Shown: positions 1 to 64,000 of the stretch, in pieces | How the letters are laid out: each line of letters begins with the position of its first letter | Position numbering within the stretch: the first letter of the stretch is position 1 | Assembly: GCA_038872135.1 (NCBI GenBank) | Contig: JAVZGN010000003.1 | Coordinates: 18,683 to 82,682 of the forward strand | Length of the DNA: 64,000 nt | Origin: Candidatus Hadarchaeales archaeon | Lineage (GTDB): Archaea; Hadarchaeota; Hadarchaeia; Hadarchaeales; Hadarchaeaceae | Reading direction: 5' to 3' | Translations under genes and position numbers: made by a program | The notes under the pieces: model-generated | Told to the model about the DNA's origin: nothing | Seen by the model: only the letters and a program-made list of their open reading frames with translations | Databases searched by the model: none

Positions 1-24
1 GCCCAATTTTACCTTTTGAGCTCA

Positions 25-112
25 TGGTGCGGGGGAGGGGATTTGAACCCCTGAACTCCTTCGAGACCAGATCTTGAGTCTGGCGCCGTTGACCTGGCTT
101 GGCTACCCCCGC
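25..112 (-). tRNA. tRNA-Leu(CAA), intronless, CCA encoded
   Basis: Reverse complement GCGGGGGTAGCCAAGCCAGGTCAACGGCGCCAGACTCAAGATCTGGTCTCGAAGGAGTTCAGGGGTTCAAATCCCCTCCCCCGCACCA. Acceptor GCGGGGG/CCCCCGC, anticodon arm CCAGA-CTCAAGA-TCTGG, long variable arm, TTCAAAT T-loop. Confidence 0.97.
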
Positions 113-158
113 AATTGAAACTTTTTTCCGCAGATTAATAAGTTAAAGCGGCGAAAGG

Positions 159-1331
159 ATGTTTCAAACGGGCAAGGCCTTCGAGCACATAGACAGGCTC
201 TCCTATGAGATAGGCCCAAGACTTGCAGGGACCAGAGGGGAGCGCATGGGGGCAGATTATGTTCAGCAGCAGTTCAACGAGATGGGTCTCAAGCCGGAAA
301 TTCACCCCTTCACCTTCGTGAGTAGATGGTTGAAGAGAAAGGTTGCAGCGGTTGTCCTTTCAGCGGCCTTTCTTCTCTCTCTGGTCCTCTCCCCGCTGGT
401 TTCCCTCATCCTCTGGGCCATTGCCTGCGCCAGCTGGTTTTTTCTTGATTTCCTCCTCCCAAGAAGAAAGAGCCAGAACATCGTCGTCAGGGTCGGTGAT
501 AAAAACGCTGAGAGAAGGGTTGCGCTTATGGCCCACATTGACACCGCCCCCTGCGGAAAAAGGGTTCATCCATCGGTAAAGATAATTGCGCCTCTCCTCG
601 TCATAATTTTCCTCACACTCCTTGCCGTCCGCCATTTCTATGGTCTCTCCAGATGGGAAGTGATTTGGCTCATCTGCGGAGCGGCAATCTTTCCTCTAAC
701 GGCGATGATTTTCAACAGCGGGAGGATAGGGAAGGTCTCCCCAGGCGCCAATGACGATGCCGCAGGTGTCGCCACCCTTTTAGAAGTCGCGCGGGCCTGG
801 AAGGGAATCCTCCCCCAAAAAACTGAGGCCCTTTTCATCGTGACGGGGGGTGAGGAGGAAGGGCTCAAGGGTGCGAGATCCCTGGTCAGGGAAGGAACTG
901 TCCCAAGAGACACTTGGATTCTAAATCTCGATGGAATAGGGTTCGGCTCCCAGATGTACATCCTGGAAGGCAATGGGATAATTTTTCCCACCACCACAGA
1001 CAAGGAAGTGAACAAGATTCTCATGGAGGCGGCTGAGAGGGCGGGAGCCAAGCCAAGATACTGGTGGGCCCCCCTTGTGCGCCACGACCACATCCCTTTT
1101 GCGAAGGCGGGCTACAGAGCTACAACAATGACCTTCGACACCCCCTCCGAAAGACCCTGGAGATACTCCCGGCTCTTCAAGCTCCAGAACGCTAGGACGA
1201 GAGAATATCCGCACATCCACCAGATGGAGGATCTCCCGGAAAAGCTCGATCCAAAGACAGTGGAGCTGGCCGGAGCAATTGCAATAGAGTTTTTAAAATC
1301 TGCGGGCGGAATAGTTCAGGCGGTAAAATGA
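159..1331 (+). CDS. M28-family zinc peptidase with two inserted transmembrane hairpins
   Basis: M28 motifs AHIDT, PGANDDAAGV, GEEEGLKG, NLDG, HDH and C-terminal HIHQMED; hydrophobic segments at about aa 60-100 and 140-185. Confidence 0.85.
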   Translation: MFQTGKAFEHIDRLSYEIGPRLAGTRGERMGADYVQQQFNEMGLKPEIHPFTFVSRWLKRKVAAVVLSAAFLLSLVLSPLVSLILWAIACASWFFLDFLLPRRKSQNIVVRVGDKNAERRVALMAHIDTAPCGKRVHPSVKIIAPLLVIIFLTLLAVRHFYGLSRWEVIWLICGAAIFPLTAMIFNSGRIGKVSPGANDDAAGVATLLEVARAWKGILPQKTEALFIVTGGEEEGLKGARSLVREGTVPRDTWILNLDGIGFGSQMYILEGNGIIFPTTTDKEVNKILMEAAERAGAKPRYWWAPLVRHDHIPFAKAGYRATTMTFDTPSERPWRYSRLFKLQNARTREYPHIHQMEDLPEKLDPKTVELAGAIAIEFLKSAGGIVQAVK

Positions 1332-1819
1332 AGATTGGAGTGATGTCCGACACCCACGACAGGATCGATGCCGTCGAAAGAGCAGTAGATTTTTTCAATG
1401 GAGAAAATGTCGAGCACGTCCTCCACGCCGGGGATCTCGTTTCCCCATTCGTCGCCCCGAGGTTCTCCAGGCTGAAGGCAAAGCTCTACTATGTGTGGGG
1501 GAACAACGAGGGCGACAGAGAGTTCATCACCACAAAGTTCTCGGAGATCGGGGTGAAGCCTTTGGGAAATTTCGCATCGCTGTTCCTTGGTGGCAGGAAA
1601 ATCGCCCTTCTCCACGGAACCCACGAGGAAATCGTCGGCGCGCTTCAGAGATCCAAGCTCTTCGATGTGATCGTCCGCGGGCACACCCATCGGGCAGAGG
1701 TGAAGACTGGGGAGACCCTGGTGATCAACCCCGGCGAGGTCTGCGGGTACCTCACAGGCAGAAAAACGGTGGCTCTCCTAGATCTCTCAGCACTCTCGGC
1801 GGAAATCGTCGAGATATAG
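1328..1819 (+). CDS. Metallophosphoesterase (YfcE/MJ0936 family)
   Basis: SDTHD, HAGD, GNNE, LLHG and GHTH motifs plus NPGE; 4-nt overlap with the upstream gene. Confidence 0.92.
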   Translation: MKIGVMSDTHDRIDAVERAVDFFNGENVEHVLHAGDLVSPFVAPRFSRLKAKLYYVWGNNEGDREFITTKFSEIGVKPLGNFASLFLGGRKIALLHGTHEEIVGALQRSKLFDVIVRGHTHRAEVKTGETLVINPGEVCGYLTGRKTVALLDLSALSAEIVEI

Positions 1820-1861
1820 ATAACTTTTAACGGAAAGGCACAAAATCGGCTTGGTGGAGAA

Positions 1862-2851
1862 GTGATAGAGCTCTTCATCCTCATCGTGGGCTTTTTTGTA
1901 GCTTGGAACATTGGCGCCAACGACACGGCAAACCATGTCGGCGTGGCCGTCGGAAGCAGGATCCTCTCCTACAGGAGGGCCATCGCTCTCGTGATAATCT
2001 TTGTTATCCTCGGGGCCATCCTCGAGGGTTTTAAAAACATGCAGACGGTTGGGAAGGGGATAATAATCCCGGGACCAAGCGGCGTCAACCCCCTCAAGGA
2101 CGTTCCCCAGGCAGCCCTCTCTGCAATGCTCGCGGCCAGCATCTGGGTCTTCATTGCCACAGTTCTAGGGCTCCCCATTTCAACTTCCCAGTCGATGGTC
2201 GGCGGGGTGATCGGCGCCGGTCTTGTGATAACGATGGCGCATCCAGACATCGGCGCAACCATCCAATATTCAAAGCTTGGGGCGATCGCCGTCTCCTGGG
2301 TTCTGAACCCATTACTCGCCGCGCTTTGGGCCCTCCTGATATCAAAAGCTGTGACTCAGCTCCTCAGGAGGATAAAGAACATCGTCCTCTTCAACCAGGT
2401 TCTCTCAGCCCTCGTGATCATCGCCTCCGCCTACAGCGCATATGTGATGGGGGCCAACGATGTGGGAACATCAACGGGAGCGATCTACGGGAGCCTTGGC
2501 GGTTCAATGGAGCTTGTAGCATTTTTCGGTGCGGTTGCCCTCTGCGTTGGAACCATCACCTTCAGCAGGCGGGTCATTCACACAGTTGGGACGGGGATAA
2601 CTGAACTCCACCCAGCAACAGCTTTCGCCGCACAGTTCGCCACAGCCCTCACCGTCTGGTCTTTTGTCCAGTTTGGCATGCCCGTCTCTACATCTCAGGC
2701 GATTGTGGGGGGAGTGGCTGGAGCAGGTCTAGCAAAGGGCGCGGGAATGGTGAGCAAGAAGAAGCTTTTCCAGATATTCACGGCGTGGGTTGTGACGCCA
2801 CTGGTCGCATGCGCCCTCTCCCTTGGCTTCGGGTGGTTGCTGCTGAGGTGA
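1862..2851 (+). CDS. pit: Inorganic phosphate transporter, PiT family
   Basis: Duplicated signature GANDTAN / GANDV and PISTSQ / PVSTSQ motifs; multiple TM helices. Confidence 0.93.
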   Translation: MIELFILIVGFFVAWNIGANDTANHVGVAVGSRILSYRRAIALVIIFVILGAILEGFKNMQTVGKGIIIPGPSGVNPLKDVPQAALSAMLAASIWVFIATVLGLPISTSQSMVGGVIGAGLVITMAHPDIGATIQYSKLGAIAVSWVLNPLLAALWALLISKAVTQLLRRIKNIVLFNQVLSALVIIASAYSAYVMGANDVGTSTGAIYGSLGGSMELVAFFGAVALCVGTITFSRRVIHTVGTGITELHPATAFAAQFATALTVWSFVQFGMPVSTSQAIVGGVAGAGLAKGAGMVSKKKLFQIFTAWVVTPLVACALSLGFGWLLLR

Positions 2852-2856
2852 TTGGG

Positions 2857-3003
2857 ATGGAGAGCTGGGAAATCCTCTACATCGGCGTCCTTCTAATCGG
2901 CCTTTTGCTGGGGTGGTTAATTTCACCATACATCGGCGCAGCTTTTGTATGGGGGCTTGTGATTCTCCTAGAATTTCTATTTTCCAGAAAGGCTAAGCGG
3001 TGA
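2857..3003 (+). CDS. Small (48 aa) two-TM membrane protein
   Basis: MESWEILYIGVLLIGLLLGWLISPYIGAAFVWGLVILLEFLFSRKAKR; ATG at 2857 preceded by GAGGTGA, 5 nt after the PiT stop. Confidence 0.6.
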   Translation: MESWEILYIGVLLIGLLLGWLISPYIGAAFVWGLVILLEFLFSRKAKR

Positions 3004-3700
3004 TGGTCATCGCCAGGATTGTCATCGAGTCGCTCATGTCTTCAGCGCGGTCTGTGATGTTCCCAAACCTTCTTATAAACTCGATGAGTTGGAAGACGCT
3101 GAGGGGGTCAAACAACTTCTCCAGCTCATAAATGTCGTTGATGAGTGATCCCTCGATCAGATCGACCTGATGCTCTAGGTTGTCAACATCTCTGGCTTTT
3201 CGCAGGGCATCGTCGATGTTGGCGGTTAGGGCCTCAACAGCTTCCTGAAGGAGCTCAACAGTTTCTGTTGTGGTTCCGGCCATTTTCCTCAGCCTGTCCT
3301 TTATGTCTTCGATTTTCCTGCTCTTTTTTCCAGCCTTTTTCAGAGCATCGAAAAGCTGCTTTCTTATCAAAAGAACCCTCATCGCCCCCTCAGCAGTGTC
3401 CGCCACCCTATCAAGCCTTTCAGCGAGCCAGGCTAGGTCTCCACGGAAGGCCGGGAGGAATGCTCCCTGGCTCAGCATTGCTATGAAATCCCTTCGCCCG
3501 CCGTCGGCTTTTGTCTCAAGCTTCGACAGCTCCCTCCCGAGACATTCGGCCTTCTTGATGTCACCGTCAGTGAAATAGGCCTTGACCACCTCCTCAAATT
3601 TCCTAACGACCTCTGTGACAGCTTTTGCATTGTTTTTCAGAATTTCAAGTGCTTTCTGTTCGTTTTTCCCACCAATAATTGAAACGGCGAATACTTCCAA
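2993..3700 (-). CDS. DUF47 / PhoU-like phosphate transport regulator (TIGR00153 type)
   Basis: Two repeats of the helical motif (LETKADGGRR ... LEHQVDLIE), FLPAFRGD and ITDRAED; adjacent to PiT. Confidence 0.88.
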   Translation of the reverse strand: MEVFAVSIIGGKNEQKALEILKNNAKAVTEVVRKFEEVVKAYFTDGDIKKAECLGRELSKLETKADGGRRDFIAMLSQGAFLPAFRGDLAWLAERLDRVADTAEGAMRVLLIRKQLFDALKKAGKKSRKIEDIKDRLRKMAGTTTETVELLQEAVEALTANIDDALRKARDVDNLEHQVDLIEGSLINDIYELEKLFDPLSVFQLIEFIRRFGNITDRAEDMSDSMTILAMTITA

Positions 3701-3719
3701 GGGAACACCTTCAGGGTTA

Positions 3720-4259
3720 TTATACCTCCTTCTTATAAAAACTTACCCTCCTCGGTTTTCTCAAGAGCTTTGATCCACACACCTCGCACTCTCTCTTCGT
3801 GGGTAGATACCACTTCTTGCAGGCCACGCAGTAGCCTCTCCAGATGAACCTGGCTTTTATTCCCTTCATCACTACACTCCTGCATCTTATGCCCAGAGAA
3901 ACCGCAATGTTCTGAATAGCATAATCATCGGTCAGCAACATCCCATCCTCCCGGTGGTCAAGGGCTAGGGCGAGCAGTCTAATATCTGTGGTCGACAGGC
4001 GATCCCCAGTTTTCCTCACCTCCTCCTCAACCCTGTTGAGGGACTCCGGCGAAGGCTCCCTTATTTTTATTTTTTCAGAAGCAATCGCTGCCTCCATCTT
4101 CAGCTTGGTGAGAGTTGCCCTGGCTTCCTCAAGAACCTCTTTGACAGTGAGGATTTCTGCCGTCGACATTGAGGGAGTGAACCCCCCGATGATGGCGGAA
4201 GTGTCCAGGATGAAAATCTTTAAAGCTTTTCCCTCAGCGATGAATAGAAGTCCCTCCAA
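3720..4259 (-). CDS. nob1: Nob1-like rRNA maturation endonuclease (PIN domain + zinc ribbon); start uncertain
   Basis: ILDTSAII, LSTTDI and TDDYAIQN PIN motifs; CVAC...CEVCG zinc ribbon. Confidence 0.9.
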   Translation of the reverse strand: MEGLLFIAEGKALKIFILDTSAIIGGFTPSMSTAEILTVKEVLEEARATLTKLKMEAAIASEKIKIREPSPESLNRVEEEVRKTGDRLSTTDIRLLALALDHREDGMLLTDDYAIQNIAVSLGIRCRSVVMKGIKARFIWRGYCVACKKWYLPTKRECEVCGSKLLRKPRRVSFYKKEV

Positions 4260-5008
4260 GCGTAAAATCTCGCTTTCCTTTCAGATCTTGTAACGGCGAT
4301 TTTCTCCCCGCGCACAAGTTTGCCGGCGATTTTTCCGTCCACAAGCACGATGGCATCTCGATTGTCTCTCGTGGGCTCAATCAACACCTCCTCCTCCGCA
4401 GGAATGACCATCGGCTGAAAACTTCTCCCACACGGACAAATTGATGTCAGAACCATCCCATCGATTTCCGGAGCCACTATCGGCCCATTTGCAGCAAGAG
4501 AATACCCTGTGCTCCCAGTTGGCGTCGCCACAATAAATCCATCCCCAACAACTTCACCGAGGTCTCTCTCTCCAACGCTCACCCTCAAAGCCACAGTTTT
4601 CCCGGTTTTCGCAGAGATCACACAAACCTCGTTTAGGGCATCCGGCAGCCTCCTCCCTTTCAGGATAGATTTTAGCATCATCACCTCCTTGAGTTCAAGT
4701 TTTCCAGATATCATCTCTCTCACAGCCTTTTCCATCTCCTTCGGCTCAACCTGCGCGAGGAAACCCCTTCCGCCGAGATGAATTCCAAGGATAGGGGCAC
4801 CGCGGGCGACGGCTACAGCGCGTAGCACCGTTCCATCCCCGCCAGCGGCAATCACAGCATCGAGCTTTCCCGCGGCTCGGGAACCCTGCGCAAGCTTTTC
4901 CGCCAGCTCCCCCCCAATCACGATCTCATGACCCTTCAAGAGAGCCACAAGTTTTTTAGCAACCTTCACAGTTTCTCTGTCTCCATGCCCGATAATCATT
5001 ATCCGCAT
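4220..5008 (-). CDS. nadK: NAD(+) kinase
   Basis: GGDGT, NE and TPTGSTGYSLA motifs. Confidence 0.93.
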   Translation of the reverse strand: MRIMIIGHGDRETVKVAKKLVALLKGHEIVIGGELAEKLAQGSRAAGKLDAVIAAGGDGTVLRAVAVARGAPILGIHLGGRGFLAQVEPKEMEKAVREMISGKLELKEVMMLKSILKGRRLPDALNEVCVISAKTGKTVALRVSVGERDLGEVVGDGFIVATPTGSTGYSLAANGPIVAPEIDGMVLTSICPCGRSFQPMVIPAEEEVLIEPTRDNRDAIVLVDGKIAGKLVRGEKIAVTRSERKARFYAWRDFYSSLREKL

Positions 5009-5107
5009 GCTCCCTCCATAATCTACCCCGCCGGCGTTTAAAACATGAACCAGCCCAGCAGCACCATCTTTTTAAAACCCCGGAGGTTATGAAAAAGAGG
5101 TGGAGAG

Positions 5108-5503
5108 ATGGCAAGAGAAGTCACCGAAGTCGGGAAATTGAAGGAGGGAAGATTCATAATAATTGACAATGAGCCATGCAGGATAGTTGGCTTCACAACT
5201 TCCGCTCCGGGAAAGCACGGGCACGCTAAGGCCAAGATCGACGCTATCGGGCTTTTCGACTCACAGAAATACACGATCGTCCGCCCGACCAGCGCCACAA
5301 TTGAAGTTCCTGTGATCGAAAGAGGAAGTGCGCAGGTCCTAGCGGTTGTTGAAAATAACGCCCAGCTGATGGACCTTGTGACCTATGAAACCTTTGAACT
5401 CCCGATTCCGATAAACCTCAGGGGAGAGGTCAAAGAAGGCGTGGAAGTCGAGTATATCCAAGCTCTTGGAAGAAGAAAAATAGAAAGAGTAAAAAGTGGT
5501 TAG
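5108..5503 (+). CDS. eif5a: Translation initiation factor aIF-5A
   Basis: Hypusination motif TSAPGKHGHAK; typical length. Confidence 0.97.
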   Translation: MAREVTEVGKLKEGRFIIIDNEPCRIVGFTTSAPGKHGHAKAKIDAIGLFDSQKYTIVRPTSATIEVPVIERGSAQVLAVVENNAQLMDLVTYETFELPIPINLRGEVKEGVEVEYIQALGRRKIERVKSG

Positions 5504-5521
5504 AGTTTTGCTGGAAGCTGT

Positions 5522-5686
5522 TTAAACGTCACAGCCCCTCAGAGTTTTTCTGCCGTTGGCCTTTGCCCTTTCGATAGCTCTCTTGCATCTTCTCTGAATG
5601 AGCGCATCGAGTTCTGTGAAGAAGTCCTCGCTCGCCCTCATGCCCTTCAGCAATCCTCTAACAGCAGATTTCACGATGTACGCCAT
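5522..5686 (-). CDS. Small histone-fold protein (face-to-face / HTkC-like type), 54 aa, absent from ORF track
   Basis: Manual translation MAYIVKSAVRGLLKGMRASEDFFTELDALIQRRCKRAIERAKANGRKTLRGCDV; histone L2 motif RKTL...D; RBS GGAGGTG 6 nt upstream. Confidence 0.88.
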   Translation of the reverse strand: MAYIVKSAVRGLLKGMRASEDFFTELDALIQRRCKRAIERAKANGRKTLRGCDV

Positions 5687-5725
5687 ATCTACACCTCCAT
5701 TATCGGTGTAGCATTAACTCGCGGC

Positions 5726-5734
5726 TATTTAAAA
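5726..5734 (-). promoter_or_regulatory. Probable TATA box of the histone gene
   Basis: TTTTAAATA on the minus strand about 40 nt upstream of the ATG at 5686. Confidence 0.5.
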
Positions 5735-5787
5735 TTATGGAGAAGGGTCCTTTACGAGGATTTGACTCGTTCATCAAGCTACCTCAG

Positions 5788-6084
5788 TCATAGAAAGAAA
5801 GAGCCCCCGGCAACAGGCGGGAATATGGCCACGCTGTCTCCATCTTTCAGCTTTGTGTCTAACCCATTCATAACAGCAATCGCCTGTCCGTTGACAAAGA
5901 TGTTCGTGGCGGTTCTGAGTTTTTTTGTCCCCGGCTCCTCATAGAGGAGCTTGGAGAAATTTTCTCCAAATTTTTCCACGAGGATGTCCAAGAGCTCTCC
6001 AACCGTTTTGGCGCCGGGAATCTCAAGCTGGCCGGTTCCAGCGGCCTCTCTGAAGTTGGCGAAAAGCCGGACCGTTATCCCCAA
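5788..6084 (-). CDS. MoaD/SAMP-family ubiquitin-like protein with C-terminal extension (GG-SFFL)
   Basis: Beta-grasp pattern VRLFANFREAAG...IFVNG...LKDGDSVAIFPPVAGG followed by SFFL-stop. Confidence 0.9.
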   Translation of the reverse strand: MGITVRLFANFREAAGTGQLEIPGAKTVGELLDILVEKFGENFSKLLYEEPGTKKLRTATNIFVNGQAIAVMNGLDTKLKDGDSVAIFPPVAGGSFFL

Positions 6085-6091
6085 AAACCAC

Positions 6092-6313
6092 CTACCTCCC
6101 GGAAATTTTTTTATTCAAATCTTCGATGAGAGCCTTGGAATCTATCCCATACGCCCGCGCAACCTCGCCTATCTTCAGCTCTCCGATTTCCATCGCGGCC
6201 ATTGGGCAGAAGAGGCACGGAAGGCGGTATTTCTGAAGGATTTCAACGGCCCCCGGATAGCTCATTACCTCCTGGAGGGTTGTCTCTTCGGTTATTTCAT
6301 TCTGTTGAGTCAA
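6092..6313 (-). CDS. DUF1858-domain (hybrid-cluster-associated redox disulfide) protein
   Basis: ITEETTLQEV...CLFCPMA...IGEVARAYGID...LIEDLN pattern. Confidence 0.8.
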   Translation of the reverse strand: MTQQNEITEETTLQEVMSYPGAVEILQKYRLPCLFCPMAAMEIGELKIGEVARAYGIDSKALIEDLNKKISGR

Positions 6314-6620
6314 ATATCCACCTCAAGTAATCATTACTGCCCTCAGCAATATTAAATGCTACTATCGCTGGCACCTCATAGGAATGTAGCTCTTTGATCC
6401 TCGAGATGATTTTCCTCACCAGCTCACTCCTAGTTTTCAGGATGACCGCAAATTCTTTCGCCTTCTCAACTTTTCCTTTCCACCGATAAACGGAGGAGAT
6501 GGGGAAGATATTTGCGCATGCTACAAGCTTCTCAGAAACAAGGGTTTCTGCGATTTTCCCCGCTTCGCCCCAGCTGCCGCAGGTTGTATAGACCACAGCA
6601 AAAGCCTTTTTCGCCATCAC
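6297..6620 (-). CDS. cutA: Divalent-cation tolerance protein CutA
   Basis: LVACANI, SVYRWKGK, HSYEVP and YLRW motifs. Confidence 0.95.
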   Translation of the reverse strand: MMAKKAFAVVYTTCGSWGEAGKIAETLVSEKLVACANIFPISSVYRWKGKVEKAKEFAVILKTRSELVRKIISRIKELHSYEVPAIVAFNIAEGSNDYLRWIFDSTE

Positions 6621-6686
6621 TGAAAAATCTCCACTGGCGGTATAAAAACAAGCTCTTTAACCCTTGAGGAAAGTTTTTGGGAGAGA

Positions 6687-7121
6687 ATGAATTGGGTGGT
6701 TTTCCTTCTGAGCCTCGTCCCTTTCCTTGAGCTCAGGGCAGCCATCCCAGCGGCTCTTCTCGCTGGTTACGACCTAGCGTTTGCATTTACCATCTCTACC
6801 ATCCTCAACCTCCTTGTGATTCCCATCGCCTACCTTCTCCTCGATGCAATCGTCCCGCCGCTAAGGAGGAAGATGGAGATCGTGGGGAGAATTTACAGAT
6901 GGTCGGAGAGGAGGGCAAAGAAGAGGAGGGGCATCACCCTCTTCGGGCTTTTCCTCTTTGTAGGAGTTCCACTGCCAGGCACAGGCGCTTACACCGGGAC
7001 GCTGGTGGCCCATGTTCTGGGACTAAAGCGATGGTGGGCAGCGGCCTCCATCTCAGCAGGCGTCATCTTTGCGGGATCAATTCTCTCGGCCTTGATCCTT
7101 TTTGGAGTTTTGATCATTTGA
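6687..7121 (+). CDS. Small multidrug-export-like membrane protein (COG2426 type)
   Basis: PFLELRAAIP and FVGVPLPGTGAYTG motifs. Confidence 0.85.
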   Translation: MNWVVFLLSLVPFLELRAAIPAALLAGYDLAFAFTISTILNLLVIPIAYLLLDAIVPPLRRKMEIVGRIYRWSERRAKKRRGITLFGLFLFVGVPLPGTGAYTGTLVAHVLGLKRWWAAASISAGVIFAGSILSALILFGVLII

Positions 7122-7302
7122 AATCGCTGTCTGGAAAATCAGTGACAGTGACGACAACCACCAGAATAATGACAGCTAGCACAAGTTTTTCGTTTACAAT
7201 CAAAATCGATGGTTAATGGTAGCCTGAGTTCTTACCGAATTTGGCGAACTCCGCCCTCGAGCCCAGAGTTTTAAACCGAAAGAGGCAGAGTATTTTGAGT
7301 TC

Positions 7303-7737
7303 ATGACGTGGGAGTGCAAGCCCGGAAAATCGATTGTGGCGCGCCTACCGTATGGAGAGGACATCATAAAGTCAATCACCTCTGTGGTGAGAGAGAAAAA
7401 AATTTCCCTCGCCCACTTCACGGTTGTCGGTGCGCTGAAGAGAGCAAAGATAGCCTATTACGACCAGGGAGCGAAGGAATATAAGGTGATTGAGATTCAG
7501 AGCCCTCATGAAATCGTCAGCTGTACAGGCAACATTTCAGTCTACAAGGGTGAGCCCTTCGTTCATGCCCATGTGGTTCTCGCCGATCACCAGGGTTTCA
7601 CAAGGGGCGGGCATCTTCTAGAGGGAACGATTTTCGCCGCAGAGCTCCACCTCCAGGAACTGGAGGGACCGAGGCTCGAGCGTTCCCCGGACAAAACTAC
7701 TGGCCTTGTACTTTGGAGGGAGGAGAGATCTCTGTGA
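7303..7737 (+). CDS. PPC/DUF296-domain protein
   Basis: VGAL, EIVSCTGNIS, HAHVVL and GGHL motifs. Confidence 0.9.
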   Translation: MTWECKPGKSIVARLPYGEDIIKSITSVVREKKISLAHFTVVGALKRAKIAYYDQGAKEYKVIEIQSPHEIVSCTGNISVYKGEPFVHAHVVLADHQGFTRGGHLLEGTIFAAELHLQELEGPRLERSPDKTTGLVLWREERSL

Positions 7738-8966
7738 GCGAGTTTGACCTTGTGATAAAAAACGCCCGGCTCAGGGAAGACCCGGCAAAACTTTTCACGA
7801 TCGGGATTAGGGATGGGCGAATTGCCAGGATCTCCTCAGAGAAATCCTCAGGAGACAGAGAGCTCGACGCAAATGGCTGTCTCGTCACAGAGGCCTTCGT
7901 CAATCCCCACCTCCACATGTGCAAGGTCTACACCCTGAAGATGATCGGGGAGGAGGCCATCAAGCTCTATCAGACGCCGGAAATGGGTACGGCGATGACG
8001 GCAATTGAGGTGGCCTCCGAGGTGAAGAGGAGGTATGATGCAAGCTGGATCTACGAGAATGCCAAGCGGGCGCTGATGCTCGCCCTAAAGCATGGGGTTC
8101 TCCACATCAGGGCATTTGTCGACACAGACACGAAGGCAAAGCTCGAAGGGATTAAGGCCCTCCTCAGGCTGAGGGATGATTTCAAGGATTTTGTGAAGAT
8201 TCAGGTTGTTGCCTTCCCCCAGGATGGTGTTGTGAGAGATCCCGGGGCAGAAGAGATGGTGAGGAAAGCTGTGGAGATGGGTGCAGATGTTGTTGGCGGC
8301 ATCCCCTGGATAGAGTTCACAGATGAGGATGCTAAGAAACACGTTGACCTGATGTTCGACATCGCGAAAGAGTACAACAGGGATGTTGCGATGCTCACCG
8401 ATGATGCGGGGGACGCCGGCCTGAGGACAACAGAAATGCTCGTCAGAAGAGCGATAAAGGAGGGATGGAAGGGAAGGGTTGAAATCTGCCACGCGAGGGC
8501 CATGCAGCTCTACCCCGACCCCTACTTCCAGAAGCTTGCGGGCCTCCTGAAGCAGGCAGATGCGGGGGTTGTCTCAGACCCTCACACGGGCCCCCTCCAC
8601 GCAAGGGTTCGGGAGCTTCTCAACGCAGGGGTGACAGTGGCCCTTGGGCAGGATGACATCGCAGACGCTTATTACCCCTACGGGAGGAACTGCATGCTTG
8701 AGGTGGCCTTCCTCGCCTCACACCTCCTCTGGATGACGACCTTCTCTGACATGGAGACCCTTTACAACATGATAACGAGGAACCCGGCCAAGATCTTGAG
8801 GGTCGATGGTTATGGACTCAGGGAAGGGTGCCGGGCTGATCTCGTTGTTCTAGGTGTTGAAAGCGTGTGGGATGCAATCGCCACTCAGGCCATCCCAAGA
8901 TTCGTTGTGAGTGGCGGAAGGGTTGTTGCAGAGACCCACGAGACAACAGAGTATCATCTGAAATAG
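7734..8966 (+). CDS. Amidohydrolase, cytosine deaminase/AtzC-like
   Basis: NPHLH, HARA, LGQDD metal/active-site pattern; GTG start overlaps the DUF296 stop (GTGA). Confidence 0.85.
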   Translation: MSEFDLVIKNARLREDPAKLFTIGIRDGRIARISSEKSSGDRELDANGCLVTEAFVNPHLHMCKVYTLKMIGEEAIKLYQTPEMGTAMTAIEVASEVKRRYDASWIYENAKRALMLALKHGVLHIRAFVDTDTKAKLEGIKALLRLRDDFKDFVKIQVVAFPQDGVVRDPGAEEMVRKAVEMGADVVGGIPWIEFTDEDAKKHVDLMFDIAKEYNRDVAMLTDDAGDAGLRTTEMLVRRAIKEGWKGRVEICHARAMQLYPDPYFQKLAGLLKQADAGVVSDPHTGPLHARVRELLNAGVTVALGQDDIADAYYPYGRNCMLEVAFLASHLLWMTTFSDMETLYNMITRNPAKILRVDGYGLREGCRADLVVLGVESVWDAIATQAIPRFVVSGGRVVAETHETTEYHLK

Positions 8967-8981
8967 CCGCGGGGTATTGAG

Positions 8982-10094
8982 GTGTTCTTCCACCTCATCC
9001 TGACCTCTGAGTGCAACCTTCAGTGCAGCTACTGCCATGGAGAGGCTGTAGAAACTATCGGGGAAAATTTTGGATTTGATGTCGACTATTCTCTCCCCCC
9101 GAGAATCACCTACGATATTTGCGAGCTGAAAAAATTCTGTGAAAAAGATCCCGAGTGCTCAGTGATTTTCTATGGGGGGGAACCTCTCATCTGCATCGAG
9201 GAGATGATGAGAGTGATGGATGAGGTAAAAGCGAAAAATTTCCTCCTTCAAACGAACGGGATTTTTCTGCACAAGCTCCCGCCGGAATATCTCAGAAGGC
9301 TCCACACAATCCTTGTGTCGATTGATGGTGGTGAAACAGTCACCGACCGACACCGTGGAAGAGGATGCTGGAAAAGAGTTATTGAAAATCTGCGGCTGAC
9401 GAGAGAGAAGGGATTTGAAGGGGAGATAATTGCAAGGATGACGGTGATGGAGGGCGTCGACATTTACCGGGAGGTGAGGTGGCTCGTTGAAAATGACATC
9501 TTCCCATTCTCCTCTGTTCACTGGCAGCTCAACGCCGGCTTCTGGAGGGACTTTTCCAAAAGAAATTTTGAGAGGTGGATTTTGGAAAGCTACAATCCTG
9601 GAATTGAAAAGCTGGTTTCATGGTGGGTGGATGTGATGGAGGAAGGGAGAGTTTTGAAACTCTACCCATTTCTCGGGGTGGCTGCCTCGCTCCTTCTTTC
9701 AGAAAAGAGCAGGCTGCGGTGCGGGGCAGGATGGGCAAACTATGCTATCCAGACAGACGGTTACATCATCCCCTGCCCGTGTATGTGGGGAATGAAGGAG
9801 TTCTACCTTGGCCACATATCTTCGAGCCACCCCCTAAAGCTGCGTGAGGTCGGTGTTGGAGCCCCATGCACCTCCTGCGATGTTTTCGACATTTGCGGCG
9901 GGAGATGTCTTTACGCGAATGTTGTGAAGGCTTGGGATGAAAAGGAATATTCGGTTGTTTGTGAATCGGTCAAAAGAATGATTGGGGCACTGCAGGAAAA
10001 GTTGCCGGAGATAAAAGAGCTGATTGAGGCTGGTAGAATAAAGATGGACGATTTCAGTTATATGAAGTTCAACGGGTGTGAGATAATCCCATGA
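8982..10094 (+). CDS. Radical SAM/SPASM protein (AF0577/TIGR04084-like)
   Basis: CNLQCSYC; FYGGEP; SPASM RCGAG...IIPCP...CTSCDVFDICGGRCLY. Confidence 0.85.
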   Translation: MFFHLILTSECNLQCSYCHGEAVETIGENFGFDVDYSLPPRITYDICELKKFCEKDPECSVIFYGGEPLICIEEMMRVMDEVKAKNFLLQTNGIFLHKLPPEYLRRLHTILVSIDGGETVTDRHRGRGCWKRVIENLRLTREKGFEGEIIARMTVMEGVDIYREVRWLVENDIFPFSSVHWQLNAGFWRDFSKRNFERWILESYNPGIEKLVSWWVDVMEEGRVLKLYPFLGVAASLLLSEKSRLRCGAGWANYAIQTDGYIIPCPCMWGMKEFYLGHISSSHPLKLREVGVGAPCTSCDVFDICGGRCLYANVVKAWDEKEYSVVCESVKRMIGALQEKLPEIKELIEAGRIKMDDFSYMKFNGCEIIP

Positions 10095-10107
10095 GTGAAA
10101 CTCCAGC

Positions 10108-11298
10108 TTAAATCCAGCCCCTTGCGGCCATTGTGTCTGATAGCCTCATTGCCGCCACTGAAAGAGCAGCCTTTCTCATAGAAACCCCGCGCCTTGCAGA
10201 AAACTCGAGGACTTCATCAAAAACTTCCAGAAGCGCCCCCCTGATGGTCTTGAAAGTTTCCTCCTTCTTTGTCCTTGTCCCAGATTTCCCCTTCCTCCAC
10301 TCATCATAGCTTGCAACCACTCCTCCCGCATTTGCAAGGATGTCCGGGATAACAGCCACTCCTCTCTTTTCTAGGATTTCGTCCGCCCCTTTAGTTGTCG
10401 GACCATTTGCACCCTCCACGATGAGCTTGGCTCTTACTTCCCCGGCATTTCTCTCTGTAATAACATCCCCAACAGCGGCGGGAATCAGAATGTCAACATC
10501 CAGCTTCAGCAGCTCCTCATTTGTTATGAGCGCCCCAAACCCCGCAACACTTCCAGTCTTCGCACAGTATTTCCTCAGCTCCTCAATTTTCAGCCCATTT
10601 CTGTCAATAACCCCCCCTCTGGCATCGCTCACGGCAACAACTTTCGCCCCTTTTTCAGAGAGAAAGGTTGCCGCCCAGGAACCAACATTTCCAAAGCCCT
10701 GAATTGCAACCGTCATCCCAGAAATTTCCTCCTTGAGAAACTCTTTTGCGGCCCTCTCGCAGACCGCTGAAACCCCATAGCCTGTGGCCTCAAGCCTCCC
10801 AGGCAGCCCCCCAATCCCGATTGGCTTCCCGGTCACAGACTCCCTGATATGAGTTTCGCCGAAGATGTCCGCCATTTCAGAAGGTCCCGTCCCGAGATCA
10901 GGCGCGGGCACATAGTTCCCCGACACAAGCTCATACCTTATCTCATGCGCAAAACCATGCATGATGATTGCTTTCGCCTCTCTCGGGAGGCTGCTGTCCG
11001 CCACTATCCCTGCTTTTGCCCCTCCAAAGGGAAGGTCCATCAGAGCATTTTTGTATGTCATAAGCTCCGCCAGCCTAATCGTCTCCTCCAGAGTAACATC
11101 TTTCGACATCCTCACCCCTCCCTTATAGGGCGGTCCCCTCGCCATGCTGTGGTAAACAAGGTATGCGTGGATAACCCTGTAGCCTGTGGGAAGATGCCGT
11201 CTCAGCCTGAAGTGGATGATTCTGTCCGGCTCGCTCAGAAGAAAGACAGCTTTCTCAGGCAGCTCAGCGAGGCGAATAATTTCTTCGTCCAGCAGCAT
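10108..11298 (-). CDS. gdhA: Glu/Leu/Phe/Val dehydrogenase (glutamate dehydrogenase-like)
   Basis: YKGGVR, MTYKNA, PFGGAKAG, PAPDLGT, QGFGNVG, EGANGP and PDILANAGGV. Confidence 0.88.
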   Translation of the reverse strand: MLLDEEIIRLAELPEKAVFLLSEPDRIIHFRLRRHLPTGYRVIHAYLVYHSMARGPPYKGGVRMSKDVTLEETIRLAELMTYKNALMDLPFGGAKAGIVADSSLPREAKAIIMHGFAHEIRYELVSGNYVPAPDLGTGPSEMADIFGETHIRESVTGKPIGIGGLPGRLEATGYGVSAVCERAAKEFLKEEISGMTVAIQGFGNVGSWAATFLSEKGAKVVAVSDARGGVIDRNGLKIEELRKYCAKTGSVAGFGALITNEELLKLDVDILIPAAVGDVITERNAGEVRAKLIVEGANGPTTKGADEILEKRGVAVIPDILANAGGVVASYDEWRKGKSGTRTKKEETFKTIRGALLEVFDEVLEFSARRGVSMRKAALSVAAMRLSDTMAARGWI

Positions 11299-11329
11299 CC
11301 GAGAAACTTGATTTTACAGGAATATTAGC

Positions 11330-11989
11330 CTATGGGTGGAGATATCTGGTTGGGTCTGGAATTCCAGCTTTTTTGAACGCCATCTTCCTGTTGTTGCAGG
11401 ACTCGCAGTGCCCGCAGTGATATTTTCCGTCCCGATAGCAACTCCAGGTAACTTCCAAGGGCACGCCAAGCTCTCTAGCAAGCTTCAGGACCTTGAACTT
11501 CGGTAGCCCGGCAAGAGGATTTTTTACCTCTATCTTCTTCTCAGTTCCAAGCTGGATCGCTTTGGTCATGGCGGCCGCAAATTTTCGCCTGCAGTCGGGG
11601 TAGAATTTTGCATCGTCGAGCTGTGGTCCATAGAATATTGCGTCCGCCCCAATTCTCTCAGCATATGCAACGGCGATGGAAATCATTATCCCATTTCTGA
11701 AGGGGACAATCACGGCGGGAGTGAATCTTGATGGCATTGGGATGGTTTTGTCCGTTAGCGCTGTAACTCCGGGGCCGTAAAGGTCTTTCAGAAATGAGAT
11801 ATCTACAATTTTGTGCTCTCTAGCTCCAAGCGCTTTTGCTATTTTCCTTGCGCTCTGAATCTCTCTCGATGCCAGCTGCCCGTAGTCGAAGGTCAGACAG
11901 TGTATCTCGTAGCCCTCCCTCTTCGCAACAGCGGCAGCAGTTGCGCTATCGGGACCACCAGAGATAAGACAAACAGCCTTTTTCATCAT
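11330..11989 (-). CDS. queC: 7-cyano-7-deazaguanine synthase (preQ0, archaeosine pathway)
   Basis: SGGPDS PP-loop, FDYGQ, VPFRNG, YPDC and TWSCY...HCGHCESC. Confidence 0.95.
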   Translation of the reverse strand: MMKKAVCLISGGPDSATAAAVAKREGYEIHCLTFDYGQLASREIQSARKIAKALGAREHKIVDISFLKDLYGPGVTALTDKTIPMPSRFTPAVIVPFRNGIMISIAVAYAERIGADAIFYGPQLDDAKFYPDCRRKFAAAMTKAIQLGTEKKIEVKNPLAGLPKFKVLKLARELGVPLEVTWSCYRDGKYHCGHCESCNNRKMAFKKAGIPDPTRYLHP

Positions 11990-12049
11990 TCAGATTTGGT
12001 AACCACTGTTTAAAGTTTTTAACTTCCCAAACCCTGTTTACTCGAGAAG

Positions 12050-12874
12050 ATGGAAAAGTACGCTGACCTCCACGTCCACACGAGCTTTTCAGACAGCATA
12101 TACTCTCCAGAGGAGGTTCTCAGGAAAGCAAAGGAGGCCGGGCTGAGCGCTGTTGGAATCTGCGATCATGATTCTGTGAAAGGGATTGAGGAGGCGGTGA
12201 AGCTCGAGGAGAAATATGGGGTGGAAGTCATCCCCGGGATTGAGATGAGCACAGAGCTCCACAACCAAGAAATTCACATCCTCGGCTACTTCTTCAACTG
12301 GAGGGATCCCGGTTTCAAAGCCCTGCTGAAGACAATCCAGGAGGTGAGACTCTGGAGGGCGGAGCTGATAGTTACAAAGCTTCAGGGGCTCGGCTTCAAC
12401 TTAGAGTTTGATGAGGTGAGGAAGGAGGCAAGTAGCGAATCCATTGGAAGGCCCCACATAGCAAGGCTGATGGTAAAGAAGAAGTATGTGGAAACCGCCG
12501 ATGAAGCTTTTGAGAAATATCTGCGCGCTGGGGCCCCCGCCTATGTTGGAAAGTATGAGATGCTGCCAGAGGACGCCGTCAGAAAAATAAGGGAGATGCA
12601 AGGGATCCCAGTCCTGGCCCATCCGAAGTTCTCCGTGATGCCAGAGGATGAGTTTGAGCGGCTGGTGAGGCTGGGGCTGATGGGCGTGGAAGTTTATCAC
12701 TCAAGGCACTCTCCCGAGGAGTCTGAGCAGTACCTGAAATTGGCGAGGAAGTATGGTCTTCTGGTCACCGGAGGGAGCGACAGCCATGGAGAGGAAGATC
12801 CAATAGGGTGCGTGAGGGTTCCCTACTCGCATGTAGCCGAGCTCAAAAAGGCTAAACTGAGTCTCCTGGGTTGA
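12050..12874 (+). CDS. PHP-domain phosphoesterase
   Basis: DLHVHT, CDHD, EIHILGY, GRPH, LAHP and GGSDSHG. Confidence 0.92.
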   Translation: MEKYADLHVHTSFSDSIYSPEEVLRKAKEAGLSAVGICDHDSVKGIEEAVKLEEKYGVEVIPGIEMSTELHNQEIHILGYFFNWRDPGFKALLKTIQEVRLWRAELIVTKLQGLGFNLEFDEVRKEASSESIGRPHIARLMVKKKYVETADEAFEKYLRAGAPAYVGKYEMLPEDAVRKIREMQGIPVLAHPKFSVMPEDEFERLVRLGLMGVEVYHSRHSPEESEQYLKLARKYGLLVTGGSDSHGEEDPIGCVRVPYSHVAELKKAKLSLLG

Positions 12875-12879
12875 TGTAA

Positions 12880-13569
12880 ATGAAAAGGCTAAAAGTTAAG
12901 GCTGTGATTTCTGATCTCGACTGCACCCTCGTGTATACTCTCAAAAGATTTTTTGATGTTTTCAACGATGGGCTGGTAAAGCGCGGGATGAAGCCACTTC
13001 CACTGGAATTATTTTTCAAGCACTTTGTGGACGATACGCTGGACAACATCATAGCCCCTCCCTCTGAGCCGGGGAGAGAGGAGAAGCTTCACGAGTTCTG
13101 GATGGAGTTCCTCTGGAAATACAGGGAAGAGGACCCAGGAGCTGTGGTGATTCCCGGGGTTCTGGAAGCCCTTGAAGAAATCAATAGAGCAGGAATTCCA
13201 ATTGCCGTGATGACGAGCTGTATAGTCCCGGTGGGGCGGCTAAAGAGGGAGCTGGAGCGCCTCGGAATTGGGAAATATGTGAAGGCCACGGCTACCGCCC
13301 ACGATGTCCTGGAGAGACTTGAGAAAGGGAACCACTTCTGTAAGGTTGACATCATAAGGCTGGCGGCCGAGAGGCTAGGCATCCAGCCAAAAGATTGCGT
13401 GGTTGTGGGAGATTACTGGAATGACATCAGAGATGGAAAAAAAGCCGGGTGCAAAACAGTAGCCGTTCTTACAGGACTCATGAGGAAAAAGCTCCTTCAG
13501 AAGTATGGTCCAGATGCAGTTATTGAAGGCTTTGCCGACCTTCCAGGGCTCCTGGGGTTAAGAAGATGA
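12880..13569 (+). CDS. HAD-family hydrolase
   Basis: SDLDCTL motif I; VGDYWNDI motif IV. Confidence 0.88.
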   Translation: MKRLKVKAVISDLDCTLVYTLKRFFDVFNDGLVKRGMKPLPLELFFKHFVDDTLDNIIAPPSEPGREEKLHEFWMEFLWKYREEDPGAVVIPGVLEALEEINRAGIPIAVMTSCIVPVGRLKRELERLGIGKYVKATATAHDVLERLEKGNHFCKVDIIRLAAERLGIQPKDCVVVGDYWNDIRDGKKAGCKTVAVLTGLMRKKLLQKYGPDAVIEGFADLPGLLGLRR

Positions 13570-13907
13570 GAACGATCAACGGGACAACATTTGGTAGCAT
13601 AACTGTGGACGGCAGAACATATAACCACGATGTGTGGCTTTTTGTCACCGGAGAGTTGAGGAAACGCGACAGAAATCATGAATTCACCATCGATGAATTT
13701 GTGATGCTTCTCGAAGGCGGGCCTGAGGTAGTCGTTGTCGGAACAGGGCAGGCCGGATGCGTTAGGGTGGAGGACGAAGTAAGGGAGGAGGCCAAGAGAA
13801 GAAAAGTAGAACTCTTATGCTTAGAAACGCCAGAGGCCCTTAAAGTTTACAACAGGGTAGCGGTAGCGAAGAGAAAGGTTGCGGGAGCATTCCACGTGAC
13901 CTGCTGA
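13566..13907 (+). CDS. Mth938-like (DUF498) protein
   Basis: FGSITVDG, VVVGTGQ, ETPEA and terminal HVTC. Confidence 0.88.
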   Translation: MRTINGTTFGSITVDGRTYNHDVWLFVTGELRKRDRNHEFTIDEFVMLLEGGPEVVVVGTGQAGCVRVEDEVREEAKRRKVELLCLETPEALKVYNRVAVAKRKVAGAFHVTC

Positions 13908-13915
13908 GGTGAAGG

Positions 13916-14482
13916 ATGGTAAGAGCATTTGTGGCGGTAAAAATCAGCGATGAGGTAAGGCGGAAGCTGGTGGAGGTCCAGGGGGCGCTGGCAAAGGCGG
14001 GGGCGGAGCAGAAGCTGGTAGAACCGGAAAATCTACATCTCACGCTGAAATTTCTCGGGGAGGTGCAGCAGGAAAAAATTAGGAGGATTGCAGAGAAGGT
14101 GAGCGAGGCTGTGGCTGGGACGGAACCCTTTGACATTCACGTGGCTGGGATAGGAGCTTTTCCCAGCATCGGCTATGCGAGGGTCGTCTGGGCCGGGATG
14201 GCTGAGGGAAGCGAAAAGGTGGCGGAGGTACAGAAGAAGATAGATTCCGCTCTCACCTCCGTTGGGTTTTCGCCAGAAAGGGATTTTCACCCCCACATCA
14301 CCCTCTCCCGCGTAAAGTTCGTGAGAGAAAAGGCGAAGTTTGTCGAATTTTTGAAGGAAATGGCAAAAGCTGATTTTGGGGTTACCAGAGTCGACTCGGT
14401 GAGTTTGGAGCAGAGCACATTGACTTCAAAGGGACCCATTTATTCAACCCTTGCCAAAGTTGAGTTACAGAGCTTGCGATGA
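13916..14482 (+). CDS. thpR: RNA 2',3'-cyclic phosphodiesterase (2'-5' RNA ligase family)
   Basis: Two HxT motifs (HLTLKFLG, PHITL) and N-terminal RAFVAV. Confidence 0.95.
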   Translation: MVRAFVAVKISDEVRRKLVEVQGALAKAGAEQKLVEPENLHLTLKFLGEVQQEKIRRIAEKVSEAVAGTEPFDIHVAGIGAFPSIGYARVVWAGMAEGSEKVAEVQKKIDSALTSVGFSPERDFHPHITLSRVKFVREKAKFVEFLKEMAKADFGVTRVDSVSLEQSTLTSKGPIYSTLAKVELQSLR

Positions 14483-14523
14483 TCTTATCGAAGAAATTTT
14501 GACATGTTCAAATTTTGAGAAAA

Positions 14524-14682
14524 TGGCGCCGGGGGGAGGACTCGAACCTCCGACCGCTCGGTTGCTGCATCCGGAATGGTCAGCCTTCAGAGATGGAGGC
14601 TCGCTCTTCATCCGCTCCCGGTTTTAACAGCCGAGCACTCTACCTACTGAGCTGTCGGGCCACCCAAAGGTGGAACCCCGGC
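14524..14682 (-). tRNA. tRNA-Asn(GTT) with two introns: 21 nt at position 8/9 (14654-14674) and 62 nt at 37/38 (14563-14624); CCA encoded
   Basis: Removing both introns gives GCCGGGGTAGCTCAGTAGGTAGAGTGCTCGGCTGTTAACCGAGCGGTCGGAGGTTCGAGTCCTCCCCCCGGCGCCA, a complete cloverleaf (acceptor GCCGGGG/CCCCGGC). Both junction pairs fold into bulge-helix-bulge motifs. Confidence 0.93.
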
Positions 14683-14722
14683 ATCCCGGCACCAATTGTT
14701 TCTCAATCAAACTTCTATAAAC

Positions 14723-15484
14723 CTATTTCCGAGCCAGCCGCTTTAGCCCTCTAGCCATCAAGGAGAAGGAGCTCCTGAGGTTTTCCCTGTTGGAAAAATT
14801 TTTCACGATTCTTTTCAGGACCCCTTTTGGAAGTTTTCTGAGTTTCTCAGCCTCCTTGACCATCAGAGGCATCGCCCTCACAATGTTATCAACAATGGTT
14901 ATGTCGGCCGCCCTGGACGTCCTTGACATCGGGTTTAGATCAACTGCGATCACACTCTTTCCAAGCCTCTTCAGCGCCTCCGTCCTGTCCCCATCCTCTA
15001 GAGGCACAAGAACAACATCGGCCGCAAGAATCCCTCTCCTGTCGACTTTCCTCCTGTGGCTCTGGATTTCGGGGATTCTGGCGGAAAACTTATGGTCAGC
15101 CCCAAGCACATCTCCCGCTCCATGCCTTTTCAACCAGCCAACGATTTTCTTCTCCCTCTCAGCAGAGCCATGGAAGAGGTTGACCTCAAGGGGTGCCCCA
15201 GTGATTTTTGAAAGTTTAACGAGTTCTCTTGGGACGAGAGCCGCAGCATTACCGTTAACGGAGATCACCGGCCGTCTGGCGAGAAGGAGCTGTGCAACCG
15301 CTGCTTTCACCGCTTTCCTGGCAAGGGGAGTTGTTTTTTCCCCCAAAAGATAGTCGAATGCTTCACCTCTCCCGTGGGCGGCGAGCCCTTCTGGCACAAC
15401 CAGCCCCCTCCTGAACCCCTCTGCAAGCCTTTCCCTTATCCTCAGAGATTCTGCCCTTGGATGGTCGGGAGAAACCCAGCTCAT
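14723..15484 (-). CDS. 4-phosphopantoate--beta-alanine ligase (archaeal phosphopantothenate synthetase)
   Basis: HPRAESLRIRE, AHGRGEAFDYL, ISVNGN, VPLEDGDR and DLNPMSRT. ATG at 15484 preferred. Confidence 0.93.
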   Translation of the reverse strand: MSWVSPDHPRAESLRIRERLAEGFRRGLVVPEGLAAHGRGEAFDYLLGEKTTPLARKAVKAAVAQLLLARRPVISVNGNAAALVPRELVKLSKITGAPLEVNLFHGSAEREKKIVGWLKRHGAGDVLGADHKFSARIPEIQSHRRKVDRRGILAADVVLVPLEDGDRTEALKRLGKSVIAVDLNPMSRTSRAADITIVDNIVRAMPLMVKEAEKLRKLPKGVLKRIVKNFSNRENLRSSFSLMARGLKRLARK

Positions 15485-15542
15485 CGAAGAACCCATTGGC
15501 AGCCACCCAAAAAGCTTTTTGAATACTCCGAGTGACTAAGAG

Positions 15543-16208
15543 ATGGATGGGATGAAGGAATTGGTGCTCCCGGGGATTGCGCTGGTGATAGCAATTGTGG
15601 CGGTTGGGCTGGCGATTGCGATGGGTCCTTTGGGTATCGCTCTGGCCTTGGCGACATTGGGGGTTGCAACTGCTGTAGTCTACCAGTACACCTCAGTCCC
15701 CCCTCCAAGGAAGGAAGAGATAATCCTCGAGGATTTCTCATGGTGGGCCGACATCGGAGAGCCAGGAGCATCTCTGAGAGCCCTAGACCCGCCAGACCCA
15801 TACATAGCATCCCAGATAGTTTCCTCAGATATGGGGATTCTGGCGAAAAACTCAGATCTTCTCTCGAAGAGGCTCTCGCTTCTTGAGGACAGAATTGAGT
15901 TTCAGGGCCTTTATGCGGGAGTCCTCTCCAAAGATGTAGAAAATGTGACAAACGCTCTCTCTGGGATGATTGCAACCCTCGCAAAGACAAGAGCCATTCC
16001 AGCAGACATGACAAAAAAGATGGATGAACAGGCCGCCATCCTCGACAGGATCGCCAACAAGCTTTTTGAGTTTGAGAAGGGGAAGTCTGAGGTTGTGAAG
16101 ATTTACATCGATCCCCTGAGGAGGGCCGCGGAAAAACTTTCTAGCGACCTGAGGAGCGGCGCCGCGAATATCCTGAAGTTTGAAAAGCGATCGGCTCCAC
16201 CGGGGTAA
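15543..16208 (+). CDS. Hypothetical protein with N-terminal TM hairpin and helical cytoplasmic domain
   Basis: 221-aa ORF, hydrophobic aa 7-48; stop 2 nt before the EF-1alpha start; no motif recognised. Confidence 0.7.
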   Translation: MDGMKELVLPGIALVIAIVAVGLAIAMGPLGIALALATLGVATAVVYQYTSVPPPRKEEIILEDFSWWADIGEPGASLRALDPPDPYIASQIVSSDMGILAKNSDLLSKRLSLLEDRIEFQGLYAGVLSKDVENVTNALSGMIATLAKTRAIPADMTKKMDEQAAILDRIANKLFEFEKGKSEVVKIYIDPLRRAAEKLSSDLRSGAANILKFEKRSAPPG

Positions 16209-16210
16209 AC

Positions 16211-17473
16211 ATGGAAAAACCCCACATCAACCTAGTTTTCATCGGGCATGTGGATCACGGGAAGTCGACGCTCGTTGGCAGGCTACTTGTTGACATGGGA
16301 GTTGTGAAAGAGGAGGATGTGAAAAAGTTCGAGGCGATGGGTGACAAGGGGAAGTCCTTCAAGTTTGCGTGGGTGATGGACAGGGAGAAGGAGGAGAGGG
16401 AAAGAGGATTGACAATAGACATCGCCTACCAGAAGCTTGAAACCTCGAAAAATTTCATCACAATCATAGATGCTCCAGGCCACAGGGATTTCGTCAAGAA
16501 CATGATCACCGGGGCAAGCCAAGCCGATGCCGCAGTCTTGGTTGTTGCGGCCGACGACGGGATAATGCCGCAGACTAGGGAGCATGCGGCCCTCGCTTTC
16601 ACCCTCGGGGTAAACCAGTTGATCGTGGCGATAAACAAGATGGACCTGGTTGGTTTTGCGCAGAATGTGTATGAAAAGATAAGGGGAGAGACCCTCACGC
16701 TTCTCTCCAGCATAGGGTATAAAAATGCTGAGGAGTTTCCGATCGTTCCTATTTCGGCCTTTCATGGGGATGGTGTTACCACACCAAGCAGAAATCTCAC
16801 CTGGTATAAAGGGCCAACTCTTCTTCAGGCACTTGAAACTCTCGTTGAGCCCGAGAAGCCAATTGATAAACCCCTAAGAATCCCCATCCAAGATGTCTAT
16901 TCGATAACCGGAGTTGGAACGGTGCCCATCGGGAGAGTTGAGACTGGGGTTTTGAAGGTTGGAGATACAGTAGTTTTTGAGCCGGCCGGCGTGCGGGGGG
17001 ATGTGAGGTCCATAGAAATGCACCACCAGCCGATTCAAAAGGCCGTGCCCGGGGACAACATAGGGTTCAATGTGAGGGGTGTTTCAAGAGAGCAGATTTC
17101 TAGAGGGGATGTTGCAGGACATCCTGAGAATCCCCCCAGGGTCGCAAGAGAATTTACTGCTAAGGTTGTAATCCTCTCCGCCCCGACGGAGATTTCCCCG
17201 GGATTTACACCCCAGTTTCACTGTCATGCCGCCAACCGCCCTGGAACAATAACACAAATCCTTCAGAAAATCGACCCTAGAACCGGAGCAGTTGTGGAGG
17301 AAAATCCAAAAAGCCTTAGAAAGGGAGATGCTGGAGTTATCAAGGTGATGCTGGCAAAGCCCATGGTGATAGAGAAGGCCAGTGAGCTCTCAGAGCTAAG
17401 CAGATTTGCGGTGAGGCATGGTGGGCAGACGATAGCCGCCGGCCTTTGCGTCGATCTTGTACCGGCAAAGTGA
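16211..17473 (+). CDS. tuf: Elongation factor 1-alpha (domain III divergent; possibly a paralog)
   Basis: GHVDHGKS, RGLTI, DAPGHRDFVKNMITG, NKMD and KPLRIPIQDVY. Confidence 0.9.
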   Translation: MEKPHINLVFIGHVDHGKSTLVGRLLVDMGVVKEEDVKKFEAMGDKGKSFKFAWVMDREKEERERGLTIDIAYQKLETSKNFITIIDAPGHRDFVKNMITGASQADAAVLVVAADDGIMPQTREHAALAFTLGVNQLIVAINKMDLVGFAQNVYEKIRGETLTLLSSIGYKNAEEFPIVPISAFHGDGVTTPSRNLTWYKGPTLLQALETLVEPEKPIDKPLRIPIQDVYSITGVGTVPIGRVETGVLKVGDTVVFEPAGVRGDVRSIEMHHQPIQKAVPGDNIGFNVRGVSREQISRGDVAGHPENPPRVAREFTAKVVILSAPTEISPGFTPQFHCHAANRPGTITQILQKIDPRTGAVVEENPKSLRKGDAGVIKVMLAKPMVIEKASELSELSRFAVRHGGQTIAAGLCVDLVPAK

Positions 17474-17585
17474 AAATTCAAAGCGAACATCTCATGAAAG
17501 GACAAATTTCACGGTTTCAGAAACCCAACAGCATCTCCTAAATATTTATACACTTCAACCCCTCACTTTCTGTGGAGGTAATTAA

Positions 17586-18410
17586 ATGGTAGACAAACTT
17601 CTGGAGCTGTTTGACACAAAGAAAGTGAAAATCTATGACCTTTCGCAGCCGCTCGGAATCCACACCCCATTCTGGCCCTACTACCCGCCATTTGAGATGA
17701 AGTACTTCAAGAGGAAACCAGAGCATGGGGTGAACGCCCAGTACATCCAGACATCCCTCCACATAGGCACCCACTTGGACGGCCCGAGACACTTCTTGAC
17801 GAGAGGGAAGACCATCGACCAGGTACCGATCGAGTGGGCGTGCGGTCCAGGGGTAATCGTAGACCTCACAGACGAGATGGATGACCTCGCCATCTACACC
17901 CCAGAGATGATTGAAAAGCGCGTGGATGTTAAGGATGGAGATATCCTCATTCTCCACACTGGCTGGCACAAGTATGGCTACGGTGGTTCGGAACCTGACG
18001 AGGAGCGCTACATTCACTACCACCCGGGAGCTGACAGAAGGATGGTTGATTGGCTGATAAAGAAGAAGATCAAAATCTGGGGAGTAGATGCAGTTTCCAC
18101 CGACCACCCAATGAACCTTCCAATTGGCCGCTTTTTGGGCAAGGGGACCTTCGGCCACTGTGAGAGGGTGAGAGCACTTGCTGAGAAAAAGTTTGGCAAG
18201 GAAAATGTGGACAAGCTGTTCCCGCCAGAGGACTACCAGCTCACCCACAATGCACTCTTCCCGAAGGACTGCATCCACCTCGAGAACCTTGGAGGGCAGA
18301 TCTCAGCCCCAGAACTCCAGAACCGCAGATGCGTGATCAGCTGCCTGCCGGTGAAGTTTGAGGGTGGGGAGTCTGCCTGGGCGAGAGTAGTTGCAATGAT
18401 CTCAAAGTGA
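17586..18410 (+). CDS. Cyclase-family metal hydrolase (kynurenine formamidase-like)
   Basis: HIGTHLDGPRHF, GVDAVSTD and HLENL. Confidence 0.9.
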   Translation: MVDKLLELFDTKKVKIYDLSQPLGIHTPFWPYYPPFEMKYFKRKPEHGVNAQYIQTSLHIGTHLDGPRHFLTRGKTIDQVPIEWACGPGVIVDLTDEMDDLAIYTPEMIEKRVDVKDGDILILHTGWHKYGYGGSEPDEERYIHYHPGADRRMVDWLIKKKIKIWGVDAVSTDHPMNLPIGRFLGKGTFGHCERVRALAEKKFGKENVDKLFPPEDYQLTHNALFPKDCIHLENLGGQISAPELQNRRCVISCLPVKFEGGESAWARVVAMISK

Positions 18411-18426
18411 TTGCTCAAAGCAAAAT

Positions 18427-20211
18427 TTATTTTTCTTTTTTTGCTTCTTCAACCCAGGCAAACTTCTTTTGCAGGGTTTTGGGGTAAATCTTTTTCCAGT
18501 CGTAACCGATTTCTCCGGCCCAGATGGCGTAAACTCTCGGGTCTATGTAGCTCTTCAGGGATGTCCCTAGGTTATAATCTCTGGTTTCCCTGGCTAGTTT
18601 TAATTTCAATTTTGCGCTTTCTATCTTTTTCTCCATCGATTCAATTCTTCTTTTCATCTGCTCTTTCAGCTTGGTTTTTCTTTCGGAAAACTCCTTCCTG
18701 GAATTATCTATTCGCTTTTTTTCCTCTTTCATTCTCTTGAGCAGCTTCGAAACCATCTTTCTGTTCTTCCGCCTTCTTGCCTCCTCCAGCTTCTTCTCAA
18801 TGATATTCAATTTCTCCCGTCTCTGGGCGATTTTTGTGTCAAACTTTTTCTCAAGCTCCTTCTCAGCCACGACAAACTTCTCCTTCAGAGCCTCCAGCTT
18901 CTCTCTCATCCCCCTCAATTTCTCCTCCTTCTTTTCCATCGACTCCCTCCAGTTCTTTGGCAGCTTTCTCTTGTGGTGGCATTCAATTGCGGCCTGAAGG
19001 TTGGCCATCGTCGCCACATACTTCTTCATCTCCTCTGGGCTACTTTTCTCAATCCCGCTGCGGGAAAGAAAGTCAGAGACGACTTTTGTCGCATGGTAAG
19101 TTCGGAAGACCTTGGCGGTCAATCCCGGCATGGCCTCATTCAAAAATTCATTCACAAGTTCAGATCTCACCCCGTCAAAAATTTGCTCCCGCGGCCCCTT
19201 CATAAAACTTCTAATGTTCTCGATCACTTGAGCCGGGAGTTCCACCTCTTTCACCCATCTCACAGAATCCTTCCCAAGAAAGTCGAATGTTACTCTTCCA
19301 TCACCGCCAATCTTCACATGAGAACCTCTCAGGGTAGTCGCTCCAACTGTGTCCGCCTCATCCTTGTCCTTCTCATCCCCCACCCTGAACTTTAATGTGT
19401 CAATGAGATACGCTACTGTGGCTATTTTTCTTCTCAGGGGGTCCTCAGCCGTCAGCCCCTTCCAGATGTGCTCCCTGACTTTAGGCAGATACTCCTCAAG
19501 CTTTCTTGCAGTGTCAAACTTCTCTCTTTCCCTTATCTGTCTGAGGGCTGCACTTTCAGCTATCCATACATATTTCATCTTCCCTGTCAGCTTGTCCCTC
19601 CATTTTGCGACCCAGAGAGCGTTTGGATCAAATTCTACTCCTCCCCAGGGTTCTCCCGTCGGCGTCGGAGGGGGATCGCATGAAAGATTCAAAATGATAT
19701 CGGAATATTTGACCCTTGGCTTCCATCTTCCCCTGAGAGGATGTTTTCCCCGTCCCATGAAGATGCAGGGCGGCTCAACCATATAATTTCCTATTTCGAC
19801 TTTTTCCCCGTTAATTATCGCATACCCATACTTCTCCTTTTTCTCTTCCCTCGCCCTCTTCCTCTCCTCGGCCAGCCTCTTTTTCTCTTCCTTTGTCATT
19901 TTTTCCTTGGCGATTTTTTGCTCATCAACCCATCTGATGATTTCTGAAAAATCGAAGTCCTCGGGAGACACCTCCTCCTGAATCCCAAGAGCTTTGGAAA
20001 AATCGCTGAAAAAATTCCTGACGAAAACAGGATCTTTAACATAGTCGGTTCCAAGCTTCTTCACCCATGCCACGGCCATCTCCTCCTGCTCGGGGGTAAG
20101 GGCTATCCGTTTACCGCGGTACCTTATTTTGAAGCCGATTGGCTCATACTCCGGGATGAGAACACCATTGTGCTTTATCTCCCAAATTCTCGCAGGCCAC
20201 AGCTTCTTCAT
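18427..20211 (-). CDS. DNA topoisomerase IB, eukaryote-like
   Basis: Core motifs HNGV, EPPCIFMGRGKHPLRG, WVAKWRD and catalytic pentad FRVGDEKD (R), FLGKDS (K), AKVFRTY (R), CHH (H), TSLKSYIDPRV (Y); coiled-coil linker. Confidence 0.95.
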   Translation of the reverse strand: MKKLWPARIWEIKHNGVLIPEYEPIGFKIRYRGKRIALTPEQEEMAVAWVKKLGTDYVKDPVFVRNFFSDFSKALGIQEEVSPEDFDFSEIIRWVDEQKIAKEKMTKEEKKRLAEERKRAREEKKEKYGYAIINGEKVEIGNYMVEPPCIFMGRGKHPLRGRWKPRVKYSDIILNLSCDPPPTPTGEPWGGVEFDPNALWVAKWRDKLTGKMKYVWIAESAALRQIREREKFDTARKLEEYLPKVREHIWKGLTAEDPLRRKIATVAYLIDTLKFRVGDEKDKDEADTVGATTLRGSHVKIGGDGRVTFDFLGKDSVRWVKEVELPAQVIENIRSFMKGPREQIFDGVRSELVNEFLNEAMPGLTAKVFRTYHATKVVSDFLSRSGIEKSSPEEMKKYVATMANLQAAIECHHKRKLPKNWRESMEKKEEKLRGMREKLEALKEKFVVAEKELEKKFDTKIAQRREKLNIIEKKLEEARRRKNRKMVSKLLKRMKEEKKRIDNSRKEFSERKTKLKEQMKRRIESMEKKIESAKLKLKLARETRDYNLGTSLKSYIDPRVYAIWAGEIGYDWKKIYPKTLQKKFAWVEEAKKEK

Positions 20212-20288
20212 ACTCCCATTCAGAAAAGACCTCGGCTTCTTATACTCTTTTGCCGGCGTGCGTGTCTATAGATCCTCTCAAACTGTGC

Positions 20289-20765
20289 TCATTTTCTAAT
20301 TTCCCTTGCTGCATCCAAAATTGCATCGATTATCTGCCTGTAGCCTGTGCACCTGCAGAGAATTCCTCCTATCGCTTCCTTCACCTCTTCTTCAGTCGGG
20401 GCGGGATTTTCTCTCAAGAAAGCTTCGGCCGCAAGTATAAAGGCAGGCGCGCAGAACCCACACTGGACCGCCCCATGCTCGATGAACTTCCTCTGAACGG
20501 GAGTAAGCTGACCATCCTTTGCAAGGCCTTCTACCGTTGTCACCTCTTTTCCATCGGCTTCTACCGCCAGCACTAGGCAGGACTTCACCGGGACTCCATC
20601 AACCAAAACTGTGCAAAGACCGCAGTCCCCCCTCTCGCACGCGCATTTCGGCCCAGTTATCCCAAGGTCCTCCCTCAGAAATCGCAGAAGGGTGCGGTTG
20701 GCCTCTACCTCGGCCACAAATGGCTCGCCGTTGACTTTCAGAGAAATCCTGTGCCTAGACATCAC
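20289..20765 (-). CDS. [2Fe-2S] small subunit of xanthine dehydrogenase-family oxidoreductase (CoxS/CutS-like)
   Basis: CERGDCGLCTV...C and QCGFC...CRCTGY. Confidence 0.95.
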   Translation of the reverse strand: MMSRHRISLKVNGEPFVAEVEANRTLLRFLREDLGITGPKCACERGDCGLCTVLVDGVPVKSCLVLAVEADGKEVTTVEGLAKDGQLTPVQRKFIEHGAVQCGFCAPAFILAAEAFLRENPAPTEEEVKEAIGGILCRCTGYRQIIDAILDAAREIRK

Positions 20766-21616
20766 TTCACCCCAAGAAGCTCCTTCAGCCCCCTCTCCAC
20801 CAAGACTCCTGCCATGTGGAGTCTATACTCTCTGCTCGCCCGCACATCAGAGATCGGGGAAATCTTTGCACGAACAGTCTCCACAGTCTTCTTGATTTTC
20901 TCTTCCACCGAGCCCTCCTCCCTAAAAATCTTTCCAACCTCCTCGATTAAAATCGGGGTTTTGTAAACCGATGAAAGGGCTATTCGAACATCTCTCCCGC
21001 CGTCGGCCACCAGCAGTGCAACCCCAACAACAGCGAGATCCTCACCCCTCGTCCTTCCCCACTTCAGATATCTCCCAACGCTTTCTTTTGGCGGCTCTGG
21101 AATGATAACGGCTGTGACCAGCTCATTTGGTCCAACGATCGTGCGCTTTACCCCCACAAAAAACTGCCTGATGGGAACTCGGCGCACCCCGGCTTTCCCC
21201 GCAACCTCCACCTCAGCGTTGAGGACAAGAAGAGCTGGAGCCGTGTCTGCCGCTGGCGAGGCGTTGCAGATATTCCCCACCAGCGTTGCCCTTTGCCTGA
21301 GGATGGGATCTGCAAGGACCCTGGCGGCGTCCCAAAGAACATGAAACTTTTCTCTCACGATCTCGCTCTTGAGAAGCTGGGCAAGAGTAGCTGTTGCACC
21401 GATTCTGAGCCCCGCCCTCTCAGAGTAGGAAATCTCACCGAGCTCTTCCACCCCTTTTAAATCTATAACGTGTTTCGGCCTGAGAATTCTATCTCTCATC
21501 AGGACGAAAAGATCTGTGCCACCGGCAAAAACCTTTGCTTTCTCCCCATACATTTCCAGCAGCCCAACTGCCTCTTCAACAGTGCTGGGCCTGTGGTAAT
21601 CGAATTTCGTCATCAT
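20762..21616 (-). CDS. FAD-binding medium subunit (CoxM/CutM-like)
   Basis: AGGTDL, ATLVGNICNASPAAD and SDVRAS. Confidence 0.95.
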   Translation of the reverse strand: MMTKFDYHRPSTVEEAVGLLEMYGEKAKVFAGGTDLFVLMRDRILRPKHVIDLKGVEELGEISYSERAGLRIGATATLAQLLKSEIVREKFHVLWDAARVLADPILRQRATLVGNICNASPAADTAPALLVLNAEVEVAGKAGVRRVPIRQFFVGVKRTIVGPNELVTAVIIPEPPKESVGRYLKWGRTRGEDLAVVGVALLVADGGRDVRIALSSVYKTPILIEEVGKIFREEGSVEEKIKKTVETVRAKISPISDVRASREYRLHMAGVLVERGLKELLGVK

Positions 21617-23928
21617 CTTCTTTCCCTACTCAACTTTTTCCAGATCCTCTCCCTCGACAGCGGGAGGTCAAAGAAATCTACGCCCACAGCATCGTAAATG
21701 GCGTTTGCCACTGCCGCTGCAACTCCTATGGTCGGGTGCTCGCCTATCCCCCTCGCCCCATAGGGAGCGTTACGCTGGGGATTTTCTATCAAGATCGGGA
21801 CAAATTTTTCCGGGATGTCTTGGCTCCTGAAAATTTTATAATCGGTGAGGTTGTTGTTCAAGAGCTTTCCTTTTTCATCAAAGATAAACTCCTCCATCAT
21901 TGTTGTCCCGAGACCCTGAACAACCCCTCCGTAAATCTGCCCCTTCACAAGCAGCGGGTTCAGGGCCTTCCCGAGGTCCAGCGCCGTTACTATTTTCAGA
22001 ATTCTCAAATCCCCAGTTTCAGGATCAACCTCCACTTCAGCTCCCTGAGCACCGAAGGTCCACATCAGGGCTGGTCTCCCCTGCCCAGTCTCGGAATCTA
22101 GAAATGTCAGGCCTTCTGCGGTATAGTATCCATATCCAAGGAGCGGCCCCTTTATTCCTCTCCCATCTGGCAGGATCCCGGCGGTTGCGATGGTGGCAAA
22201 AGAAACGCTCTTCTCAGGCTCCCTCTTCACATAGACTTTCCCACCGCCAACCTCAAGCCCCGTCACCGGTACTCCAAGGAGAATGCTAGCGGTTTCCTTC
22301 ATCTTGTTCTTTAGATCTTCGATTGCCATCAGGACAGCATTTCCATCCATGAAGCTTCCCCGGCTCGCGACAGTCTGCCAGGAGTAGGGGGAAGTGTCTG
22401 TGTTTCTTTCCCTCACAACGTCAACTTGCTCCAAGGGGATTCCAAGACCTTCCGCGACCATCTGGGCAAAAGCCGTTTCAGTTCCCTGTCCCATCTCAGT
22501 GAGTCCTAGGGAAAGGACTACTGTCCCATCTTCGTTCACCTTCACGATAGCGGAGGAAGAAGTGTAAGAGGGCATGGCCGGACACTTCCACAGAGCCGCT
22601 ATCCCGATTCCCCTGAATTTCCCTTTTTTTTCACCCCACCCAAGCTCCTTTGCAACTGCAATGAGACACTGATCAACCCGCCCACAGTCTTCCGCGAGCT
22701 TTTCTCCCGTCGGGGTTATCTTCCCCGGAAGTGCAGCATTCTTCAACCTGAATTCCAGTGGATCCATTCCAATTTCCCTAGCTACTATATCCATCTGGCG
22801 CTCTGTTGCCCAGTGAAACTCCACATGACCGAAGCCTCTGTAAGCCGTCCCATATGGATGATTTGTGTAAACAGTGATGCTGTCGCACTTCACATTTGGA
22901 ATATCATATGGCCCAGTGCATGCGTACCCTCCAGCCCTTCCAACATTTACAGCATAATCCGCATATGCTCCAGAGTCCCAGATGTAGAGAATTTCTTCAG
23001 CAGTGATCCTTCCATCTCTTTTAACGCCAGTTTTTATCTTTGCATACATCCCCTGTCTTACTGCTGCTGTGTTAAACTCCTCTTCCCTCGTCATCGTTAA
23101 TTTCACCGGGCGGCCGCCGGCTTTCTTTGAGAGGAGGACCACGAGAGGCTCCCAGTGGAGACCTGCTTTTCCCCCAAAACCCCCACCGATGAATGGAACC
23201 CTGACTGTGATTCTGCTGGTGGGGATATTCAGACCAGCGCTCAGAAGATGCCTCACCGCGAAGGGCGACTGGGCGCTCGTCCAGACAGTTATGTGGCCAT
23301 CGGGACCCCACTGCCCAATGCTTATATGAGGCTCCATCTGGACATTCTGGACCATCGGCTGGCTGAACTCATTCTCCACAACAACATCTGCCTCTTTAAA
23401 ACCCTTCTCAACGTCCCCTTTCCTCAGCTTAAAGTGGTTGGCTATGTTTGTTCCAGGTTTTGGATAGATGAATGGGGCGTGGAAGTATTCGCCGAGATCC
23501 TCGTGAACAAGCGGAGCTCCTTCTTTTAAGGCTTCCCTAGGATCAAAAACCGCCGGGAGCTCCTCATATTCGACCTCGACGAGTTCAACCGCATCCTCAG
23601 CAATTTCCTCTGTATCCGCCGCTATCGCAACAACTGGTTCTCCAAGATATCTCGCCTTTTTTCTCGCCAGCACATATTTGTCAGACATATAAATTCCAAA
23701 TCTGTAAGGAAGTTCTGCCCCTGTGAGGACGGCCCTGACCCCCGGCAGGCGCTCCGCCCTGGAGGTATCGATCTTAACTATTCTCGCATGGGCGTATGGG
23801 CTTTTGAGAAGGCGTGCATAGAGCATCCCGGGGAGCTTTATATCAGCGGTGTAGATTGCGCTCCCAGTAACTTTTTCAACGGCATCTATGCGGGGAACTT
23901 CCTTGCCCACATACCTCGGTCCTTCCAT
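21613..23928 (-). CDS. Molybdopterin-binding large subunit, xanthine dehydrogenase family
   Basis: GGGFGGK, AYRGFG, EMGQG and GARGIGE. ATG at 23928 preferred over the ORF-track start at 24003. Confidence 0.93.
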   Translation of the reverse strand: MEGPRYVGKEVPRIDAVEKVTGSAIYTADIKLPGMLYARLLKSPYAHARIVKIDTSRAERLPGVRAVLTGAELPYRFGIYMSDKYVLARKKARYLGEPVVAIAADTEEIAEDAVELVEVEYEELPAVFDPREALKEGAPLVHEDLGEYFHAPFIYPKPGTNIANHFKLRKGDVEKGFKEADVVVENEFSQPMVQNVQMEPHISIGQWGPDGHITVWTSAQSPFAVRHLLSAGLNIPTSRITVRVPFIGGGFGGKAGLHWEPLVVLLSKKAGGRPVKLTMTREEEFNTAAVRQGMYAKIKTGVKRDGRITAEEILYIWDSGAYADYAVNVGRAGGYACTGPYDIPNVKCDSITVYTNHPYGTAYRGFGHVEFHWATERQMDIVAREIGMDPLEFRLKNAALPGKITPTGEKLAEDCGRVDQCLIAVAKELGWGEKKGKFRGIGIAALWKCPAMPSYTSSSAIVKVNEDGTVVLSLGLTEMGQGTETAFAQMVAEGLGIPLEQVDVVRERNTDTSPYSWQTVASRGSFMDGNAVLMAIEDLKNKMKETASILLGVPVTGLEVGGGKVYVKREPEKSVSFATIATAGILPDGRGIKGPLLGYGYYTAEGLTFLDSETGQGRPALMWTFGAQGAEVEVDPETGDLRILKIVTALDLGKALNPLLVKGQIYGGVVQGLGTTMMEEFIFDEKGKLLNNNLTDYKIFRSQDIPEKFVPILIENPQRNAPYGARGIGEHPTIGVAAAVANAIYDAVGVDFFDLPLSRERIWKKLSRERR

Positions 23929-24009
23929 CCTTCCACTCACACTTTTCTCCAATCGTTTAAAGTCTTTACCGAGCGCCGAGATTTCCACAGAGCGTGCCAG
24001 CAATGTTTT

Positions 24010-24249
24010 CTAAAGCATCCGGGCAGGATTTCTCCCCGTGCCTCCATCAACGGTCGGCACCAGCACTATTTCATCCCCGCTTTTCAGAACAGTTTCTGCG
24101 GTGGCCGGGACTCCATTTACATTTATGAGAGCTATGGAGGCCGGATGGTACTTCAACTTCTCCATGAGATCTCTCACCATAGCTCCATCTCCAATTTCCA
24201 CTTCTTCCCATCCCTTGCTAGCGGCCAGCCGCACCCTGACTTTCATCAC
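24010..24249 (-). CDS. MoaD/ThiS-family ubiquitin-like protein with C-terminal extension (GG-TGRNPARML)
   Basis: INVNG...LKSGDEIVLVPTVDGG then a 9-aa tail; heads the molybdo-oxidoreductase operon. Confidence 0.85.
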   Translation of the reverse strand: MMKVRVRLAASKGWEEVEIGDGAMVRDLMEKLKYHPASIALINVNGVPATAETVLKSGDEIVLVPTVDGGTGRNPARML

Positions 24250-24313
24250 TAAAACTTCTCCAAGGATTAATAAGTTAGTTTTTTAAATGTCTCGGCGGAT
24301 TTCAAGTGAGAGC

Positions 24314-24784
24314 ATGAAAATCGCCATCCAAGGGCTCGGTGAAGTCCCAGTTCCGATTGTCCTGGTGATGGAGAATGAGAAGCCCGATATTTCCCACATA
24401 ATCTGCTCCCAGTATCAGCTGAGGCATGTGGCCACTGAAGCCGGATATTCAAAACCGAACAAAGAGGTAATCGATGAAGCTGCGGGAAGGCTTGGGATAA
24501 ATGTTCAGTATCACGTCTGCGATGTTTTCAGCCCTCAAGAAGTTGGAAGGGTTATCGGAGATATCTTGGAAAAAATTGATACAAAAAATGATGAATTGAT
24601 CATAAACTACACCGGTGGGAGCGCCGTGGTGAGACTCCTCCTTGGGACAGCAGGGATCATTTCCTCCACCCTGATGAAGGCGAAAGTGGTTTATGCAATA
24701 AGGTATCCCTCCGGAATTGTAAAGACAGAGGATCACACGGAAGCCCTCAGGGACATCTTCAGGCGTCTTTCGATAATTCCATGA
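24314..24784 (+). CDS. Stand-alone CARF-like (Rossmann) protein
   Basis: N-terminal IAIQGLGEVP..KPDISHIICS and the INYTGG motif near aa 95 match the CARF pattern; no effector domain. Confidence 0.65.
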   Translation: MKIAIQGLGEVPVPIVLVMENEKPDISHIICSQYQLRHVATEAGYSKPNKEVIDEAAGRLGINVQYHVCDVFSPQEVGRVIGDILEKIDTKNDELIINYTGGSAVVRLLLGTAGIISSTLMKAKVVYAIRYPSGIVKTEDHTEALRDIFRRLSIIP

Positions 24785-26025
24785 GGCCGATGGCTTTGCT
24801 TCTGCGCGAGTTCAAATGTCTGAAATGCGGAAGAGTTTTGAAACCTGAAAGGAACCTTTATGTCTGCACAGCCTGCGGTGGGAAGATAGAAGCAGTTTAC
24901 GATTATGAGAAAATCAAGCTGGAGAAAAAACATCTAGAGAAGCGCGCGCCAGGTGTCTGGAAGTACAAAGAACTCCTGCCGGCAGAAAAAAGGGTGACGC
25001 TTGGGGAGGGAGGAACCCCCCTTCTAAAGAGCGGGAAGCTTGCCGAAGAACTAGGATTGAAGAACCTCTACCTGAAAGATGAAACGAGAAATCCCACCGG
25101 CTCCTTCAAAGACAGGATGATGGCCGTCGGAGTCTCAAAGGCGGTTGAGTTTGGGGCGGAGGCTGTCGTGACTGCTTCCAGCGGCAACGCTGCGATTTCG
25201 CTGGCCGCTTATGCAGCAAACGCCGGCCTCACCTGCTATGCATTCGTCCCAGCGACGGCTCCAGAAAGCAAGATTGCACAGCTTTCAATGCACGGGGCGA
25301 AAGTCGTGAAGGTCGCCGGGAGAAGGAGAGGGGATCCAACCTATGAGATGATGATCGAGGGATGGAAGAGGTTTGGGTGGCACCCGATTCCCAGCGCGGG
25401 AGCATTCAATCCCTACCACTGGGAGGGAATAAAAACACTTTCCTATGAGGTCTGTGAGTCCCTCGGATGGAATTCTCCAGACTGGATTTTTGTGCCGACG
25501 GGAGCCGGGACCCTCCTTTCCGGTACCGCAAAAGGATTCTTTGAATTCCAGCACCTCGGTCTCATAAAAGATCTCCCGAGGATCGTATGCGTTCAAGCAG
25601 CTGGCTGTGCTCCTTTAGTTAATGCTTTCAAGAAAAATATTCCTCCAGAAAAGATAGAGACCTGGCCAAGCCCAAAGACAGTTGCGGGGGGATTGATCGA
25701 TCCATATCCATGGGACGCCAACACAGCGTTGCCGGCGCTGAAAAAAACGGGAGGAACTGCTGTTGCGGTCACTGACAGAGAAATTCTGGAAGCAGAAAAA
25801 TCGCTTGCAAGAAAAGAGGGAATTTTCGCTGAGCCATCTGGAGCAGCCGGAATTGCTGGGTTAAAAAAGCTTCTTGAGGAAGGCCTGATAGAAAAATCTG
25901 ACATTGTCGTTGTCGAGATAACTGGAGCGGGCCTGAAAGACATAAAAACTGCGATGAAAATTTCCGAGCCCCCAACAACCATCAAGGGCAATCTTAAAGA
26001 TCTGGAAAATATTCTTACGGCCTAA
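24781..26025 (+). CDS. thrC: Threonine synthase
   Basis: N-terminal CxxC...CxxC, TLGEGGTPL, NPTGSFKDR (PLP Lys), SSGNA and EPSGAAG. Confidence 0.92.
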   Translation: MRPMALLLREFKCLKCGRVLKPERNLYVCTACGGKIEAVYDYEKIKLEKKHLEKRAPGVWKYKELLPAEKRVTLGEGGTPLLKSGKLAEELGLKNLYLKDETRNPTGSFKDRMMAVGVSKAVEFGAEAVVTASSGNAAISLAAYAANAGLTCYAFVPATAPESKIAQLSMHGAKVVKVAGRRRGDPTYEMMIEGWKRFGWHPIPSAGAFNPYHWEGIKTLSYEVCESLGWNSPDWIFVPTGAGTLLSGTAKGFFEFQHLGLIKDLPRIVCVQAAGCAPLVNAFKKNIPPEKIETWPSPKTVAGGLIDPYPWDANTALPALKKTGGTAVAVTDREILEAEKSLARKEGIFAEPSGAAGIAGLKKLLEEGLIEKSDIVVVEITGAGLKDIKTAMKISEPPTTIKGNLKDLENILTA

Positions 26026-26026
26026 A

Positions 26027-26146
26027 TCACCCGAGTCTCCCCAGCTTTCGCTGCTTTATCCTGCGCATTTTTCTCCTCATCCTCTTCCTGACCCATTTCC
26101 ACCTCATCCGCCTTCTCTTCTTCCATTTCCTAGGCCGCTTTCCCAT
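26027..26146 (-). CDS. rpl41e: Ribosomal protein eL41/eS32 (39 aa), absent from ORF track
   Basis: Manual translation MGKRPRKWKKRRRMRWKWVRKRMRRKMRRIKQRKLGRLG; MRWKW core of the archaeal eL41 family. Confidence 0.88.
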   Translation of the reverse strand: MGKRPRKWKKRRRMRWKWVRKRMRRKMRRIKQRKLGRLG

Positions 26147-26208
26147 AAAGCACCAACATCCAATCTGAGAGCTGTATTAAAACCTCTATGGAAGCTCGAT
26201 GTTGAGTG

Positions 26209-26805
26209 TTACTTTGCGCAGCGGAAGAGGAAGAGCTCTTCAAATGGAAGCTTCTTCTGCAGAAAGTTGAATTTCAGCCCAGAGAGTTTTAGCATTTGGA
26301 TGGTTTTCGGGATGTCTGACAAAGAGGATTGCACAAAAACCGCGCGCCCTCCTAGCTCCAAGTGCTCTGGGAATTCTTGGAGAAATCTCTCGATGACCCT
26401 CCTTCCATCGACGCCGCCATCCCAAGCCTTTTCCAGCCATCCTCCCTTTGCTTCCTCGGGATCGGTGGGCAGATAGGGAGGATTGAAAATTATCTGGTTA
26501 AAGCGTTCCCCCTTCACAGGTTTGAAGAGATCCCCGATCCTGAAATCAATTTTTCCGTCAACTCCATTCGCCGCGGCATTTCTTCTTGCACACTCTATGG
26601 CTACTGGGTTTATATCTGTGGCAACTACATTTCCCCCTGCTTTTGCTGCGATAACCGCTAGCATCCCACACCCAGTTCCCAGCTCAAGTACTTTCTCTCC
26701 AGCCCTGACCTCAAGATTCTCCGCGAGAAAAAATGTGTCCTCCGCTGGCTCATAGACATCTGGAAGAACTGAGAACCGTAGCTCCCTCCAATAAACAATC
26801 TTCAC
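26209..26805 (-). CDS. HemK2/PrmC-related SAM-dependent methyltransferase; start uncertain
   Basis: VYEPAEDT, LELGTGCG, TDINP, GDLF, FNPPYLP and GGVDGR. Confidence 0.9.
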   Translation of the reverse strand: MKIVYWRELRFSVLPDVYEPAEDTFFLAENLEVRAGEKVLELGTGCGMLAVIAAKAGGNVVATDINPVAIECARRNAAANGVDGKIDFRIGDLFKPVKGERFNQIIFNPPYLPTDPEEAKGGWLEKAWDGGVDGRRVIERFLQEFPEHLELGGRAVFVQSSLSDIPKTIQMLKLSGLKFNFLQKKLPFEELFLFRCAK

Positions 26806-26827
26806 TTCTGGGGCAGGAGCTGGAGGT

Positions 26828-27346
26828 TCACATGAACTTCCTGTAAATTCTTTTGAGTTCTTCCTCAGCACTTTCATGAACGGCCACGAGCGAGATGGCA
26901 GTTTTTTCCACACTTTCATTAAAGATGAAGGGGGTTGTTGCTTTCTTCTCAAGCTCCTTGAACTCTCTTATCAGACGGATCGACTCCATTACCTCCCTCT
27001 CGATTATATTGAAATATTTCGCGCCATTGAACTGCTTCTGGGGAGGAGCCTCTGCAGCGGGAGTTTCTTTCACCATCGGCCTTCCGAGTACCCTTTCAAC
27101 AAGGGGTCTGATATTCTCGGTTTCTTCTTTCATCTTTTCCCTCGTTGCTTCAAGCTGGGTCGCCCACTCAGTCAGGCTTGTTTTTCTCGTCCTCATGTAT
27201 CTTTCATATGCTCTACTGAACTTCTCCATTGCCACCAAATAGTCGTAAAGTCTACGTATGTATTTGGAGGCAACGGCCTCCATGGGTGCTGGTTTCTCCG
27301 CTTTTTTTGCCCCCGCCTTTGGCTGAGTCTTGGCGGCTTTTGCCAT
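26828..27346 (-). CDS. Hypothetical helical protein with Ala/Lys-rich N-terminus
   Basis: 172-aa ORF filling the gap before tRNA-Gly; amphipathic helices; no motif recognised. Confidence 0.65.
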   Translation of the reverse strand: MAKAAKTQPKAGAKKAEKPAPMEAVASKYIRRLYDYLVAMEKFSRAYERYMRTRKTSLTEWATQLEATREKMKEETENIRPLVERVLGRPMVKETPAAEAPPQKQFNGAKYFNIIEREVMESIRLIREFKELEKKATTPFIFNESVEKTAISLVAVHESAEEELKRIYRKFM

Positions 27347-27428
27347 CGATAAAACTGTTTCCCCGGCTTTAAATCCATTTCCGGAAAAGAGTGAAAACCC
27401 TTTTTTGACCGGAGCGAATGTATTGTTG

Positions 27429-27506
27429 GCGGCAGTAGTCTAGCTTGGTCTAGGACACGTGCCTGCCACGCACGTGACGCGGGTTCAAATCCCGCCTGCC
27501 GCACCA
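27429..27506 (+). tRNA. tRNA-Gly(GCC), intronless, CCA encoded
   Basis: GCGGCAG/CTGCCGC acceptor; CGTGC-CTGCCAC-GCACG anticodon arm; GCGGG-TTCAAAT-CCCGC T arm. Confidence 0.97.
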
Positions 27507-27613
27507 CAAAAGATCATGAGAAATCTCCGCCTATTATTCCTAACAGTTATATTAAAAGCAAAAATATAAATAATGGGATTATCATCAGTATTGTTGATCA
27601 TGGAGGAGAAAAA

Positions 27614-29119
27614 ATGGCCGAAATTCAAAGGTCTGTGGAGGAGATAAATGAGAAGATCCGGCGCGGTGATGCCGTCGTAGTGACTGCAGAAGAAATGGCA
27701 GCGTTAGTCAAAGAAAGAGGCGTCACAAAGGCTGCAGAAGAGGTTGATGTTGTGACGACTGGGACATTTGGACCGATGTGCAGCTCTGGTGCATTTCTCA
27801 ACTTCGGCCATGCAGATCCTCCCATCAAGCTGGGGGGAGGCGAGATATATCTAAACGATGTGCCGGCATACGCCGGGCTCGCCGCCGTCGATACCTATAT
27901 CGGTGCCACATCCATCTCCAGAACCAAAGGCTTGGAGTATGGTGGAGGGCATGTGATAGAAGATTTGGTTCGCGGTAAAGAGATAGAGCTACGAGGCACC
28001 GGCTACGGGACAGACTGCTACCCGAGAAGAGAAATAGAAACCACGATCACGATCCACGATCTCAACCAGGCAATTTTCTGCTCCCCCAGAAACGCCTACC
28101 AGCGTTACAATGCAGCGACAAACTCACGCAATGAAATAATCTACACCTACATGGGGACCCTTTTGCCAAATTTTGGTAATGTAACATTTTCTGGGTCTGG
28201 TGTGTTGAGCCCGCTAGGAAAGGATCCCGACTATAAGACGATTGGAATTGGAACTAGGATTTTCGTGGGCGGTGGTCAGGGCTACATTGCTTGGGAGGGA
28301 ACCCAGCACAATCCCCAGGAAGCTTTTGGGACGATTACGGCGATTGGCGACTTAAAGCAAATGAACCCCAGATATCTGCGTGGTTGCACCATCCACAAAT
28401 ATGGGACATCCCTTTTTGTTGGAATAGGAATTCCGATTCCTGTGCTGAATGAAGAAATCGCTAGAAAAGCTGGCACAGATGAATCCGAAATAAAAACACG
28501 CATCCTGGACTATGGGGTTTCCAGAAGGGTTAGGCCAGTCGTCCGAGAGGTTTCATATGCAGAGCTGAGAAGTGGGAAAGTTGAAATAGGTGGAAAGGAA
28601 GTGCCGGTGAGCCCTTTGAGCAGCTTCAAGATGGCCAGGGAGATTGCAAATATTCTGAAGCGGTGGATAGAGAAAGGAGAATTCTTCTTGACAGTCCCAG
28701 TTCAGAGGCTACCAATGGAAAGAGCATTTAAACCGATGAAGCAGACGGCTCCCGTAAAATTTGCAAAAGAGGCAATGACTCAGGAAATCGTGACGGCCAG
28801 ACCAGAAGACCCCATAACTCTCGCCGCCAAGATTTTCGCGGAGCGAGGGTTCGATCATCTTCCAATCACAGATCACTCGGGAAAGCTTGTGGGAATAGTG
28901 ACTTCATGGGATGTTGCCGTATCTGTTGGAACTGGCAAGAAAAAATTGGCCGAAATAATGACTACTAAAGTCATCACAGTAAATGAGAACGAAACGTTAG
29001 ACGCTGCTATAAGGAAACTTGAAAAATTCAAAATCTCTGGAATGCCTGTGGTAGACGAAAGTGGGAGGCTTAAGGGGATCATAACCGCGGAGGACATAGC
29101 CAAGCTATTGGGGAGGTGA
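27614..29119 (+). CDS. DUF39 + CBS protein (aspartate-semialdehyde sulfurtransferase, homocysteine biosynthesis)
   Basis: VDVVTTGTFGPMCSSGA, TDCYPR and NAYQRYNAA; C-terminal CBS pair. Confidence 0.9.
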   Translation: MAEIQRSVEEINEKIRRGDAVVVTAEEMAALVKERGVTKAAEEVDVVTTGTFGPMCSSGAFLNFGHADPPIKLGGGEIYLNDVPAYAGLAAVDTYIGATSISRTKGLEYGGGHVIEDLVRGKEIELRGTGYGTDCYPRREIETTITIHDLNQAIFCSPRNAYQRYNAATNSRNEIIYTYMGTLLPNFGNVTFSGSGVLSPLGKDPDYKTIGIGTRIFVGGGQGYIAWEGTQHNPQEAFGTITAIGDLKQMNPRYLRGCTIHKYGTSLFVGIGIPIPVLNEEIARKAGTDESEIKTRILDYGVSRRVRPVVREVSYAELRSGKVEIGGKEVPVSPLSSFKMAREIANILKRWIEKGEFFLTVPVQRLPMERAFKPMKQTAPVKFAKEAMTQEIVTARPEDPITLAAKIFAERGFDHLPITDHSGKLVGIVTSWDVAVSVGTGKKKLAEIMTTKVITVNENETLDAAIRKLEKFKISGMPVVDESGRLKGIITAEDIAKLLGR

Positions 29120-29123
29120 AACG

Positions 29124-29528
29124 ATGAAAAAAAGATTTCTTTTGCGGTATTCTCCAGCGAGAGCCGCGGAGCCTATTCTCTCCTGGGTGATAAAGGAAAC
29201 CGGGGTGCTTTTGAACATCTTGTACGCAGAGTTCCGCACGCAGGGAGGGGAAATACTGATTGCAACAGACGCTCAACCCGAGGAGATACAGAGAGTCGTG
29301 GATCTTTTCCGGCAAAAGGGTGTGGAGATTCTCGAGATAAAAGAAGCAATCCGACTAGACCGGGAGTCCTGTGTGGACTGTGGTGCCTGTCTCTCCCTCT
29401 GCCCCACAAGAGCCCTCTACATGGATGATGAGAAATCCGTCTGCCTCGATGAAGAGAAATGCATCTACTGCAAGCTCTGCGTGCCGGCCTGTCCTGTGCG
29501 GGCGCTTGCAGCTCCAAAGTTTGAGTGA
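29124..29528 (+). CDS. NIL-domain 2x[4Fe-4S] ferredoxin (partner of DUF39 protein)
   Basis: N-terminal NIL fold; CVDCGACLSLCP and CIYCKLCVPACP. Confidence 0.9.
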   Translation: MKKRFLLRYSPARAAEPILSWVIKETGVLLNILYAEFRTQGGEILIATDAQPEEIQRVVDLFRQKGVEILEIKEAIRLDRESCVDCGACLSLCPTRALYMDDEKSVCLDEEKCIYCKLCVPACPVRALAAPKFE

Positions 29529-30316
29529 TCTCCATGCATGAAAAGACTTGGATGTTTAAAGAAACAAGATTGAGGATAAAATGCGACATGAAAGAAGCGA
29601 TAGATGTAGCAATAGACGCCGCATTTAGAGCTAGGTGGGAAATAGAAAAAACCATCGCCCGATATCCTGAGTTTAGATGGTCGTTAATGCCGATTGAAAT
29701 TCCAGGAAACCATCACAGAGTTGTAGAGCTCATGTTAAAAGCTGGAAAAATTGCTGATGTTGGGCCTTTTGCAGCGGTGGCTGGTGCAATCTCGCAAGTA
29801 GCCATGGAAGCAGCCCTTGAAGCTGGGGCAACCGACATCATCGTGGAAAATGGGGGAGACATTGCGCTAGCCGGTAGCCGAGAGTTTCGAGTGGGAATTT
29901 TTGCCGGCGAAAGCACAAGCTCTCTCGGCTTCCTCGTCAGACCTGAGGAGTTGCCCTTGGGTATATGCACGAGTTCTGGAACAGTGGGACATTCCATAAG
30001 CTTTGGGGATTCAGACGCCGTGGTAGTTGTGGCTAGAGAAGCTTCCATCGCAGATGCGGCGGCAACTTCTATTGGCAACGCCGTCAGAGGAGAAAATTTG
30101 TCTCAGTCTATCCATCTCGGGCTTGAGAGGGCGAAAAAAATCCCAGAGATCTTTGGATGCTTGGTGATAAGAAAAAATCAGATTGGAGTGTGGGGGAAAT
30201 TGCCAGAGCTGATCACAAGTTCTGAATCAAAAGAGATTTCCCACACAATTTCAATGTATCAGAAGTATGCTCCGCCGGCCTTCTTATTTTCGGCACCCAA
30301 ATCACTATATTTATAG
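29525..30316 (+). CDS. UPF0280 / ApbE-like protein
   Basis: VGPFAAVAGAI, VENGGDI, GICTSSGTVGHSISFG and ADAAAT. Confidence 0.9.
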   Translation: MISMHEKTWMFKETRLRIKCDMKEAIDVAIDAAFRARWEIEKTIARYPEFRWSLMPIEIPGNHHRVVELMLKAGKIADVGPFAAVAGAISQVAMEAALEAGATDIIVENGGDIALAGSREFRVGIFAGESTSSLGFLVRPEELPLGICTSSGTVGHSISFGDSDAVVVVAREASIADAAATSIGNAVRGENLSQSIHLGLERAKKIPEIFGCLVIRKNQIGVWGKLPELITSSESKEISHTISMYQKYAPPAFLFSAPKSLYL

Positions 30317-30367
30317 AATTTGTAGATGTTACCGGTGAGTTTCTTGCCCAGGAGAAAATACGGCCAC

Positions 30368-30475
30368 ATGGTTCACGCCTTGCCACAACCACCGCCGCCC
30401 GAGAAATGCAGATTTTGTAAGCTCGGCCGGTTTTGTCCATACCACTCGAAAGGCTACCAAAAACCAGCCAAGTGA
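30368..30475 (+). CDS. Possible micro-protein with CxxC-x5-CxxH motif
   Basis: MVHALPQPPPPEKCRFCKLGRFCPYHSKGYQKPAK; in-frame upstream starts at 30335 (GTG) and 30326 (ATG); fills an otherwise empty gap. Confidence 0.4.
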   Translation: MVHALPQPPPPEKCRFCKLGRFCPYHSKGYQKPAK

Positions 30476-30481
30476 AATGGG

Positions 30482-31453
30482 CTATTTTTTAAGTGCACAG
30501 AAGTGGGCGAGCATCGCTTCAAGCTGGATGCGCTCGTTCGCCCCCATTGCTATCCTGAATGAGAAATCTCCAACCTTTTCGATGAGCTCCAGCTTTTTCT
30601 CCTCCGGCACCTGAAGAGCAAAAATTTCCCTGTGCACTTGAGCGAGAATGTCTTCCCCCGCCAGCCCCTGCTCTAGGAGAAGAGAGTAAAGCTTCTCCCT
30701 CGCCTGCTCAAACTTTCCATCCAGAGCCAGCGTGAGCATTTGCCTCACATCCTCCGGCCTCGCCATCGCAACCACCTCATAGATGGTTTTTTCATCAATT
30801 TTTTTCTTCACCGTTGCAGCTGCCTGTAGAATGTTTATTGCCCTCCTCATGTCACCCTCAGAGAGCTCGGCAATTGCCTTGTATGCCTTTGGATCAATTG
30901 TCAGGCCCTCCTCCTTCGCTATCCTCTTTAGCATCTTTTGTATGTCCTCTTCACCAAGTTTTTTAAACCTGAAAACCGCGCATCTCGATTGGATAGGTTC
31001 TATAATTCTGCTCGAGAAGTTGCAGTCTAAGATGAACCTGCAGATGTTAGAATACATCTCCATCGTCCTCCTCAAAGCATGCTGGGCATCCGCTGTGAGG
31101 GCATCTGCCTCGTCAAGGAGGATGAGTTTGAATGGGACATCTCCCATCGCAAGCCTCCTCGCGTAATCCTTCACCTTGGTCCTGATGGTATCTATCCCCC
31201 GCTCATCTGAGGCGTTGAGCTCGAGGAAGTTCTGCCGCCACCCCTCTCCAAAAAGCTCGCGGGCTATGCAGAGAGCAGCAGTTGTTTTCCCCGTCCCGGC
31301 TGGTCCCGCAAAGAGAAGGTGGGGGAGCGATTTCTTTGTCACAAAATTCTGTAGCCTAGAAACAATTTCTGTCTGCCCGACCATCTCCGAAAGCTTTTGT
31401 GGTCTATATTTCTCGACCCAGACGTCCTCCTCTCCTACCACCATATCCCCCAA
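30482..31453 (-). CDS. rfcS: Replication factor C small subunit (no intein)
   Basis: WVEKYRP, GPAGTGKT, LELNASDERG, LDEAD and SRC. Confidence 0.97.
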   Translation of the reverse strand: MGDMVVGEEDVWVEKYRPQKLSEMVGQTEIVSRLQNFVTKKSLPHLLFAGPAGTGKTTAALCIARELFGEGWRQNFLELNASDERGIDTIRTKVKDYARRLAMGDVPFKLILLDEADALTADAQHALRRTMEMYSNICRFILDCNFSSRIIEPIQSRCAVFRFKKLGEEDIQKMLKRIAKEEGLTIDPKAYKAIAELSEGDMRRAINILQAAATVKKKIDEKTIYEVVAMARPEDVRQMLTLALDGKFEQAREKLYSLLLEQGLAGEDILAQVHREIFALQVPEEKKLELIEKVGDFSFRIAMGANERIQLEAMLAHFCALKK

Positions 31454-31579
31454 ATTTCTCGCATCACGCTTAAAAATGGATTTTGGATGTGAGTGGCGCC
31501 GGTTTCGAACATTTGAGATTGGAGTCCGAAAGCTTCCTGGACTGATATTTTAAAGGAAGAGTTCAGATTAAGTTGTGCT

Positions 31580-34546
31580 ATGATAAAACCTGCAGAGAAA
31601 TCTTACAATGCCCCAAAGACGGAGAAAGAGATCCAAAGCTGGTGGGAAAGGGAAAGAATCTACGAAAAGGTGAAAGAGTTGCGCAAAGATGGGCAGCCCT
31701 GGTACTTCCTGGATGGCCCCCCCTACGCTAGTGGAGCCATTCATCTCGGAACCGCATGGAACAAGATAATTAAAGATGTTATTCTCAGATACAAGAGCGC
31801 CCGGGGCTTTAACATTAGGCGACAGCCTGGCTGGGACTGTCATGGATTGCCAATAGAGGTCAAAGTCGAGGAGAAGCTGGGCATTACCTCAAAGAAGGAG
31901 ATAGAGGGAAGGATAGGGATAGCTGAGTTCATCAACAAGTGTAAGGAGTGGGCAATGGAGCATGTTAGCGTCATGACTTCTCAATTCAAGCGGTTGGGCG
32001 TCTGGATGGACTGGGACTCCCCCTACATCACCTTCAGGAATGACTACATCGAGGCTGCTTGGTGGACGCTGAAAAAGGCCTATGAAAAAGGGCTGATGAA
32101 AAAATTCATGAGGGTCATTCACTGGTGCCCCAGGTGTGAAACGGCATTGGCTGAGCACGAGGTGAGAGGGGAGTACTATGATGTTCGGGACCCGTCCATC
32201 TATGTGCGGTTCAAGATAAGAGGAAAGGAAAATGAATATCTCCTCGTGTGGACGACCACTCCATGGACCCTCCCCGCGGACATGGCTGTCTGCGTTCACC
32301 CAGCCTATGAATATGCGAAGGTGAAGGTTGGTGAACAGACATACATCTTGGCGTGGGGGCTTGTGGACAGGGTGATGGCCGAGCTAGGAATTTCTGACTA
32401 TCACGTCGTTGAAGTTATCCTTGGGAAGGAGCTGGAAGGGATCCAGTATGAGCATCCGCTCCTTGAAGAGGTTCCAAAACAGCAGGAATTCATTCAGCAT
32501 CATAGGGTGATTCTCGGAGAGCATGTGACGTTGGAAGAGGGAACGGGGTGCGTCCACACGGCTCCTGGCCATGGTGAAGAGGACTTTGAGGTTGGCCAGA
32601 AATACAATCTCCCTGTTTTTTCACCCGTGGCCCCCAACGGAACTTTCACCCAGGATGCAGGGAAGTATGCGGGAATTTTTGTGAAAGAAGCAGATCCCAC
32701 AATAATTCAGGACCTCGCAAAGAAAGGGGTTCTAATGAAGGGCGGAACAATAGTTCACTCCTATCCCCACTGCTGGAGGTGCAAGACGGCCCTCCTCTTC
32801 AGAGCAACCGAGCAGTGGTTCATTGTTGTGAAGGATATGAAAAAGGAAATCTTGGAGAAGAACGCAAGAGGAGTGAGGTGGATTCCCCAATGGGTTGCCA
32901 CGAGATATGAGAATGGAGTAGCATCGGTTGGAGACTGGTGTATCTCCAGGCAGAGGTACTGGGGAATTCCTCTTCCCATCTGGGTGTGCGAGAAGTGTGG
33001 GGAAATCACAGTGGTGGGTGGAATGGAGGAGCTAAAAGCCCTTGCGCCGGGGACTCCATCCGACCTTGATCTTCACCGCCCTGCTGTCGATGAAATAACT
33101 TTCCCCTGCAACTGCGGTGGAAAGAAGCGGAGGGTTCCAGATGTCCTCGATGTGTGGTTTGACTCCGGGGTAGCCTCCTGGGCGAGTTTGGATTATCCAA
33201 AGAAGGAGATGGAAAGATGGCCCGCAGACTTCATAACTGAGGGAGAGGACCAGGTCACAAAGTGGTTCTACAGCCAGCAGGTTCTCTCGGTGGTCGCTTT
33301 TGGAGATGTCCCCTACAGAACTGCTCTCATGCATGGATTCGCCCTGGATGAGAAGGGACGAAAGATGTCGAAATCCCTTGGAAATGTTGTCGAGCCTGAG
33401 GAGGTTGCTGAAAAGCTTGGTGCTGATGTCCTGAGGTTCTACATGCTCTCAGCGACCCCAGTGTGGGAGGATCTAAAGTTCAGTTGGGAGGGCGCTAGGA
33501 CGGTTGAGAGGCTTCTGGGCATTCTGTGGAACATCCATGTCTTCGCCACAACCTATATGGCCCTCGATGGATTTGATCCCGGGAAAGTCGATCCAGAAGA
33601 GATCCAAGGATATTTCTCCCCCGAGGACAGATGGCTGCTTTCGAGAATCAACACGGTTGTTAGAGATGTAACAGCGGCACTAGAAAATTTTGAGCTTCAG
33701 GAGGCCACAAGGGTCCTCGCTAACTTCATCGTCGAGGACCTCAGCCGCTGGTACATAAAGCTCATTAGAAACAGGGTGTGGATAGAAAAAGAGGATCCAA
33801 GGAAGATTGCCGCATATGTTGTGCTTTATCAGACAATGCATGTTCTCATGAGACTTCTTTCACCATTCATGCCCCACATTACCGAAGTCATCTATAGGGA
33901 TCTCGTGAGGTCGGTGGCACCATCCGCCCCGGAAAGCGTCCACATGCTACCATGGCCGGAGCCCGATGAAACTGTGATTGACAAGGAGATTGAGCGGGGG
34001 ATGGAGATGGTGAAGAGATTTGTGGAAACTGGAGCGAGGCTGAGGCAAGAATCTGGTCTGAAGCTCCGATGGCCTGTGAGAAGGGTTATTCTGAGGGCTT
34101 CTAACAAGGACGACAAAAGGCTTCTGCTGAGGCTAGAAGATCTTCTCAAAACACAGCTCAACTGCAAGGAGCTAACAATTCTCGGTCCTGGAGATGCCCT
34201 TCTATCGCTGGCTGGAGGAAAGTTCAAGTCATCGGAAATTGAGGGAGGGAAGATAACAATTGACCTAGAAAGAGATGAGGCGCTGCTCGCCGAAGCCATG
34301 GCAAGGGAAGTTGTGAGGAGATTTCAGGTGATGAGGAAGGAGATGGGGCTCGAGATGGAGGAGAGGGTGGATGCGGGGATTGTCGGGGAGGAGGATGATA
34401 TGCGGCTCCTATCCACCCAGCAAGACTATATCAAGAGAGAAGTGAGAATAAACAATTTAGATTTTGGCAAAGAGCTTCCAGCTTCATTTAAGAAAAAGTG
34501 GAAGATCGATGAAAAGGAATTTCTCTTATGTCTGAAGAAGCTCTAA
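31580..34546 (+). CDS. ileS: Isoleucine--tRNA ligase
   Basis: DGPPYASG, HIGH-like HLGT, GWDCHGLP, WTTTPWT, WCISRQR and KMSKS. Confidence 0.97.
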   Translation: MIKPAEKSYNAPKTEKEIQSWWERERIYEKVKELRKDGQPWYFLDGPPYASGAIHLGTAWNKIIKDVILRYKSARGFNIRRQPGWDCHGLPIEVKVEEKLGITSKKEIEGRIGIAEFINKCKEWAMEHVSVMTSQFKRLGVWMDWDSPYITFRNDYIEAAWWTLKKAYEKGLMKKFMRVIHWCPRCETALAEHEVRGEYYDVRDPSIYVRFKIRGKENEYLLVWTTTPWTLPADMAVCVHPAYEYAKVKVGEQTYILAWGLVDRVMAELGISDYHVVEVILGKELEGIQYEHPLLEEVPKQQEFIQHHRVILGEHVTLEEGTGCVHTAPGHGEEDFEVGQKYNLPVFSPVAPNGTFTQDAGKYAGIFVKEADPTIIQDLAKKGVLMKGGTIVHSYPHCWRCKTALLFRATEQWFIVVKDMKKEILEKNARGVRWIPQWVATRYENGVASVGDWCISRQRYWGIPLPIWVCEKCGEITVVGGMEELKALAPGTPSDLDLHRPAVDEITFPCNCGGKKRRVPDVLDVWFDSGVASWASLDYPKKEMERWPADFITEGEDQVTKWFYSQQVLSVVAFGDVPYRTALMHGFALDEKGRKMSKSLGNVVEPEEVAEKLGADVLRFYMLSATPVWEDLKFSWEGARTVERLLGILWNIHVFATTYMALDGFDPGKVDPEEIQGYFSPEDRWLLSRINTVVRDVTAALENFELQEATRVLANFIVEDLSRWYIKLIRNRVWIEKEDPRKIAAYVVLYQTMHVLMRLLSPFMPHITEVIYRDLVRSVAPSAPESVHMLPWPEPDETVIDKEIERGMEMVKRFVETGARLRQESGLKLRWPVRRVILRASNKDDKRLLLRLEDLLKTQLNCKELTILGPGDALLSLAGGKFKSSEIEGGKITIDLERDEALLAEAMAREVVRRFQVMRKEMGLEMEERVDAGIVGEEDDMRLLSTQQDYIKREVRINNLDFGKELPASFKKKWKIDEKEFLLCLKKL

Positions 34547-34549
34547 GCC

Positions 34550-35896
34550 TCAAATGTATTTCTTCACTCCTTCAAGCAAGACAACTTTGAGTTCCTCGAG
34601 CTCCTCCTGGCTCCTAGCTTCTGCCATTACTCTGGCCTTGGGCTCTGTCCCCGAGACCCTTGCAAGAACCCAGCTTCCATCCCTTCTGTGAATCCTCAGC
34701 CCATCAACCTCCAGGATATCTTTTACATCCGTTATTTTTTCCAGAAGATATTTTTTCATTCCGACCATGAACTCCCGCTTACGATCGTCCGGACACCTCA
34801 GATCCTGATGAAACATTGGGTAATCTGGGACTCTTTCTCTGAAAATTTCAGATATCGGCTTTCCGGCTTTGGTTACTAGTTCCACAAGTTTTGCGGCACC
34901 GAGGATTCCGTCCGCCCAGTCTCCAAACTCTCGAAAGACGAGTTTTCCCGGCTCCCCCGCAAAACATGCCCCATGTTTGAACATCTCTTCTGTGAACCTC
35001 CCAAGCCCCGTCCTCACAGTTTTCCCCCCTGCCCTGGCCACCACTTCCTCAATTGCCACCGAGGTATTCACGCTGGTGACGACCACTCCACCACGACTTT
35101 TCCTCACAGCCTCCTCAGCAAAAATTGCTATCAGAGCATCATGCTTAATGAAGTTTCCCTTTTCATCTACCGCAGCAACTCTGTCTGCATCTCCGTCGTG
35201 TGCGATCCCGAGATCCGCCCCGACATCTTTCACAACCCGCATGAGATCTGTGAGGTTCCAGGGCTGGGGCTCAGGTGGCCTTCCGGGAAAGTGGCCATCG
35301 TGGTGAGAATTTATCGTCACAACTTTGCACCCCAGCTCCCTCAGGAGAACTGGAGTGACCTGCGATGCCGCCCCATTCGCACAATCAACCACTACTTTGA
35401 TCTCCCGCTCCACCTTCACTTGATTCTTGATTGCTTCGATGTACGGAGGAATTGCACTATGAAAGTGAAGGTTACCAATGGAATCCCATGAAGCTGGCTG
35501 TGGCTGCTCATCCAAAACCAGTCTTTCCATTTCAATCTCATCCTCTGAGGTGAATTCTCTCCCATCTCCATGATAAAATGCGATTCCATTATCGGGGGGA
35601 GGATTGTGAGATGCTGTAATCATCGCCCCAGCGCTGGCTCCCAACCTTCTGGTCGTGAAGGCCAAGCAAGGTGAAGGAACAATTCCAATTTCTACAACAT
35701 CTGAACCCCCAGAAAGGGCTCCAGCGGTAAATGCTCTGAGAAGCATCTCCCCAGATGTTCTTGCATCTCTTCCAACAACAATTTTTCCACGATTGGTTTT
35801 TCTTGAAATCGCGAGCCCCAGCCTAAGCATAAGCTCCGGAGTTACCTTAGTTGAAATTGGCCCCCTTATCCCCCGCGTTCCAAAAAGCCGCTTCAT
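34550..35896 (-). CDS. glmM: Phosphoglucosamine mutase / phosphomannomutase family
   Basis: FGTRGIRG, TASHNP, HDGDADR and RVSGTEP. Confidence 0.9.
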   Translation of the reverse strand: MKRLFGTRGIRGPISTKVTPELMLRLGLAISRKTNRGKIVVGRDARTSGEMLLRAFTAGALSGGSDVVEIGIVPSPCLAFTTRRLGASAGAMITASHNPPPDNGIAFYHGDGREFTSEDEIEMERLVLDEQPQPASWDSIGNLHFHSAIPPYIEAIKNQVKVEREIKVVVDCANGAASQVTPVLLRELGCKVVTINSHHDGHFPGRPPEPQPWNLTDLMRVVKDVGADLGIAHDGDADRVAAVDEKGNFIKHDALIAIFAEEAVRKSRGGVVVTSVNTSVAIEEVVARAGGKTVRTGLGRFTEEMFKHGACFAGEPGKLVFREFGDWADGILGAAKLVELVTKAGKPISEIFRERVPDYPMFHQDLRCPDDRKREFMVGMKKYLLEKITDVKDILEVDGLRIHRRDGSWVLARVSGTEPKARVMAEARSQEELEELKVVLLEGVKKYI

Positions 35897-37750
35897 TCAT
35901 TCACCTAGCAACTCTGGGATCTGGAGTTCAATTAATTTTTCTTTTTTCGGCACCCCATTCTCACCCCATCCTCTTACTTGGTAATAGTCATCCAGCATTT
36001 TTCCGAGATTTTCTCTTCCGATGTTTTTTCCTGGCAACTCGGGCGTAGATTCTTCCAACAGCCTTGGAGGAAGCGTATCATCTTTCCTAGAGATTCCATC
36101 TCTCACGGCTATCAACCTCTCAACATTGTATATCCTTTCCCCAGTCCTTACAAGCTCTTGAGCGCTGAAATTCCATCCCGTCACGAGGGCCAGAATTCTC
36201 CGCATTTCTTCTACCCCTATGCATCTGGTAGCGAAGACGCATACTCCCATGGAATCCACAACAGCTCTGACATTCTGAAGTTCTGCCACCAGCTGTCCCT
36301 TCCCCTCCGTGGAAAATCTATCATATTTTGGTGTTAGAATTTCAACTCCAATCGTCCAAGCTTTCAGATGACATCCTCCTCTGCAGGAAGTGGCATATGC
36401 CAGAGCCATTCCCCAGGCGCCTCTCGGGTCGTATGCAGGGATTTCCAGCCCTTTCACGTGTATTGCAAATCTCTCAGCGCCTCTTCCGATCTTTTCTGCT
36501 GCTCTCTTTACTCCCTCCGCGAGCAGATCTCCCACCCCATCTCTTCGGGCTATTTTCTCAATCATCGGCACTAGCGCTTCATGATTTCCAAATTTCAGAT
36601 CCAGCCCCACTTCCTCTTTTTTCAAAAGTCCTCTTTCAAAGCACTCCATTGCAAACCCAATGACATTTCCGGTGGAAATAGTATCCAATCCATAAACATC
36701 GCACCAGAAGTTGGCGGCGGCAATTGCGTCGAGCCTCCCAACCCCGCACTGCGCCCCAAAGCTCCAAATCGTCTCATATTCTGGCCCATCGATCGTAATT
36801 CCTTTATATGGGCCATTGTCAATTGTGCTATATTTTCCACTTGCGATTGAGCATGCATAACATGCGGTATCCCTTTTGACTATCGTTTCCCTCATCTTCT
36901 CCGCCCTTAGCTCATCTGCAAATTCAAATGCCCCCCGCTGAAAATTCTTGGTGGGCCACATCTTTGCTTCATTTATAGGTCCGACAAACTGCGGGGTTCC
37001 CCATCTCGAGAAATTTTTCACCAGCTCATTTGTCTGGATATTCCTCGTGAGCTCTTTCGCGAATTCCACCAACCCTTCTTCATCTGCAACTTCTATCTTT
37101 CCATGTCCCCTCACAGCAACTGCCTTGAGATTTTTTGAACCCATTACTGCTCCAATTCCTCCTCTCCCAAGAGATCCTCCCCTTCCGCCGTGAGCCACAT
37201 CCACTTGGATTGATGCAAACCTTACGAGGTTTTCCCCTGCAGGACCGATGCTGGCGATAGATGTCTTTTTATCCCCGAGTTCTCTCCTTATCTCCCTTTC
37301 AGCTTCATCAACATTTTTTCCCCAAATGCCGCTCGCATCCTCGATCTTCACCTCTCCGTCGGCAACAAAAATCCAAGCGGGGTTTTTCGCCCGGCCGGTA
37401 ATGATAATCCCATCAAAACCTGCAAACTTTAGCTCCGATCCAAAGAAGCTTCCGGCCGACGAGCAGAGGTATGTACCTGTTAACGGTGATTTCGTCACGG
37501 CTTCCCACCTCGCACACCCCGAGAGTGGCGTTCCAGTCGCAGGCCCGGTAAGAAATATCAGCGGATTTGAGGGCGAAAATGGATCGATGCGCGCGCCGGT
37601 TTTCATGTAAAGGATCGCCGCCCCGAGACCTCTCCCTCCAAGAAATGCCCGTGCAAGTTTTTCTGGAGTCTTTCTCTCCAATACCTCTCTATCAGAGAGA
37701 TCTACCTCGAGAATTTTTCCCGCATAGCCAAACATGCTATCACCCATCAC
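35897..37750 (-). CDS. aor: Tungsten-dependent aldehyde:ferredoxin oxidoreductase family
   Basis: KSPLTG, GRGGIGAVMGSKNLKA, CYACSIA, GLDTIS, HVKGLE, AYDPR, RGGCH and DDTLPPR. Confidence 0.92.
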   Translation of the reverse strand: MMGDSMFGYAGKILEVDLSDREVLERKTPEKLARAFLGGRGLGAAILYMKTGARIDPFSPSNPLIFLTGPATGTPLSGCARWEAVTKSPLTGTYLCSSAGSFFGSELKFAGFDGIIITGRAKNPAWIFVADGEVKIEDASGIWGKNVDEAEREIRRELGDKKTSIASIGPAGENLVRFASIQVDVAHGGRGGSLGRGGIGAVMGSKNLKAVAVRGHGKIEVADEEGLVEFAKELTRNIQTNELVKNFSRWGTPQFVGPINEAKMWPTKNFQRGAFEFADELRAEKMRETIVKRDTACYACSIASGKYSTIDNGPYKGITIDGPEYETIWSFGAQCGVGRLDAIAAANFWCDVYGLDTISTGNVIGFAMECFERGLLKKEEVGLDLKFGNHEALVPMIEKIARRDGVGDLLAEGVKRAAEKIGRGAERFAIHVKGLEIPAYDPRGAWGMALAYATSCRGGCHLKAWTIGVEILTPKYDRFSTEGKGQLVAELQNVRAVVDSMGVCVFATRCIGVEEMRRILALVTGWNFSAQELVRTGERIYNVERLIAVRDGISRKDDTLPPRLLEESTPELPGKNIGRENLGKMLDDYYQVRGWGENGVPKKEKLIELQIPELLGE

Positions 37751-37768
37751 CTACATCAAAAATAAAGC

Positions 37769-39469
37769 TTACTTGTGGGCATATATCCCAATTACTTCCG
37801 GGGTGATTTTTTCTATCCTAACAAATCCAAATCTTTCCAGTTGTACAACTGCCCCTGGCTCAAGCCCAGCTATGGCTGGCTCGGCAAGCCCGCGAGAGGA
37901 ACTCCCATCCGGGAAAAGCACCTCCATTGGGAGGGCGGCTTTCGACACCCACTGAAACTTCGGCACGTCGATCACACCAAGTCCAAAGAACTCGCCCTCA
38001 AGGATTTCGCCCTTTTTTGTGAGCCTCACATTCATAAGATCCTTCAGCCTGAAGATATCTCCCTCTTTCAGCCCCTTGAGATCGTCCCATGAAACATGAA
38101 AGACCATTCTACCATCATCGATCTCTAGCGGGATCACCCTCTCCCCCGCCTCCGGATCGCTTGGATGAAGACGTAGCTTCACTTCTTTTATCACTGGAAA
38201 TCCGGAGACGACGAGCTTTCTTGGATTAGCAACAAAGAAGTAGCGCCCGGCTTTTTTGTCCAAGATCTTCCTATTGTAGGAGTAGAGGTTCTCCCAGCTT
38301 ATTGAGGAGTCTACTAGGGTTATCCCTACATCTAAAATCAGTTGCCTTATGGCCTCTGGGGATATTCCCCTTCTCCTCAACGCCGCAATAGTGGCAAGCC
38401 GGATGTCATCGTAGCCGAAAATTTTCCCCTCTTTTATTTCCCTGACTATTTGGGATTTGCTGAGGGGCGCCCCGGGAACATTGAGCCTCCCATATTGAAT
38501 TGCAATCGGATATTCCCAGCCAAAATGTGCGTAGAGAGTGCGTTGTCTTTCCTCATTCACCTCATGCTCTTTCCCGCGCAGGATGTGTGTTATCCCCATT
38601 AAATGGTCGTCAATGGAAACGGAAAAATTGTAAAGGGGCCACACCAAAAATTTTTTGCCCACCCTTGGATGCGGCGTTTTGACCACCCTTAAAGCTGGCC
38701 ATTCTCTAACAGCGGGATTTGGATGGCTCAAATCTGTTTTGATTCTCACCACAGCCTCCCCCTCGTTGTAGTCCCCGGCGATCATCCTCCTCCACCTTTC
38801 AAGGTTTGTTGATGGCGAAAGATCGCGGCAGGGACATGGTTCTCCCCGATCCCTGTGAAATTTGAAATCTTCAGCGGGGCATGTACAAACATATGCCTTC
38901 CCCTCTTTCAGAAGCAGCTCTGCATGGTCATAGTAAATCTGAATCCTATCCGACTGAACATGCTCCTCATCCCAACTCAGTCCCAGCCACCTCAGATCTC
39001 GCTTTATCAGCTCATACATCTCCGGAAGAACATTTTCAGGGTTTGTGTCCTCAAATCTCAGGATGAACTTTCCCCCATACTTCCTCGCGTACTCATGGCT
39101 CAGGATTGCGGCCCGAGTGTTCCCGAGATGAATGGGGCCGTTTGGGTTGGGAGCAAATCTCGTCACGACCATCTTGCCCTTTTCTACCCCGGGGAGCTCT
39201 GGAAGTCCTCTCATCTTTTCTTTTTTAATGAGCTCGACCTTTCCGACCTCCTCCATCCTCCTCTCTTGCTCTTCCGGAGGGAGAGAGTTCACCTCATTGA
39301 CGATTTCGTCGATCATCGCCTTCAGCTCAGAGATTTTGGCTTTCCAGCTTGGGAATTCAGCGATTATCTTTCCCATAACTGCTCCTACATCTGCCATGCC
39401 ACCATGAGCAACCGCATTGGCCAGCGCCCACCTCAGAATCTCCACGCGAATGTCTTCCATTAACTCCAC
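37769..39469 (-). CDS. gltX: Glutamate--tRNA ligase (archaeal type)
   Basis: RFAPNPNGPIHLG, LRFEDTNP, THILRGKEH, LSKS and QLERFGF. Confidence 0.97.
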   Translation of the reverse strand: MELMEDIRVEILRWALANAVAHGGMADVGAVMGKIIAEFPSWKAKISELKAMIDEIVNEVNSLPPEEQERRMEEVGKVELIKKEKMRGLPELPGVEKGKMVVTRFAPNPNGPIHLGNTRAAILSHEYARKYGGKFILRFEDTNPENVLPEMYELIKRDLRWLGLSWDEEHVQSDRIQIYYDHAELLLKEGKAYVCTCPAEDFKFHRDRGEPCPCRDLSPSTNLERWRRMIAGDYNEGEAVVRIKTDLSHPNPAVREWPALRVVKTPHPRVGKKFLVWPLYNFSVSIDDHLMGITHILRGKEHEVNEERQRTLYAHFGWEYPIAIQYGRLNVPGAPLSKSQIVREIKEGKIFGYDDIRLATIAALRRRGISPEAIRQLILDVGITLVDSSISWENLYSYNRKILDKKAGRYFFVANPRKLVVSGFPVIKEVKLRLHPSDPEAGERVIPLEIDDGRMVFHVSWDDLKGLKEGDIFRLKDLMNVRLTKKGEILEGEFFGLGVIDVPKFQWVSKAALPMEVLFPDGSSSRGLAEPAIAGLEPGAVVQLERFGFVRIEKITPEVIGIYAHK

Positions 39470-39731
39470 CCGAGTTCTGAGTTCATTTCCTCCTGGATAA
39501 AAAAGTCTTTTTGAAAGGGTGAGGGATTTCGTGCATGAAGTTGACGCAATTCTTTAAGGCGGAGCCTCGGGTTTTGAGCAATACTTTTGTGACTGCCTTC
39601 AACCTGAAACTCAGGGCATTAAAGCTGTGAAATGCTTGTTTTTGTCATCTGAGCTTTCGATGCCCTGCGCGCATAAGCGTAAGGTTTTTAAGACATACTA
39701 TTATACTAATCCAGAATATTGGTGATGTGAT

Positions 39732-41372
39732 ATGAGCGCTCAGCTTGGTGGTACTCCAGTCCTGATATTGCCGGAAAATGTACAGAGATACATTGGAAGA
39801 GATGCCCAGAGAATGAACATCATGGCAGCGAGGGTCATCGCCGAAGCCATAAGGACTACCCTCGGGCCGCGGGGCATGGACAAAATGCTTGTGGACAACC
39901 TTGGCGACATCACGATAACGAATGACGGCGTCACGATTCTGGATGAGATGGATGTTGAGCATCCCGCTGCTAAGATGATGGTCGAGATTTCTAAAGCTCA
40001 AGAGGATGAGGTCGGCGACGGGACAACGACGGCGGTGATAATTGCTGGAGAACTACTGAAAAAGGCCGAAGAACTCTTAGATCAGGACATCCATCCAACA
40101 GTTATAACCGCAGGGTACAGGAAGGCTGCAGAACACGCTTTTAAGATTTTGGAAAAGATGGCCACAAAGATTTCTCCCACGGATGAAAAACTGCTGAAGC
40201 AGATAGCGCTAACGGCGATGAGCAGCAAGGGTTCGGAGGCGAGGGGAGAAAAGCTTGCAGAACTTTGCGTGAAAGCCGTGAAGCAAATCGTGGAGGAATC
40301 CAACGGCAGATTCGAGGCCGATGTGGACAACATAAAGATTGAGAAGAAAACCGGAGGTGGCTCAGCAGACTCTCAGCTTGTCCAGGGGATAGTTCTTGAC
40401 AAGGAAGTCGTCCACCCGGGAATGCCGAAGCGGGTTGAAAATGCGAAAATAGCTCTCCTGAACCTAGCACTAGAGGTAAAGGAAACCGAAACGGATGCGA
40501 AAATCAACATAACTTCCCCAGACCAGCTGAAGAGCTTCTTGGAAGAGGAGAGGAGGATGCTCCAAGACATGGTTGAAAAGATAAAAGCTGTCGGAGCTAA
40601 TGTGGTTTTCTGCCAGAAGGGTGTTGACGATATCGCTCAGTACTATCTCGCAAAGGCAAAAATCCTCACAGCCAGAAGGGTGAAAGAATCAGACATGGAT
40701 AAGCTCGCAAAAGCAACGGGAGCAAAAATAGTGACAAATCTCAAGGATCTTGATGAGAAGGATCTCGGAACTGCAGCCCTCGTGGAGGAGAGGAAGATAG
40801 CTGGGGAAGAGATGATATTTGTTGAGGGCTGCAAGGATCCAAAGGCCGTCAGCATCCTCGTCCGCGGAGGAACCGAGCATGTGGTTGATGAGGTTGAGCG
40901 GGCCGTTCACGATAGCATCTGCGTCATTTCTGCTGCCATCGAGGACGGAAAAATTGTGGGCGGAGGTGGGGCGCCAGAGATAGAGGTCGCCAAAGGTCTC
41001 CGGGAATATGCTGACACGATTGGTGGGAGAGAGGCTCTCGCGATCAACGCCTTTGCTGATGCGATAGAATGTGTTCCTAGAACCCTCGCGGAGAATGCAG
41101 GTCTGGACCAGATAGACATTCTAGTTCAGCTTCGGTCGGCTCATGAAAAATCCGGCGGAGAAAACATAGGAATAGATGTGATAAGCGGGAAAGTATTGAA
41201 CACTCTTGAAAAAGGGATTGTTGAACCGCTGCGGGTCAAAATTCAGGCAATCAAGTCTGCAAGCGAAGTGGCTGAGATGATTTTGAGGATAGATGATGTC
41301 ATCGCCGCAATAAAGCTCGAAAAGGAAGAAAAAGAGGAAAAGAAAACACAAAGCCCTGAAATGGAATATTAG
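39732..41372 (+). CDS. ths: Thermosome (group II chaperonin) subunit
   Basis: [24 protein letters not shown] and GGGAPE. Confidence 0.97.
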
Positions 41373-41409
41373 TTTCTTTGGGGGTCATTGTATATTTCCT
41401 CCTAAAAAA

Positions 41410-41604
41410 TTGACAAAATATGAAAAGGCTAGAATCATTGGCGCGCGTGCTCTTCAGATATCGATGGGAGCGCCTGTGTTGATAGATCTGCCCGATGGAT
41501 TGACGGATTCGATAAAGATCGCTCTTTATGAGCTGGAGAAAAATGCCATCCCGATTACTGTCGTCAGAAAATTACCTGGCGAGCGTGCGGGAGAAGCTGC
41601 TTAG
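41410..41604 (+). CDS. rpoK: DNA-directed RNA polymerase subunit K (Rpo6)
   Basis: [21 protein letters not shown]...IALYEL...IPITV. Confidence 0.95.
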
Positions 41605-41674
41605 TGCTCCCATTTATTTGCGGGTTAAATCGGTGCATTTAATTTGAGACGCGAGAATAATTTCTTGGTGAACT

Positions 41675-42703
41675 GTGGGAGTCCAGCTGGGAGATATTGT
41701 CTCCCGCGAAAAAATTGAACTCGAGCAGCTGAGGGGGCAGGTCGTATCAGTAGACGCAATGAATTTTCTATACCAGTTCCTCTCCATCATCAGGCAGAAG
41801 GATGGAGAACTTTTGAAGGACACCAGGGGCAGGATAACCTCCCATCTCTCGGGCCTTTTCTATAGGACTGCAAATTTCATTGAAGCTGGAATTCGCCCGA
41901 TCTACGTTTTTGACGGGACCCCCCCGATGTTTAAGAGAAAGACAATCGAGCAGAGAAAAATGATAAGGGAAGAAGCCGCGAGGGAGTGGAAAAAAGCTCT
42001 GGAAGAGGGGAGGATAGAGGATGCGAGAAAATTCGCGCAGAGGGCGGGAAGAGTAGACGAGGAGATGGTTAACCAATCTAAAGAGCTTCTTTCGCTGATG
42101 GGGGTTCCGTGGATTCAGGCACCCGGAGAAGGGGAAGCCCAGGCCGCCCACCTTGTAAAAAAGGGAGATGCGGGAGGGGTTTCAAGCCAGGATTTCGACA
42201 GCCTTCTGTTTGGGGCGCCGGTTCTCATAAGAAATCTCGCAATAACCGGAAGAAGAAAGCTGCCAAGAAAGGACGCCTACATTGAAATCACCCCGGAAAT
42301 CATCAGGCTTGAAGATGTCCTGAAATCTTTGGAGATCACCAGGGAGCAGCTTATCGACATAGGGATTCTCATCGGGACGGATTACAACGAAGGGGTGAAG
42401 GGAATTGGACCAAAAAAAGCTCTCGAACTTGTGAAGAAGGAGGGAAGCCTAGAAAAAATTCTAAAAACAGAGATTGGGGAAAAGTTTGAGGTTGATCCCC
42501 TTGAGATAAAATCCCTCTTCCTCAATCCCCCAGTCACCGAAGAATACAAAATTGAGTGGGGCGAACCCGACCAGGAGGGAATAAAAAGATTCCTTTGCGA
42601 CGAGCATGATTTTTCAGAAGAGAGAGTTCAGACGGGGATAGAAAAGCTGATAAAGGGGAGACAAAAACTGCATCAGCAATCGTTGGAAAGGTGGCTAGTC
42701 TGA
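41675..42703 (+). CDS. fen: Flap endonuclease 1
   Basis: DAMNFLYQFL, VFDG, EGEAQAA, SQDFDSLLFG, GTDYN; PIP box QQSLERW. Confidence 0.97.
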   Translation: MGVQLGDIVSREKIELEQLRGQVVSVDAMNFLYQFLSIIRQKDGELLKDTRGRITSHLSGLFYRTANFIEAGIRPIYVFDGTPPMFKRKTIEQRKMIREEAAREWKKALEEGRIEDARKFAQRAGRVDEEMVNQSKELLSLMGVPWIQAPGEGEAQAAHLVKKGDAGGVSSQDFDSLLFGAPVLIRNLAITGRRKLPRKDAYIEITPEIIRLEDVLKSLEITREQLIDIGILIGTDYNEGVKGIGPKKALELVKKEGSLEKILKTEIGEKFEVDPLEIKSLFLNPPVTEEYKIEWGEPDQEGIKRFLCDEHDFSEERVQTGIEKLIKGRQKLHQQSLERWLV

Positions 42704-43345
42704 TTCCTTCCACCCGTGGGCTCCTATCACGGGCACAAATGAGCACCCTCCATGCTCTGTGATTTTTGTTCCAGTTTCGGTCTTTTCCACCACCGCCCAA
42801 GTTTGAAAGAGATGATGCTGGCCTAGGGGGAGGCCAATTTTTCCACCGACCTTTAGTTGGTCTATAAGAGGTGGAGGGATTTTTGGGGAACACGCCGTGA
42901 CGAGGATTCTGTCCCATGGAGCCTCTTCTGGATATCCGAGCGTTCCGTCACCGACCACAACCTTCACATGAGAATATCCTGCGTCTCTCAGATTTTTTCG
43001 ACCAAAAGCCGCGAGTTCTGGGATTCTCTCTACTGTCACGACTTTTCCACTGTTTCCCACAATTTCTGCCAGAAGCGCGGCGTTGTATCCAGAGCCCGCG
43101 CCTATTTCCAGCACCTTCTGCCCGCTCTTCAAATCCAATGTTTCCAGCATTATCGCGATCATGCTTGGTGCAGAAATGGTCTGCCCAAATCCTATCGGGA
43201 GGGGGTGGTCCTCATAGGCTTGTGAGATATATCTTTCGGGGAGAAATTTTTCCCGTGGGACTGTTAGAAAAGCCCGAATGATCTCCGGGGTTCTGAGGTA
43301 GCCCCATTGAACTAGGCTCCTCACGAGCATTTCTCTGTCCATCAC
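42695..43345 (-). CDS. pcm: Protein-L-isoaspartate O-methyltransferase
   Basis: VPREKF, GQTISAPSM, LEIGAGSGYNAA, GDGTLG and FVP. Confidence 0.95.
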   Translation of the reverse strand: MMDREMLVRSLVQWGYLRTPEIIRAFLTVPREKFLPERYISQAYEDHPLPIGFGQTISAPSMIAIMLETLDLKSGQKVLEIGAGSGYNAALLAEIVGNSGKVVTVERIPELAAFGRKNLRDAGYSHVKVVVGDGTLGYPEEAPWDRILVTACSPKIPPPLIDQLKVGGKIGLPLGQHHLFQTWAVVEKTETGTKITEHGGCSFVPVIGAHGWKESD

Positions 43346-43379
43346 AATAATTTTGAGTCGTCCAAATGTAAATAATTTG

Positions 43380-43793
43380 ATGAAGTGGAAAATAGAGGCG
43401 AGAGGTCATCCAAGGATCACGGCAACTCATCCCACCACATTTATGTTTACTAAGGAAAAAGAGATTTTTGGAAGGGGGAATTGTATAGTTGGTGTTGAGG
43501 CTAGTGCCTCGGCGGCGGAACTGCCAAAAAAACTCAAGCAGTTGCTCCAGCAGGGTAGAAAAATAAACATCATTTTATCTACAGGAAGCTTCTCGGAAAA
43601 AGTTGTTGCAGAGGGCGCAACGACTCTCACTTTCACAAACACCCTAGACGTTGTGGTCAGGAAAAGCGATTATGTGTGCGGTCGGACTGTTGCTATTAAG
43701 GCAAATAAAGCGGCGGCAGATTTTTCCAGAGATTTTGTCGAATATTTGCGAAATCCATCAGTGCGGGTGAGAATGGAAATAGAGGCGATTTAG
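43380..43793 (+). CDS. DUF371 protein
   Basis: ARGHPRITATHPTT, GNCIVGV, VVRKSDY and KANKAAAD. Confidence 0.88.
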   Translation: MKWKIEARGHPRITATHPTTFMFTKEKEIFGRGNCIVGVEASASAAELPKKLKQLLQQGRKINIILSTGSFSEKVVAEGATTLTFTNTLDVVVRKSDYVCGRTVAIKANKAAADFSRDFVEYLRNPSVRVRMEIEAI

Positions 43794-43795
43794 CT

Positions 43796-44245
43796 TCACC
43801 ATCTTGAGATAAGCAGAATGCACGAGATGAAAAATAGAGTGGTTTCGAGCGCAAATATTTTCCTGTTGGTCACATATGTCCAAAAATCATAGGTGAAAAT
43901 CCCTGGCCCATAAAACTTCCTGCTAATGGGGTAGAAGAGCATCCTCCCTTTTTCATCCAGAGCGTCCAGAAATATGTGCGTAAAGCCGCCAATCATGAAT
44001 GAAACAGCAGCCATCGCCCCAAAGACCGGAAAGATCGCCAGGCCAGTAACGAGGAAGAAAAACAGTGTGTGAAGGATTGTGGCTGCATGAGTTTCCTCAA
44101 TGGGATTTTCCGGTGGAACCTTCCTCAGCAGGATCGGGAGGGCATCGAGGCTGGAAATGTTTGCCCCAATCAAAAGCGCTAGGAGATTGAATTGTGGAAA
44201 TATCCCGTAGATTATGAGTGGTACCGTCACATGAGCCAAAATCAT
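43796..44245 (-). CDS. Membrane metal-dependent hydrolase (YdjM-like)
   Basis: N-terminal H, LD, H...LHT and THIFLD...G..LFYP pattern with TM helices. Confidence 0.7.
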   Translation of the reverse strand: MILAHVTVPLIIYGIFPQFNLLALLIGANISSLDALPILLRKVPPENPIEETHAATILHTLFFFLVTGLAIFPVFGAMAAVSFMIGGFTHIFLDALDEKGRMLFYPISRKFYGPGIFTYDFWTYVTNRKIFALETTLFFISCILLISRW

Positions 44246-44436
44246 TCTTTCATCTCCCTCCTCAGCTTCGCCAGAACCAGCCACAGATAGGGGAGAAATG
44301 GCCCGATTAATAAAAGGGTGTATATCCCGAGTTCCTTAATCACCAATACTAGGAGAACAAGTCCCATCGTCACCCATGCTGCAATGTAGTGACGGTTCTT
44401 CTTTCCCCATTTCTTTACATCTACCCGAACTGTCAT
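44242..44436 (-). CDS. Small two-TM membrane protein
   Basis: 64-aa hydrophobic ORF with 4-nt overlap to the downstream gene. Confidence 0.6.
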   Translation of the reverse strand: MTVRVDVKKWGKKNRHYIAAWVTMGLVLLVLVIKELGIYTLLLIGPFLPYLWLVLAKLRREMKE

Positions 44437-44550
44437 CCGTGAAATCTTTACAGCCCATGTTTAAAGGGTATGTTAATCTTCTTACGCGAATGTTGGGATG
44501 AAGGATATAGAAGGATTTTTATCTCCCAGATGAGGGTTATTATGGAGATT

Positions 44551-44814
44551 ATGGAAGCGCAACCTGAGAAGAAGCTTGTGGGAAAGGTGACACACTACTT
44601 CACGAAAATAGGTGTTGGGGTGATAGAGCTTTCAGACAAACTGAAAATTGGAGACAGGATTTCGATAGAGGGCAGGACAAGCAATTTCCAGCAGACGGTT
44701 GAGTCGATGCAGATAGAGCATAAGAATGTTCAAGAGGCTGGCCCCGGACAAGCGATTGGACTGAAGCTCATCAACAGAGCTAGAGAAGGAGACTTGGTCT
44801 TCAAGATTGGCTGA
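44551..44814 (+). CDS. Translation elongation factor-like small beta-barrel protein
   Basis: VGKVTHYFTKIGVG...LKIGDRI...SMQIEHK...GLK; ATG at 44551 after GGAG. Confidence 0.82.
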   Translation: MEAQPEKKLVGKVTHYFTKIGVGVIELSDKLKIGDRISIEGRTSNFQQTVESMQIEHKNVQEAGPGQAIGLKLINRAREGDLVFKIG

Positions 44815-45610
44815 GCTCCCCAAAAAGCTTCTCGTGAATCCGCTCGGCGAGTTCGGAGAAAGCTCTTGCCGCAGATGATTTTGGAGCATACTTGACCACG
44901 GGAGTTCCCGCCGTCAAACTTTCTCTGACTTTATCGTCTTCTGGAACTGTTGAAAGAATCGGCCAGCCGAGAGATTTCTTCACCTCGGAAATCGGTACCT
45001 CGTACTTCTTCCCGCTCACCTTGTTTAGAACTGCCCCGAGAACCGGCACTCTATATCTCTCAGCCGCCCGAAAAGCGCGGAGGGTGCTGGCAATAGTCGG
45101 GATTTCTGGATTAGTCACGATAAGCATCATGTTGCTGGCCTTTATGGCGGAAATTGCTTCCGTCCCAAGGCCCGGGGCCGAATCTATGATGATCAGCCGA
45201 TATTTGGATCTCAGGGGCTCTATGCTTTCCTTGAAATCTATCAGCGGGATATCCCCCTCATATCCAAGTGAGCCGGGTATCACATGGATTTTTTCAACAA
45301 CATGGATTGCCTTTTCAACTGGAACTGCTCCAACGAGAACATCATGGATTGTCGGCTCCGGGTCCACGAGGCCTAGGTGAAGCCCGAGATTGGGGGCCGA
45401 GAGATTTGCCTCAACGACCAAGACTCCTTCACCCAGTTTATCCGCCAGCAGCGACCCGATATTGGCCACGGTCGTTGTTTTCCCAACTCCCCCCTTGCAA
45501 GAAAACACTCCCAAGACACGTGCAATTCTCGGTTTGATGGTGGGCCTTCTTCCACGCTCAAACCCGCGGACGATCTTTCCAAGCGAGTGGGGGGTCGGCG
45601 TACCGCTCAC
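44801..45610 (-). CDS. MinD/ParA-family ATPase
   Basis: Deviant Walker A KGGVGKTT, IIIDSAPG, VLNK and VPEDDKVRES. Confidence 0.9.
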   Translation of the reverse strand: MSGTPTPHSLGKIVRGFERGRRPTIKPRIARVLGVFSCKGGVGKTTTVANIGSLLADKLGEGVLVVEANLSAPNLGLHLGLVDPEPTIHDVLVGAVPVEKAIHVVEKIHVIPGSLGYEGDIPLIDFKESIEPLRSKYRLIIIDSAPGLGTEAISAIKASNMMLIVTNPEIPTIASTLRAFRAAERYRVPVLGAVLNKVSGKKYEVPISEVKKSLGWPILSTVPEDDKVRESLTAGTPVVKYAPKSSAARAFSELAERIHEKLFGELSQS

Positions 45611-45906
45611 TGAACCACATTACTCGATTTTTTTTGATTCAGCAACAGTTCTCCCTGCTCAGTTATACAGTAGACTGAAACAAGTCCTTCGTTTTTCTTT
45701 TCCACTGCCCCGCTATCTAAAAATTCATTCAGGGCCTTCCTCACTTTTTCACTGGGCGGGGAAAAACCGTGAACATGAAGAATTTCTTGAGCAATCTGAA
45801 ATTCACTCAGCGGTCCTCTTGTTCTAAGTATCCACAAAACAATTTTGTCCAGCTCCTTCCTCTTTTCTTCGACGACTTGAAGATTAAGTTCTCTGAATGG
45901 TTCCAT
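45607..45906 (-). CDS. Winged-helix DNA-binding protein (PadR-like)
   Basis: ILRTRGPLSEFQIA...VRKALNEF..SGAV...YCITEQG wing motif. Confidence 0.7.
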   Translation of the reverse strand: MEPFRELNLQVVEEKRKELDKIVLWILRTRGPLSEFQIAQEILHVHGFSPPSEKVRKALNEFLDSGAVEKKNEGLVSVYCITEQGELLLNQKKSSNVVQ

Positions 45907-45908
45907 TG

Positions 45909-46613
45909 TCAGCTCCTCTCCTTCTTTTGTTTCATGCGATATAACTCCTCTGTTCTTTTCTTTAAATGCGCTATCGTCAACGAGACTTCTTTTTTCGGTG
46001 GCGGTTCTTCAGCCCCCTTCACCGTCTTTTTCAACCTTCTCAGCGAGACAAAGAGCTTTTTCGGCCTGACCAGGAACCAGTATATTGCCCCAACTACCAG
46101 AATTCCTACGATCAAAATGGCAAAATGGATTTCCCCTCTGCTCTCTTCTTCTGGAAGGCCCACGATGGCGAAAATGGAGAAGCCGAATAGATCCGAGGTG
46201 TAGTAGATATACCTCTCAGCGATATTTTCAAGAGTTATCGGAATTTCAATCCAGTTCTCGGCAAACTTTAGCAACTTTACCCCATTCTCGCGAATGTTGT
46301 GAAGTGCCAGCCACTCCCTATCGACCCTGAACTCAACTTTTGCGCGAGAAATATTCTCTTTCACGTCAATTTCAAAATACTCAAATACCAGATGGGGCGG
46401 TGAGGGGATTGCCCCCGGCTTTTCCCTTCCATAAGAGATGTAGTTGTTAAAAACATTTTCCACAGGTCTGTCGAACCAAATTGTCGTCACGGTGTGGCCG
46501 ATGAAATCATGAGGATAAAGATTTTCTGTTGCAGTGACCTGTCCGGGGGAGAGAGCCAGGGCATAGCACAGGAACACTGTTATGCAGAGCCGCCAAGCAG
46601 TTTTTGGCATCAA
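45909..46613 (-). CDS. Secreted/membrane-anchored PGF-pre-PGF-domain protein
   Basis: Signal peptide; YFEI..AKVEFRVDREWL..YYTSDLFGFSIFAI; C-terminal TM plus basic tail. Confidence 0.75.
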   Translation of the reverse strand: MMPKTAWRLCITVFLCYALALSPGQVTATENLYPHDFIGHTVTTIWFDRPVENVFNNYISYGREKPGAIPSPPHLVFEYFEIDVKENISRAKVEFRVDREWLALHNIRENGVKLLKFAENWIEIPITLENIAERYIYYTSDLFGFSIFAIVGLPEEESRGEIHFAILIVGILVVGAIYWFLVRPKKLFVSLRRLKKTVKGAEEPPPKKEVSLTIAHLKKRTEELYRMKQKKERS

Positions 46614-46699
46614 TAAACCCTTCCACCCTCGATTTATATTGCCCTATCCCTTTCGAAATTTTTTGAAACACTTAAATCTCCTTACTCCTAATCATCTCC

Positions 46700-48518
<1,819 letters not shown>

Positions 48519-48527
48519 TCGGGCACC

Positions 48528-48965
48528 TTATGGATTAAGAAAGCTTTCTTTATAGGTCTCCATAGCGATCAGCGTGGTCGTGTTTTTAACCGAATCATGA
48601 GATGAGATGTACTCGTCCAAAAACCTGTTCAGGGAATCGAGATCCCTAGCCCTGAGCTTTATTATAAGAGCATCACCGCCGCTTGTTCTGTGGATTTCGC
48701 ACACCTCATGCTTCCTCGACAGCATGTGGGCAAGCTCTTTTATTGATTTGGGATCCGTTTGAAGTGTGACGAATGCGGTCACCGCATAACCATACTTCTT
48801 TGGGTTAACCAGAACACTGTATTTTATTACCTCATCTTCCTCCAGCTGCTTGATTCTCCGCCTCACCCCCGAGATGCTGAGTCCCACTTCTCTAGCCATT
48901 TTCCGGAGCGGCATTTTTGGATCTTTTACCAAGGACCTCATCAGCTTTAGATCTACGCTGTCCAA
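48528..48965 (-). CDS. Lrp/AsnC-family transcriptional regulator
   Basis: MDSVDLKLM..HTH VRRRIKQLE; C-terminal RAM domain. Confidence 0.93.
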   Translation of the reverse strand: MDSVDLKLMRSLVKDPKMPLRKMAREVGLSISGVRRRIKQLEEDEVIKYSVLVNPKKYGYAVTAFVTLQTDPKSIKELAHMLSRKHEVCEIHRTSGGDALIIKLRARDLDSLNRFLDEYISSHDSVKNTTTLIAMETYKESFLNP

Positions 48966-49072
48966 ACCCCCACCGTCCTCCCTCTAAACTTTCACTTCCC
49001 CTTTTTATCTTTTGCACGTGAGAAAAACTTCGAACATTCATGATTTTAAGCGCGAAAATGGAATCACATCTG

Positions 49073-49162
49073 GGGCCGGTAGTTCAGCGGCATGAACGCC
49101 CGCTTCGCATGGTTGTCCGAAAAAGCGGGAGGTCGCGGGTTCAAATCCCGCCCGGTCCACCA
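49073..49162 (+). tRNA. tRNA-Ala(CGC) with canonical 14-nt intron at 37/38 (49110-49123); CCA encoded
   Basis: Acceptor GGGCCGG/CCGGTCC with G3:U70; CCCGC-TTCGCA[TGGTTGTCCGAAAA]A-GCGGG; BHB with TTCG/CGAA central helix. Confidence 0.95.
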
Positions 49163-49231
49163 TGCTCTCGCTCACCTAACACCGACAATCACTATTTATA
49201 TAACTTCTACGTGGATGGAAACTCGAGAAAG

Positions 49232-50173
49232 ATGGAGCCAATATATGTCGAGGGAGTTTCAAAGAGTTTTGGAAAACTACAAGCACTGAACAATGTGAGC
49301 CTCCGAATAAAAAGGGGAAACTGCGTCGGTCTTCTCGGCCCAAACGGAGCAGGAAAGTCAACTCTTCTGAAGATGATCTGTGGACTCATCCGCCCGTCGA
49401 CGGGAATAGTGCGTCTTCAAGGGCATGACCCATTCTATAGAAGAAAAGAAGCGCTGCAGGGGGTTGGCTGTGTGATAGAAGAGCCAATTGTCTACACTTC
49501 CCTAGATCCCATTACATACCTCAGCTATCTTGGCGAACTGCGGGGAATGAAGAATCCCGATCTCTCCAAGCGGATTGAAGAGGTCCTGGAATTCACCAAT
49601 CTCACCCGTTGGAGCAGGACTAAGATAGGAAAATTTTCCCGAGGGATGCGGCAGAAACTTGTGCTTGCGCAGGCCATACTCCCCGATCCAGAAATTCTCC
49701 TTCTCGACGAGCCGGGCCTAGGCCTTGATCCAGAAACTATAACGAATATACGAGATTATCTCAGGCATGCGAGGAAAGAGGGAAAAACGATCTTCATGGC
49801 TTCTCACATGCTCGAAGAAGTGAAGGAGACCTGCAATCAGGTGGCGCTGCTAAATGCAGGGCACCTCATAAGGTTTGGAGACATCTCGATGCTGGAAAAG
49901 CTCTTCGCAAAGAGCCTCTTGATAGTAACCTTGGAATCACCCACTCCAAGCCAGATAAAAAGAATAGAAAGAATACCCTGGATAGAAGCGATTTCTATCA
50001 CCGGAAAAAAGATCAACGTTAAGCTGGCGGGGGGAGAGAAGAAAAGAGCGGAGCTTCTGAGAATCCTCGTGAAAGACATTGGACTGAAAGTAGTTTCATA
50101 TTACACCTCCATCCCGCCAATAGAAGAAGTGTATCTCAGGCTAGTGAGGGAGGCGCGTGAGAAGGGATATTGA
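49232..50173 (+). CDS. ABC-2-type exporter ATP-binding subunit
   Basis: GPNGAGKST, SRGMRQK, LLLDEP and SH; ATG at 49232 preferred. Confidence 0.93.
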   Translation: MEPIYVEGVSKSFGKLQALNNVSLRIKRGNCVGLLGPNGAGKSTLLKMICGLIRPSTGIVRLQGHDPFYRRKEALQGVGCVIEEPIVYTSLDPITYLSYLGELRGMKNPDLSKRIEEVLEFTNLTRWSRTKIGKFSRGMRQKLVLAQAILPDPEILLLDEPGLGLDPETITNIRDYLRHARKEGKTIFMASHMLEEVKETCNQVALLNAGHLIRFGDISMLEKLFAKSLLIVTLESPTPSQIKRIERIPWIEAISITGKKINVKLAGGEKKRAELLRILVKDIGLKVVSYYTSIPPIEEVYLRLVREAREKGY

Positions 50174-50936
50174 GCAAATGCTCACAGTGGCAAAATATGA
50201 AATAAAGAAATATGTGAAAGGCAGGCGCGTCCTCGCCACAGTGATTTTGATAATTCCAATATCCCTTCTGGCGATATATTTTGTGGCAAACACAAAGCTC
50301 ACCCAGTATGATTTCATCGACGACTACTTCATGATATTGACGCTGATCTCCGCCGTCATAGGCATTCTTTACGGCAGTGATGCGATTTCTTCCGAGTTTG
50401 CGCAAAAGACAGGTTATGTGACGCTCGCCATGCCTGTTGGGCGGGTGTGGATGGGGATGGGAAAATTCCTAGCTGCAGCAGCCCTTGCATCGGTCAGCAT
50501 TGTCATCCCATTTGCCATGGGAGTTGTGTACATGGTAGCGGTGTACGGGAGCCTTCCATCGGGACTACTGCTCTCGCTGGGGCACCTGATTCTTTATGGA
50601 CTGGCAACAATGTCCGCAGCGTTTGCCATAAGTGCAGCTTTCAGCGGGGAGGTTCTCCCTGTAATCATCTCCTATTTTGTTTTCATAATCATAATGCCGT
50701 ACATTGAAGCGCTTATCCTGGCTTGGGCAATTGAGCCATGGTTCTTCCTGACATTTGCAAGAAAACTTGTGCCATACTTTTCAATGAGTCCTCCACCACC
50801 CCGGAGAGTCTTCACTACCGCCGGCGTGACGTATTCCTATCCTCGTCCTTCTGTGGGAGTGGCCGTGACAATTGTGTATTTGGTGGTGGGTCTCGCCATA
50901 GCTGTTTACCTTTTCTGGCGAAAGGAAATGAAATAG
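50157..50936 (+). CDS. ABC-2-type exporter permease
   Basis: Six TM segments; SDAISSEFAQKTG..LAMPVGR...GKF pattern. Confidence 0.88.
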   Translation: MRRDIEQMLTVAKYEIKKYVKGRRVLATVILIIPISLLAIYFVANTKLTQYDFIDDYFMILTLISAVIGILYGSDAISSEFAQKTGYVTLAMPVGRVWMGMGKFLAAAALASVSIVIPFAMGVVYMVAVYGSLPSGLLLSLGHLILYGLATMSAAFAISAAFSGEVLPVIISYFVFIIIMPYIEALILAWAIEPWFFLTFARKLVPYFSMSPPPPRRVFTTAGVTYSYPRPSVGVAVTIVYLVVGLAIAVYLFWRKEMK

Positions 50937-51557
50937 CTATTTTCTTCCCATGCACATTTTGAGAAAGAACTCATGGACTCCTGTGTCGCCGGCTAGCTCG
51001 GGGTGGAATGAGAGAGCGAGAATGTTGTTCTGAATCGCTCCAACCGTCCTTCCCTGAAAAAATGCCACTGGCTTTGCCCCTCCCCACAGGCTCCTGATGG
51101 CCGGTGCTCTTATGAAAACCCCTCTAAATCTTGGAATTCCTATGCTTGAGAGATCAAGATCTGCTTCAAATGATTCCCTCTGCCTCCCAAAAGCATTTCT
51201 CTGAACCTCGATGTCCATGAGGCCGAGGAGAGGCTGCTTTGTCCTCTCGACTTGGATGTCGCCCTTCTTCGCGAGCAGAATGAGTCCAGCGCATGTGCCG
51301 AGGATTGGAACCCCCTCCTTCCCCATCTCCTTCACTATGTCGAAAAGACCGGTTCTAACCATGAGCTTACCTATTGTCGTGCTTTCTCCTCCAGGGATGA
51401 TTATCCCGTCGCAATCTTTCAGAGTTTTTGGGGAATCTATCCAGAGGGCTTCTCCAGAGATTCCTAAAGATTTCATTGCTTGGGCCGTTGCTTCAAGATG
51501 CTCGGTGACTGCTCCCTGCAATCCTATGACCCCTACTCTCATTTGCATGTCTTTCAA
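50937..51557 (-). CDS. pdxT: Pyridoxal 5'-phosphate synthase glutaminase subunit
   Basis: LQGAVTEH, PGGESTT, GTCAG, RNAFGRQ, FIRAP and FHPEL. Confidence 0.95.
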   Translation of the reverse strand: MKDMQMRVGVIGLQGAVTEHLEATAQAMKSLGISGEALWIDSPKTLKDCDGIIIPGGESTTIGKLMVRTGLFDIVKEMGKEGVPILGTCAGLILLAKKGDIQVERTKQPLLGLMDIEVQRNAFGRQRESFEADLDLSSIGIPRFRGVFIRAPAIRSLWGGAKPVAFFQGRTVGAIQNNILALSFHPELAGDTGVHEFFLKMCMGRK

Positions 51558-51686
51558 GAACTGTAAAAAACCAGAATTTTAACGCTTTTGCTGACCCCAC
51601 GCTGTCCATCCTGTGTTTAATTTTGAAATGTCTAGGAGAAATATCAGATTTTTATACATCAGAGGTGCTGTTAGAGTGAGAGTTCA

Positions 51687-52742
51687 ATGAAAGCACTTGT
51701 GCTGAGTGGAGGAAAGGGGACAAGACTGAGACCATTGACTTTTACATTGGCCAAGCAACTCATTCCCGTCGCCAACAAGCCCGTTTTGGGATATGTCCTA
51801 GACCAAGTAGCCAAAACAGGAATAAAAGAGGTAGGTGTTGTGATCGCCCCCGAAACCGGCGAATATGTGAAAAAGTATGTCGGAGATGGTTCCCAATGGG
51901 GCATAAATGTTACTTATATCCTTCAAGAGCCACTGGGGCTTGCCCACGCCGTAACAGTTGCAAAGGATTTCTTAGGTGACGATGATTTTGTAATGTGTTT
52001 AGGCGACAATCTTTTAGAGTCTGATATAACAGATTTCATAAACACTTTCAAGCGGGAAAATCTAGACGCATTAATTTTTGTGAAGGAAGTCGAAGATCCA
52101 ACCAAGTATGGGGTGGTGATTTTCGACGAGAAAGGGAATATCGTTAAATTGATAGAAAAACCAAAAGTTCCTCCCACTAACTTAGCACTGGTTGGTCTCT
52201 ACATTTTTTCAAACAAGATTCATCATGCGATTAAGAGGATTAGGCCCTCATGGAGGGGGGAGCTTGAGATAACCGACACCATTCAAGAAATGATAAATTT
52301 GGGTTTTAGGGTGAAGGCTACACACCTTCAGGGATGGTGGCTAGACACAGGTAAAAAGGACGATGTGTTGACCGCAAACGCAAAAATTTTAGACAAGTAT
52401 GGGGAAAGAGATATCAAGGGGGAGATAAAAAATTGCAAGATTGAGGGAAGAGTAAAAATATCTCCGGGCAGCGTTTTAACAGATTGTACTGTAAGGGGAC
52501 CAGTTCTGATAGGGAAGGATTGCCGTATAGAAAACTCTTTCATTGGCCCATATACAAGCATTGGAGATGGGGCGAGAATAATAAACAGCTCAATTGAATA
52601 TTGTGTGATTCTCGAAAATGCGCAGATACAAGATGTAAGGGGACTTGAGGAGAGTCTCATAGGTAGAAATGCTAAGGTAACAAAAACCCAACGAGGAAAT
52701 GTGCGACTACATGTGGGAGACTACTCAGAGGTCGAGATATGA
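51687..52742 (+). CDS. rfbA: Glucose-1-phosphate thymidylyltransferase (long form)
   Basis: LSGGKGTRLRPLT, KQLIPVANKP, RGELEITD and WLDTG; hexapeptide tail. Confidence 0.92.
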   Translation: MKALVLSGGKGTRLRPLTFTLAKQLIPVANKPVLGYVLDQVAKTGIKEVGVVIAPETGEYVKKYVGDGSQWGINVTYILQEPLGLAHAVTVAKDFLGDDDFVMCLGDNLLESDITDFINTFKRENLDALIFVKEVEDPTKYGVVIFDEKGNIVKLIEKPKVPPTNLALVGLYIFSNKIHHAIKRIRPSWRGELEITDTIQEMINLGFRVKATHLQGWWLDTGKKDDVLTANAKILDKYGERDIKGEIKNCKIEGRVKISPGSVLTDCTVRGPVLIGKDCRIENSFIGPYTSIGDGARIINSSIEYCVILENAQIQDVRGLEESLIGRNAKVTKTQRGNVRLHVGDYSEVEI

Positions 52743-53620
52743 GGATTTTGGTAACCGGAGACACGGGATTCATAGGAAGTCACATGAAAGAGTTCCTTCT
52801 TCGAAAAGGCATTGAAGTCAAGGGATACTCTAGAAGAGGGGGTTTCGATGTTTTGAATCGGAAACAACTACAAGACGCTGCAAAAGGTTGCGATTTTATA
52901 TATCACTTCGCTGCGGAAGCGAAACCAGGTCCCAGCGTCTTAAGGCCCGTTCATACCATCATGGTTAATCTCAGGGGATCGCTAAATGTTCTAGAGGTGT
53001 GCAAAGAGCATGGCATCTCCTTAGTTTATCCAAGCAGTTGTGAGATTTATGGAGACTCGAAGCAACCGATAACAGAAGATCATCCACTTTTTCCACCTAA
53101 CCCTTATGCGGCATCTAAGGCAGCGATTGACCGTTTATGCTACATGTATTACAAATGCTATGGCGTTGACGTTAAAATTGTTAGGCTGTTTAATCCGTAT
53201 GGTCCCAGACAACAGTTAAACAAAATAATTCCAACTTTTTACTTTTCTGCCATAAAAAACAAGCCCCTTACCGTTTATGGGGATGGGACGGACATGAGAG
53301 ACTTTGTTTACGTGGGGGATATCATTAGAGGATTGTGGAAGGCCAGAAAGCTGCCCCCTGGTGAGGCAGTGAATATCGCTACAGGAAAAGGGACCACAAA
53401 TTTGGAGGTAGCAAAGTTGATTTTGAAAATGGTGAAGAGCGACGCTGAAATCCGATTTGTAGACTATCCAAAGGCCTTTGGAGGTATTAGGTGGCAGATC
53501 GGATCCAATAAAAAAGCGAGGGAATTGATTGGCTGGAAGCCGCGTGTAAAACTGGAAGATGGAATAAAATTAACGATTAAGTGGCTTGAAACCCTCTCTG
53601 GAGGTAGGGAGGTTGGATGA
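52739..53620 (+). CDS. NAD-dependent epimerase/dehydratase (extended SDR)
   Basis: TGDTGFIG, YAASK, FNPYGP and RDFVYV. Confidence 0.9.
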   Translation: MRILVTGDTGFIGSHMKEFLLRKGIEVKGYSRRGGFDVLNRKQLQDAAKGCDFIYHFAAEAKPGPSVLRPVHTIMVNLRGSLNVLEVCKEHGISLVYPSSCEIYGDSKQPITEDHPLFPPNPYAASKAAIDRLCYMYYKCYGVDVKIVRLFNPYGPRQQLNKIIPTFYFSAIKNKPLTVYGDGTDMRDFVYVGDIIRGLWKARKLPPGEAVNIATGKGTTNLEVAKLILKMVKSDAEIRFVDYPKAFGGIRWQIGSNKKARELIGWKPRVKLEDGIKLTIKWLETLSGGREVG

Positions 53621-54920
53621 AAGGTCTGGAAACGAACAGAAGTTTCATAAGCTTGAAGAAGAACTCCATAAGCTAGCTCAAGAGTTTTTGAAAGAAGAAA
53701 AGTTCGTACCCGGCAAAACCGTTATTCATTACGCATGGGCAGTATATAATTTGAAAGAAGTCTTGGCGGTTCTTAAGTCGCTTGCTTCAAGGCGTCTTGG
53801 CCTCGGAAAATCAGGATTGGAATTTGAACGGAGATTTTCTAAATTTCTAAATATCCGGCACGCGGTGTTGACTAACAGTGGATCTTCGGCCAATTTACTT
53901 GCTGTCGAAGCGCTTAAACTTCCAAAGGGATGCGAGGCAATAACCCCGGCAGTAACTTTCCCAACCACATTGAATCCGTTGATTCTAAAGGGTATACGTC
54001 CAGTCTTTGTCGATGTGCATCTCCCAACTTACAATGTTAATCCAGAAGACATAGAGGCGGCAGTCTCGAAAAAAACCAAATTAATTATGCTCCCCCACAC
54101 ATTGGGAAATCCAAATGAAATGGACGCGATAATGGACATAGCAGAAGCGTATGAGCTTTATGTGATTGAAGATGCATGCGACGCGCTAGGCTCAAAATAC
54201 AAGGGAAAATACCTTTCGACTTTCGGGGACCTTGGAACTTTCAGTTTTTACGCAGCCCATCATATGACGATGGGCGAGGGCGGGGCAGTTGTAACAGACA
54301 ACGAAGAACTGAGTTTAACCGTGAGATCTCTTAGAGACTGGGGAAGAGCGTGTGTGTGCCCTGTGTGTGTCATCGCACTAGATCCCGATGCCTACTGTCC
54401 TCTCAGATTCACTAAAAGTCCTATCCCCGATTATGACAAGAGATACACCTACATCACAATTGGCTATAATTTGAAGCCATTAGAGCTACAAGCGGCATTT
54501 GGCTTAGAACAACTGAAAAAGCTTCCACGGTTTATTAAATGTAGAAAAAAGAATTTCAAAGTAATGTATGAGGCAATGCAGGATTACGAAAATTATTTCA
54601 TTTTACCAGAATCCCCTCCGAAAGCCGACCCTTGCTGGTTCGCGTTTCCGATAACGGTAAGAGAAGAGGCACCATTTGGGAGAAAGGAAATAGTAGAATT
54701 TTTGGAGAAACACAAGGTGATGACGAGGCCATTATTTGCTGGTAATATTCTAAAACAGCCAGCTTATTCCAACATCGATTGTAGAATTTCGGGAAAGCTT
54801 GAAAACAGTGACAGGATAATGAAATCGTCGTTTTTTGTAGGAATTCATCCTGGCATAAAAGAACCTCAACTAAATTACATGCTTGAGACTTTTGAAAAGT
54901 TTATTCGGGAGTATGGGTAA
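53613..54920 (+). CDS. rfbH: RfbH/E1-type PMP- and [2Fe-2S]-dependent NDP-4-keto-6-deoxyhexose 3-dehydratase
   Basis: NSGSSANL, HTLGNP, EDACDALG, SFYAAHH (His at the Lys position) and DWGRACVCPVC...C cysteine cluster; TTG at 53613 after GGAGG. Confidence 0.82.
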   Translation: MDERSGNEQKFHKLEEELHKLAQEFLKEEKFVPGKTVIHYAWAVYNLKEVLAVLKSLASRRLGLGKSGLEFERRFSKFLNIRHAVLTNSGSSANLLAVEALKLPKGCEAITPAVTFPTTLNPLILKGIRPVFVDVHLPTYNVNPEDIEAAVSKKTKLIMLPHTLGNPNEMDAIMDIAEAYELYVIEDACDALGSKYKGKYLSTFGDLGTFSFYAAHHMTMGEGGAVVTDNEELSLTVRSLRDWGRACVCPVCVIALDPDAYCPLRFTKSPIPDYDKRYTYITIGYNLKPLELQAAFGLEQLKKLPRFIKCRKKNFKVMYEAMQDYENYFILPESPPKADPCWFAFPITVREEAPFGRKEIVEFLEKHKVMTRPLFAGNILKQPAYSNIDCRISGKLENSDRIMKSSFFVGIHPGIKEPQLNYMLETFEKFIREYG

Positions 54921-54935
54921 GAGTGTACAGGAGGA

Positions 54936-55940
54936 TTGTGGATGAGAGTAATGGTCACTGGAGGCGCTGGATTTATCGGCAGTAATCTCGTGAGATTTCT
55001 GATTTCAAAGCATGCAGATTGGGAGATCCTGACTGTTGATAAACTGGGAGTAGGTTCTAGTCTCGCTAGTTTGAAAGATTTGGACGAAAAAAGGCATAGA
55101 TTCGTTAGAGGAGATCTTTCCGACTTTAAATTTGTAAACGAAGTTGTCAGAGATGTAGACGCAATTCTACACTTAGCAGCAGAATCCCATGTTGATAGAA
55201 GCATTTCTAATCCATCTCCTTTCGTTTATAGCAACACGGTAGGCACTTTCAATCTATTGGAAGCTGTGAGAAGAAGGGGAGAGAATACAAAGATCATTCA
55301 TGTTTCCACAGATGAAGTTTATGGAGAGAAGAACACCGGCTCATCAAGTGAAGAGGATCCGCTTAAACCATCAAGCATGTATGCTGCATCTAAAGCCGCA
55401 GCAGACCTCTTCTGCGAAGCTTATCACAGAACTTACGGGCTAAAAATAATTATAACTAGGTCCACAAACAATTTTGGACCATATCAATTCCCAGAAAAGC
55501 TCATACCAAAGACGATAATTCGGGCTTTAATGAATCTACAAATACCAATTTACGGCTCAGGAGAGAATATAAGAGACTGGATTTATGTGCAGGACCACTG
55601 CGAAGCTTTAGACCTCATACTTCAAAGGGGAAAATGTGGAGAAATCTACAACATCTCCACTGGAGAGGAGCACGAGAATTTAGAAGTTGTCAAAAAAGTG
55701 CTTCACATCTTGAACAAGCCTGGGGAGTTGATCACATTCGTTGAGGACAGGCCGGGTCACGATAGTCGCTATAGCCTTAATTCATCCAAATTGAGAAATG
55801 AACTCGGATGGTCTCCAAAATACAATTTTGATGAGGCCCTTGAGATCACCGTCAGATGGTATCAAGAAAACAAATGGTGGTGGGGCCCTCTAGTCAGCGA
55901 AGAAGTGATTCATCCCACTCCTTGGAAAATTAAGTGGTGA
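54936..55940 (+). CDS. rfbB: dTDP-glucose 4,6-dehydratase
   Basis: TGGAGFIG, AAESHVDRSI, STDEVYG, YAASK, PEKLIP and DRPGHD. Confidence 0.95.
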   Translation: MWMRVMVTGGAGFIGSNLVRFLISKHADWEILTVDKLGVGSSLASLKDLDEKRHRFVRGDLSDFKFVNEVVRDVDAILHLAAESHVDRSISNPSPFVYSNTVGTFNLLEAVRRRGENTKIIHVSTDEVYGEKNTGSSSEEDPLKPSSMYAASKAAADLFCEAYHRTYGLKIIITRSTNNFGPYQFPEKLIPKTIIRALMNLQIPIYGSGENIRDWIYVQDHCEALDLILQRGKCGEIYNISTGEEHENLEVVKKVLHILNKPGELITFVEDRPGHDSRYSLNSSKLRNELGWSPKYNFDEALEITVRWYQENKWWWGPLVSEEVIHPTPWKIKW

Positions 55941-56274
55941 CTGCGCACTCCTGTGGAATTGGGTAAAGTGGCTAACAGTCCTCATCAATTTGCAGCACAC
56001 TCCAAGAGAACATCAGAAGAATCATTTGTACATGCGCACACATGTCGATGGCTCATGTAGAGGATGAAAGATGCGAGAAACACTATTTAATGCACCAATT
56101 GAGAAAATCGATCGCACGAGCACCTAGGGCGAAAAACATATCTCAAGGGATTCATATGGTGATTAAAAAGATTACAGAACTCACGAGGATTGACATGCCT
56201 TCAGGGGGGATGTGGAAAGTGCACGGGCGGAAAGTAATAAATGGCGGATAATCTAAAGGTATGTTGGTGATGCC

Positions 56275-57021
56275 TTGAAAAAGCGACAAAAGAGGATTTT
56301 CGTGGTGATCCCACTTTACAAGGGAGGAAAGACCCTCCCAAATGTTGTTGAGAGAATTCCAAAGGAGATTCCAACGAAGATATTAATTGTGGATGACGGA
56401 AGCCCCGACAACAGCTATGAAGTTGCGAAAAGCATTGCTTCGAAAAATCCCAAAATCATTGTTTTCAAACATGAAAAGAACAGGGGGTATGGGGGAGCGC
56501 AAAAGACTCTTTTCAATGAAGCGCTGAAAAGAGGCGCGGACATCGTAGTATTGCTCCACCAAGATGGGCAGTATGCACCTGAGGATATGCCCCGGCTCAT
56601 TTCCCCCGTGCTTGAAGATGAGACAATAGATATCGTGCTAGGATCAAGAACGAAAATGCTAGAGGGTGGGATGCCTCCAATAAAGTTCATTGGAAATAAA
56701 ATAATTACATTTTTGCAGAATTTGGCGTTAAACACTAGATTTAAGGAGTTTCACACTGGTTACAGAGTTTACACCGCTAACGCCTTGAGACGTCTCGACT
56801 ATGAGGCGTGCACAAACGATCTTCACTTCGATACAGAGATACTGGTAGATGCCGTGCGCAAAAAGCTCAGAGTTGTAGAAGTTCCCATAAAAACTTATTA
56901 CGGAAAGGAAGTCACCCAAACGCAAAAGATAGTGACTTATGGACTAAACTGTCTAAAGGCAACATGGATGTATCGGCTGGAAATCTTACTCTCCAAATTT
57001 AGTTTTCGCGATTTCCTCTGA
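56275..57021 (+). CDS. Glycosyltransferase family 2
   Basis: VDDGSPD, NRGYGGA, HQDGQY, GSR and HTGYRVY. Confidence 0.9.
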   Translation: MKKRQKRIFVVIPLYKGGKTLPNVVERIPKEIPTKILIVDDGSPDNSYEVAKSIASKNPKIIVFKHEKNRGYGGAQKTLFNEALKRGADIVVLLHQDGQYAPEDMPRLISPVLEDETIDIVLGSRTKMLEGGMPPIKFIGNKIITFLQNLALNTRFKEFHTGYRVYTANALRRLDYEACTNDLHFDTEILVDAVRKKLRVVEVPIKTYYGKEVTQTQKIVTYGLNCLKATWMYRLEILLSKFSFRDFL

Positions 57022-57110
57022 AGTCCTGGCCAAGCACCAAGAACATCACAATTTTCATCGCCATTTACGGGAGACTACACATTATTAACAACATTTCTCA
57101 CAGGAACCAG

Positions 57111-58304
57111 CTATGTGACGATAGATTCATACCGCTCCATAATGGGAAAATCTAGGTAGCTCAGCCATATGGCGGCGAGTGAAAAGAGCAGCGCCAAACC
57201 CAACATTGTGAATCTAAGTTTTTTGTTTTTTATCTGCAACAATCCAATTGACATGATTGTGATATACGCTGGATAAACTACTGAGAAATACCTAGGAAGG
57301 AAGTATGCTACACTCAAAAAGTTCCCTATCGTAAGCATGAACACATACCCGAAGAAGGACCCAAGCAAGATAAAAAGATCTCTGTTTTCTGGTTTTTTTA
57401 GCCTGAAAATGAATTTGTGTTTTTTTAGTCCCATCAGAAGTTTGGCTAGCATTATCGTGTAAAGAAAGTAGAGAGAAATTGCAACATACAACACTCCTGG
57501 ACCCCTCTCGGTAACTTTGCCCATCCCGTGAGAAGGGTAGAACATTCCGGCAGTCCAAACGATGCGGAGTGGTTCAACACGGGGCCGTGCGAGGGCCCAC
57601 GAGTACTCTTGATTTTCGGTACGTGAAAGTGCGTTCATGAATTGTTGAATGGCTAAGTTTAACGTCGGTAGGAAAATAATAAAAGCAACAAGAGAGGGCA
57701 CGAGAACACAACGCATTTTTTGCTTCCCTTCTGTTAAGTACAAGATAAGCAGGAGCTGTGGGATGATTATCAAAAGAGTATAATAGTGGATGTTCATTCC
57801 TATTCCCCACACCGCTCCGAGTAAAACTAAACTAAGTGTGTCCTTCTTCTCATAGAATCTCATCAAAAAAAGAATAGAGCCGGTGGTCGCTGCAGAAACC
57901 ATTGTGTAGGGACTAATTCGGACAGAAAAGCTTATAAAATAAAAGCTGGTTGAGGCGAGAAGTAGCGCGATCTTCTCCGATTTAAATCTCTTTGCCAGTT
58001 TGTAGGTTAAAAACAAGTTGAGGAGTCCGATCGGTATGAAGACCAAGCGCGTGCGTGCTACCGAATCTCCCACCAAGTGATAGACCCAGTTGGAAAACTT
58101 GTATATAAAGGGCGGGTGGACGTCTGCCAACATTATTTTCGCGAACTCTTCTTCATTTTCCGCCCAGAAGAGGCGGTATGGTTCGTCGTGAAGAATCGGA
58201 GCATCAAAAAGGAACAGAAGCTGAAGCAAGAAGGCGAAAACTAGCATCGACAAAAGAAACATGTTCTGATTCAAAAGCTTTTTAGTGAGGATTTTTTTCG
58301 ACAT
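57111..58304 (-). CDS. Multi-TM GT-C-fold glycosyltransferase (PMT/ArnT-like)
   Basis: HDE loop motif, DVHPP, RISPY, IHYY and PRY; about 10 TM helices. Confidence 0.75.
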   Translation of the reverse strand: MSKKILTKKLLNQNMFLLSMLVFAFLLQLLFLFDAPILHDEPYRLFWAENEEEFAKIMLADVHPPFIYKFSNWVYHLVGDSVARTRLVFIPIGLLNLFLTYKLAKRFKSEKIALLLASTSFYFISFSVRISPYTMVSAATTGSILFLMRFYEKKDTLSLVLLGAVWGIGMNIHYYTLLIIIPQLLLILYLTEGKQKMRCVLVPSLVAFIIFLPTLNLAIQQFMNALSRTENQEYSWALARPRVEPLRIVWTAGMFYPSHGMGKVTERGPGVLYVAISLYFLYTIMLAKLLMGLKKHKFIFRLKKPENRDLFILLGSFFGYVFMLTIGNFLSVAYFLPRYFSVVYPAYITIMSIGLLQIKNKKLRFTMLGLALLFSLAAIWLSYLDFPIMERYESIVT

Positions 58305-58539
58305 CTAAAACTACTTGAAAAGTCTGTTTTTAATACATTCTCAGCTTCCGGCCGCACGAACGAAAGGCCAGATAGCCCACTCATTTGGAGCGCATGCCAA
58401 TTACGATTCTCCCTGCCGGTGAAGCAGCTGGGAACAAACAGGTCGTCTGCCCATTAAGCCCGCAAACACGGCTAGGGACCACCCAATGTCGGCGAGATCA
58501 TGAACACCCATATCTCTGAGAATTTCAGAGTAGTCCATC

Positions 58540-59670
58540 TCAAGATTTGAAGTTTGTGCCTTCATACTTCCACACGATCTCCTCGCTGAATAGATAGTTG
58601 ACTATGAAGCCCGGAAATACACCGATGAATGTTGCTAGGAGGTAATGTACACCGAAAAAGTAGCTCAACACCAGCGATGTGATGTAAATCGTTAGCGTAC
58701 CGAGCGCTACCACACCATGAAACTTCAAACACCTGGAAACTATACCTTTTATCCTCCTCTCTTTAAAGGTCCAAATATCGTTCCAGATGAAGTTATTTAA
58801 TATCGAGGCTTCAATGGCTAAAGCGGAAGCGATGAAAAGGGGTACTCCGCGGGCGACAAGTAGGTAAAGTAGCACCTCAAGGATCGCCACGCCACTCAAC
58901 CCCACGGCCACAAACTTTACTGGTCTATATTTTGATAGCTTCAGACAAAACAGCGCATGGCTAAGGAGGTAAGAAATACCAAGCTTCGATTTCGACTTGC
59001 CACGATGTGTGAAAGTGCACGGCATCTCTACGACTTTTAATCCTGGTTTTTTTGCCAAGAGTTCTATCAGAAACCTGCTGTGGGTAACTTTTTCAAACTT
59101 TACGCCCTTTGGCTTTCCCTTAAGGAGCATGAAGTTGGATTCAACATCCATTACCTTTCGGGTCTGGGGGAGGAGAAAGTGGGAGAATCCTATCGCCAAC
59201 CTCGATACAAGTCGCTTCAATGGACTCCACCCCACGATTTTTCCACCCGGGACATACCTTGAAGCAACAACGAGCTGGGCATTTTCATTCTCCATGATTT
59301 TCACCATTTTCGGTAGAAGTTCCAGCGAGTACTGCATATCTGGATTCGTCACGGCGATCATCTTGTTGTTGGCCGCGTTTATGCCGTCTACTACAGCGGA
59401 AGATAGGCCGAGTCTTCTGGGCCTCCGTATGACCTTGATGTTGTCATACTTTTGGCTCAGGGATTCTGCAACATCGGCCGTGCCATCCGAACTGTTATCA
59501 TCGATAACGATGATTTCACACTTCTGTTTCATGAATTTCTCTATTCGTTCGATCACTTTTTTGATGTTTTCACGCTCGTTATAGGTTGGCAGGACAATGC
59601 TAATCGCGGAGCCGCCTCCTCTAAGAGTTGGCCGCCGTTTGGATATATCTCCATGCTTCGCTTTAAACAT
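58540..59670 (-). CDS. Dolichol-phosphate mannosyltransferase-like GT2 fused to GtrA domain
   Basis: LPTYNE, DDNSSDGT, GLSSA and ASRY; C-terminal KFVAVG...NNFIWNDIWTF GtrA. Confidence 0.88.
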   Translation of the reverse strand: MFKAKHGDISKRRPTLRGGGSAISIVLPTYNERENIKKVIERIEKFMKQKCEIIVIDDNSSDGTADVAESLSQKYDNIKVIRRPRRLGLSSAVVDGINAANNKMIAVTNPDMQYSLELLPKMVKIMENENAQLVVASRYVPGGKIVGWSPLKRLVSRLAIGFSHFLLPQTRKVMDVESNFMLLKGKPKGVKFEKVTHSRFLIELLAKKPGLKVVEMPCTFTHRGKSKSKLGISYLLSHALFCLKLSKYRPVKFVAVGLSGVAILEVLLYLLVARGVPLFIASALAIEASILNNFIWNDIWTFKERRIKGIVSRCLKFHGVVALGTLTIYITSLVLSYFFGVHYLLATFIGVFPGFIVNYLFSEEIVWKYEGTNFKS

Positions 59671-59835
59671 GGAACCAAATGAAGTTTTTTGCTGAGCTTA
59701 AATATGTGCGCAACTTCCATCCCTGTCGTGAAGTATGTTATTTGTTGCCTAAGCATAAGTATTACTTTGCGCAACACCAAACAAATACCAGAACATATAT
59801 AAATTAAATAGAAAAATTCTAAGAGGCGACCAAAA

Positions 59836-61320
59836 TTGGCATCTGAGATGGAGGAAAAAGCAGCCAGTGGGCGAGAAGAGGCGGTAATTGGGTCGGTACA
59901 GAGATGGCTTAGCAACCCGGTTTCTAAAGCGATGCTCCGCTTCGTCTGTGGGCGGAGCACTCGTGGCGGAAATAGGTTAGACATCGCCCTGCGGAAGTAT
60001 GTGGGTGAAGATGTCTCATGCGATCTCCAAGACAGGCTCGCGGCTTTGATAGTCAAGCTTATCATCGATCGAAGTAGCAGCATCTTTGGTTACTCCGGTC
60101 AGGAGTTGAAGAAGTACCTGAAAGATCCGGTAATCAGGCGCGGGATGGTGAATGTGCTTGAGGGAATTGCACGATATGGTGCTCGTAGGCCTTTCACTTC
60201 TATTGCCCCATTTTTGGTCGTTTGGAACTATACAAAGCTATGTAATTTGCGGTGCGAGCACTGTTACGAGAATGCAGGAGCTAAGGCAGCGGAGGATGAA
60301 CTTACCACCGATGAGGCGAAGCGGGTCATAGACGAGTTTGAGGACGCAGGAGTGGTAGCGATAGCGTTTTCAGGCGGCGAGCCGCTGCTGAGGAAAGATA
60401 TCTTCGAGGTGGCGGGATATGCCAAGGGCAAGGGATTTTTCATCTCGATCGCAACCAATGGCACAATTATCACGAGAGAAACTGCGAGGAAGATGAAAGA
60501 TGTTTTCGATTATGCAGAAATCTCCCTCGACGGCTTCGAGGAGGTGCATGACAGATTTAGGGGCATCCAGGGGGCTTGGAAGCGCACATGCGAGGGCATT
60601 AAAAATTGCGTGGCAGAGGGTATAGACACTTGCGTCGCTTTGACGGCGACCCACTACAATCTTCAAGAGATACCAAAACTCGTGGACTTTGTGGAGCGGG
60701 AACTCGGGGCCAAACGCGTCATAGTGTTCAACTATGTGCCAGTCGGGCGTGGCAAGGACATCGTTAGTCAAGATTTGTCTCCGCAAGAAAGGCAGGAGCT
60801 GCTCAGATATCTCTACTCGAGGATGATGGATAGTAATGGTAAGTTGATTTGTTACACTACGGCCCCCCAGTACTCTATGGTGTCTTGGGAGTTTGCCTAC
60901 GGTACAACAGGAGCCACCGGATTGGTCTCAACCCACTTCACAACTGAGGGGGCTATGCGGGCACTGCAGGGGCGAACGAAGAGTCTCGCGGATTTTCTCG
61001 GTGGGTGCGGGGCGGGGAGGCTCTACTGCGGCCTCGAGCCCAATGGAGATATCATCCCCTGCGTCTTCATGCCAATCAAGCTGGGTAACATAAGGAAAGA
61101 TCGCCTGCGCGACATCTGGCACTCCTCCGAGCTCCTCTGGAAGCTCCGCATTCGAGAAGCGCTGAGGGGTTGCGGCACGTGCGAGTACCGCTACATCTGC
61201 GGCGGGTGCAGAGCAAGGGCCTATGGATATTACGGCGATGTACAGGCTCCTGACCCAGGATGTATCCACAACCTTAGATACTGGGAAGAATTGAAAAATA
61301 GTGGAAAACTAGCAAGCTGA
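59836..61320 (+). CDS. Radical SAM/SPASM protein with N-terminal extension
   Basis: CNLRCEHC, FSGGEP, GCGAG...IIPC and CGTCEYRYICGGCRARA...DPGC. Confidence 0.88.
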   Translation: MASEMEEKAASGREEAVIGSVQRWLSNPVSKAMLRFVCGRSTRGGNRLDIALRKYVGEDVSCDLQDRLAALIVKLIIDRSSSIFGYSGQELKKYLKDPVIRRGMVNVLEGIARYGARRPFTSIAPFLVVWNYTKLCNLRCEHCYENAGAKAAEDELTTDEAKRVIDEFEDAGVVAIAFSGGEPLLRKDIFEVAGYAKGKGFFISIATNGTIITRETARKMKDVFDYAEISLDGFEEVHDRFRGIQGAWKRTCEGIKNCVAEGIDTCVALTATHYNLQEIPKLVDFVERELGAKRVIVFNYVPVGRGKDIVSQDLSPQERQELLRYLYSRMMDSNGKLICYTTAPQYSMVSWEFAYGTTGATGLVSTHFTTEGAMRALQGRTKSLADFLGGCGAGRLYCGLEPNGDIIPCVFMPIKLGNIRKDRLRDIWHSSELLWKLRIREALRGCGTCEYRYICGGCRARAYGYYGDVQAPDPGCIHNLRYWEELKNSGKLAS

Positions 61321-61323
61321 AGG

Positions 61324-61497
61324 TTATTTCGCTTTTTTGAACTCAGTGTATCCACATTTCCCACAGGAAATCCTTCCTTCATGTTCTGCGAGAAAAACTC
61401 CGCCACCGCACCTCGGGCACTCCTTCTTCAGCCTTTGGAGCTTCCCCTCCTTGACCGAGTAGAGCCTAGCCTTTCGCGCCTTCACCTTTTTTGACAT
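61324..61497 (-). CDS. rps27ae: 30S ribosomal protein S27ae
   Basis: [22 protein letters not shown]. Confidence 0.95.
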
Positions 61498-61816
61498 CCT
61501 TCTCCTCCTTTGGCTTTTCACCCGCCTCGGCCTTTTCCTTCGGCATTCCGCGGCTCAGGAGATGCTTGAGCTCAGTGGCTTCCATCTTTTCCTTTGAAGC
61601 ATAAATGCGGGCAACGCCGATTGTCTCGCATCTTTTCGGTAACCCAGCCAGCTTTTCAATCACTATCACGTCCTCCGGCACATTGAGGATAGCCGCAAGC
61701 CCCTTCCTCACATCCATCCTTTTTGGAGTTGGAGAACCATCATGAAGGATCTTCAGTCTTAGCTCGCTCCTCTCCAGCAGGGGATTTTCCCTCTTTTCAA
61801 CTATCTGAATGTTCAT
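61466..61816 (-). CDS. rps24e: 30S ribosomal protein S24e
   Basis: [17 protein letters not shown] and ARIY...E..HLL.R. Confidence 0.9.
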
Positions 61817-61818
61817 CC

Positions 61819-62208
61819 TCACACCCGCCTCCCCCTTCTGCCACCAGGTTTTCTCGTCCCGTCGTGGGGGATCGGGGTAACATCCTCTATCCTTCCTATC
61901 TTCAGTCCGGCCCGTGCTAGAGCCCTTATGGCGGCTTGTGCCCCAGGACCCGGGATTCTCGAGCCGCTCCCCCCCGGAGCCCTCACCTTTATGTGAACTC
62001 CACTAATCCCTTTCTCAATAGCTTCTTCCGCAGCCTTGGCCGCAGCCTGCATGGCAGCATATGGCGATGATTCCTCCCTGTCGGCTTTCACTATCATCCC
62101 CCCCGAAGCCCTCGCTATCGTCTCCGCCCCCGTGAGATCAGTTATGTGAATGATGGTGTTGTTGAAAGATGAGTAAATGTATGCAATGCCCCATCTTTCC
62201 TCAGACAT
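61819..62208 (-). CDS. rps11: 30S ribosomal protein S11
   Basis: [26 protein letters not shown] and PHDG.R. Confidence 0.97.
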
Positions 62209-62713
62209 TCTCTTTCTCACCTCCGGCGCTTGGAGGAGTTGGCTCCTCGGTTTTCTGGAGGACCTTAATCAGCGGCTCCTCATCAATCGGCACCATGTAG
62301 CTTGGAACGCTAATTTTTTTCTCACCGATCATCACCTTCCCATGGAGAATCATCTGCCTCGCCTGCAGCGGAGATTTCGCCAGCCCCTTCCTGTATACTA
62401 CCGTCTGAAGATATCTTTCAAAGATTTTCTCAACCGTGAGTCCAAGAGCATCGTCAAGAGTTGCATCCTTTTCCACTAGACCAAGCCGGTGGAGACGGGA
62501 AATCAGCTGTTTGGTTTCCTTCTCTGCTTGGGGACCGCTCTCCGCTAGGAGCCTTCTGGCCTGCCTCCGGAAACCCCTCAAAATAGTCTGGGCCCGCCAT
62601 ATTTCTCTCTTTCTCCTCAAACCAAACTGGGAGCGAAGTTTATCTTCGCGGTCCATCCTTTCCTTTTCCCAAGGATGCGCGGGCTTTACGTATTTCCTCC
62701 TCTGCCTCCTCAA
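62201..62713 (-). CDS. rps4: 30S ribosomal protein S4
   Basis: [22 protein letters not shown] and QARQMILHG. Confidence 0.95.
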
Positions 62714-62723
62714 GTCTTCACCC

Positions 62724-63332
62724 TCACTCCTTCTTTTCCTCTTTCTTCGGTGCCTCGGTTTTGGCCGCCTTTTCCTTAGCGGCAGTCGGTTTTTCAGCCT
62801 TTGCTACCTCTTCCTTCTCGGCTTTCGGCTTTCCTTCCTTAGCTGCTTTTGGCTTCTCCTCTTTGGCCGCCTCCAACTTCGCTCTCGTCTCTTTTCTCAT
62901 CACACCGACGGTCAGCCCTCTCCTCCCCGTGGTCCTAGTTCGCTGGCCCCTCACCGGAAGGCCAAGCTCGTGCCTGATACCCCTCCTGCTCCTTATCTTC
63001 CGCTCCCTCCCGATGTCTCCCTTCACCGCCAAGGTAACGCCTGTTTCCACCAGCTGAATGTCTTCACCGCTTTCAACATCTTTCGGCCGGTTGAGCATCC
63101 ATGAGGGGATTCCACTTTTTATCGGATCTTCGAGGACATTCTCTATTTTCTTGACATCTTCCGGGGCAAGTTCCCCGAGCTTCTTAAATGGATCAATACC
63201 CGCAGCATAAGCAACGGCCCGCCCGAGCATGACCCCCACTCCCTTCAGGTCTGCAAGAGCGAGGTAAGTGGGCTTCTCTCCCGACAGGTCTTTTCCCGCT
63301 ATCCTAACTATATGCCTAAACTCTTCTGGCAT
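62724..63332 (-). CDS. rps13: 30S ribosomal protein S13 with long Lys/Glu/Ala-rich tail
   Basis: FRHIVRIAG, IPSWMLNR and RGIRHELGLPVRGQRTRTTGR; ATG at 63332 preferred. Confidence 0.95.
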   Translation of the reverse strand: MPEEFRHIVRIAGKDLSGEKPTYLALADLKGVGVMLGRAVAYAAGIDPFKKLGELAPEDVKKIENVLEDPIKSGIPSWMLNRPKDVESGEDIQLVETGVTLAVKGDIGRERKIRSRRGIRHELGLPVRGQRTRTTGRRGLTVGVMRKETRAKLEAAKEEKPKAAKEGKPKAEKEEVAKAEKPTAAKEKAAKTEAPKKEEKKE

Positions 63333-63500
63333 TCTAACCTTACCTATTTTCTCCTTTTGGGTTTTAAGCCTATTTTGCTTCGATAATTTCCATTTCTTCA
63401 GTAGCAGAACCGCACGAGTTTTCGCCAACCACTCCTATGAGTTTTTGGGTGCCAAAATTTTTAGAGAAGTGATATATGCGAGTTCATAGATTTTATCGTG

Positions 63501-64000
63501 ATGATTATCTCCGGAAAACTAGGTAAAATTAAGGTGGGGGATGGGCAACCCGTTGTGCTGATGGGAGTCATAAATCTGAGCCCTGATTCCTTCTTTAGGG
63601 GCTCGATTTTTTTCCCCTCTCGCGCTGTGGAGAGGGCCTTAAAGCTGGTGGATGGTGGAGCTAAAATAATCGATATCGGGGCGATGGCTACTGGACCGAA
63701 GTCTGCGCCGGTCGATGAAAAGGTCGAGATAAGAAGGCTCATCCCGGCCATCAGGGCAATTTCGAGAAGGCTCGACGCGCCAATCTCCGTGGACACCCAG
63801 AGGTCAAGGGTGGCAGAGGAAGCCGTCGCGGCGGGAGCCGAGATAATCAACGATGTGAGCGGGATGAAAAATGACCTAGGGATGGCCGCAGTAGTGAAAA
63901 AATATGGGTGCTCAACCGTCCTGATGGCCGCAGATAAATTCCCAGGCGATGTCTATACGATTCCGGCGATAAAGGAATCATTGATGAAGAGTTTGAAGAT
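63501..64000 (+). CDS. folP: Dihydropteroate synthase (5' part; runs off window, absent from ORF track)
   Basis: Manual translation MIISGKLGKIKVGDGQPVVLMGVINLSPDSF...IIDIGAMATGP...ISVDTQRS...IINDVSG. Confidence 0.9.
   Translation, partial: MIISGKLGKIKVGDGQPVVLMGVINLSPDSFFRGSIFFPSRAVERALKLVDGGAKIIDIGAMATGPKSAPVDEKVEIRRLIPAIRAISRRLDAPISVDTQRSRVAEEAVAAGAEIINDVSGMKNDLGMAAVVKKYGCSTVLMAADKFPGDVYTIPAIKESLMKSLK

Follow-up and report, generated by a model that had tools for sequence, protein, structure and literature searches.

The stretch of DNA analyzed here, referred to as the window, comprises 64,000 nucleotides of a Hadarchaeales MAG (contig C3, positions 18683-82682). The source genome has 1.08 Mb in 34 contigs with 50% GC, and is an estimated ∼91% complete. 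The window carries a tRNA-Asn(GUU) gene on its minus strand at positions 14682-14524, and all parts of the gene described below lie on that strand. Exon 1 (14675-14682) contains tRNA positions 1-8 and reads GCCGGGGU (GCCGGGGT in the DNA-sense reading). It is followed by a 21-nt intron at site 8/9 (intron 1, 14654-14674; UCCACCUUUGGGUGGCCCGAC, DNA TCCACCTTTGGGTGGCCCGAC) with a strict hBHBh' motif of 3-4-3 geometry. Exon 2 (14625-14653; AGCUCAGUAGGUAGAGUGCUCGGCUGUUA, DNA AGCTCAGTAGGTAGAGTGCTCGGCTGTTA) contains positions 9-37, comprising the D arm, the 5' strand of the anticodon stem and the anticodon GUU. A second intron of 62 nt at the canonical site 37/38 (intron 2, 14563-14624) was recognized from the ARAGORN intron call, direct reading of the sequence and conservation among orthologues. 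Exon 3 (14524-14562) contains positions 38-76, ACCGAG...CCCCGGC-G-CCA, with the CCA encoded.

A heptamer, GCCGGGA (14684-14690), is found upstream of exon 1, separated from it by a single U. It copies the 5' acceptor strand, GCCGGGG, and is called the leader decoy. The pairing of the decoy can be extended through 14694, as UGGU of the leader can pair with G73-C74-C75-A76. A TATA-like promoter box, TTTATAG (14716-14722), was read from the sequence 25 nt upstream of the decoy.

Upstream of the tRNA gene is a phosphopantothenate synthetase gene, and relatives with and without the intron share this synteny. On the other side a plus-strand ORF (13916-14482), convergent with tRNA-Asn, encodes a LigT/2'-5' RNA ligase-family phosphoesterase (PF02834, 122.7 bits). 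The preliminary description of this DNA, made from the sequence alone, noted the thpR gene and supposed that its adjacency might be coincidence. Using tblastn, a LigT/ThpR gene was found beside tRNA-Asn at 0/29 related loci, and the adjacency is seen only in the source genome. Because the neighbor is not syntenic at any of these loci, the adjacency is regarded as coincidence and a functional link between tRNA-Asn and LigT/ThpR was rejected.

The insert at 14674-14654 had been described as a strict bulge-helix-bulge (BHB) motif, and the motif is exactly as described. Its central helix is formed by C3G4G5G6 and the CCCG located at the 3' terminus of the intron. The bulges are G7 U8↓U on the 5' side and A C↓A9 on the 3' side (arrows, cuts). 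The intron helix is CCACC/GGTGG with a UUUG loop, and the outer helix, G1C2/G10C11, has just 2 bp and uses D-stem nucleotides. The BHB is the minimum-free-energy (MFE) fold of the isolated 32-mer.

ARAGORN found nothing in the unspliced tRNA-Asn DNA, and the Rfam tRNA model matched the raw gene at model positions 9-63 only (30.8 bits versus a threshold of 29). Standard tRNA finders thus overlook the gene, so genomes of the phylum can seem to be without tRNA-Asn. After the 21 nt were deleted, ARAGORN identified a tRNA-Asn(gtt) with the 62-nt intron at 37/38, in keeping with the earlier claim of a two-intron tRNA. Deletion of both introns in silico gave a perfect 76-nt cloverleaf tRNA-Asn(gtt), in which U8 and A9 are present and the acceptor stem has 7 bp (ARAGORN). 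In silico, then, cuts after the second base of each bulge restore U8-A9 and a perfect tRNA, as had been proposed. Intron 1 is a member of the known class of non-canonical archaeal BHB introns, and we infer that it is spliced at 8/9 from the motif, the orthologues and the enzyme set.

The orthologous tRNA-Asn gene was recovered from 50 related genomes, 21 with the 8/9 intron and 29 without it. In the 21 Hadarchaeales genes, which belong to families f1, f2 and f4, the insert is 15-21 nt long. An identical BHB frame was found in 17/17 orthologues inspected base by base, consisting of a 4-bp central helix, 3-nt bulges GU↓N and AN↓R, and an outer GC/GC helix. The central helix among these 17 is CGGG/CCCG, with a G-U pair in three variants. 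One relative, G024, has a single mismatch in the central helix. The intron helix differs by lineage, with at least six sequences (CCACC/GGUGG, CCG/CGG, CUGC/GCAG, CCGC/GCGG, CUGU/GCAG and CC/GG). In an alignment of the 19 distinct 8/9-intron sequences, standard pairs occupy 96.3% of the pair cells versus 23-40% after sliding of the partners. In three intron-helix pairs both sides have changed in a compensatory manner (10 cells), and 0/500 shuffles matched the covariation score. A survey of relatives for the same insertion with compensatory changes had been suggested as a check, and the insertion shared by 21 orthologues with three covarying pairs is its outcome. The intron is patchy inside genera, being absent from both other recovered genes of the source organism's genus, which implies repeated loss. 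As a separate observation, the tRNA-Asn genes of some relatives (L025, L183, L186, L189, L192, L194, L195, L199, L182 and L185) have an extra ∼28-nt D-arm intron and/or a T-loop intron, with three or up to four introns per gene among them.

Two other explanations bear on this evidence. The gene could be a pseudogene or carry an unspliced insertion, with the real tRNA-Asn in the unassembled 9% of the genome, as a completeness of 91% would permit. The preliminary description would have read the gene as a pseudogene if spliced junction reads were missing and a separate intact gene existed; neither Infernal nor ARAGORN found a second tRNA-Asn (GTT) gene in the 91%-complete genome. The interrupted gene is also the tRNA-Asn locus in 21 related genomes, where compensatory changes preserve the BHB, the exons are perfectly conserved and the synteny with phosphopantothenate synthetase is maintained. 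Alternatively, the 21-nt insert could be an assembly or binning artefact, given that the source is a 34-contig MAG. Against this, the same architecture with different intron sequences recurs in independent assemblies from numerous studies. Because a conserved, covarying intron occurs in related genomes, the pseudogene is very unlikely and the artefact extremely so.

Intron 2 was examined as well. Its BHB has the central helix CUGU/GCAG and the bulges U A↓A and C A↓A. Within the intron are CUGA motifs, the segment CGAGCCUCC and GGAUGAAGA, which is box-C-like and conserved. Its sequence is conserved order-wide, with a near-invariant CGA(A/G)CCUC complementary to positions 50-57 of its own T stem and T loop. 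A box-D-like (C/A)(U/C)GA, CUGA in the source gene and ACGA in most relatives, is closed by a covarying stem and is K-turn-like. The flanking stem covaries in the alignment of orthologues (CAUG/CAUG, GCGCG/CGCGC, GUGUG/CACGC). In Haloferax and other Euryarchaeota, the intron of tRNA-Trp houses a box C/D guide RNA. Intron 2 resembles it in being a long 37/38 intron in which box-C-like and box-D-like motifs occur together with a segment that can pair with the tRNA it interrupts. Unlike the tRNA-Trp guide, its motifs are degenerate (AUGAAGA; ACGA in most relatives), and its complementary segment aims at the T arm, off the usual D-box spacing. Rfam C/D families scored far below threshold on intron 2, namely sR41 with 12.8 bits (threshold 54) and sR47 with 11.2 bits (threshold 40). 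A canonical C/D guide RNA was rejected on the basis of the degenerate motifs, the sub-threshold Rfam scores and the D-box spacing misfit. Intron 2 may be an L7Ae-binding or guide-like element.

We then return to the leader. A copy of the acceptor strand is found 1-4 nt upstream of G1 in 21/21 tRNA-Asn genes with the 8/9 intron versus 2/29 intron-less genes (nominal Fisher p ∼4e-12, not corrected for phylogeny and based on relatives that are not independent). Most decoys are GCCGGGG; GCCGGGA is found in the source genome and GCUGGGG, GCUGGGA and GCCGGAU are found elsewhere. In 8/9-intron genes with a recognizable TATA-like box, the box is 30-34 nt from the real G1 and ∼21-25 nt from the decoy. 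The usual TATA-to-G1 distance in intron-less genes is 23-29 nt. The promoter spacing thus fits the decoy, which would therefore sit at the extreme 5' end of the transcript if the start is deduced from that spacing. The same agreement in distance points to the decoy as the 5' end of the ancestral gene, with today's exon 1 and intron derived from duplication or insertion, a history compatible with a present function.

The same history could have left the copy without a function. Intron 1 would then be real and spliced, and the upstream copy would be a functionless leftover from the origin of the intron, be it by a short tandem duplication at the gene's 5' end or by the insertion of a ∼27-nt element starting with a copy of exon 1. 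A promoter box at the usual distance from the decoy, and not from the real 5' end, is in line with such an origin. So is G019, whose two perfect copies follow each other without a gap (GCCGGGGU GCCGGGGU). Loss of the intron is usually accompanied by loss of the decoy, the outcome expected of a single deletion, and relatives L181 and L191 of family f5 have kept the decoy, and with it the duplication, without the 8/9 intron. These decoy-only genes may represent a step toward intron gain or what remained after loss; the decoy may therefore be older than the intron or have survived it. Sequence conservation argues against a leftover. Mean between-genome identity is 90% for the decoy heptamer over three families versus 41% for the 7 nt upstream of it, and the 1-4 nt linker varies in sequence. 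Where heptamers have decayed, the decay is offset by pairing shifted toward the discriminator and CCA. In G004, pairing has moved to GGCGCCGG with CCGGCGCC, taking in the discriminator and CC.

Folding energies were calculated at 37°C for secondary structure only. The duplex between the leader and the 3' end has an energy of -22.1 kcal/mol for tRNA-Asn versus -10.5 kcal/mol or weaker for all other script-detected tRNA genes of the source genome, making the tRNA-Asn leader the sole outlier among the ∼45 genes scored. Among relatives, the energies range from -17.5 to -27.1 kcal/mol for 17 intron genes versus a median of -4.9 kcal/mol for 21 intron-less genes. In the MFE fold of the source gene, the 3' acceptor strand pairs with the leader at 6/7 positions. 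With the native leader, the MFE folds of 17/17 genes place the 3' strand on the decoy and none forms the real acceptor stem. When the leader was replaced with poly-A, all 17 genes formed the acceptor stem (7/7 pairs) and lost the BHB central helix (0/4 pairs). The source gene without its natural leader likewise forms the 7-bp acceptor stem without the BHB central helix. Its ensemble probability of forming the central helix falls from 0.93 to 0.09 when the native leader is shuffled, and that of forming the real acceptor stem rises from 0.00 to 0.60. The preliminary description had pointed out that the BHB competes with the acceptor stem. Folding agrees, since the stem wins in 17/17 genes without the natural leader; what that description missed is the acceptor-strand copy upstream. 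The native leader makes the central helix the MFE solution in just 8/17 precursors, with a mean ensemble probability of 0.43. In these models the leader copy probably frees the real 5' strand so that the splice signal can fold. A BHB that is out-competed in all 17 genes deprived of their leader is difficult to reconcile with a leftover.

The fold predicted after splicing is in line with a leftover. When intron 1 was removed in silico, the nearest-neighbor model still favored the decoy helix in 14/17 relatives. In the source gene, where the decoy is weakened to GCCGGGA, the real stem was favored (0.58 versus 0.30). A decoy helix predicted to outlast splicing looks harmful rather than helpful, and with such persistence, strand exchange would have to be driven by tertiary folding, temperature or RNase P itself.

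A second case was found in the initiator tRNA-Met gene of the source genome (C11:29281-29400, minus strand), which has a 17-nt strict BHB intron at 4/5. The gene reads ggu-AGCGGGG-agaGCUACCcuuccgu-AGCG↓AGCCUUUUGGCCUAUAA↓GGGUAGGGC. The initiator has its own, different acceptor strand, and a perfect AGCGGGG copy of it is found upstream, inside a leader hairpin. Nucleotides -2 and -1 of the leader take part in the central helix of the 4/5 intron. The decoy pairs with CCCCGCU of the 3' strand in the MFE fold. When the intron is spliced out in silico, the decoy becomes part of the leader hairpin GGUAGC/GCUACC, and the fold now contains the true acceptor stem. The initiator genes of relatives (L150-L179) have a 4/5 or 10/11 intron plus decoy, the decoy alone (L168), or neither. 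The Rfam RF00005 survey of relatives covered the best-scoring full-length matches. Recurrence of the layout in an initiator tRNA, with another acceptor sequence and at other sites (4/5 and 10/11), speaks against a functionless leftover, which we consider unlikely on the whole.

Several other tRNA genes of the source genome are described here in their own right. tRNA-Lys(CUU) (C1:83139-83235) has a 19-nt strict BHB intron at 30/31, which ARAGORN wrongly places at 34, and tRNA-Val(UAC) (C11:14332-14425) has a 19-nt strict BHB intron at 23/24, wrongly placed at 32. At 49073-49162 of the window (plus strand), ARAGORN calls tRNA-Arg(tcg); without a 13-nt 37/38 intron the gene has anticodon CGC and G3-U70 and is read as tRNA-Ala(CGC). 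C15:21042-21132 (plus strand) is a class II tRNA whose variable arm is long and whose D arm is Leu-like; it has A73 and the acceptor strand GCCGGGG. Its anticodon loop, CUCGCAA, gives the anticodon CGC, a reader of alanine codons, and CCA is not encoded. The gene may mis-decode, or it may be tRNA-like with a role outside translation.

The genome was searched for the enzymes that such introns need. One EndA catalytic-domain match was identified, a 178-aa ORF with PF01974 (115.5 bits on the genome, 114.2 bits on the protein) and PF02778. The protein aligns without gaps with the homotetrameric enzyme of M. jannaschii, 1a79 (residues 15-177 versus 10-170, E 8.6e-36). Its motifs RVYE, HSKF and HSVKKK align with RLYE, HSVY and HSVRKK, and the catalytic Tyr, His and Lys are conserved. 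The architecture of EndA had been named as a point to check, and this single gene, collinear with the M. jannaschii enzyme, is of the homotetramer type. A single gene points to an alpha4 assembly, while a second subunit could sit in the missing 9% of the genome. Homotetramer-type EndA belongs to the strict-BHB class, which needs a canonical BHB (PMC3239211, PMC5829648), and this enzyme class fits the exact 3-4-3 motif of intron 1. The genome also encodes RtcB (595.7 bits) and a full-length archaeal RNase P RNA.

The enzyme bears on another reading of the leader, in which the upstream copy is the true exon 1 and the second copy leaves together with the hairpin as a larger intron via a relaxed bulge-helix-loop. 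The transcript probably begins right at the first copy, and in G019 the mature sequence is the same either way, both of which suit this reading. In the source gene, GCCGGGA as exon 1 would create an A7-C66 mismatch, and the base after the first copy is A or G, not U8, in most relatives. The exact 3-4-3 geometry is found at the second copy only, and an M. jannaschii-like homotetramer EndA needs the canonical BHB (PMC5829648, PMC3239211). We find this reading highly improbable.

We therefore prefer the reading in which the downstream copy is exon 1 and the upstream copy is a decoy. tRNA-Asn(GUU) is probably a functional single-copy gene with two protein-spliced introns, at 8/9 and 37/38, that is processed by a decoy-assisted pathway. 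Transcription would begin a few bases before the decoy. In the primary transcript, the decoy would pair with the 3' acceptor strand, the discriminator and CCA. The real 5' strand would then be free, allowing nucleotides 3-6 to pair with the CCCG of the intron and nucleotides 1-2 to pair with G10-C11 to give the strict 3-4-3 BHB. The single homotetramer-type EndA would cleave after U8 and before A9, and also at the 37/38 BHB, and the exons would be ligated by RtcB. With the intron gone, the real 5' strand would displace the decoy from the 3' strand, and RNase P would cut off the leader including the decoy. As RNase P would remove the decoy with the leader, splicing of intron 1 would have to precede 5' maturation. 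The transcription start, splicing, the requirement for the decoy and strand exchange are the parts of the pathway that we infer.

Non-canonical archaeal BHB introns are known from Thermoproteales and others, with the acceptor-stem site 3/4 as an extreme example (PMC4090602, PMC4033280). Sites named in one review are 3/4, 20/21, 22/23, 25/26, 29/30, 30/31, 45/46, 53/54, 56/57, 59/60, 'etc.' (PMC4090602). Intron 1 is like Thermoproteales-type introns in being short, BHB-bounded, predicted to be protein-spliced, outside 37/38 and alongside a canonical intron in one gene. It differs from them in its Hadarchaeote host, the homotetramer-type EndA and a motif that is strict rather than relaxed. Within the phylum, an alpha4-type EndA alongside numerous tRNA genes with disruptions has been reported for Hadesarchaea (Kaneta et al. 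2018, PMC5829648), so that non-canonical introns are already known there as a phenomenon. The tRNA set and alpha4 EndA it treats are those of Hadesarchaea YNP_N21, of the same phylum as the source genome. The paper gives proportions of disrupted genes only, and its text names no positions or leader element. The 'L3' insert it reports for the YNP_N21 EndA is not visible in the gap-free M. jannaschii alignment of the source EndA.

The preliminary description supposed that 8/9 might not be a reported site. In the reviews, 8/9 is not among the sites named (PMC4090602, PMC4033280), though the list ends in 'etc.'. The site is not peculiar to the source genome, being conserved across Hadarchaeales and present in other archaea. 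A pattern scan of public genomes identified the same gene architecture in MAGs named Hadarchaeota, Hadesarchaea and Candidatus Hadarchaeum; the scan was loose, with most matches being chance matches in GC-rich bacteria, and archaeal matches alone were used. Outside the phylum, the scan identified an 8/9 intron plus upstream acceptor copy in tRNA-Met genes from two MAGs, one of Nitrososphaerales and one of Bathyarchaeia, and in one tRNA gene of a Thermofilales MAG. We do not claim the 8/9 position as new, because the Thermofilales MAG has the site and the sites compared here are those that the reviews name.

The leader copy of the acceptor strand is not described in the papers on non-canonical archaeal introns, and no published account of such a decoy was found in the literature searched. 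A parallel is offered by the split tRNAs of Nanoarchaeum equitans and Caldivirga (PMC4090602, PMC3293823), in which leader and trailer sequence outside the tRNA is also selected for complementarity and enables a BHB. The flanks of split tRNAs pair mutually and build the BHB in trans, whereas in the present gene the partner of the leader is its own tRNA's 3' acceptor strand. Unlike split tRNA genes, the source gene is contiguous, and its leader would free the 5' strand by competition.

The tRNA-Asn gene is a case of an intron placed where the splice signal and the acceptor stem share nucleotides, and a conserved leader element appears to settle the competition between them. If confirmed, the decoy would be a cis-acting pre-tRNA processing element, with the transcript itself specifying the order of processing, and models of archaeal tRNA intron gain and loss would be constrained by it. 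It is quite possible, and we stop just short of favoring it, that a leader acceptor copy is an obligatory cis folding device, a general archaeal rule for BHB introns that borrow acceptor nucleotides (∼3-11); the cases behind this proposal are tRNA-Asn, the initiator tRNA and a few pattern-scan matches. If true, the rule would let such introns persist only where a surrogate strand in the leader occupies the 3' acceptor strand up to EndA cleavage. It would fix the order of splicing before RNase P by means of a one-shot RNA switch. It would also explain where acceptor-proximal introns survive, especially in lineages whose EndA accepts the strict BHB only.

What the first reader, a model, noticed from the sequence alone, without database searches (positions are those of the whole stretch)
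18427..20211. Eukaryote-like topoisomerase IB with an unusually long linker in a genome that otherwise looks euryarchaeal-affiliated
All five catalytic residues are present. Cellular eukaryote-type Topo IB in archaea is best known from Thaumarchaeota and related TACK lineages, whereas flanking genes here resemble Thermococcales/methanogen repertoires (taxonomy is inference). The catalytic His-to-Tyr spacing is about 142 aa, versus 91 in human Top1 (H632-Y723). This implies a coiled-coil linker about 50 aa longer, which could alter controlled rotation and camptothecin sensitivity. The gene lies directly downstream of the Mo-oxidoreductase operon rather than among replication genes.
Basis: partly seen in the sequence, partly recalled or inferred. 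Interest (0 to 1): 0.65.

Follow-up and report, generated by a model that had tools for sequence, protein, structure and literature searches.

The report
Hadarchaeota topoisomerase IB, long linker
This is an intact eukaryote-type DNA-relaxing enzyme (topoisomerase IB) of an uncultured Hadarchaeota archaeon; most of that phylum carries the gene, and its extra-long coiled-coil arm is a genus-level variant of a kind that arose several times in archaea, so it is a tidy but fairly ordinary find.

Summary
The ORF 18427-20211(-) encodes a 594-aa long-form topoisomerase IB. It has all three Pfam domains, the catalytic residues R295/K314/R370/H413/Y555, and a His-to-Tyr spacing of 142, against 91 in human and 67 in Caldiarchaeum CsTOP1.

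The genome is Hadarchaeota (NCBI kingdom Methanobacteriati), so "euryarchaeal-affiliated" is right. The gene is not an oddity of this genome:
- 42 of 66 Hadarchaeota species genomes carry it.
- Their copies form one well-supported clan that largely follows family and genus.
- That clan nests inside Thermoproteota-type (Bathyarchaeia/Methanomethylicia) enzymes (AU p 1e-5). This points to an old transfer followed by vertical descent.

The ancestral spacing in the phylum is 73-74. The long form (133-146) is confined to the window's genus plus one other genome.

AlphaFold2 predicts a confident helical hairpin of 60 + 59 residues, roughly 90 Å long. The roughly 74 extra residues sit at its tip and are under purifying selection (dN/dS about 0.11).

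Comparable elongations occur in Aenigmatarchaeota and Bathyarchaeia, with at least 4 changes on the tree, and are common in eukaryote-like sequences. Among family representatives, 30 of 102 have a spacing of 142 or more.

The link to the Mo-oxidoreductase operon is not conserved among congeners. Ser554 occupies the position of human N722, a residue implicated in camptothecin resistance. Interest is modest.

The parts
18427..20211 (-). Complete topoisomerase IB gene (594 aa, long eukaryote/archaeal type)
   Evidence: ORF list; Pfam; PDB sequence search, best hit 6z01 at E 1.6e-148; AF2 model with pLDDT 92 and pTM 0.80
19564..20178 (-). CAP / DNA-binding fragment (Topoisom_I_N, residues 12-216)
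   Evidence: PF02919, 201.8 bits
18877..19551 (-). Catalytic core (Topoisom_I, residues 221-445) with R295, K314, R370 and H413 (His codon at 18973-18975)
   Evidence: PF01028, 225.6 bits; residues checked; conserved in the alignment (K314, R370, H413 invariant; R295 nearly invariant)
18586..18951 (-). Linker: predicted antiparallel helical hairpin with helix 421-480, turn 481-483 and helix 484-542
   Evidence: DSSP on the AF2 model, block pLDDT 94-97. The 141 residues between His and Tyr have K+R 52, D+E 26 and net charge +26
18655..18876 (-). Lineage-specific tip extension of the linker (about residues 446-519), absent from short-linker Hadarchaeota enzymes
   Evidence: Alignment of linker regions; PDB alignment gap at query 445-520; dN/dS about 0.11 against the nearest relative; GC3 and K/E/R codon use match the rest of the gene
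18436..18633 (-). C-terminal domain (Topo_C_assoc, residues 527-592) with the active-site Tyr555 (codon 18547-18549), preceded by Ser554
   Evidence: PF14370, 67.5 bits; motif LKSYIDPR
20237..20250 (-). Possible archaeal BRE/TATA-like element (AAAGAGTATAAGAA) centred about 30 nt upstream of the ATG. Read by eye only.
   Evidence: Sequence of the 77-bp gap. This is inference; no archaeal promoter tool or transcript data were available

Best explanation
The gene encodes a functional long-form (eukaryote/archaeal-type) type IB DNA topoisomerase of a Hadarchaeota archaeon.

Mechanism, inferred from the family: the CAP and CAT lobes clamp duplex DNA. Tyr555, assisted by R295, K314, R370 and H413, cuts one strand and forms a 3'-phosphotyrosyl link. 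The downstream duplex then swivels, releasing positive or negative supercoils, and the strand is resealed.

In this genome the enzyme sits beside one type IA enzyme and Topo VI. No gyrase or reverse gyrase was found, so it is probably the main ATP-independent swivel for transcription and replication.

The gene was acquired long ago by a Hadarchaeota ancestor from a Thermoproteota (Bathyarchaeia/Methanomethylicia-like) lineage and has since been inherited vertically.

In the window's genus, the basic coiled-coil linker that lies along the rotating downstream DNA was lengthened at its tip by about 60-72 residues, from 74 to 133-146 in His-Tyr spacing. This gives a hairpin of roughly 90 Å that is kept under purifying selection. 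Its likeliest effect is more DNA contact, meaning higher processivity and more friction on rotation. That last step is inference only.
For: Identity and integrity:
- Pfam gives three domains.
- All five catalytic residues are present.
- The sequence matches CsTOP1 at E 1.6e-148 and human TOP1 at about 1e-83.
- The AF2 model has pLDDT 92 and TM 0.74-0.79 to human TOP1-DNA complexes.

Taxonomy:
- The nearest proteins and contigs are named Hadarchaeales, Hadesarchaea or Hadarchaeum.
- The NCBI lineage runs through Methanobacteriati.

Distribution and descent:
- PF01028 is found in 42 of 66 genomes of the phylum, and in 20 of 26 high-quality ones.
- The 38 Hadarchaeota sequences form one clan with support 99/96*, and families and genera mostly group together.
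- That clan is nested among Bathyarchaeia and Methanomethylicia sequences, with Caldarchaeales and Nitrososphaeraceae sequences further out.
- Forcing the other archaeal sequences into one clan costs 72 lnL units, with p-AU 1e-5.

Linker:
- Spacing is 73-74 in 32 Hadarchaeota genomes and 71 in one (G046).
- Spacing is 133-146 in all four genomes of the window's genus plus G030. These form a clade with support 96/73, with the short-linker G031 as sister at 99/94*.
- The hairpin is predicted with helices 421-480 and 484-542.
- The insert has pN 0.20 against pS 0.70, giving omega of about 0.11, compared with 0.05 in the catalytic domains.
- Net charge of the His-Tyr segment is +26.

Topoisomerase complement of the genome:
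- One type IA enzyme is present.
- Topo VI-A is present.
- No reverse gyrase scores over the cut-off.
- No GyrA/ParC domain is found.

Role of the linker in relaxation and DNA contact: PMC8748870.
Against:
- The transfer direction rests on rooting with eukaryote-like sequences.
- Many archaeal representatives in the tree are unnamed.
- The group tested by AU was named after a tree had been seen.
- dS is near saturation, so omega values are rough.
- The functional effect of the longer linker is untested. The linker is dispensable for catalysis in the human enzyme (my recollection of the linker-deletion literature, not checked here). Length varies from 133 to 146 within one genus, so part of the length may be functionally neutral.
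- G030 (long) and G031 (short) are placed in one genus, which a single clean expansion does not explain. G030's gene is on a 5.6-kb contig.
- The assembly is 91% complete, so absence of reverse gyrase is not proven. Three congeners have it.
Confidence: 0.8

Rival explanations
1. The long linker is a selectively near-neutral length variant. Coiled-coil hairpins grow and shrink easily, and the extension changes nothing important in enzyme behaviour.
For: - The insert is the least conserved part of the protein, at 65% identity against 87-96% elsewhere when compared with the nearest relative.
- Length varies 133/136/142/146 within one genus.
- Elongations recur in unrelated lineages, and spacing ranges from 52 to 317 across the family.
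- There is no association with reverse gyrase. It is present in 3 of 17 genomes with long linkers and 8 of 69 with short ones.
Against: - Omega of about 0.11 in the insert shows amino-acid constraint.
- The helical hairpin is predicted with pLDDT 94-97.
- Length is retained in all five Hadarchaeota long-form species reps at 60-73% identity, and no intermediate lengths between 74 and 133 were seen in the phylum.
Confidence: 0.3
2. The gene is a recent horizontal acquisition, or a binning contaminant, from a TACK archaeon and is not a genuine Hadarchaeota gene.
For: - The closest non-Hadarchaeota relatives are Bathyarchaeia, Methanomethylicia and Aenigmatarchaeota at 50-63% identity.
- The literature historically restricted long TopIB to Thaumarchaeota (PMC4824112).
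Against: - The gene lies in the middle of a contig more than 64 kb long, between EF-1alpha and housekeeping genes.
- Contamination of the assembly is 0.09%.
- 42 of 66 genomes of the phylum have it, and they form one clan that follows family and genus.
- GC3 and codon use are like the surroundings.
Confidence: 0.03
3. The extended basic hairpin is mainly a protein-protein or second-duplex docking arm rather than a brake on the rotating duplex. Candidate partners are DNA crossovers, chromatin proteins, RNA polymerase or the replisome.
For: - The extension adds only about +8 to +10 net charge over about 70 residues, so it is less basic per residue than the linker base. That fits a mixed-charge coiled-coil surface.
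- Archaeal enzymes lack the eukaryotic N-terminal targeting domain. This protein starts 11 residues before the CAP domain.
Against: - No partner gene is conserved next to it.
- There is no interaction evidence of any kind.
- The published role of the linker is DNA contact and control of relaxation (PMC8748870).
Confidence: 0.12

Closest known systems
Caldiarchaeum subterraneum TopIB / CsTOP1 (PDB 6z01, 6z03; PMC4824112, PMC8748870)
   Same: It has the same three-domain long-form architecture without the eukaryotic N-terminal tail. It is the best PDB sequence match (E 1.6e-148, aligned over residues 12-445 and 520-591) and has the same catalytic residues.
   Different: - The CsTOP1 linker is 53-57 aa with His-Tyr spacing 67. 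Here the spacing is 142, with about 75 extra residues at the hairpin tip.
- CsTOP1 has Asn before the catalytic Tyr, whereas this protein has Ser554.
- The host here is Hadarchaeota, not Thermoproteota.
Human nuclear TOP1 (PDB 1k4t, 1a36, 1rrj)
   Same: The clamp fold matches (TM 0.74-0.79). The catalytic pentad is the same, and an antiparallel coiled-coil linker separates the core from the Tyr-bearing C-terminal domain.
   Different: - Sequence identity is about 30%.
- There is no roughly 200-aa charged N-terminal domain.
- The linker spacing is 51 residues longer (142 against 91).
- Ser occupies the N722 position. 1rrj, an entry from a study of camptothecin-resistance mutations, shows Ser at this position, and N722 is listed among CPT-resistance residues in PMC4824112.
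Short-linker Hadarchaeota TopIB (e.g. Candidatus Hadarchaeum yellowstonense, locus L006/L046)
   Same: It belongs to the same phylum and the same gene clan, at 56-60% identity, with the same domains.
   Different: His-Tyr spacing is 74 instead of 142. The tip extension is missing.
Long-linker archaeal TOP1 of Aenigmatarchaeota, some Bathyarchaeia, and the Asgard (Heimdallarchaeota) enzyme noted in PMC8748870
   Same: Linkers are elongated and K/R/E-rich, with His-Tyr spacing of 103-154. The Asgard case is published as 'substantially longer linker'.
   Different: They lie in separate branches of the gene tree, which needs at least 4 length-class changes. Similarity between the inserts is weak and may only reflect helical periodicity.

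Membership tests
Long-form (eukaryote/archaeal-type) topoisomerase IB, TOP1 | Topoisom_I_N, Topoisom_I and Topo_C_assoc domains in this order, each above the Pfam gathering score | tested here: met
   Scores are 201.8, 225.6 and 67.5 bits against cut-offs of 25, 23.7 and 25.1
Long-form (eukaryote/archaeal-type) topoisomerase IB, TOP1 | Catalytic Arg-Lys-Arg-His plus nucleophilic Tyr in their conserved motifs | tested here: met
   R295, K314, R370, H413 and Y555. K314, R370, H413 and Y555 are invariant and R295 nearly invariant in alignment A1. They align to the human and CsTOP1 residues
Long-form (eukaryote/archaeal-type) topoisomerase IB, TOP1 | Two-lobed clamp fold with a coiled-coil linker before the C-terminal domain | tested here: met
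   AF2 gives pLDDT 92 and pTM 0.80. Foldseek gives TM 0.74-0.79 to human TOP1-DNA structures. This is a prediction, not a solved structure
Long-form (eukaryote/archaeal-type) topoisomerase IB, TOP1 | Relaxation of positive and negative supercoils through a 3'-phosphotyrosyl intermediate, without ATP | not testable with these tools
   This needs purified protein. It has been shown for the homologue CsTopIB (PMC4824112)
Eukaryotic nuclear TOP1 subtype | Long charged N-terminal domain ahead of the CAP domain | tested here: not met
   The CAP domain starts at residue 12 of 594. Eukaryote-like representatives carry extensions of 100-700 aa
Typical archaeal short-linker TOP1 (CsTOP1-like) | Linker of about 53-57 aa (His-Tyr spacing about 56-79) | tested here: not met
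   Spacing here is 142, with a hairpin of 60 + 59 residues
Short bacterial/poxviral topoisomerase IB | About 300-350 aa, small N-terminal domain, no linker | tested here: not met
   Only the catalytic core matches D. radiodurans TopIB (E 3e-09 over residues 242-399; TM 0.25-0.29)

The most novel reading that the evidence does not exclude
The TopIB linker has been lengthened independently at least four times in archaea: in a Hadarchaeota genus, in Aenigmatarchaeota and in two Bathyarchaeia groups. Each time it reached a similar 120-155-residue His-Tyr spacing, which is also common in eukaryotes, and in the Hadarchaeota case examined here the extension is under purifying selection. On this reading the convergence reflects selection for a longer DNA-tracking arm that tunes rotation friction or processivity to the host's chromatin. 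The Hadarchaeota short/long pair (74 against 133-146, otherwise about 60% identical) would then be a natural matched set for testing the controlled-rotation model.
Probability: 0.2. Interest if true: 0.5.

Novelty: new member of a known kind. Interest (0 to 1): 0.3.

Why it matters
It adds modest points for topoisomerase evolution:
1. The long 'eukaryote-type' TopIB is a core gene of most Hadarchaeota, a Methanobacteriati phylum. No paper I could search mentions this. Older papers call the gene a Thaumarchaeota hallmark.
2. The Hadarchaeota copies nest inside Thermoproteota-type enzymes. This is an example of an old inter-phylum transfer of a 'eukaryotic signature' gene and cautions against using it as a lineage marker.
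3. Linker length is evolutionarily plastic and has expanded repeatedly. Closely related short and long forms are available for mechanistic work.
4. TopIB and reverse gyrase coexist in 11 of the genomes examined, including three congeners.

None of this overturns current understanding.

Tried and rejected
- **Reverse gyrase and linker length:** I asked whether the long linker goes with reverse gyrase, as a proxy for hyperthermophily. It does not. Reverse gyrase is present in 3 of 17 genomes with long-linker enzymes and 8 of 69 with short ones.
- **Internal duplication:** I tested whether the insert duplicates the basal hairpin. Self-similarity is only weak (z about 2.8, with 4-7 of 500 shuffles as high), which amphipathic periodicity could explain. 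The result is inconclusive.
- **Shared linker cassette:** I compared the insert with long linkers of other lineages. Similarity is clear within Hadarchaeota (z 4-7) and weak to moderate with Aenigmatarchaeota (z 2-5). Shuffling destroys helix periodicity, so this is inconclusive.
- **Foreign composition:** The insert shows none. GC3 is 0.62 against 0.54-0.57 in the rest of the gene, with the same K/E/R codon choices. The low GC of 0.42 follows from amino-acid content.
- **Link to the Mo-hydroxylase operon:** The gene order is shared with the 85%-identical relative but with none of three congeners. I rejected a functional link.
- **AU test on the 107-row tree:** It did not finish in two attempts. 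I replaced it with a 50-row careful tree and AU test.
- **Heptad periodicity:** Power at period 3.5 is not significant (240 of 2000 shuffles). The peak is near 3.67.
- **NCBIfam:** No hit.
- **Naming unnamed representatives:** This mostly failed. Only P0143 could be named, as Nitrososphaeraceae.

Full report
**1. Observation**

The ORF is exactly as described: 18427..20211 on the minus strand, ATG start, 594 aa.

Pfam finds the three domains of the long-form enzyme:
- Topoisom_I_N at residues 12-216.
- Topoisom_I at residues 221-445.
- Topo_C_assoc at residues 527-592.

NCBIfam has no model for it.

The five catalytic residues are R295, K314, R370, H413 and Y555. In a 12-sequence alignment of diverse homologues, K314, R370, H413 and Y555 are invariant and R295 is nearly invariant.

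His-to-Tyr spacing is 142. The human value of 91 can be read from the chain numbering of 1rrj (H432, Y523). The solved archaeal enzyme CsTOP1 has H410 and Y477, a spacing of 67 (PMC8748870).

The best PDB sequence match is CsTOP1 (6z01, E 1.6e-148). The alignment breaks between query residues 445 and 520, which both map to chain position 443. About 75 residues are therefore extra relative to CsTOP1.

**2. Whose genome**

The nearest proteins are annotated Candidatus Hadarchaeales or Hadarchaeum. P0001 is 85% identical and named 'DNA topoisomerase I'. The matching contigs in the species-representative genome collection are titled Hadarchaeota, Hadesarchaea or Hadarchaeum.

NCBI places Hadarchaeota in the kingdom Methanobacteriati.

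The assembly is 1.08 Mb in 34 contigs, 91% complete with 0.09% contamination.

**3. Distribution and history of the gene**

The catalytic-core family is found in 42 of the 66 species genomes of the phylum, and in 20 of 26 high-quality ones. It is absent from one family of nine genomes.

I built a maximum-likelihood tree of 86 sequences with the linker columns removed. It shows:
- The 38 Hadarchaeota enzymes form one clan (99/96*).
- Two other families of the order group together (100/98*).
- Genera are mostly monophyletic.

This is the pattern of vertical inheritance.

I then added CsTOP1, human TOP1 and unnamed 50%-identity cluster representatives. With these, the archaeal sequences separate from the eukaryote-like ones (100/100*).

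The Hadarchaeota clan sits inside a group of Bathyarchaeia and Methanomethylicia sequences. The Caldarchaeales and Nitrososphaeraceae enzymes branch further out.

In none of 200 bootstrap trees do the other archaeal sequences form one clan. Forcing them to do so is rejected, with delta lnL 72 and p-AU 1e-5.

The best reading is an old transfer from a Thermoproteota lineage into an ancestor of most Hadarchaeota, followed by descent. Three caveats apply:
- The root is taken on eukaryote-like sequences.
- Many representatives are unnamed.
- The tested group was defined after seeing a tree.

**4. The linker**

Spacing by lineage:

| Group | His-Tyr spacing |
|---|---|
| 32 Hadarchaeota genomes | 73-74 |
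| G046 | 71 |
| Window's genus, all four genomes | 142, 133, 146, 136 |
| G030 | 146 |

The long forms are one clade (96/73), with the short-linker G031 as sister (99/94*). No intermediate lengths were seen in the phylum.

The extra residues are at the tip of the hairpin. AlphaFold2, run with a 48-sequence alignment, gives pLDDT 92 and pTM 0.80. It predicts helix 421-480, a three-residue turn and helix 484-542, with block pLDDT of 94-97. At 1.5 Å per residue that is about 90 Å, which is my own arithmetic.

The model is in the closed, human-like conformation. TM is 0.74-0.79 to human TOP1-DNA complexes and 0.45-0.51 to the open apo CsTOP1.

The 141 residues between His and Tyr have 52 K+R and 26 D+E, for a net charge of +26. 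Short linkers average +16 and long ones +24, so the added part is only mildly basic.

Against the 85%-identical relative, the insert shows pN 0.20 and pS 0.70, for omega of about 0.11. The catalytic domains give 0.05. The insert is therefore constrained, though less tightly, and dS is near saturation.

Codon use and GC3 match the rest of the gene.

**5. How unusual is the linker?**

Not very. In the same tree, long linkers (103-154) also occur in an Aenigmatarchaeota group, in two separate Bathyarchaeia branches and in unnamed archaea. The tree needs at least four changes between the short and long classes.

Both motifs could be located in 102 of the family's 50%-identity representatives. Among these, spacing runs from 52 to 317 with a median of 98, and 30 have 142 or more. 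Most of those 30 are eukaryote-like proteins with N-terminal extensions.

PMC8748870 already remarks that most archaeal TOP1 have short linkers but several Asgard genomes encode substantially longer ones.

**6. Context**

Upstream on the same strand lie genes for the large (MoCoBD), FAD-binding and 2Fe-2S subunits of a Mo-hydroxylase. Downstream, convergent, are a cyclase-family gene and EF-1alpha.

The same order is found in the 85%-identical relative. None of three congeners shares it, and only the cyclase neighbour is shared with G031. The adjacency therefore carries no functional signal.

The 77-bp gap contains AAAGAGTATAAGAA centred about 30 nt upstream of the ATG. I read this as a possible BRE/TATA for a leaderless or nearly leaderless transcript. 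This is inference only.

**7. Topoisomerase complement**

The genome has one type IA enzyme and Topo VI-A. It has no GyrA/ParC domain and no reverse gyrase above the cut-off.

Three of its four congeners do have reverse gyrase, as do four short-linker Hadarchaeota. Four short-linker Thermoproteota genomes also have it, but none of 12 long-linker non-Hadarchaeota genomes does. Linker length is therefore not tied to reverse gyrase.

**8. Camptothecin**

CsTopIB is resistant to camptothecins (PMC4824112). Sensitivity in chimeras needed the human linker and C-terminal domain (PMC8748870).

This protein has Ser554 where the human enzyme has N722. N722 is among the residues implicated in resistance. 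The top human PDB hit, 1rrj, comes from a study of resistance mutations and shows Ser at that position.

I therefore expect resistance regardless of linker length. This is inference.

**9. Verdict**

This is a real, intact, almost certainly active TopIB. It is a new member of a known family in a phylum where the literature I could search does not mention it, although public records already annotate it.

The long linker is a genus-level, selectively maintained tip extension of a kind that recurs across archaea and eukaryotes. Its functional consequence is untested.

Noticed in passing
G000 whole genome; congeners G043:C4:40719-43982, G045:C17:227-3820, G044:C2:39092-42677: Reverse gyrase is present in three of the four genomes of the window's genus but was not found in the window's own 91%-complete assembly. 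In G044 it is split into two abutting ORFs, a helicase half and a topoisomerase half overlapping by 2 nt, which could be a split gene or a frameshift.
   Followed up: partly
P0031 (919 aa); probably also P0132, P0137, P0142, P0127: Some archaeal TopIB genes carry intein domains (Pfam PF14528 and PF14890 in P0031), which inflates their length to 800-940 aa.
   Followed up: no
P0131 (781 aa) and P0219 (991 aa): The extreme His-Tyr spacings are 263, in an archaeal-type sequence, and 317, in a eukaryote-like sequence. Both are far longer than the one examined here.
   Followed up: no
L049 = L035 (JASEJC010000017.1, genome G042): This NCBI record is titled 'Candidatus Hodarchaeaceae archaeon' (an Asgard name). 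The genome collection places it in the window's Hadarchaeota family, and its TopIB sits inside the Hadarchaeota clan. This is probably a naming slip.
   Followed up: partly
L060-L064, L074, L082 (Aenigmatarchaeota loci): Aenigmatarchaeota (DPANN) TopIBs nest inside Bathyarchaeia sequences (100/98*). This suggests a separate transfer into DPANN, and all of these copies have long linkers.
   Followed up: partly
L022 (G030, 5.6-kb contig) and L007 (G031): Two genomes placed in the same genus carry a long (146) and a short (74) linker TopIB. This could reflect mis-binning of the short contig, gene exchange, or loss of the extension.
   Followed up: no
window 18411-19786, plus strand: Several 100-145-aa ORFs lie on the strand opposite the TopIB gene. 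They are low-complexity shadows of the purine-rich coding strand and have no support as genes.
   Followed up: partly
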